Below, piece by piece: positions 1 through 24,737 of a stretch of 24,737 nt of DNA. Both the position numbers and the translations under genes were made by a program. This stretch comes from Planctomycetia bacterium (GTDB lineage: Bacteria; Planctomycetota; Planctomycetia; Kolteriales; Kolteriaceae). The notes below the pieces were generated by a model, which saw only the letters and a program-made list of their open reading frames with translations, was not told the DNA's origin and made no database searches. Numbering within the stretch: position 1 is the stretch's first letter; every line of letters begins with the position of its first letter. The stretch lies in the NCBI GenBank assembly GCA_051648425.1, contig JBOFFD010000430.1, forward strand, positions 1 to 24,737, in the 5' to 3' direction.

Positions 1-730
1 CGAGGTTGCCGTCGGCGGGTCGCGCCCCCAGACCGTAGACCCGGCATTCCCGGCCGCATTCCTTCAGCGCCGCCAACGACCGCGTCGACGCCGCCAACGG
101 TCGCAGGTACACGCAAAGATGACCGCCGGTGCTGCGCTGAGCCTGCAACACTTCCGGCCGCAGCATCGACCCGACCTGTACCACGTTCTTGTACTGCGGC
201 TTCAAGGGCGGGAAGAAGAACGACGACACGATCGTTTCCGACTGCCCCTGGTGGTAGGCGTGAACGACCCAGCCCATGTAACCGACGTGCTTGCGGACAT
301 GCCGAGGCAGGCTCGTCAAATCGCTGACGACGAGGAAATGTTGGTGGTTCAAGCTGACGAACGGCACCCCGCGACGGCCGGCGGCGCGCGGCAGAGCCGG
401 CTCGAAGTCGGTGATGCACAGGTCGGGGCGTTCGCGGTCGATGGCCCGTTCCAACACCTTCACGACCCGCGGCAGGTTCCACAAATAGGCGGCGCCGTGC
501 GACATCGTCTTTATGTAGTTGAGGCGGTGGCCGTGGTAGTGAAAGCGCGGGCAGGGAATCCGACGGACGTCGACGTCGGTGTTCGCATAGCGCGGGGCCA
601 ACAGTCGGTAGGCGTCGTCGGGGGCGAACAGCACCAAGCGGTGGTGGTCGCGCAGTTGCTCGACGAGCGCTCGGGCGCGGGTTGCGTGGCCGCGTCCCTC
701 GCCCGCCATGCTGAAGAAGATGGTCGCCAT
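1..730 (-). CDS. MJ1255/VC2487-like glycosyltransferase (GT-B fold), 3' end runs off the window
   Basis: Not in the ORF track because it is open to the window edge. Manual translation from ATG at 730 (GAGG upstream) gives [27 protein letters not shown]...[16 protein letters not shown]...FVSLNHQH. The GEGRGHATR and ITDFEP motifs are typical of this family. Confidence 0.85.
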
Positions 731-1111
731 TTACGCCTCGCTGCGGCAATGGAATCAACCGTGGGTTCCGACCGACGGCGAGCCGCCTCGCGAACCGGGG
801 AGGATTCGCGACGATCGCGCCCGAAGCGGATCGGGAACTTCGTCCCTGTCGTCCACGGCGTCATTGTAAACTAGCAACCGGGTAGAGAAACAGAGCGCTT
901 CCAAAACGTGAAGTTTCGATGAAAGCCCCTCAATGCTCGCGGCGGACGCGGTAGGATTGCCCAGACCGCCGCTTCTCGGTGGTTCTCGGGCTGGATGATG
1001 ACGCACGACTTGGGTAGGTTGCAGGAACGGGTCCGTCGTACAGTGCTGCGGTTGCAGCGATCGCTTTTGATTGGGACGGAACAATGCTGGAGAAGTTGTT
1101 AATTTTTTTGC

Positions 1112-1468
1112 GTGCCGGCAGTGATCGCGCTCGCCGGAGCGAGCGTCGTCGTCCAATGGATTCTTACCCACCGCCGGTTGCAGCGGACGCGCGGGACGGT
1201 GGTGGGTCACAAGGAGATCGTCGGTTCGGAAGGCACGCTCTTCTTCTGTGAACTCGAGTACGAGGCCGAAGGCCAAACGTGGCGCGCGATCGACGACATG
1301 GGATTCGGCTGGCGGCAGCCCGCCGTTGGCTGCACGGTCTGGGTGGGGTGTCCGCCCGCCGACCCCGGCCGTGGGCGGGTGTGGCGCGTCTGGCCGGCGT
1401 TCCTCGGGGCGGGTTTGGTCGTCGTTGGGGTCTTGTTCATTGCGGTCGCGCTGTCGCGCAGCGTTTGA
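1112..1468 (+). CDS. DUF3592-like small membrane protein
   Basis: N-terminal hydrophobic helix, RTRGTVVG...ELEYEAEG beta-rich core, VWVGCPPADP motif and C-terminal TM helix match DUF3592 architecture. The start may lie at 1084 across a T7 run (see findings). Confidence 0.7.
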   Translation: MPAVIALAGASVVVQWILTHRRLQRTRGTVVGHKEIVGSEGTLFFCELEYEAEGQTWRAIDDMGFGWRQPAVGCTVWVGCPPADPGRGRVWRVWPAFLGAGLVVVGVLFIAVALSRSV

Positions 1469-1477
1469 CGCTTTCTG

Positions 1478-2707
1478 CTATTTCTTCCCGGCCGCGTCGG
1501 GCTGCCGCCAAGCCCACGTCGACGTATACGACCGGTTCAAGGACGGTGTCGGCGTCGGTCGGCCGGCGTCCAACTTCGAGCGCAGCGCGGCGTCGAGCAT
1601 CACGCTGGTGAACAACGTCCGTTCGACGGGCGCCGCTGACTTGCCGGTGTGGATCATCGCCTCGACCCCGTGCAGCAGGTGCGCGAAGTGCATGTACGGC
1701 AGTTCCTCTTGTGAATTGACCGCCATCGACTGCATGCCGCCGTCGGCGGTCGACCACGCCGCCGACCATTCCGCCGCCGCGCCGTCCAGAACAAACACTA
1801 CGCCGCGGAGGCCGTCGCGGTAGCGCGAGACGAACGCCACCGGTTCGCGCGCCAACTCCTCCACGGCTTCGCCGGCGCCTGGCGTGTACGGGCTGCGCTT
1901 CAGTCGGCCGAGCGCCGCATCGAGTAGTTTGCGGTCGTACACTCCCTCGGCGGCGGCCGTCCAGACGGCCGGTCCGGTCAAGCAGGCGACCGAATCGACG
2001 CCGGTTTCGCCGCCGCGCCGCCGCTCGGCCAACGCTTGCAGCAGTTCCAGGGCGTGGAAACCGTAGGCGTCGAGCGGGCCGAACGAAACCACCACGACTT
2101 CCCGAAGGTCGGTGCCGGCCGGCACGTCAATGGCAGGGTCGCGCCAGGTCCAGGGAATCGAGGAACCGGCCATCAACGGCGCCTTCAGACGGAGCGCCGT
2201 TTCGTAGTACCACAGGGCGTCGGCCGGGTCGTCGGCGAGGTGCTTGTCGTGGAAGACCGGGACCGATCGGCCGTTTTGCTCGAAGACGGCCGCCACCTCG
2301 GAAAACAGCCGCCGCTTCGGCCAGGCGGTTTGGCCGTCGGCGGTCGTCGGGTAGTCGCCGTGCTCGGCGATCAGCAGCACGCCGTCGACCGCCAATTTTC
2401 CGGTCCCCAGCGTCAGGGCGTCGGCGACGGTGGGCGACCGGCGGAAGCCGTGCTTCCGCGCCAAGCCGACCGACAGGTCGTTCGGTCCGACTTGGTCGAC
2501 GTACACCGACGCCAACTTCAGGTTGGGCCGGCGTCCCTTGCCGTCCAGCGTTTCGGTGTCGAGCAGCCGATTCAAGATCATTTCCGCGTGTGAATTCGTG
2601 CGATAGATCGTCACAACGCCGGCAACACGCGGTGGGTCGGCGGCGTTCGCCGTCGCGCTGAAGGAAAGGCTGATCGCCAGCGCGAGGAATCGTCGGCGGT
2701 TCGACAT
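1478..2707 (-). CDS. Conserved exported protein with Tat-like signal, possibly a Rossmann-fold oxidoreductase-like protein
   Basis: 409 aa ORF. N-terminus MSNRRRFLALA...ATANA resembles a twin-arginine signal. Motifs SHAEMI, YVDQ, AVDGVLLIAEHGDYP, PVFHDKHL, AGSSIP and YGFHALE resemble a family common in planctomycetes. Confidence 0.7.
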   Translation of the reverse strand: MSNRRRFLALAISLSFSATANAADPPRVAGVVTIYRTNSHAEMILNRLLDTETLDGKGRRPNLKLASVYVDQVGPNDLSVGLARKHGFRRSPTVADALTLGTGKLAVDGVLLIAEHGDYPTTADGQTAWPKRRLFSEVAAVFEQNGRSVPVFHDKHLADDPADALWYYETALRLKAPLMAGSSIPWTWRDPAIDVPAGTDLREVVVVSFGPLDAYGFHALELLQALAERRRGGETGVDSVACLTGPAVWTAAAEGVYDRKLLDAALGRLKRSPYTPGAGEAVEELAREPVAFVSRYRDGLRGVVFVLDGAAAEWSAAWSTADGGMQSMAVNSQEELPYMHFAHLLHGVEAMIHTGKSAAPVERTLFTSVMLDAALRSKLDAGRPTPTPSLNRSYTSTWAWRQPDAAGKK

Positions 2708-2765
2708 GACAGGCTCCTGGCAGCGGGTTGGGAGGTTTGGCGGGAGCGGGCGGAACCGGACTGCG

Positions 2766-3149
2766 TTACGAACCTCGGGCGCGGCGGACGAGAACGGGCG
2801 TCCAGACGACGGCGGTGGCCAGTAGGATGAAGCCGAACACGGCGCCGGCGGTGGCGTCGGCCTGGAAACGAGTTAGGGCGACGCCGAACAGTTTGTCGAC
2901 CAGCAGTTGCACGTAGGTCGATTCCCAGTCGACGTAGCCGAGCTGCTCGCGGACGCGGAAATGCCAGTCGGTGCAAACGCAGTAACCCCAGCCGTACCAG
3001 GCGCCGAGCCCGAACCAAGAGAAGGCGGTGGCGGCCACCGTGGCCAAGTGGTAAGGACGCGCCGGCGGCCACGCCCACCCGACCATGTTGAAGCCGATGA
3101 GCAGGGTGTGGAACACGAAGAAAGCGTAATCGGCGGTGTGCAGCAGCAT
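2766..3149 (-). CDS. DUF2784-like membrane protein
   Basis: Hydrophobic ORF with H-rich TM segments and GWGYCVCTDWH motif (family pattern C.LT.WE/H). Likely start is ATG 3149; the ORF track extends to 3230. Confidence 0.75.
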   Translation of the reverse strand: MLLHTADYAFFVFHTLLIGFNMVGWAWPPARPYHLATVAATAFSWFGLGAWYGWGYCVCTDWHFRVREQLGYVDWESTYVQLLVDKLFGVALTRFQADATAGAVFGFILLATAVVWTPVLVRRARGS

Positions 3150-3351
3150 CGTCGTCCCGAGCCGGGGTTCAGCGCGGAGCGATCCATCCGCGACGATCAG
3201 TCTAGCGACCGACGGCGGGGTATTCACCATGCGACGTTCGGCTCGCGAACATCGCGGTGTGAATCGGTGTCAGTACGATCGGCGGCGTCGGTTGGACGTC
3301 GACCAGGGCGGCAAAACCGGCGGACGATGCGGTCGATGGATGACGACGGTG

Positions 3352-3720
3352 TCAGCCGACGGTGACGGCGGCGACGGCGCCGACGGCGGGTTTCCCCTCG
3401 CGACGGCCGAACTCGACCCGACAGCAACCGAACTCGAAATGTTCAAACGGTTGGTCGTCGGACTGCGGTCTGAAGAACTTCGGGTTGAGCGCGTAGTGGA
3501 CGAATCGACCGTCCTTCCGCGCCGTGACGATCTCCGCGTTGCGGAGAATGCCCAGATGATGAGAGATGTTCGGGACGGGCGCCTGCAAGAGGTTGGCCAG
3601 TTCCGTGACCGTATGGGGTCCTTCGGTGAACACATGGACGATCCGAAGGCGTTCCGGATCGGCCAAGGCACGTAGGAGCCTCGAACAGCGGTCAACCTGT
3701 AATGGGTCGCGCTTGGACAT
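3352..3720 (-). CDS. ArsR/SmtB family transcriptional regulator
   Basis: LRALADPERLRIV...TVTELANLL...PNISHHLGILRNAEIVTARKDGRFVHYALN is a canonical ArsR winged HTH. Confidence 0.92.
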   Translation of the reverse strand: MSKRDPLQVDRCSRLLRALADPERLRIVHVFTEGPHTVTELANLLQAPVPNISHHLGILRNAEIVTARKDGRFVHYALNPKFFRPQSDDQPFEHFEFGCCRVEFGRREGKPAVGAVAAVTVG

Positions 3721-3983
3721 TGGAGGTGCGAACGCTCCCGCCGCGTGGTTGTAGTAACGATTTTTGGAATATAGCTGCGCTGACGGACGAACGACAGTAT
3801 AGTCGATTGAGGATCAACAATGGAAGTGCAGTCCGGGAATTTTTCAAAAAACCCGCGACTTTTCCTTTGCGCCGACAGGGTCCGCCGCGCAGCGTCCTAC
3901 GACGTAAAACCGCGACGAACAGTTCGCCGACGATGGAAAGCAGCGTCGCGCGGGAATCGGCTCCGACGGTTTCCGGCGGTTCC

Positions 3984-4012
3984 TTGCCGTCGACCGAGGC
4001 ATCGGGTATAGT
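3984..4012 (+). promoter_or_regulatory. sigma70-type promoter of tRNA-Ser
   Basis: TTGCCG (3984-3989), 17-nt spacer, TATAGT (4007-4012), ending 11 nt before the tRNA 5' end. Confidence 0.7.
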
Positions 4013-4023
4013 TATGACAGTCC

Positions 4024-4114
4024 GGAGAGGTGGCAGAGTGGTCGATTGCACCGGTTTGCTAAACCGGCATACCTGTAACAACGGGTATCGAGGGTTCAAA
4101 TCCCTCCCTCTCCG
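4024..4114 (+). tRNA. tRNA-Ser(GCT), probable prophage integration site
   Basis: GGAGAGG/CCTCTCC acceptor stem, D-loop GGCAGAGTGGTCGATTGC, anticodon arm CCGGT-TTGCTAA-ACCGG, long variable arm, T-arm GAGGG-TTCAAAT-CCCTC, discriminator G. CCA is not encoded. Confidence 0.97.
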
Positions 4115-4172
4115 CTGGTAAGCATTTCAGGCCGTTTTCCTAGCGAATTCCCTCGTCTACCGTCGTTCAAGG

Positions 4173-5411
4173 TCAATTAGGTCGCCCGTCTCCGCCGGAG
4201 TCATCCGGCGGCTTCTCGGCGGTTCCCGGCGGTTCCGGGCGTACGGCCGCGCTGCCCAGGCGCTGCCAAACTCCGTCGGTCCGGTCGACGGCCGCCGACA
4301 GTTCGTCGAGGCCGAGGTGCGTGTACCGGTTTGCCGTGAGCTTCGGGTCGGAGTGACGGGCCAGCTTCTGGGCGATCGCGAGCGGAACGCCGGCCCGGCC
4401 GAGGTTGGTGATGAACGTGTGCCGCAGCGCGTGAAAGTCCGCGAAACCGGCGTCCGTTTTGAAATCGATCCCGGCGGCGGCGAGATCCTTTTGCAGCATC
4501 TGGCCCGCCCAGTTTTGGGAAGCCCACTTCCCAGCCCATAGCGGTTCCCCGGCGGGCCGGCCGGCCGTCCATTGAGAGAGGGCCGCGACCGACCACGCCG
4601 GCAGCGGCTGCACGTCCTGCCGCCGGCGCTTCGAGACCTCCGCCGCGAGCACCACCACCGGCGGCGCCGCGTCGAAACGGAACGACTCCGGCGTCAGGCT
4701 CGCCAGCTCGGCGGCGCGGAACCCCGTCGCCAGCGCGGCGAGGTAGAGGTGCGCGCGGTCGACCCCGGCCAGCCGGCGGACATCCTTCCCGGCGACGGCG
4801 GCCGCGAACAGTTTTTCGACCTCGTCGTCGGTGAGCGCCCGCCGATCGTGCCGCCGGTCGGTGCGGACGTTCTCCGGTTCGACCGCCGCCAACGGGTCGG
4901 CCGCCAGCCGGCGGTTCTTCACGCAAAAGCGGACGAACTGGCGGACCGCGGCCAGGTAGAAATTCCGCGTTTGCGTCGACAGGCCGGTCGTCCGCCGGCG
5001 GCCGGAAACCCGCGCGGCGACCTCGGGGTTCTTCAGGTCGGCGAGGAACGCCTTGACCCGCTCGGGCAGTAGGTCTTGGATCGACGCCGCGCCGCTTTCC
5101 GCGACGAACGTTCGCAACCGGCCGCACACCAGCTCGGCGTGGTCGACCGTCACGTCGCCCGACCGCAGATCCTTCTCGAAAGCGTCGACGTGCTCCAGGA
5201 TCGGCGCCCGGTCGTGGTCGTCGTACCGCGACACCAGGCCGTCGCGCCGCAGCTTCGCGTCCTGCTCGGCCTTCGCCGCCGCCTGGGCGGTCAGCTTCTT
5301 GTCGCGGTATCCCTTCCGCGTCCGACGGCGGCCGTCGGCGTCGAAGAACGAGTAGTACCAGACCGCGTCCTTCTTCCCCTGGTCGCGGCCGCGGCGGAAC
5401 ACGCTGGCCAT
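4173..5411 (-). CDS. int: Tyrosine recombinase / phage integrase
   Basis: Arm-binding-like N-terminus (WYYSFFDADGRRRTRKG) and catalytic motifs TGFRAAEL, SKRR, HALRHTF, LARHS and RYTH. ATG 5411 overlaps the upstream TGA (TGATG). Confidence 0.96.
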   Translation of the reverse strand: MASVFRRGRDQGKKDAVWYYSFFDADGRRRTRKGYRDKKLTAQAAAKAEQDAKLRRDGLVSRYDDHDRAPILEHVDAFEKDLRSGDVTVDHAELVCGRLRTFVAESGAASIQDLLPERVKAFLADLKNPEVAARVSGRRRTTGLSTQTRNFYLAAVRQFVRFCVKNRRLAADPLAAVEPENVRTDRRHDRRALTDDEVEKLFAAAVAGKDVRRLAGVDRAHLYLAALATGFRAAELASLTPESFRFDAAPPVVVLAAEVSKRRRQDVQPLPAWSVAALSQWTAGRPAGEPLWAGKWASQNWAGQMLQKDLAAAGIDFKTDAGFADFHALRHTFITNLGRAGVPLAIAQKLARHSDPKLTANRYTHLGLDELSAAVDRTDGVWQRLGSAAVRPEPPGTAEKPPDDSGGDGRPN

Positions 5412-5725
5412 CACTTCGCCTTCCGTTTCGCGGCGGCGGGCTTCGGCTCGTCCGTCTTCGCGGCGGCCGCGGCGCGGAGCTGCTCCCAGTCTTTACGGGA
5501 CGGCATCCCCGCTTCGATCCAGGCGTCGATTTCGGATCGAACCCAGTATTTACGGCCGGCGGGGTCGCGGCGGTGCGCCGGCAGCTTGCCGGCAGCGTCC
5601 CACTCGGTCACCGTCCGGTAGGCGCGGTTGATGTGGACGCCGAGCATCTCCACGTCGAGGATTCCCGACGGCGAGGCGTACTCCACGATCCGCTTCACTG
5701 TGCTCGTCGCTTCGATCGTCGGCAT
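5411..5725 (-). CDS. AlpA/excisionase-like winged-HTH protein (probable recombination directionality factor)
   Basis: LDVEMLGVHINRAYRTVTEWDAAGKLP...RKYWVRSEIDAWI pattern. GAGAGG RBS. Translationally coupled to the integrase. Confidence 0.8.
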   Translation of the reverse strand: MPTIEATSTVKRIVEYASPSGILDVEMLGVHINRAYRTVTEWDAAGKLPAHRRDPAGRKYWVRSEIDAWIEAGMPSRKDWEQLRAAAAAKTDEPKPAAAKRKAK

Positions 5726-5758
5726 GCAAAACCTCTCTTTCCGTGCTGGTTCTCGGTG

Positions 5759-5974
5759 TCAGGAATTCGATTCGTCGAGCAGCCGTTTGGCCGCTTGGAG
5801 CCGCTGGACGTCTTCGGTTTTCCCGCCGGCGTCGGGGTGGAATCGTTTCGCGGCCGATTGGTAGGCGGAGGCCCGAACGGCCGGGTCGGCGAGGATCGAG
5901 GCCCGGCTGAATTGGTCGCGGCCGGCGACTTCCGCGAGCCAATCGGCGGCGTGCGCCGGCGAGACGAAGTACAT
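5759..5974 (-). CDS. Minimal J-domain (DnaJ-like) protein, 71 aa
   Basis: SAYQSAAKRFHPDAGG...VQRLQAAKRLL contains the HPD motif between two helices. ATG 5974 is coupled to the upstream stop (TGATG); the ORF-track start at 6106 lies inside the neighbouring gene. Confidence 0.75.
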   Translation of the reverse strand: MYFVSPAHAADWLAEVAGRDQFSRASILADPAVRASAYQSAAKRFHPDAGGKTEDVQRLQAAKRLLDESNS

Positions 5975-6330
5975 CACTTCGCCGCCATCCTTTCCGCCTC
6001 GGCGAGGTATCCTTCCGCCCATGCCCGCCACTGTGTGTTGTCGCGGAAGCGGTTGGTGTTCGAGACCAGTAAGTCCGTGTGCCGGTAGTCCGCGTAACGC
6101 ACCCATTCGCCGCGACTGCCGTTTCTCTTTTTCGCAAAGAGGAAATGCACCTTCGTGACGGGAGTACAGCGGCGGTACACGAAGATCTTTTCGTCCGGCT
6201 TCGCCACGTCGTCCAACTGGTCGAGCGCGTCCCAGCCGCCGGCCGAGTTGCGAACGACCCGTAAGAGTTTCGGCAGTCTGTTAAGTTCCAGGACGACGCC
6301 TTTCGCGGGGCCGTCGACGAACGTCGTCAC
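5974..6330 (-). CDS. Phage hypothetical protein
   Basis: ORF with FVDGPAKG start motif and protein-like composition. GAGGAG lies 8 nt before GTG 6330 (track start 6339). Confidence 0.7.
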   Translation of the reverse strand: MTTFVDGPAKGVVLELNRLPKLLRVVRNSAGGWDALDQLDDVAKPDEKIFVYRRCTPVTKVHFLFAKKRNGSRGEWVRYADYRHTDLLVSNTNRFRDNTQWRAWAEGYLAEAERMAAK

Positions 6331-6356
6331 CGTGTTCACTCCTCTCTAAGAACCAT

Positions 6357-6424
6357 CGGCCGCGGCGGGACTCGAACCCGCCGTTCCCGTCAACAAGGGA
6401 CGCGCCGCCCTCGGCGCCGCAGCG
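6357..6424 (-). ncRNA. Degenerate tRNA-like element (pseudo-tRNA; GTT in the anticodon-like loop)
   Basis: Minus strand folds as acceptor-like GCTGCG/CGCGGC, D-like hairpin GCGCC/GGCGC, TCCC-TTGTTGAC-GGGA arm and canonical T-arm GCGGG-TTCGAGT-CCCGC. It fills the gap between two ORFs. No CCA, and the D and anticodon loops are non-canonical. Confidence 0.5.
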
Positions 6425-6431
6425 TGTGTCG

Positions 6432-6659
6432 TCACCGGCCGACGCAGGCCGCCTTTGCCAACGACCCGCTCGCCGCGAAGTTGGCGAGATAAGGATTGAT
6501 CGCCGCCAGGTGCTCGCGTGAGATCCCGTACCGGATCATCAACTCCGGCTCCTCGCCCGGTTCATTCGGGAAGTACACCGCCGCGAGGCAGCTCCCGTTC
6601 GGCTCCTGGTCGTCGTACAGCCGCTCCGCCAGGTCGTTCCGCTTGTACTTGATCGCCAC
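6432..6659 (-). CDS. Small phage hypothetical protein (75 aa)
   Basis: AGGAGG RBS before GTG 6659; co-oriented with the operon. Confidence 0.7.
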   Translation of the reverse strand: MAIKYKRNDLAERLYDDQEPNGSCLAAVYFPNEPGEEPELMIRYGISREHLAAINPYLANFAASGSLAKAACVGR

Positions 6660-6749
6660 GTCGAACCTCCTGAAAGTTAAGAAAGATCTGAATCAGTTCC
6701 GCTTCAAACCATGTCGGCAGCGGCGCCAACCGTTGGAAATCAAAGTTCC

Positions 6750-7190
6750 TCACGCCGACCGCCGCGGCTTCCGCCTTTTCGTTTCGCTCGCCGGCGTCGT
6801 CAGCACCTTCGCGGCGGACCAGCCGCGCCGAAGCCGCTGGTGGATCGTCGCGGCCGACACGCCGACGATCCGCGACCACTCGCTGACCGTCAGCCGTCGA
6901 CCGTCGTGTGCGAGCAGTCGCGGCGCGAAGTGCAACGCCGGCGATCGCTGTCCGCCTTGGTGCGCGACTTCCGCCGCCGCCGACCAAGACAGCGCCCGGC
7001 CGCTCAGTGCTTCTCGCCCGGCTTCGTGGTTGGCGATCATCGCCGCGATTCGCGATTCCCTCTCGGGATCGACGACTCGCCTCGGGCCGCGGCTGGCCGA
7101 CGACAGGCTCCGTTTCACGCGATAGGCCGCCATTTCGCCGTGGTGCAGTCGCTCCCACCCCGGCAACGCGCGATCGACGGGCGGCTTCAC
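6750..7190 (-). CDS. Phage protein with a C-terminal DNA-binding motif of the type appended to HNH homing endonucleases
   Basis: C-terminus LAHDGRRLTVSEWSRIVGVSAATIHQRLRRGWSAAKVLTTP. No HNH catalytic motif is visible. GTGA overlap with the upstream gene. Confidence 0.65.
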   Translation of the reverse strand: MKPPVDRALPGWERLHHGEMAAYRVKRSLSSASRGPRRVVDPERESRIAAMIANHEAGREALSGRALSWSAAAEVAHQGGQRSPALHFAPRLLAHDGRRLTVSEWSRIVGVSAATIHQRLRRGWSAAKVLTTPASETKRRKPRRSA

Positions 7191-7624
7191 CGGTCACCCT
7201 GTTGAACTTCGAGGTCGGACGGCTTGAAGCGATACCAGTCGTGCTCCTCGGTGAACGGCTCGTCGGACAGCGTGGGGACTTCCTCCGCGTCGGCCTCGGC
7301 GGGCGGCCCGAGGAGGACCTGTTCGGGCGCTGGCGACGGCAGATACCACGGGTCGACGGCGATGGCGCCGACCCGCTCCGCCGTCGTTCGGGCGTCGGCC
7401 TCGGAGGTGAACGTCAGGGAGAAGAGCGCCACCGGTGAGAACAGCTTCGAGAACGGCGGCGCGTCGCTGGTCGCCGGTACGTCGACTTTCAGGAACGACC
7501 GGTCCGCGACCGTCTCTTCGGAAATGAACCCGGCAAAGATCCTGCGACCGAGCACTTCCACCACGCCCCAGCGTCCGGGCGGGGACTTCGGCTCGGGTCC
7601 GTCGCTCTGAAACTCAGGTGACAT
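7187..7624 (-). CDS. Conserved phage hypothetical protein
   Basis: WGVVEVLGRRIFAGFISEE...FLKVDVP...FSKLFSPVALFSL resembles a widespread small phage family. GAGGAGG lies 8 nt before ATG 7624 (track start 7681). Confidence 0.75.
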   Translation of the reverse strand: MSPEFQSDGPEPKSPPGRWGVVEVLGRRIFAGFISEETVADRSFLKVDVPATSDAPPFSKLFSPVALFSLTFTSEADARTTAERVGAIAVDPWYLPSPAPEQVLLGPPAEADAEEVPTLSDEPFTEEHDWYRFKPSDLEVQQGDR

Positions 7625-7710
7625 CTTCGCTACCTCCTCTTCCCAGACGGCTTCGATCGCCGTTCTTAGTCCTTCGCTCAATCCAACTCACTTTCACGGG
7701 GGACGAGTTC

Positions 7711-9465
7711 TTACACCGCCGCCGCTTTCCGGCGGGGCTTCTTAGTTTTGGTTGGTTTGCCGACGGCGGCCGATTCGGCCTGCGCCGCGACGAAGGCGTC
7801 GTACTCGGCGGCCCAGGATTTCGGCGGCGGGATCTGTTCTTCGGCCCGCCGGAGGTATTCGCCGAAGTCGTCGCCGACGAAGCCCGCCTGCCGCGCGGCT
7901 TCCTCGGTCAACGAATCGAGCCGCTTGTCGTCGTTGAACCACGAGCGGTCCGGCGGCGTCCGTCGGCTCTTCAGAACCGGCTGCAACAGCTTCCAGAGTT
8001 GATCGTCGACGCGGCCCGTCGAGACGTCCCCCAGCGTCGGCCGGAAGGCGTCGAACAACATCCATGCGGTCTCGCGTGAATGCGGAACTGAATCGAGGAG
8101 CGGGGTCGTCAGATCTCTTAGAGAATCCGTCAGCGACTCCGCTCGCAGGTGGGTTCCGACGACCGATACGAGGCAGGTCAAGTCGTCGAGCGAAGGCGTC
8201 GCCGCGGCGTCGTCGTCGATCCGCTCGCTCAAGAGGTCGATCGCGAGAAACACCCGCCGCCGGCGAAGCTCGAACACCCGCTGTTCGATCGGCTTCGGGG
8301 CAGGCTTCCCGGTCGCAGGGTCGCGCGGCCGGGCGGCGGCTGCCGAACCGCCTTGCGCCGAACCGTTCCACCGCGGCCCCACCCAGAGCAGCGTCCCAGC
8401 GTCGGGGCCGTCGAGCAGCATCGCTTGGACGGCGCCCTTGTCGCCCTGTTTCGCGGCCTTTCGGTCGTGCCGGCATTCGACGCCGGGGACCGCCGACTTG
8501 TAGGCCGTCGTCAGCAGCACGAGGCCGGGGATGTCCGCCTTCTTTTCTTCGATCCACCGCTCCAGCCAGACTTCGCGTTTGCGGTTCCAGCAGGTCGCGT
8601 CGAGACAGCGGTCGCCCTTCTCCGACCGATCTTCGTCGGCGCCGTCCAGGTCGTCGAACAAGCCCGGCGTGAACGACGACCGCTTCGGGCAGGCGTTGCA
8701 GGCGCCGACGATCGGCAGCAGGGTGTCGTCGTTCGCGTGCCAGGGGGCGTCGGCGATCTCGCGCGTCCATTCGGCGAGGGCGGTTGCGAGATTCGCTCGC
8801 GACTCAAAGTCGCAGTAAGCGACGTTATACTCTTTGGCGAACGCATCCTGGGCCGCCGGTTCCAGCCGCGCGACCAATTCCAGCCAGGTGGCCGGCCAGC
8901 CGTGGACGGGGTGGTCGGGGTCGTTGGCGGCCTGCTGCCACTGCGGCGACAGTTTGACGAGCCGCGACCGCCGGGCGACCCAACCGCGCGGCTTGCCCAA
9001 GCGGTCGGCGACCGTTTCCACGTCCCAGCCGTCGGCGAGCAGCGTCGCCACGCCGCGGGCTTCCTCCAGCGGCTGCAGGTCTTCGCGCTGGAGGTTCTCG
9101 GTGACGGTGATTTCCTTCGCGGTGTGGTCGTCGACGTCGAAGACCTGGACGCGGATGTCGGTTCGTTCCGCAACCCGCGATGCCCGCCAACGGCGTTCGC
9201 CGAAGAGGATTTCGTAGCGGAGTTTGTTCTCCGGGTGCGGGCGGACGGCGATCGGCTGGAGCACGCCGTAGACCGCGATCGACTTCGCCAGTTCCTTCAC
9301 CTTCGGGTCGTCGTCGCGGACGACGCGGGGGTTGAACGGCGACGGGACGACGTCGCGGAGCGGCACCGTCTTGTCGACAGCGGCCGGCGGCGCCGGTGCG
9401 TTCGGATCGGCTGCCAGAGACGGCGTCGCGGCGGCGGTTTTCTTCGTTCGAGCCACGGGATTCAC
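7711..9465 (-). CDS. ParB/RepB/Spo0J family protein with long C-terminal extension
   Basis: PSPFNPR, LAKSIAVYGVLQPIAVRP, YEILFGERRWRAS (Arg patch), ENLQREDLQPLEEARG, then an HTH and a CNACPKR...CLDATCW Cys cluster. Alternative start GTG 9456. Confidence 0.92.
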   Translation of the reverse strand: MNPVARTKKTAAATPSLAADPNAPAPPAAVDKTVPLRDVVPSPFNPRVVRDDDPKVKELAKSIAVYGVLQPIAVRPHPENKLRYEILFGERRWRASRVAERTDIRVQVFDVDDHTAKEITVTENLQREDLQPLEEARGVATLLADGWDVETVADRLGKPRGWVARRSRLVKLSPQWQQAANDPDHPVHGWPATWLELVARLEPAAQDAFAKEYNVAYCDFESRANLATALAEWTREIADAPWHANDDTLLPIVGACNACPKRSSFTPGLFDDLDGADEDRSEKGDRCLDATCWNRKREVWLERWIEEKKADIPGLVLLTTAYKSAVPGVECRHDRKAAKQGDKGAVQAMLLDGPDAGTLLWVGPRWNGSAQGGSAAAARPRDPATGKPAPKPIEQRVFELRRRRVFLAIDLLSERIDDDAAATPSLDDLTCLVSVVGTHLRAESLTDSLRDLTTPLLDSVPHSRETAWMLFDAFRPTLGDVSTGRVDDQLWKLLQPVLKSRRTPPDRSWFNDDKRLDSLTEEAARQAGFVGDDFGEYLRRAEEQIPPPKSWAAEYDAFVAAQAESAAVGKPTKTKKPRRKAAAV

Positions 9466-9632
9466 CTCGCGAAAGCGCAGCGGGACACGCAGCCGCGCGA
9501 CCGTCGTGCGGCGTCGTTGGAAGTCGTTCGTTCATGGAGCAGCCGCCGACGCGGCTACGTGGTCATTGGCCGGCGCCGGGGAAACCGGTACAAAACTTGC
9601 CGGTTCATCCAACCCTCTGGAGCACGCCCCCG

Positions 9633-11192
9633 ATGGCCGACTGGTACGTTCAGACCGCGACCGGCGAGAAAGGTCCGTTCTCGACCGCGAAGCTCACCGC
9701 CCTCGTCGAGGACGGCAAAGTCCCTCTTAAAGCGATGGTCCGCAAGGACGGCGGCGACTGGCAATCGGTCAAGAACTTCCCCGAGCTGCTCGGCCTGCCT
9801 GAAACCGCGGCGGCCGTTCAGATCCTTCCACCCGCCAACCGTTCTGAACAACCCATCGTCAACTTCGTGACCCAGCAGGAAGTCAAGCCTCGCCCGTCGA
9901 TGGTGCGGTTTTTCACGATGGCTTTCGGCGGAGCCTTCACCGGCGTCCTTGGCATCGTCGCCGCGATATTCTTCGTGTTCGTCGGCATTCCGCTTTTGAT
10001 CCTCGGAAGCATCGTGCTGATCGGCGTCCTTGCGGCGAGCAACGCCCCCGTCGACAAAGGGCGTGCCGCGAAAGAGGCCGATTTGGTCGCAAAAGCCGAC
10101 GCCGGCGTTCTGAAAGATGCGGCCAAGGCGATGCCGAAAGCGGCCGAACCGGCCCCCGTCCTTTCCGTCAAAGCAGAAGTGAAGGCACCGGCAAACCCGT
10201 TCGCTCCGATCCCGAAAGCCGACTTGCCTCAGATCCAGGGACCGCCAGCGCCCGCGGTCAAAAAGGATTCTCCGCCGGCTGCGGCGAAGCAAAAACCTCC
10301 CGCTCTTACCGAGGAAGAGGAAGCGAAGAAGTTCACCGTCTTCGTTCGCGCATGGCAGGACGAACAACTCGCCAAAGCGGAAGCGAACGTCGAGGAATGG
10401 AAGAACGCCGACGCCGGCGCCGATCAACGAAGGCAACTGAAGAAAGCCCAGGAAACCCTGACATCGGTCCGCAAGACTTACAGGACGCTCCTTCCAACGA
10501 TGGGAAGCGGCGCGAAGCCCGGCGACTTCGGACGTGGTCATCACCGGGTCGTCGTCGAATCGGTCGTGTCGCCGGGAGAGTTCATCGGAGTGGCGGATTT
10601 CGGCCCCGACGTTAAGGACCTCGTCGCTTGTTACACCGACGTCGTCGAAGGGGCCTTGGTCGACGACCAGGCCGTCGATCTTAGTAAGGATCTGCTCGTC
10701 GCCGACGGCGCTATGACGTTCGACACCGTCGACGGCGGAACCATGACTGTGATTCACGTTCGACGGGCGCGCGGCGTCGACCTGAAAACGGCTCAGCGAT
10801 CTCTTCAAGTCGCCGAACCAGATCCGGAAAGTGAAATACCGGTCAACGCCGGCCAGCCCGTCGCCGACGATACACGTCAACGACTCCAGGGTCGTTGGTT
10901 GCATGTCAGTCCCGACGGCGACTTGGAGGCGGACATCAAGGCCAGCCGCATCATCTTCCAGGCCGGCCAGGAAACCCAAGGGCCGTTCATCTACTCGGTC
11001 GACCTGAAGCAGACGCCGGCGGCGATCGATTGGTGGACGTCGATCAACAGGGAGGGCACGCTGCGGTCGGGCGTCTTCGAGTTGAAGGGCGACGTTCTGC
11101 GGATGACCTGGAACAAAGGAACGGAACGCCCGACCGCCCTTGAAGGCGAGGGCGCCGGGAAGAACGTCTATCGCTTCAAGCGGTCCGAGTAG
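9633..11192 (+). CDS. GYF_2 (DUF4339)-like domain membrane protein with C-terminal TIGR03067-like domain; prophage moron
   Basis: From ATG 9633: WYVQTATGEKGPFSTAKLTALVEDGKVPLKAMVRKDGGDWQSV (GYF_2 pattern), about 40 hydrophobic residues, a Pro/Ala/Lys linker, and LQGRW...YSVDLKQTPAAIDW...GVFELKGDVLRMTW...ERPT at the C-terminus. Confidence 0.82.
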   Translation: MADWYVQTATGEKGPFSTAKLTALVEDGKVPLKAMVRKDGGDWQSVKNFPELLGLPETAAAVQILPPANRSEQPIVNFVTQQEVKPRPSMVRFFTMAFGGAFTGVLGIVAAIFFVFVGIPLLILGSIVLIGVLAASNAPVDKGRAAKEADLVAKADAGVLKDAAKAMPKAAEPAPVLSVKAEVKAPANPFAPIPKADLPQIQGPPAPAVKKDSPPAAAKQKPPALTEEEEAKKFTVFVRAWQDEQLAKAEANVEEWKNADAGADQRRQLKKAQETLTSVRKTYRTLLPTMGSGAKPGDFGRGHHRVVVESVVSPGEFIGVADFGPDVKDLVACYTDVVEGALVDDQAVDLSKDLLVADGAMTFDTVDGGTMTVIHVRRARGVDLKTAQRSLQVAEPDPESEIPVNAGQPVADDTRQRLQGRWLHVSPDGDLEADIKASRIIFQAGQETQGPFIYSVDLKQTPAAIDWWTSINREGTLRSGVFELKGDVLRMTWNKGTERPTALEGEGAGKNVYRFKRSE

Positions 11193-11508
11193 CGTCACGA
11201 TCCCCCTCCTTTCTTTCCGCTTCCAGCCGCGCGATGAGGCGGCCGACATCGGCCGCCAGTTCGATCGACCAGTCGTCCGGCTTCGCCCGGACCGCCGACA
11301 GCCACTGCCGCGTCCGGCCGAGTTCGTCGGCTAACCGGCCCCAACCCCAACCCATGCGACCCTGGATCGCCTCCAACACGTCGACGCCGTGGTCGCGGGC
11401 CTGGGCCGCGATTTCCTCGCCGAGGGCGTCGCGGCGGTCCGCCGCGTCCGCCCACTGGCGTCCCATTCCCCACAGGTCGGCCGTCGTCACAATCCACCCC
11501 GTCCGCAC
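11176..11508 (-). CDS. Putative Cro-like HTH protein
   Basis: WGRLADELGRTRQWLSAV resembles an XRE/Cro HTH. It is divergent from the XRE gene across an AT-rich operator region. Confidence 0.55.
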   Translation of the reverse strand: MRTGWIVTTADLWGMGRQWADAADRRDALGEEIAAQARDHGVDVLEAIQGRMGWGWGRLADELGRTRQWLSAVRAKPDDWSIELAADVGRLIARLEAERKEGDRDATRTA

Positions 11509-11574
11509 AACCGGACCTTCCGTCGGTGAATCGGCCCGCCGCGAGCGGTTTGACCGGTCCGACCCCTAAAAGCA

Positions 11575-11641
11575 GGACACCAAGCCGGCGTACACCTATA
11601 AATGAACAAGTGTCCACTAAATGTAAACCACGGGTTTACAT
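11575..11641. promoter_or_regulatory. AT-rich divergent control region with palindromic operator
   Basis: Perfect inverted repeat ATGTAAACC-ACG-GGTTTACAT at 11621-11641, plus a GGACAC (11575-11580) / GTGTCC (11610-11615) inverted pair, between divergent HTH genes. Confidence 0.65.
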
Positions 11642-11665
11642 AGTCTCATAAAGTTGAGGTTCACT

Positions 11666-12091
11666 ATGCCCGTGAACAGGCTCGTTCGATACTTCGGACC
11701 CTTGCGTATGGCCGAAACGAAAACCGTCGATCTCTCGCCGGACGCCGTCCGCAACGGGCAGGTGCTGTCGGCTTACATTGAGTCCGCTTGGCGCGGCAAG
11801 GAAGCGGATTTAGCTTCGCGTGCGAAATGCTCGGCGAACTCGCTTTCGTTGCTCAAGCGTGGGTTTGATCGAAAAACCCGTGTCCTGAAAGATGTCTGCG
11901 CGGTCCTTTCGATCGATGCGGAAGCGATTCTCGAAGGCGAGATCAAGCCGGTCAATTTCGGCGATCGGAATGACTCGACCGACATTATTGAGCTTGCTCG
12001 CACATTGGTCGGCACCGAACACGAACCGGCCGCCCGCGCCATTCTCCAACACCTTTCCAAGCTCTCAGCCAACGAGCAGGCCGGCAGCTAG
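11666..12091 (+). CDS. XRE-family HTH regulator, candidate prophage repressor
   Basis: EADLASRAKCSANSLSLLKRG...VLKDVCAVLSIDAEAIL is an XRE HTH. GAGGT precedes ATG 11666; alternative ATG at 11708. No S24 peptidase domain is visible. Confidence 0.75.
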   Translation: MPVNRLVRYFGPLRMAETKTVDLSPDAVRNGQVLSAYIESAWRGKEADLASRAKCSANSLSLLKRGFDRKTRVLKDVCAVLSIDAEAILEGEIKPVNFGDRNDSTDIIELARTLVGTEHEPAARAILQHLSKLSANEQAGS

Positions 12092-12289
12092 CCGACTCTT
12101 CACTCGCTTGCATTCACCTTCCGGAATGCGATAGTACGTCCGCACTTTGCCACTCCGACCCGTCCTGGGCGACGGAACCGCCTTCACGAATCCCTGGTGA
12201 ACCCAGTCGTAGACCGTTCCGTAGGCGACACCGATCTCTGCCGCCAACTCGCGGATCGTTGAGTGACGTTCGAGCTTCGTTTTGCTCAT
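12065..12289 (-). CDS. MerR-like / excisionase-type winged-HTH protein (74 aa)
   Basis: STIRELAAEIGVAYGTVYDWVHQGFVKA...YYRIPEGEC pattern; strong GAGGAG RBS. Confidence 0.8.
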   Translation of the reverse strand: MSKTKLERHSTIRELAAEIGVAYGTVYDWVHQGFVKAVPSPRTGRSGKVRTYYRIPEGECKRVKSRLAAGLLVG

Positions 12290-12337
12290 CCGATCTCCTC
12301 TCGCTCGAAAGCATTTCCCCGCAAGTTGGACGATTTA

Positions 12338-12381
12338 TGATAACTTGGTTTGATTTCATCCAGTTCGTGATTATCTTGGTT
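12338..12381. promoter_or_regulatory. Imperfect direct repeats in the second divergent control region
   Basis: TGATAACTTGGTT (12338-12350) and TGATTATCTTGGTT (12368-12381), 30 bp apart in an AT-rich gap between divergent genes. Confidence 0.45.
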
Positions 12382-12437
12382 GAGTCGGTCGTAAACGGCA
12401 AGTAGCCGAACGAAAGATTTTTTCCCAGGAGGTCCGA

Positions 12438-12812
12438 ATGCCCGAAGAAAACCGCGATTCCGCACGCCCCGCGTTCGACGTGGACGCGACCCTCGACGCG
12501 CTCTGCGACGAGCTGCACGACGAATTGCCGCACGAACTCCACCGCTGGAACGACGACGGCGGGATCGATCCGGAAGTGGTCGCCCAGGCCGAGGCCGGCG
12601 ACGCCGCGCCGACGCCGGAGCAGCTCGCCGACGAAGTGGTGGACGCCCTCGACGACTTTCTCCTGAACGTTTGGGGGGCGCTCTGCGGCGTCTACTGGAA
12701 CCGCCCGGACCTGCGCGACCGGATGGACCAGATCCAGTACGACGGCACGATGGCGTTCGCCCGCAAACAGGGCTACGAGGCGGACGACCGCGAGATCGGA
12801 GGCGCCGCATGA
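12438..12812 (+). CDS. Highly acidic small phage protein
   Basis: AGGAGG RBS; first gene of the rightward operon. Manual count about 31 D/E versus 9 K/R in 124 aa. Confidence 0.8.
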   Translation: MPEENRDSARPAFDVDATLDALCDELHDELPHELHRWNDDGGIDPEVVAQAEAGDAAPTPEQLADEVVDALDDFLLNVWGALCGVYWNRPDLRDRMDQIQYDGTMAFARKQGYEADDREIGGAA

Positions 12813-13417
12813 CCACGATCCTCCGCGCCGAGGACGCGGCCGAGCGGCGGACCGACGTCGCCGGCTGGGTCTGCAAGAAGTGCGGCCGCTTCTGCGGCGA
12901 CGGCGAATACGGCGAGCGGCAGGCCCGCCACTGCTGCGCCAACGATTCCCCGTGCGCCTGCGGCTGCGGCGCCCGCTGCGAAGGCCGCCGTCGAACGGTC
13001 TGCGAAGGCTGCCGACGCGCGTTGAGCGACGCCCGGTTCAACCGCCTGCCGGTGGTCGAATGGGACCACGAAACCCCACTCCTCGTCTGGGACGACGACC
13101 TGTTCCTCTTCAGCGAGGACGAAGTCGCTGAACACCTCGGCGATCGTCTCGCCGACGGCTACGCGCTGGAGGACGTTCAATTGGAGCTTTGCGAGCGGGT
13201 CGTCCCGCCTCTGTTCGAGATGCACGTCTTTCTCTGCGACGACCTGCACGAAGACGCCGAGCTGCCGCCGACCGACGCGATCGAAAAGACGGTGAACGAT
13301 TGGATCGACGCGAACTTCCCGACGGGTTGGACCGGCGGCGGCAAGCGGATCGCCGTCGAGTCGCTGCGGGCGATCGCCGACCACTGGAAACTCCTGCCGG
13401 AACGAGGTGACGCATGA
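12809..13417 (+). CDS. Cys-rich (zinc-binding-like) phage protein
   Basis: ATGA overlap with the upstream gene. WVCKKCGRFCGD...ARHCCAND..CACGCG..C...VCEGC N-terminus and acidic C-terminal half. Confidence 0.8.
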   Translation: MTTILRAEDAAERRTDVAGWVCKKCGRFCGDGEYGERQARHCCANDSPCACGCGARCEGRRRTVCEGCRRALSDARFNRLPVVEWDHETPLLVWDDDLFLFSEDEVAEHLGDRLADGYALEDVQLELCERVVPPLFEMHVFLCDDLHEDAELPPTDAIEKTVNDWIDANFPTGWTGGGKRIAVESLRAIADHWKLLPERGDA

Positions 13418-13662
13418 ACGAACCAGAAAAGCGGATCGACGACGACGGCGGCCCGGCGTTTCCGCGGGCCGAGTACTTCTACGAGCCGGGCATGACCTTG
13501 GGGGACTGGTACGCGGGGCAGGCGCTGTTGGGAATTCTGGCCTCGCCGGCGTCGTTCACTCTCGGCGGAGTCTCGCCGACGACGCCGGCCGAGATTGCCG
13601 AACTCGCGCACGCATACGCCGACGCAATGGTCGCCGAAGGCCGGAAGCGGGGCGACTCATGA
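13414..13662 (+). CDS. Conserved small phage protein (GGPAFP...GMTL family)
   Basis: DGGPAFP...GMTLGDWYAGQALLG...AYADAM matches a widespread small phage family pattern. ATGA overlap. Confidence 0.85.
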   Translation: MNEPEKRIDDDGGPAFPRAEYFYEPGMTLGDWYAGQALLGILASPASFTLGGVSPTTPAEIAELAHAYADAMVAEGRKRGDS

Positions 13663-13943
13663 CCACCGAGGAAACCGACGACGAACACGCCGCGCGGGCG
13701 ATCGCGTGGATGAACGTGGTCAATCCGGGCGGCCGCGAAGGCTGCTTGCGGCCCGCGGTCCCGACGGCGATCTTCGTCGGGCGGCCCATTCCGGAGGACG
13801 GACGGCCGCCCGGACCGTCCCTCGTCTTCGCCGTCCCCGTCGAACGGCTGCGTCTCGACCACTCGGTCGCGGCGCTGTTCTTTCTCGGCCTGACGGCCGC
13901 CGTCGGCGCCGACCCGCTGCGCGGCTGCACCAACTGCAACTGA
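13659..13943 (+). CDS. Phage hypothetical protein (94 aa)
   Basis: ATGA overlap at 13659-13662 and in-operon position; no recognisable family. Confidence 0.6.
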   Translation: MTTEETDDEHAARAIAWMNVVNPGGREGCLRPAVPTAIFVGRPIPEDGRPPGPSLVFAVPVERLRLDHSVAALFFLGLTAAVGADPLRGCTNCN

Positions 13944-14005
13944 CAGCCTTCCGACACCGACAACCAATCGAATCCGAACACCGAACCACCCCTCAAGGAG
14001 CGACC

Positions 14006-15763
14006 ATGTCCACCGCTTTGCAGACCGCCCCCGCGACCGCCGTCGCCGAGGCCGAACCGCTCACCGCCGACGACGTCCGCCGGCAGGTGCAACTGATCCA
14101 GACCGTGATGAAAACGGTCATGAAGAGGACCGTCCACTACGACGAAATTCCCGGCTGCGGCGACAAGCCGACCCTGCTGAAGGCCGGCGCCGAAAAGCTC
14201 TGTATGACCTTCCGCCTCGCCCCCCGCTTCACCGACGTCCGCCACGAGATGACGGGCGGGCACTTTGAAGTGAAGTTCACCTGCGCCCTACACTCCGCGC
14301 TCTCCGGCCGCTTCCTCGGCGAGGGCGTCGGCTCGTGCTCGACGATGGAAAGCAAGTACCGCTATCGGGACTCGAAACGGCATTGCCCGCAGTGCGGCAA
14401 GGAGACGATCATCCGCGGCCGCGAAGAGTTCGGCGGCGGTTGGCTCTGCTTCAAAAAGCAGGGCGGCTGCGGCGCGAAGTACGTCGCCGGAACGCCGGCG
14501 ATCGAAGAGCAACCAATCGGCAAGACCGAGAACCCGGACATCGCCGACTGCTACAACTCGGTGCTGAAGATTGCGAAGAAGCGGGCGCTCGTTGATGCGA
14601 TTTTGACGGTCACGGCGGCCAGCGACATCTTCGCGCAAGACCTGGACGATACGCCGGCCGAGGCGCTGCAGCCGACGAAGCCGCCGGCGACGACGGCCCG
14701 TCGTACCGAGACCGACGCGGTCGACGTGGAAGCCCGCCCGGCCGCGACGCCGACGGCGGCCGCCAGCGCCGCCGGCGAGCTGCCCGACGACCGCCGGCGC
14801 GTCGAGCGGCCGGCCGCAACGTCGCCGGCGACGACCGCGAAGCCCGGCACCTCGGCCGAGTACGAAGGGTTCCGCACCGCCGTCGCCGAGCTGGTCGACG
14901 CCGACAAGTACGGCGCCGCCTGGCCGGGGGGCGTGAACGCCGTCCGGGCCTGGATTCTCGAACGGCGGAAGGAGTCGGCCCCCGGTTTCGAGTTCGCTTC
15001 GTGGTCGACCCTCGCCACGACAAACGACCCGTCCGTGTTCGACGCGATTCTGCGGGCCGTCGAAACGGAATCGCGCCGCCGCGTCGACGAACCGACCGAG
15101 CCGCCAGCGAATTCGGCCGTCGAATCTCAATGTCGCAATGCGACACCTGATGTAGCATCGCCGGTTTCGCCCCAGGCCGCGCCGCCGGCGACGGCGGCCG
15201 CCGAATCGCCATCCGCTGGGGCCGCGACGGCGAAGACGAAGGCCGGCTTCCCCTGCTCGGAGTTGTTCAAGGACTTGGAGGCATGGCTCGGCGACCTGGC
15301 CCGGAAGTATTCCCGCACCTGGTCGAAGCGCGAACTGTGGGAGGCCGCGAAGGATGTCGCCCTGGAGCGGAAGCTGTCGGAGGAAATGCTCCGCGTCTCG
15401 GCCTCGCCGGGCGTCTTCGAGTCGATCAAGACGCGAATCCGGGCGCTGACGAAGGACCGCCAAGCGGCCGGCGTCGCCCCGTCCGCCTACCGCCGCCTCG
15501 CCGACGCCGTGAAGCGAGTGACGCAGCTCGCCCCGAAGGCGTGGCCGCGGGGGACCGTCGAGGTCTGGGGCTGGATCGAAGGCCGCATCGGCGTCGACCG
15601 CACGACGGCCCTGGCCGAGCAATGCGACGACCAGCAGGCCGACGAACTGATCGAGGCGGTCCTCCAGGAAAACCGCGAGCGGCTCGATGCCGACGCCGGC
15701 CCCGGCGGCGCCTTGTGGGACGACGCCCACCTACCGGCGGAACACGCCGGCGTCGGGCTGTGA
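14006..15763 (+). CDS. Putative phage single-strand annealing / recombination protein with zinc-ribbon insert and repeated C-terminal domain
   Basis: AAGGAG RBS before ATG 14006. Motifs KPTLLKAGAEKL, GEGVGSCSTMESKY and NSVLKIAKKRALVDAIL...SDIFAQDLDD, with a CPQCGK...WLCFKKQGGCG insert. The function is inferred from motif resemblance and position. Confidence 0.65.
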   Translation: MSTALQTAPATAVAEAEPLTADDVRRQVQLIQTVMKTVMKRTVHYDEIPGCGDKPTLLKAGAEKLCMTFRLAPRFTDVRHEMTGGHFEVKFTCALHSALSGRFLGEGVGSCSTMESKYRYRDSKRHCPQCGKETIIRGREEFGGGWLCFKKQGGCGAKYVAGTPAIEEQPIGKTENPDIADCYNSVLKIAKKRALVDAILTVTAASDIFAQDLDDTPAEALQPTKPPATTARRTETDAVDVEARPAATPTAAASAAGELPDDRRRVERPAATSPATTAKPGTSAEYEGFRTAVAELVDADKYGAAWPGGVNAVRAWILERRKESAPGFEFASWSTLATTNDPSVFDAILRAVETESRRRVDEPTEPPANSAVESQCRNATPDVASPVSPQAAPPATAAAESPSAGAATAKTKAGFPCSELFKDLEAWLGDLARKYSRTWSKRELWEAAKDVALERKLSEEMLRVSASPGVFESIKTRIRALTKDRQAAGVAPSAYRRLADAVKRVTQLAPKAWPRGTVEVWGWIEGRIGVDRTTALAEQCDDQQADELIEAVLQENRERLDADAGPGGALWDDAHLPAEHAGVGL

Positions 15764-15830
15764 GGTCCAAACCGCCCTCGGAACATGGTCAAGACTATCG
15801 ACGCCCTGAGAGAGATCGATTTTGCGCGGT

Positions 15831-16580
15831 TCAGGGCGTACCGACCTCGTCCTCTTGACGCTCCTTCGATTCTTTCTCGTGCCAGATCTTTGAAAGCAGC
15901 TTGTCGTAAACGTCCATCACGATCGACAATTCAAGCGACTGATTGGCCTTGAACTCTTGCAAAAGAACAATCGCCGAGTTCGACGTAACCATGATCTTGT
16001 GCTCGTGCCCGTCCATCACCCAGGGAATCGTGACGTTCGATAGGTATCCGTCCCGACAGAACTTTCGGAACAGCACGTCGTCCTGGATCTGGTCGCCTGA
16101 CAGGTTCGCCGCTCTCACTCTCGCCGAAATGCCGCGAAACCATGCGCTGAAGTACACTTTGCATTGCTCTTGCAGTTTCAGGAAATCAACTTTCATTTCC
16201 GCAATCTCCAACCTGTCTTGGTTGGCCTTCAGATTGGCGTACACGCTTCGGCAGACCTTCTTCGTCGACTGAAAAAGCATGACCTTGCGTTCTTCGTCGA
16301 GAAACGCTGGAAAGTTGACGGGCTGCAAGTACTCGAAGAACTCGATCTTTCTCTTCTCGGCGCCGACGTCCGTCTTAATGTATCCATAGACGTTGTGCTT
16401 AACTTGACTCTGAATCTTCAGCAGGTCGAGACTTTTCTCGAAGGTGCGGCTCTTCATTGTGACGCTGGTCTCGATGTCCTCCCCATCTCCGAAGAAGGTT
16501 TCCTGCACCTGAGTAACTACGAAGTCTTGGGCCTGGAGCTTCGGAAACTTTTTGACGCGATAAAACTGATAGGGTTTCAT
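15831..16580 (-). CDS. Unknown cytoplasmic protein (249 aa), second gene of a coupled pair
   Basis: Clean ORF in visibly lower-GC DNA. GGAGG RBS; ATG 16580 overlaps the upstream TGA (TGATG). No family recognised. Confidence 0.85.
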   Translation of the reverse strand: MKPYQFYRVKKFPKLQAQDFVVTQVQETFFGDGEDIETSVTMKSRTFEKSLDLLKIQSQVKHNVYGYIKTDVGAEKRKIEFFEYLQPVNFPAFLDEERKVMLFQSTKKVCRSVYANLKANQDRLEIAEMKVDFLKLQEQCKVYFSAWFRGISARVRAANLSGDQIQDDVLFRKFCRDGYLSNVTIPWVMDGHEHKIMVTSNSAIVLLQEFKANQSLELSIVMDVYDKLLSKIWHEKESKERQEDEVGTP

Positions 16581-17383
16581 CAACTTCCTCCAACAGGAGC
16601 CGCTTCAAGCGTCACGACCTTGGAAAGCGCTTCCCGCCAGTCAACGAGACTGGCGCTTTCAATGTTGACGAACTCCCGAACCGCTTCGATTCGGCAGGAC
16701 GAATCCTTGTTGAGCTTGAACCGAACCTCGAAATCATCCACCAGAGCTTCGGGGATATGGTTCAGGAAAAATCCGTAGTACGGGTTCGAGGCGCCGACGT
16801 CGAAGGTCACTGTTACGGCGTACGCCGTCGAGGTCGGTTGCGGAACCGCCTCGCGCACCGACTCGGCGATCTTCACCAACCTTCTACAGGCTCTTTCATA
16901 AAGATGCGAGGGCACCAACTGCTTGCGGTCGAGACACACGGCCAACGCATCGCCGTCGAACCGCAGCACGACGCGCACTTCGTCGTCGATCAAGATCGCC
17001 GATGATACCACGCTTGAATCATCGAGCACCGCGTCACCTTTGAAAGCACGTTTGATGGCGTCGGCGGCTTTCGAGACCACCTCGTTCTTTTGCTTCACGG
17101 TGAGTTCGTCGAACTGAAACCGAAAGAGGGGCTTCCAATAGGTGTGAGTCCGGGACATCCGAAACAGCAGCCGTCGGACCCAGAAATGGAACCTGGGATT
17201 GCGGTGGTACAGGACGCTCGCCGCGAAAGAGTAGAATCCGACGAGCGCCGACACTGCCGTCGTCATTCCATTGTAACGACCGAGCTGATCTTCAATCTGG
17301 TCGTTGAAGATGTAGCCGAGCCAGGCGACGGCGGCTAAGACGACGACGAGCACGAACGCGACCAGAAAATCGTATCTCACCAC
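16580..17383 (-). CDS. Unknown protein with two N-terminal TM helices, first gene of a coupled pair
   Basis: TM1 FLVAFVLVVVLAAVAWLGYIF and TM2 TTAVSALVGFYSFAASVLY, then about 200 aa of soluble alpha/beta sequence. AGGAAG precedes GTG 17383 (maximal ORF start 17416). Confidence 0.85.
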   Translation of the reverse strand: MVRYDFLVAFVLVVVLAAVAWLGYIFNDQIEDQLGRYNGMTTAVSALVGFYSFAASVLYHRNPRFHFWVRRLLFRMSRTHTYWKPLFRFQFDELTVKQKNEVVSKAADAIKRAFKGDAVLDDSSVVSSAILIDDEVRVVLRFDGDALAVCLDRKQLVPSHLYERACRRLVKIAESVREAVPQPTSTAYAVTVTFDVGASNPYYGFFLNHIPEALVDDFEVRFKLNKDSSCRIEAVREFVNIESASLVDWREALSKVVTLEAAPVGGS

Positions 17384-17542
17384 AAGGCCCTTCCTAGAAA
17401 ACCGGCCTCCTGCCACGCGGACTGGCGAATCCGGACACTTCCGGCCCGTCCGCGCCAGCGCGGAACCGTCGCCATGAACCCACTACGTTTCCAGCAGCGA
17501 CACTGTTCGTGTGTTCACATCCTTCGTTTCCCTCGTCGCGAA

Positions 17543-17899
17543 TTACGCGGGCGTAGCAGCCTTCTTCAAGTTTTCGATGACCTGTTTCGGATCCCGTTTG
17601 ATTTCATCCATGAAGCGTCTGGCGATCGTGGGGACAGGTTTTCCTTGTTCCCACGACTGCAACGTCTTCACCGAAACGCCGAGGTACTTGGCGAAGACCG
17701 CCTGGGAAAGCCCAAGCGAATGCCTCATCTTTTTGACGCCGTCGGCGTCGTACTCGGCCGGCTCCAGCTTCAATTCGATGCTTCGGCAAGTGAAACGCTC
17801 GGAGATCTTTTCCCCTTTTTCCAGAGCGTCCGCGAATCCTTGAAGCCGGCTCAACATCCGATCCGCCACCGGACTCCCGCCGTCCTCTCGCTGCGACAT
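17543..17899 (-). CDS. higA: HigA-like HTH antitoxin (XRE/HTH_3)
   Basis: VKKMRHSLGLSQAVFAKYLGVSVKTLQSWEQGKP...ARRFMDEI. AAGGAG RBS before ATG 17899; directly downstream of a RelE-type toxin. Confidence 0.88.
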   Translation of the reverse strand: MSQREDGGSPVADRMLSRLQGFADALEKGEKISERFTCRSIELKLEPAEYDADGVKKMRHSLGLSQAVFAKYLGVSVKTLQSWEQGKPVPTIARRFMDEIKRDPKQVIENLKKAATPA

Positions 17900-17957
17900 C
17901 GTCGACTCCTTGATAGTTTTTGATCTCGGATTCAATTTCAGATTCACGATGCGGCTT

Positions 17958-18383
17958 TTATCCGATCGTTCCATCGCTGAGTTCATTTTCGATGCACTTG
18001 ATGATCTTGGCGTACATCGCCTTCTGCGCCGGAGAAATGTCGTCTTTCTCGCTCTTACCGTACGCGCCGACGAGGAGTACGACGCTCCACTCTTCAAAAT
18101 ACACGTAGCATATCCTGGCGCCGCCGCTCTTCCCCGTCCCCCACCGAGAGGGGGCGAACCGACCCTTTCGCAAGCCGCCGGTTCCAGGGACCACCTTCGC
18201 ATACTTCGGGCCGGTCATGATGCACATCTGCAGCGCTCGAAGGTCGTCGTCCGTCAGACGCAAGTGCTTCCAGTCGTCCTGGAACCCGTCCAACTCGATG
18301 AACCGGAGGAAATCCTCCGGTTGGAAATCGCTCGCCGCGTATCGCAAAACACGTTTCTCTTTGGTGGATCGTTTCAGGACCAC
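17958..18383 (-). CDS. higB: HigB-like RelE/ParE superfamily toxin
   Basis: FIELDGFQDDW...DDDLRALQ...VVPGTGGLRKGRFA...GKSGGARICYVY...LLVGAYGKSEKDDIS. The start is uncertain: the promoter at 18448-18475 argues against the track start (18524), so GTG 18383 or TTG 18347 is more likely. Confidence 0.9.
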   Translation of the reverse strand: MVLKRSTKEKRVLRYAASDFQPEDFLRFIELDGFQDDWKHLRLTDDDLRALQMCIMTGPKYAKVVPGTGGLRKGRFAPSRWGTGKSGGARICYVYFEEWSVVLLVGAYGKSEKDDISPAQKAMYAKIIKCIENELSDGTIG

Positions 18384-18447
18384 TTGCTTCGGATCTGGTT
18401 CCAGCGGTAGTTTCCTCTTCGACAAGAGTCCCTTCCGGCTCCAGTGA

Positions 18448-18475
18448 ACTATACCTTTAAGTGGGATAGCGTCAA
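18448..18475 (-). promoter_or_regulatory. higBA promoter with embedded palindromic operator
   Basis: Minus strand TTGACG (18475-18470), 16 nt, TATAGT (18453-18448). Imperfect palindrome CTATACC-N7-GGGATAG (18449-18469) covers the spacer and -10 box, as expected for antitoxin autorepression. Confidence 0.7.
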
Positions 18476-18586
18476 GCCGCTCCGTCCGCATTTTTCCCCG
18501 TTCGGACGCCGTCTCGCTTAACAAACGACCCGTTCACCAGCCATACCTACAGTGACCAGTTCAACGGCGTGGCGGAGGTAGCGGGA

Positions 18587-18811
18587 ATGGACGATTTGGA
18601 CCGGCTGGCGGCCTTGATCCAGGCGGCGCGGCGAGACTTCGACCGTATGGGCGGGCCGGTGCCGTTGCGGGCGGAAGCGGCCTGGGCGGCGGGGTACGTT
18701 GGCGTGCTACGGGAGGAATCCGAGCTGCTCGACGAACTGGATCGGCGACTGCTGCCCGTGCAGCTCGGCGAACTCAGGCGACTCGCCGACGACCTCGCCG
18801 CCAAGAAATGA
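18587..18811 (+). CDS. Small helical hypothetical protein (74 aa)
   Basis: GGAGGT upstream of ATG 18587; amphipathic helical sequence; divergent from higBA. Confidence 0.6.
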   Translation: MDDLDRLAALIQAARRDFDRMGGPVPLRAEAAWAAGYVGVLREESELLDELDRRLLPVQLGELRRLADDLAAKK

Positions 18812-18839
18812 AAGCGGGCCGGCATCCTTGCCAGCCCGC
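18803..18839 (-). terminator. Probable intrinsic terminator
   Basis: Stem GCGGGC-C-GGCA / TGCC-A-GCCCGC (18814-18839), followed on the minus strand by TTTCATTTCTT, just after the stop of the gene ending at 18867. Confidence 0.5.
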
Positions 18840-18866
18840 CGGTGGTTCAACTATTCGCATCCGGCG

Positions 18867-19391
18867 TCATTCGTCGGCCGGCAGGTCCGAAGCGAAGCCG
18901 CTCGCCACGGCCAAACGACGGTTGAACGACTCGGCCAGCAGATGGCCGAAGCTGGGCGCCTTCGCGTTGAGTTCGGCGTGTTCGTCCGCCGTCTTCTTGG
19001 CGTCGGCGTAGGCGGCCTTCGCGATCGACTTGATGCCCGCATCCTTTGCAAACGCCACAGAGATTCCCTTCGCACCGCCGCCCTTGGCGAAGATCGCCGG
19101 CAGCGGGCCGCGCGGCTTCACCAGGTCTTCGGGGCTGGTGAACGACAAGGCTTTGAACGTCTGTCCCTGCACCTCGCCGAGGCTGACGATCAGCGACGTT
19201 CCCGGAGCCTCGGTTTTCTCAACGAGCGACAGGAAGTCCTTCGACTTCGACAGCGCCTCGACGTATTCGTCGCCGGTCTTCGCGCGAGCGGCGATCTCCG
19301 ACAGCCAGGTCCGCATTTTTTCGCGGACGACCGGCTTTTCGCCCGCGTCCGCCGTCGCCGCGAGGGCGGCCAAGGCAAGGAGAATCCCCAT
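18867..19391 (-). CDS. Secreted hypothetical protein (Sec signal peptide); moron
   Basis: MGILLALAALAATADA-GEK has an A-X-A cleavage site. GGAG upstream of ATG 19391; Ala/Lys-rich mature region. Confidence 0.75.
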   Translation of the reverse strand: MGILLALAALAATADAGEKPVVREKMRTWLSEIAARAKTGDEYVEALSKSKDFLSLVEKTEAPGTSLIVSLGEVQGQTFKALSFTSPEDLVKPRGPLPAIFAKGGGAKGISVAFAKDAGIKSIAKAAYADAKKTADEHAELNAKAPSFGHLLAESFNRRLAVASGFASDLPADE

Positions 19392-19526
19392 TCGATTCAA
19401 GCTCCACTTCGCGGCCCGGAACCGTGATGTAAAAGGCGGCCCCGCGATCGCGGTACGGCGATGTACGTCGGCGGCCGCCGAAACTTGCCGTTGTTTCGCC
19501 GAAGATCCTCGAACGACCGATATCGG

Positions 19527-20009
19527 TCAGTCGACGCACGGATCGACGACCCCGACGTCGACGTGCAACGCCTTGGCGACCTTCTCCAGCGTCAAATGCG
19601 TCGCGCTGTGAGCGGCGTTTTCGATGCGGCTGACGTGGCTCTGCGTCAGACCCGCCTTCTCGGCCAGTTCGGTTTGGCTTAGTCCCGCCCGCTCGCGCAA
19701 CTGCCGGATCGTCTGGCCGACGTGTTTCGCCCAGGCGTCCAGGCCGCGCGACAACGCCTTGTCCGCCGTCGGGAACGGCATCGGTTTGGTCCGGATCGGG
19801 ATCTGCGCCAGTATCTCCTCCATCGCCCGCTGGATGCCGCGACGGGTTTCGTCGTCGGTTTCCTCCCGGATGGCTCCGACCAGTTCGTACAGGTCGTCGC
19901 GGTCCGCCTTCGGCAGCGACCGGATCCTTTCCATGACGACCGACAGAGCCAACACCGCCTGTTTCGCCTGCTCGGGCAGGCCGGCGTACGGTTCCATCTC
20001 TTTCAGCAT
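19527..20009 (-). CDS. Antitoxin-like regulator with C-terminal XRE HTH and N-terminal helical extension
   Basis: VGQTIRQLRERAGLSQTELAEKAGLTQSHVSRIENAAHSATHLTLEKVAKALHV. Downstream of a RelE-type toxin. ATG 20009 preferred over TTG 20045. Confidence 0.85.
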   Translation of the reverse strand: MLKEMEPYAGLPEQAKQAVLALSVVMERIRSLPKADRDDLYELVGAIREETDDETRRGIQRAMEEILAQIPIRTKPMPFPTADKALSRGLDAWAKHVGQTIRQLRERAGLSQTELAEKAGLTQSHVSRIENAAHSATHLTLEKVAKALHVDVGVVDPCVD

Positions 20010-20019
20010 GGGTTCATTC

Positions 20020-20053
20020 CAAGTATTCAAGTGTTCAAGTGTCAAGTGTTCAA
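20020..20053. repeat. Tandem 7-8 bp repeat (CAAGTRTT)n
   Basis: CAAGTATT CAAGTGTT CAAGTGT CAAGTGTT CAA read directly at 20020-20053. Confidence 0.85.
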
Positions 20054-20057
20054 TTCG

Positions 20058-20144
20058 CCACGGCTCATCGCCGTGGAAGACTGAGACCGCGACGGCGTCG
20101 CCGTCCGCTTGCTTTCATTCCGTCACGGCCGGATCGCCGTGGAA
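20058..20144. repeat. Three related hairpins with an ACGGC...GCCGT core at about 33 bp period
   Basis: CCACGGC-TCATC-GCCGTGG (20058-20076), GACGGCG-T-CGCCGTC (20091-20105) and CACGGC-CGGATC-GCCGTG (20124-20141). ATCGCCGTGGAA is repeated exactly at 20067 and 20133. Confidence 0.7.
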
Positions 20145-20175
20145 CCGCCGGACGAGCCGCAAGGGCCTCCGTGCT

Positions 20176-20607
20176 TCAGCTTTCGTGCGGTTCGACCGAT
20201 TCGAGGAAAAGCCGTTTGCGGCGTCTCATCGTGACCTTGTCGCCGATCGGCGTCGCTCCGTCGTTTTCCTTTTTGATCGCGCCGAGGACGACGATGGCGC
20301 CGGTCGGCTTGTGCACGAAAAAGAAGACGCGGACGTTGAGTCTTTTCAAAACGCCGCCCTTGTCTCGCAGTTCATGAAAATCCTCGATCGGGCGGACGTC
20401 CACGGTGTCGCTGTGGGTGACGTCCTCTTGGCTGGCCAGCTCGCGAAACTGCCGAGCGATATGGTCGTACTGGTCGGCGTCCAGGATGCTCATCGCCTCG
20501 TCGAACGCTCGATCAAGGATCTGGATGGACCACCGATACCCAGGCGGCGGGCCGCCGCCCTTCTGGACGCCGACCTTGACGGCCTTCCTTTGGGGTTCAT
20601 CCGACAT
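20176..20607 (-). CDS. RelE/ParE superfamily toxin (Gp49/DUF891-like)
   Basis: DVRPIEDFHELRDKGGVLKRLNVRVFFFVHKPTGAIVVLGAIKKEND matches the ELR...R.FF...VVL.A..KK pattern. GGAGG upstream of ATG 20607. Confidence 0.85.
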   Translation of the reverse strand: MSDEPQRKAVKVGVQKGGGPPPGYRWSIQILDRAFDEAMSILDADQYDHIARQFRELASQEDVTHSDTVDVRPIEDFHELRDKGGVLKRLNVRVFFFVHKPTGAIVVLGAIKKENDGATPIGDKVTMRRRKRLFLESVEPHES

Positions 20608-20627
20608 TCCCGATACCTCCATCGCGT

Positions 20628-20658
20628 CGTTGCATAATATACATCAGCCGTTGCATAA
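20628..20658. promoter_or_regulatory. Direct-repeat operator candidate upstream of the second toxin
   Basis: CGTTGCATAA at 20628-20637 and 20649-20658 (21 bp period), flanking an AT-rich TATATTAT element on the minus strand. Confidence 0.55.
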
Positions 20659-20766
20659 ACGCCAGCCCAGCAAAATCGGGCGGTACGCTTCATCACGGTG
20701 GGAAACGCGGAGGAGAACGGTCGCAACGACCGGCGGCCGAGGGGGTTTTCGGCTGTGAGAGGAGCC

Positions 20767-21165
20767 TCAATCCGCTTCCCAGGCCGGGCAGCGCTCGCAG
20801 GCGGCGAGCGTCGTCCGGCCGCCGTTGGCGGCTTCGGGGCAGTCGCACCCGTACACGTCGAGCAACGGGCAACGGCATGACGCCCGCTCGATCGGCGTGT
20901 TCGACTTGTGCAGGCAGTTCGACCGGACGCGGAGCGGCCGAGGCGGGCCGTAGACTTCGACCGTCGGCAGCCTCGGGGCGTCGGGCGCCGGCGCGAAGAC
21001 CGATCTCAGTTGCAGCACTACCGACGTCGGCCGTTCCAGGGTCGGAGGGCCGTCCGACCACTCGGATCGGCACTCCGCGCATGTATTTCCGGACGCTCGG
21101 AAACCGGCTTCCGCCAGCGTACAGAACGTCGTCGCCCCGTTGGTAAGTTCGTGCGGGCATTTCAT
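20767..21165 (-). CDS. Small Cys-rich protein, last gene of the tail operon
   Basis: ATGA overlap with the upstream gene; Cys in CxxC, CxC and CxxCP arrangements. Confidence 0.7.
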   Translation of the reverse strand: MKCPHELTNGATTFCTLAEAGFRASGNTCAECRSEWSDGPPTLERPTSVVLQLRSVFAPAPDAPRLPTVEVYGPPRPLRVRSNCLHKSNTPIERASCRCPLLDVYGCDCPEAANGGRTTLAACERCPAWEAD

Positions 21166-22565
21166 TCAGAGAATCCGAACGGAGTAATACACCCCTCGAC
21201 CGGCCTTGTGTACGGCGGACTGCACCAATCCATTGATCCAGAAGGAACGTCGGGTCGGTCGTATCTGGTCCACGCGAGCGACCCAAGCGGCACGGCGGCG
21301 GCGTCCCTGGCGGCGTAAGGCGGCCGGTAAAAGAAAGCGAACCCCGCTCGACGGTGCCCGCCTGGGATGCCGGCGTTGCTATGGATTCCCGATGCGTTGA
21401 AGCTCCCGACGATACGATCGCCGTCATACTCGCCCACTCGTCGCCCTATTCTACTTTCGGCGTACTGACCTCCAAACAAGCAGTTTCTAAGACCAACGCC
21501 CGGCACCGAGGCCAATCCCACTTTAACGTTGTGTTCCAAAAGACTGTTCACTAAGTCTGTCCCGCCGCACGTTCCGACCGAATCGTAACTAGGCGCTCCA
21601 CAGTCGGGGAAGGTGTGACGCACGGCCTGGTTCGCATAGTTCACGCCGGCGGCGATGTACGTGCAGCCGACGACCCACCCGTCGCAGATTTGAACGCCGG
21701 CGATCTGACCCGTACTCAGCGTTCCGCCGCTCGTCGTACATGTGTGACCAATCGCCCCGCTAAGCATGAACGCTTTGAAGCTTTCGACGCTCCATCCAGC
21801 GAGCACCCCGTGCGCCCCCTCGAAAGTACAACCCGTGCCGATCAAATTTGTAATGATCTGCGACGGGCCGGGGTTCTCCTGCATGGCTACCAGCGCGGCC
21901 GCGAAGTCGCCTTCCGTGGCAATGGGGCCGATGTACCGGTTTTCCTGGAGGCCCAATCTGTGAAAGCACGGCGTCGGCAGCGGATCGCAACCCCCTTCGT
22001 GCGTAAACGTCGCCGAAAGAAAGTCGCTGTAGCTGTCGGGAATCGGCCGCGCCCGGGCCGTGTCGCATTGACTGATAATCCAACTGAGGCAGGTCGTGTC
22101 CGGGTGGGTGTGCGACGGCCCCTTCCGCCAGCGCTCGCCGATCTTATCGACGCCGTCGCGCACGTACTCCACGTCGCCGGCGTCGGTCTCCATGTAGAGC
22201 CGGGTCAACCAAAGTTCACTGCCGACGAGAACGACGGTCGCTTCCACCGGCCGCCACGACGTGTCGCCGCCGGGGTCGCGGCGGGTGTAAGAAGTACCGC
22301 CGGCGTTGACCAGCAGGAAACCTTCGATGCCGAGGTGGGCCTGGATGTAACTCATGCCGTCGGCGTCGATGTTCGGCCTGAATTCCTTCTCCAATCCGAC
22401 TTCGCCGGGCGCGCTCGCTTTAAGAACGATCGCGGTGGGCTGATACGGGCTGATTCCGGGAATGGGCAGCGAGAACGCCAACGGCGGCCGCCACGGCGTC
22501 CAGTATTGGCGGACCGGATCGCAGCAGCAGCCGCAGCCGTCGAGCAGTGGGATTCGACCGCCCAT
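21162..22565 (-). CDS. Putative tail-tip / receptor-binding protein
   Basis: 467 aa ORF at the distal end of the tail module; DGCGCCCDP N-terminus and Gly/Thr/Cys-rich beta-like C-terminal part. Function inferred from position. Confidence 0.6.
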   Translation of the reverse strand: MGGRIPLLDGCGCCCDPVRQYWTPWRPPLAFSLPIPGISPYQPTAIVLKASAPGEVGLEKEFRPNIDADGMSYIQAHLGIEGFLLVNAGGTSYTRRDPGGDTSWRPVEATVVLVGSELWLTRLYMETDAGDVEYVRDGVDKIGERWRKGPSHTHPDTTCLSWIISQCDTARARPIPDSYSDFLSATFTHEGGCDPLPTPCFHRLGLQENRYIGPIATEGDFAAALVAMQENPGPSQIITNLIGTGCTFEGAHGVLAGWSVESFKAFMLSGAIGHTCTTSGGTLSTGQIAGVQICDGWVVGCTYIAAGVNYANQAVRHTFPDCGAPSYDSVGTCGGTDLVNSLLEHNVKVGLASVPGVGLRNCLFGGQYAESRIGRRVGEYDGDRIVGSFNASGIHSNAGIPGGHRRAGFAFFYRPPYAARDAAAVPLGSLAWTRYDRPDVPSGSMDWCSPPYTRPVEGCITPFGFSE

Positions 22566-22569
22566 GTTC

Positions 22570-23010
22570 TTACTCGCACTTCGGCAGGAAGGCGAACGCC
22601 GACCAGTTGTCGATCCAGACCGCGAGACCCTTCGCGTTGGCGGCCGCCGCGCCGAACTCTTCCCGAACCGTCACGCGCGACCCCTGCTCCGCTCCGGCGG
22701 CGTCGACGAGCTTCATTTCCGCGGTGCCGCCCTCGGCCAGGGCGCCGGCCAGTTTGCCGAACAGGAACGTTTTCTTCGCGCCGCGCGTCGGCCGTTTGAC
22801 ACCGGTCGTTTCGACCCGCCGCAGCCGCCGGTCGAAGGCCGTCCACATTTCGGCGATCTTGCGGTTCTGTTCGGCCGTGAGGCCGCGTAGGGTTTCCGCC
22901 ATCGCCGCGACGAGGGCGGCGACGGCGCGGACGGCGAGGCGGACGATGTCGGCGGCGGTGAGAAAGTCGCCGGCGGCGGCCGGCGCTAAGATCAATTCTC
23001 CGGGCCGCAT
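22570..23010 (-). CDS. Phage tail-region hypothetical protein
   Basis: GGAGG 6 nt before ATG 23010; tightly packed between tail genes. Confidence 0.7.
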   Translation of the reverse strand: MRPGELILAPAAAGDFLTAADIVRLAVRAVAALVAAMAETLRGLTAEQNRKIAEMWTAFDRRLRRVETTGVKRPTRGAKKTFLFGKLAGALAEGGTAEMKLVDAAGAEQGSRVTVREEFGAAAANAKGLAVWIDNWSAFAFLPKCE

Positions 23011-23011
23011 C

Positions 23012-23869
23012 TTAAACCTCCAGCCGCAGCTTGCGGAACGGCTTACGTTTGTACGCCTTGAACTTGATGAAGTGGGTTTCGCCGTCGGGCAGCTTGTCGC
23101 CGTCCTTCATGTTGACCGGCTCGGTGACCGCTTGGCCGTCCTTGTCTTTGATCGGCTCCAGCGTATTGCCGGACTTCTTGTACAGTCCTTGGTCGAGGAT
23201 CTCTTTGAACCATTTGTTTTCGTTGTGGTGGATCTCGTAGCGGACGCGGTGGTAGCGCAGCTCGCCCTCCTTCACGAGCCGCGCCGTCGGGCATTTCATC
23301 TTCCAGCAGCCCGGTTCCTCGCCGTAGAACTGATCGTCGTTGACGGCGTCTTTGTACTCCAATTGCAGCTTCACGGTGAAGTTCGGCTCGTTCCGCTCGA
23401 TGACTAAGACGGGCCGCGAGTCGTCGATCTCGGCGGGCGCGCCGAACGGCTGGCCGGCGCCGTTGAGAACCGGGCCACCCGGCGAGCCGTCCTCGTTCAC
23501 TTCGCGGTCGAACGCGCGGGTGAATTCCGCGCAGCCGTGTTCGACGTCGGGCGTGCGGTCCTCCGGGTTTTCTTCTTCCTTCTCTTCGTCGACTTTACTG
23601 TCGAAAAGGCACGTCACCAGCCAGGAGGTTTCGCTGCCGTCGACGCGCTTCCATTTGCGGGAATTGCAGCGGGCGCCGAGGTCGATCTTGCCGTGGAAAG
23701 AGTAGGGCGAGCCGATTGACGGGAGTTGACCGAAGAGCGCGAGTCCCAGGCTGAGTGGTTCTTCCGTGCGGAGCGCGTGTTCGACGATGTAGGTGAGGGT
23801 GTACTTTCGCTCGCGCTTGAGACCCTCTTCGGCCTCCTGGTCGTAAAGTCTTACCGTCGCCTTCGCCAT
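23012..23869 (-). CDS. Putative distal tail / hub protein following the tape measure
   Basis: Directly downstream of the tape measure. PVLNGAGQPF...IDDSRPVLVIERNE...VNDDQFYG...ILDQG...IKDKDGQAVTEPV motifs resemble a conserved planctomycete prophage protein. Confidence 0.7.
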   Translation of the reverse strand: MAKATVRLYDQEAEEGLKRERKYTLTYIVEHALRTEEPLSLGLALFGQLPSIGSPYSFHGKIDLGARCNSRKWKRVDGSETSWLVTCLFDSKVDEEKEEENPEDRTPDVEHGCAEFTRAFDREVNEDGSPGGPVLNGAGQPFGAPAEIDDSRPVLVIERNEPNFTVKLQLEYKDAVNDDQFYGEEPGCWKMKCPTARLVKEGELRYHRVRYEIHHNENKWFKEILDQGLYKKSGNTLEPIKDKDGQAVTEPVNMKDGDKLPDGETHFIKFKAYKRKPFRKLRLEV

Positions 23870-23937
23870 GTTCGACCGCCCTCCCCGCTGGTTGTCGCAG
23901 CGAGCGAACGGCGGCCGGACTTATTTTTCAGATCGAC

Positions 23938-24737
23938 TTAGAAGCCGGTCGCTGGTTGCAACGGGACCGTAGAGTCTTTGGCGACCAACTTACCCAAGTG
24001 CGTGTTGGTCTTCTTCTGTTCCTTCAACTGCGCGTCGGCAGTGCGATTGGCGAGGTTGCCCTTCATCGCGGCGGTATACGCCTCCACGCTGCCGCGTTCG
24101 GCCGCCTTCGTCTCGCCGGCTTCCTTGCCCTTCTTCGTCTCAGCGTCTTTCTGGCTCTCGATCGCCGCGGCGGCGGCCGCAGTACCCTTGATCGAACCGT
24201 CGGCGAGCGTCTTCGCGGCGGCGTCGGCGGCGTCGTTTACCTTCGTCGACCACTCGCCGAGCGAGTCCGACCATTTCTTCGTCGGCTCGGCCGCGTCGAG
24301 GTTCTTCTGCGCGCCGGCGAGAGCGTCGTCGATTCCGGTCCGCAGCGACCGGATGCCTTCCAAGGCCCCCTGCGACACGCTGGGGCCGGCCTGGGCGGCG
24401 GCCTTGTCGATCTCGGCCAGGCCGGTCGAAAGGTCGTCCGCGAACGCCTGGACGGTCCCCGCCCAGCTACTTTCCTTGCCGCCGCCGAGCCAGGTCGGCA
24501 GGCCCGGCATTAGGGCCAGCAGGTTGGCGAGCTGCTGCACGATGAACTGCAGCGCCGATCCGGCGGCGCGCTGGGCCATCGCCCAGGCGGCGGGAACGAA
24601 GTTGAGCGCGTCGAGCCAGCCGCCGGCGGCCTCGACGGCCGCGCCGATGCCGTCGACGACGGCTCTGGCCGCCGACAGCGCGGCGACCTGGGCCGCGTAC
24701 CAGAGCGCGGGGACGAGCTGGATCGCGTCGGCGACCC
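23938..24737 (-). CDS. Tail tape measure protein, C-terminal part (5' end outside the window)
   Basis: The frame stays open to the window edge (VADAIQLVPALWYAAQVAALS...). Ala-rich amphipathic helices and a typical ending AAERGSVEAYTA...QLKEQKKTNTHLGKL. Confidence 0.8.
   Translation of the reverse strand, partial: VADAIQLVPALWYAAQVAALSAARAVVDGIGAAVEAAGGWLDALNFVPAAWAMAQRAAGSALQFIVQQLANLLALMPGLPTWLGGGKESSWAGTVQAFADDLSTGLAEIDKAAAQAGPSVSQGALEGIRSLRTGIDDALAGAQKNLDAAEPTKKWSDSLGEWSTKVNDAADAAAKTLADGSIKGTAAAAAAIESQKDAETKKGKEAGETKAAERGSVEAYTAAMKGNLANRTADAQLKEQKKTNTHLGKLVAKDSTVPLQPATGF

Follow-up and report, generated by a model that had tools for sequence, protein, structure and literature searches.

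What do two adjacent genes encode that sit in low-GC DNA next to toxin-antitoxin (TA) genes and resemble no recognised family, and is their business defence against phage? A first-pass annotation had picked out the two, here termed A and B, as a membrane protein joined to a soluble partner, and had proposed an anti-phage role for the pair. The window, meaning the whole stretch of DNA that was analysed, is one entire contig (24.7 kb) from a metagenome-assembled genome of 5.9 Mb and 85% completeness. The following features were used to describe the locus.

16580-17383, minus strand: gene A, membrane-anchored protein of 266-267 aa, defined from the ORF, the database gene call and the alignment of homologs
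15831-16580, minus strand: gene B, soluble protein of 249 aa, with the ATG at 16580 and the ORF reaching to 16583
16578-16591, minus strand: coupling junction, consisting of a GGAGGA Shine-Dalgarno site and then TGATG
17543-17872, minus strand: HTH_3 (XRE-type) antitoxin-like gene directly upstream of A (Pfam HTH_3, 2.9e-08)
17958-18524, minus strand: RelE/HigB-like toxin gene (weak Pfam RelE match, 5.6e-4)
20176-20622 and 19527-20045, minus strand: second TA-like pair, Gp49-like and HTH_3 respectively, on the same strand as A and B
4173-5414: tyrosine integrase, in the same window as the A/B pair

Both ORFs and the TGATG overlap by which the first-pass annotation had joined the two minus-strand genes are present. 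The junction reads GGAGGAAGTTGATG, so that the TGA stop codon of A (16582-16580) and the ATG of B have one base in common, with GGAGGA standing 5 nt upstream. A and B are translationally coupled. The start codon of A is likely a GTG at 17383 or 17380, behind a Shine-Dalgarno-like AGGAAGG; the frame is open up to a GTG at 17416, giving a longest ORF of 16580-17416, and the database gene call corresponds to a protein of 266 aa, with homologs beginning at the equivalent position. The ORFs of A and B are the sole long frames in this region with coding-like composition. Spurious ORFs could be rejected as an explanation, since conservation of both proteins extends across phyla.

The DNA of the pair is indeed of lower GC content, at 0.541 for positions 15831-17383 versus 0.656 in the remaining window, and the GC3 of A and B is 0.71-0.72 against 0.80-0.89 for the flanking genes. 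Together with the upstream RelE-like/HTH pair, A and B form a co-oriented low-GC block (GC 0.552) in which the RelE/HigB-like gene is the first. The real start of that gene is probably downstream of 18448, and a promoter scan returned only one promoter-like site, located at 18475-18448 upstream of the RelE-like/HTH pair. No convincing terminator was found after B in a terminator scan. The two TA pairs reported beside A and B were recovered as the RelE-like/HTH_3 and Gp49-like/HTH_3 genes on the same strand. The description of the surroundings as phage could be upheld in part: besides the integrase, the window encodes proteins of ParB-like and phrog_10048 type, but none of the genes in the 24.7 kb could be recognised as a virion gene. 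The surroundings are an integrative element, possibly a prophage, and the evidence reaches no further than this.

Lack of co-occurrence among homologs had been named beforehand as a result that could refute the proposal. At each of the 16 independent loci for which DNA was obtained, the B homolog is accompanied by an adjacent A homolog (16/16), and neither gene was found alone. The homologous pairs are mostly co-oriented with overlaps of 1 or 4 nt, the genes being convergent in one lineage (L026/27). Pairing holds where B identity has fallen to ~20%, and there the A profile still matches the partner at 1e-3 to 1e-8. A and B are an obligate two-gene module.

Close homologs in the databases number eight for A (36-44% identity) and 11 for B (49-60% identity). 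The wider B family was sampled by searching a B profile against 1.84 billion representative proteins, which returned 282 clusters at E<=1e-3, 96 of them also at E<=1e-10, counted as 50%-identity clusters. The 282 clusters span Planctomycetota, Verrucomicrobiota and many clusters labelled Bacillota. A profile search of genome contigs with the close B alignment gave three loci, and the source genomes of the homologs include Planctomycetales, Isosphaeraceae, Sedimentisphaerales and Pedosphaera. B occurs in only one of 401 sampled genomes of the phylum, that one being the genome of the window itself, which carries a single B copy. Tblastn against 50,697 phage and 72,556 plasmid records detected no B homologs. 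Broken copies exist, with A split in L006/7 and L026/27 and B frameshifted in L015.

The first-pass annotation could recognise no family for either protein, and a match to a known one was another of its stated routes to refutation. Comparison of A and B with Pfam, PADLOC, PHROGs and NCBIfam gave nothing significant, and of the 5027 models of PADLOC-DB v2.0.0 none was matched by either protein at E<=1. Likewise, 61 diverse members of the B family gave no match to Pfam, and the family profiles of A and B gave no match at E<=10 to all PDB sequences. A literature search for defence proteins that resemble RdgC or RexA and have membrane partners brought up the papers on the RexA structure and on the RexAB pair of P. 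putida and no others.

The positions of the elements of A are listed below.

17297-17371, minus strand: transmembrane (TM) helix 1, approximately residues 4-28 of the 266-aa form (model helix 2-29)
17201-17272, minus strand: second, weaker hydrophobic helix, approximately residues 37-60 (model helix 37-60)
16583-17155, minus strand: predicted cytoplasmic domain of ~190 aa, residues 76-266, with two beta-alpha-beta4-alpha repeats, TBP-like
16766-16786, minus strand: NPYYGFF motif, the signature of the A family, invariant in the close family

The AlphaFold2 model of A (pLDDT 82) runs from two long N-terminal helices through an amphipathic, Arg-rich third helix into two beta-alpha-beta4-alpha units. 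Helix 1 has a Kyte-Doolittle mean of up to 2.75 and is hydrophobic in all homologs. The mean of helix 2 is below 1.6 in this protein, which is under the TM threshold, although most homologs pass it. The Arg-rich amphipathic helix comes after helix 2, and this stretch together with an acidic loop fits an N-in/C-in hairpin that would place the remaining domain of A in the cytoplasm. The two TM segments and ~200-aa soluble domain originally described thus correspond to a strong helix 1, a helix 2 that is weaker here and a soluble part of ~190 aa.

The soluble domain of A matched TBP and arginine kinase in Foldseek, and in VIA-align a DUF4468 structure (Z 8.0) followed by KA1 domains, AdoMetDC and a TBP-like protein. 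The order of its secondary structure elements fits a duplicated beta-alpha-beta4-alpha unit, a common fold for which the matches overall lie at Z 6-8 and include the arginine kinase/glutamine synthetase catalytic fold. The predicted TBP-like double domain is generic and says little on function. A feature search with the soluble domain against named ESM Atlas clusters gave no usable match. At the sequence level, twelve aligned A homologs have a mean column identity of 57%. Distant A partners (L016, L017 and L019) keep the signature motif as NPY[FW]GF or NPFFGL and retain the N-terminal hydrophobic helices too. The combination of a hairpin anchor and a TBP-like double domain, both predicted, with the NPYYGF signature would constitute a new type of membrane partner.

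The model of B (pLDDT 77) has a beta domain of eight strands at its N-terminus and an inserted domain with four strands and multiple helices, and it ends in a long C-terminal helix; the B alignment has a mean column identity of 70%. Foldseek, one of the checks suggested at the outset, returned E. coli RdgC (2OWL) as the top PDB match with a probability of 0.98. The independent aligner VIA-align also placed RdgC at the top, with a Z of 7.6 over 196 residues and an alignment running end to end in both proteins, ahead of the next match, which reached Z 6.0 in the wide search and 5.1 when the Foldseek set was re-scored. RdgC was the best structural match of B in every PDB search, over nearly the full length of both proteins. 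Also among the PDB matches were the kinetochore proteins CENP-N and Iml3, known relatives of the RdgC fold; matches of the CENP-L/N type, like those to RexA and RdgC, were also seen in other libraries. A shape search of the ESM Atlas returned RdgC (TM 0.53), RexA (TM 0.49) and clusters of DUF4747 and DUF6731, and a search of the BFVD viral library matched RdgC-like 'recombination-associated proteins' of phages; AlphaFold DB clusters gave only weak matches to unnamed proteins. The fold matches are modest (TM 0.4-0.55, Z <8), and values of this size may mirror a common arrangement of elements. On the strength of the model and these matches, B probably has an RdgC-class fold.

Lambda RexA is known from its crystal structure to have the RdgC fold and binds DNA non-specifically (PMC11077077). 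It consists of a globular beta domain that is split by a dimerisation domain of four strands and four helices, with a C-terminal helix closing the structure (PMC11077077), and this published order of elements matches that of the B model. The first-pass annotation had likened the pair to RexAB, and the best match of B to RdgC, whose fold is common to lambda RexA, supplies a structural basis for that analogy. The RexA crystal structure (8TWQ) was absent from the top 50 PDB matches of B, and comparison of the B family with a 22-sequence alignment of lambda-type RexA gave an hhalign probability of 0.3%. The pI of B is 5.4-8.9, so the protein is not notably basic. A single glycine is the only invariant column of the wide B family, which favours a binding or scaffolding protein and argues against an enzyme.

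RdgC, the best structural match of B, is a DNA-binding protein associated with recombination rather than defence, and the phage proteins matched in BFVD are likewise named as recombination-associated. On these grounds the pair could have no immune role and instead modulate recombination, replication or DNA uptake in an RdgC-like, membrane-tethered fashion, serving the cell or the mobile element. Such a modulator might, for example, restrain RecA on element DNA or anchor DNA at the membrane. The pair of the window adjoins a recombination-type early gene (phrog_10048), and several distant loci lie among ordinary genes (GidB, YchF, ribosomal proteins, tRNA synthetase), as this reading would have it. 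B is nevertheless distinct from RdgC itself. Neither B (E<=1) nor the 61 family members match the RdgC family PF04381 in sequence; RdgC is a core gene product of ~300 aa, whereas B has 249 aa and is sporadic and located on a mobile element; and B, unlike RdgC, is obligately paired with a membrane protein.

The genes surrounding the homologous pairs bear directly on the choice between a housekeeping and an immune role. PADLOC was run on 101 neighbouring proteins, plus selected ones, and the following loci carried genes of interest.

L001-3: HmaA (2e-229, full length), A, B, a NucS-like PD-(D/E)xK nuclease, PDDEXK_3 and HmaB (4.5e-137)
L005: order as in L001-3, with HmaA, HmaB and HmaC in fragments
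L006/7: C-terminal fragment of HmaA, NucS-like gene, split A, B, two small genes and HmaB
L004: DrmD-like helicase (2e-213), UvrD helicase, AbiTii, DNA methylase and Prim-Pol
L015: Eco57I/MmeI-type restriction-modification (RM) gene (type IIG)
L017: Tsp45I RM
L008: HD/dGTPase-like gene and a PIN TA pair
L010: dCTP deaminase
L023: HerA-like DUF87 ATPase

In three lineages (L001-3, L005 and L006/7) the A/B pair lies between HmaA and HmaB. At six of the 16 loci (L013, L014, L016, L019, L026 and L028) no recognisable defence neighbour was present. Genes located inside Hma systems mostly turn out to be defence systems, seven of nine tested having worked (Payne et al., 10.1101/2024.01.29.577857), and the 'guilt-by-embedding' criterion of that study applies to A and B in the Hma lineages. 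The systems HEC-01 to -09 belong to ATPase, GmrSD-like and RNase families, and 145 further candidates from the same work are included in PADLOC (10.1101/2024.01.29.577857). Identity of A/B with HEC-01 to -09 was rejected because those are other families. As for the Hma-embedded candidates of PADLOC-DB v2, A and B occupy the same HmaA-HmaB position, and the NucS-like nuclease embedded with them in L001-3 is PDC-S02-like (1.5e-22).

In L001-3 the pair sits inside the Hma operon, with a 4-nt overlap between the end of hmaA and gene A, an arrangement that would be expected if A and B served the restriction-like Hma system as accessory subunits and formed no module of their own. Given that Hma genes are absent nearby at 13 of the 16 loci, the window included, this is extremely improbable. 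The same insertions weigh on the non-immune modulator described above: a housekeeping function would hardly account for three independent placements between HmaA and HmaB combined with neighbourhoods of RM, DISARM-like and Abi type. The extreme sporadicity of the pair (1/401 genomes in the phylum) and a composition foreign to the window also speak against such a role, which we regard as unlikely.

The architecture of A/B was compared with that of Rex-like pairs, namely lambda RexA/RexB, Sbash gp30/31, CarolAnn gp44/43, Butters gp30/31 and P. putida PP_5643/5644. RexAB and the Rex-like pairs likewise couple a soluble protein of the RdgC/RexA fold, a fold that in B is predicted, to an inner-membrane partner, and both they and A/B are adjacent, co-oriented genes located among accessory genes on a temperate or integrative element. 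However, B has no sequence or profile similarity to lambda RexA and no match to Pfam PF15969. RexB (PF15968) is a small protein with four TM helices, whereas A combines a strong and a weaker TM helix with a soluble domain of ~190 aa; A has no similarity to RexB or to KwaA. In A/B, unlike in the RexAB-type pairs, the gene of the membrane protein comes first and the pair does not adjoin the repressor. The architecture is thus RexAB-like, but membership of RexAB fails on the RexA sequence, the RexB type and the gene order. A/B is best described as Rex-like and uncatalogued in PADLOC v2 and Pfam.

Kiwa offers a second comparison, as it also combines a membrane protein that has an intracellular domain with a soluble DNA-binding partner, a property that B would share if it binds DNA. 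It demonstrates that a membrane-tethered, sequence-nonspecific DNA binder can confer immunity (10.1101/2023.02.26.530102). KwaA contains four TM helices and a beta-barrel, and KwaB a Rossmann-like domain and DUF4868; A and B match no Pfam or PADLOC model, libraries that include DUF4868 along with known and candidate defence systems, and their predicted folds differ from those of Kiwa. Membership of Kiwa was rejected because the folds and domains differ.

The tight translational coupling of A and B and their position directly behind two TA pairs in the low-GC block are also what a TA or addiction module would display, in which case the pair would stabilise the mobile element and any effect on phage would be secondary. 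A could then be a membrane toxin checked by B, or the roles could be reversed as in Butters gp30/gp31. Reversal of soluble and membrane roles is documented among Rex-like systems (PMC12894663), and the split A genes of L006/7 and L026/27 and the frameshifted B gene of L015 could be read in the same direction. At 266 and 249 aa, however, the proteins are large for a classic TA pair, and neither gene was found by itself. An addiction module as the primary function is distinctly improbable; it moreover overlaps with abortive infection and leaves that explanation standing.

Taken with the pairing, the predicted folds and the neighbourhoods, the earlier proposal of a candidate anti-phage pair akin to RexAB, Kiwa and Sbash gp30-31 is supported, and we infer a defence function for A/B. 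Our preferred reading, to which we assign a probability of roughly 0.55, is that A and B constitute a self-contained, horizontally mobile module directed against phage (or against mobile elements), with a logic like that of lambda RexAB and Kiwa. The fold predictions for A and B on which this draws are of moderate confidence. That B binds DNA, that the two proteins make contact and that the membrane is affected in any way is presumed. A co-fold of A with B scored 0.00, a value that weighs neither for nor against binding.

In such a defence module the part of B would be that of an RdgC-type sensor or DNA binder, recognising either phage DNA as it enters or an intermediate of phage DNA and protein. 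A would be held in the inner membrane by its N-terminal helical hairpin, with the TBP-like double domain docking B in the cytoplasm. Two outcomes can be envisaged. Upon infection B may activate A, such that the membrane is damaged or permeabilised and the infection is aborted in the manner of Rex. In the second case A may retain B where the DNA enters, and B would there clamp the phage DNA and block its replication, as in Kiwa. A and B might also have swapped roles, following the example of phage Butters, whose soluble protein is the effector and is held in check by the membrane protein (PMC12894663). The sensing of infection by RexAB has been unresolved for decades, and only ~5 Rex-like systems have been studied (PMC12894663).

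More tentatively, A/B may found an uncatalogued and phylogenetically wide defence family that combines an RdgC-fold DNA sensor with the new type of membrane partner. If so, the Rex principle would extend beyond four-TM partners of the RexB type, and the effector mechanism might differ. An RdgC-fold DNA binder linked to a membrane protein would then be a general immune design in which the membrane half is interchangeable, and a compact pair of ~1.55 kb would be added to the systems overlooked by current defence finders. Structural look-alikes of both A and B in the ESM Atlas fall in unnamed clusters, mostly labelled Bacillota.

The RelE-like toxin gene, the HTH_3 gene, the membrane-protein gene A and the soluble-protein gene B share one orientation within a single low-GC block of the window (HTH and toxin at 17543-18524) and could be carried on one transcript. 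The RelE-like ORF as listed encodes 188 aa with the RelE match confined to its C-terminal part, and a sigma-70-like promoter is present on the minus strand at 18475-18448, within the 5' region of this ORF, so the true start of the toxin probably lies downstream of the listed one.

Elsewhere in the window are:

14009-15760, plus strand: gene for a 584-aa protein, convergent with B
20767-24735, minus strand: five consecutive ORFs with coding-like GC3

The first ~200 aa of the 584-aa protein matched phrog_10048 (function unknown, 1e-46), the C-terminal part is long and rich in Pro, Ala and Thr, and the protein had no Pfam match. The five minus-strand ORFs had been assumed at first pass to be a tail operon, which was not confirmed; none of the five matched Pfam, and three (21162-22565, 23012-23869 and 23938-24735, all minus strand) also gave 0/3 matches to PHROGs.

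In those homologous loci (L numbers) where the A-B pair is embedded in an Hma defence system, a nuclease shares its position:

L001:5115-6041, L005:9024-9944, L007:6287-7225: NucS_C/YhcG_C-type PD-(D/E)xK nuclease, co-embedded with the pair

This nuclease accompanies the pair in three of three Hma systems, and its C-terminal half matched the PADLOC single-gene candidate PDC-S02 (1.5e-22). Whether as an unrelated passenger or as an optional third component, either role is possible for it.

Breakage was apparent both in Hma and in some copies of the pair:

L005:5866-8258 and 11533-18917: apparently fragmented HmaA, HmaB and HmaC
L006:2322-3131 / L007:7195-8004 (one lineage): A split into pieces of 88 and 151 aa
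L015:7917-8761: B split over two frames
L026:857-1693 (L026/27, one lineage): split A, convergent with B

In L005, A and B are intact while the Hma system carrying them appears fragmented, which could reflect genuine decay or frameshift errors from long-read assembly.

A different partner set may surround the pair in one of the family's distant branches:

L023:9800-11500: surroundings of the pair, HerA-like ATPase downstream

Here a HerA-like HAS-barrel/DUF87 ATPase lies 100 bp downstream of the pair, and a NurA gene ~6.4 kb upstream.

In the ESM Atlas, clusters of DUF4747 (PF15931) and DUF6731 (PF20505) were shape neighbours of the B model, beside RdgC and RexA. Both may be further uncharacterised RdgC-fold families, whose possible membrane partners are of interest.
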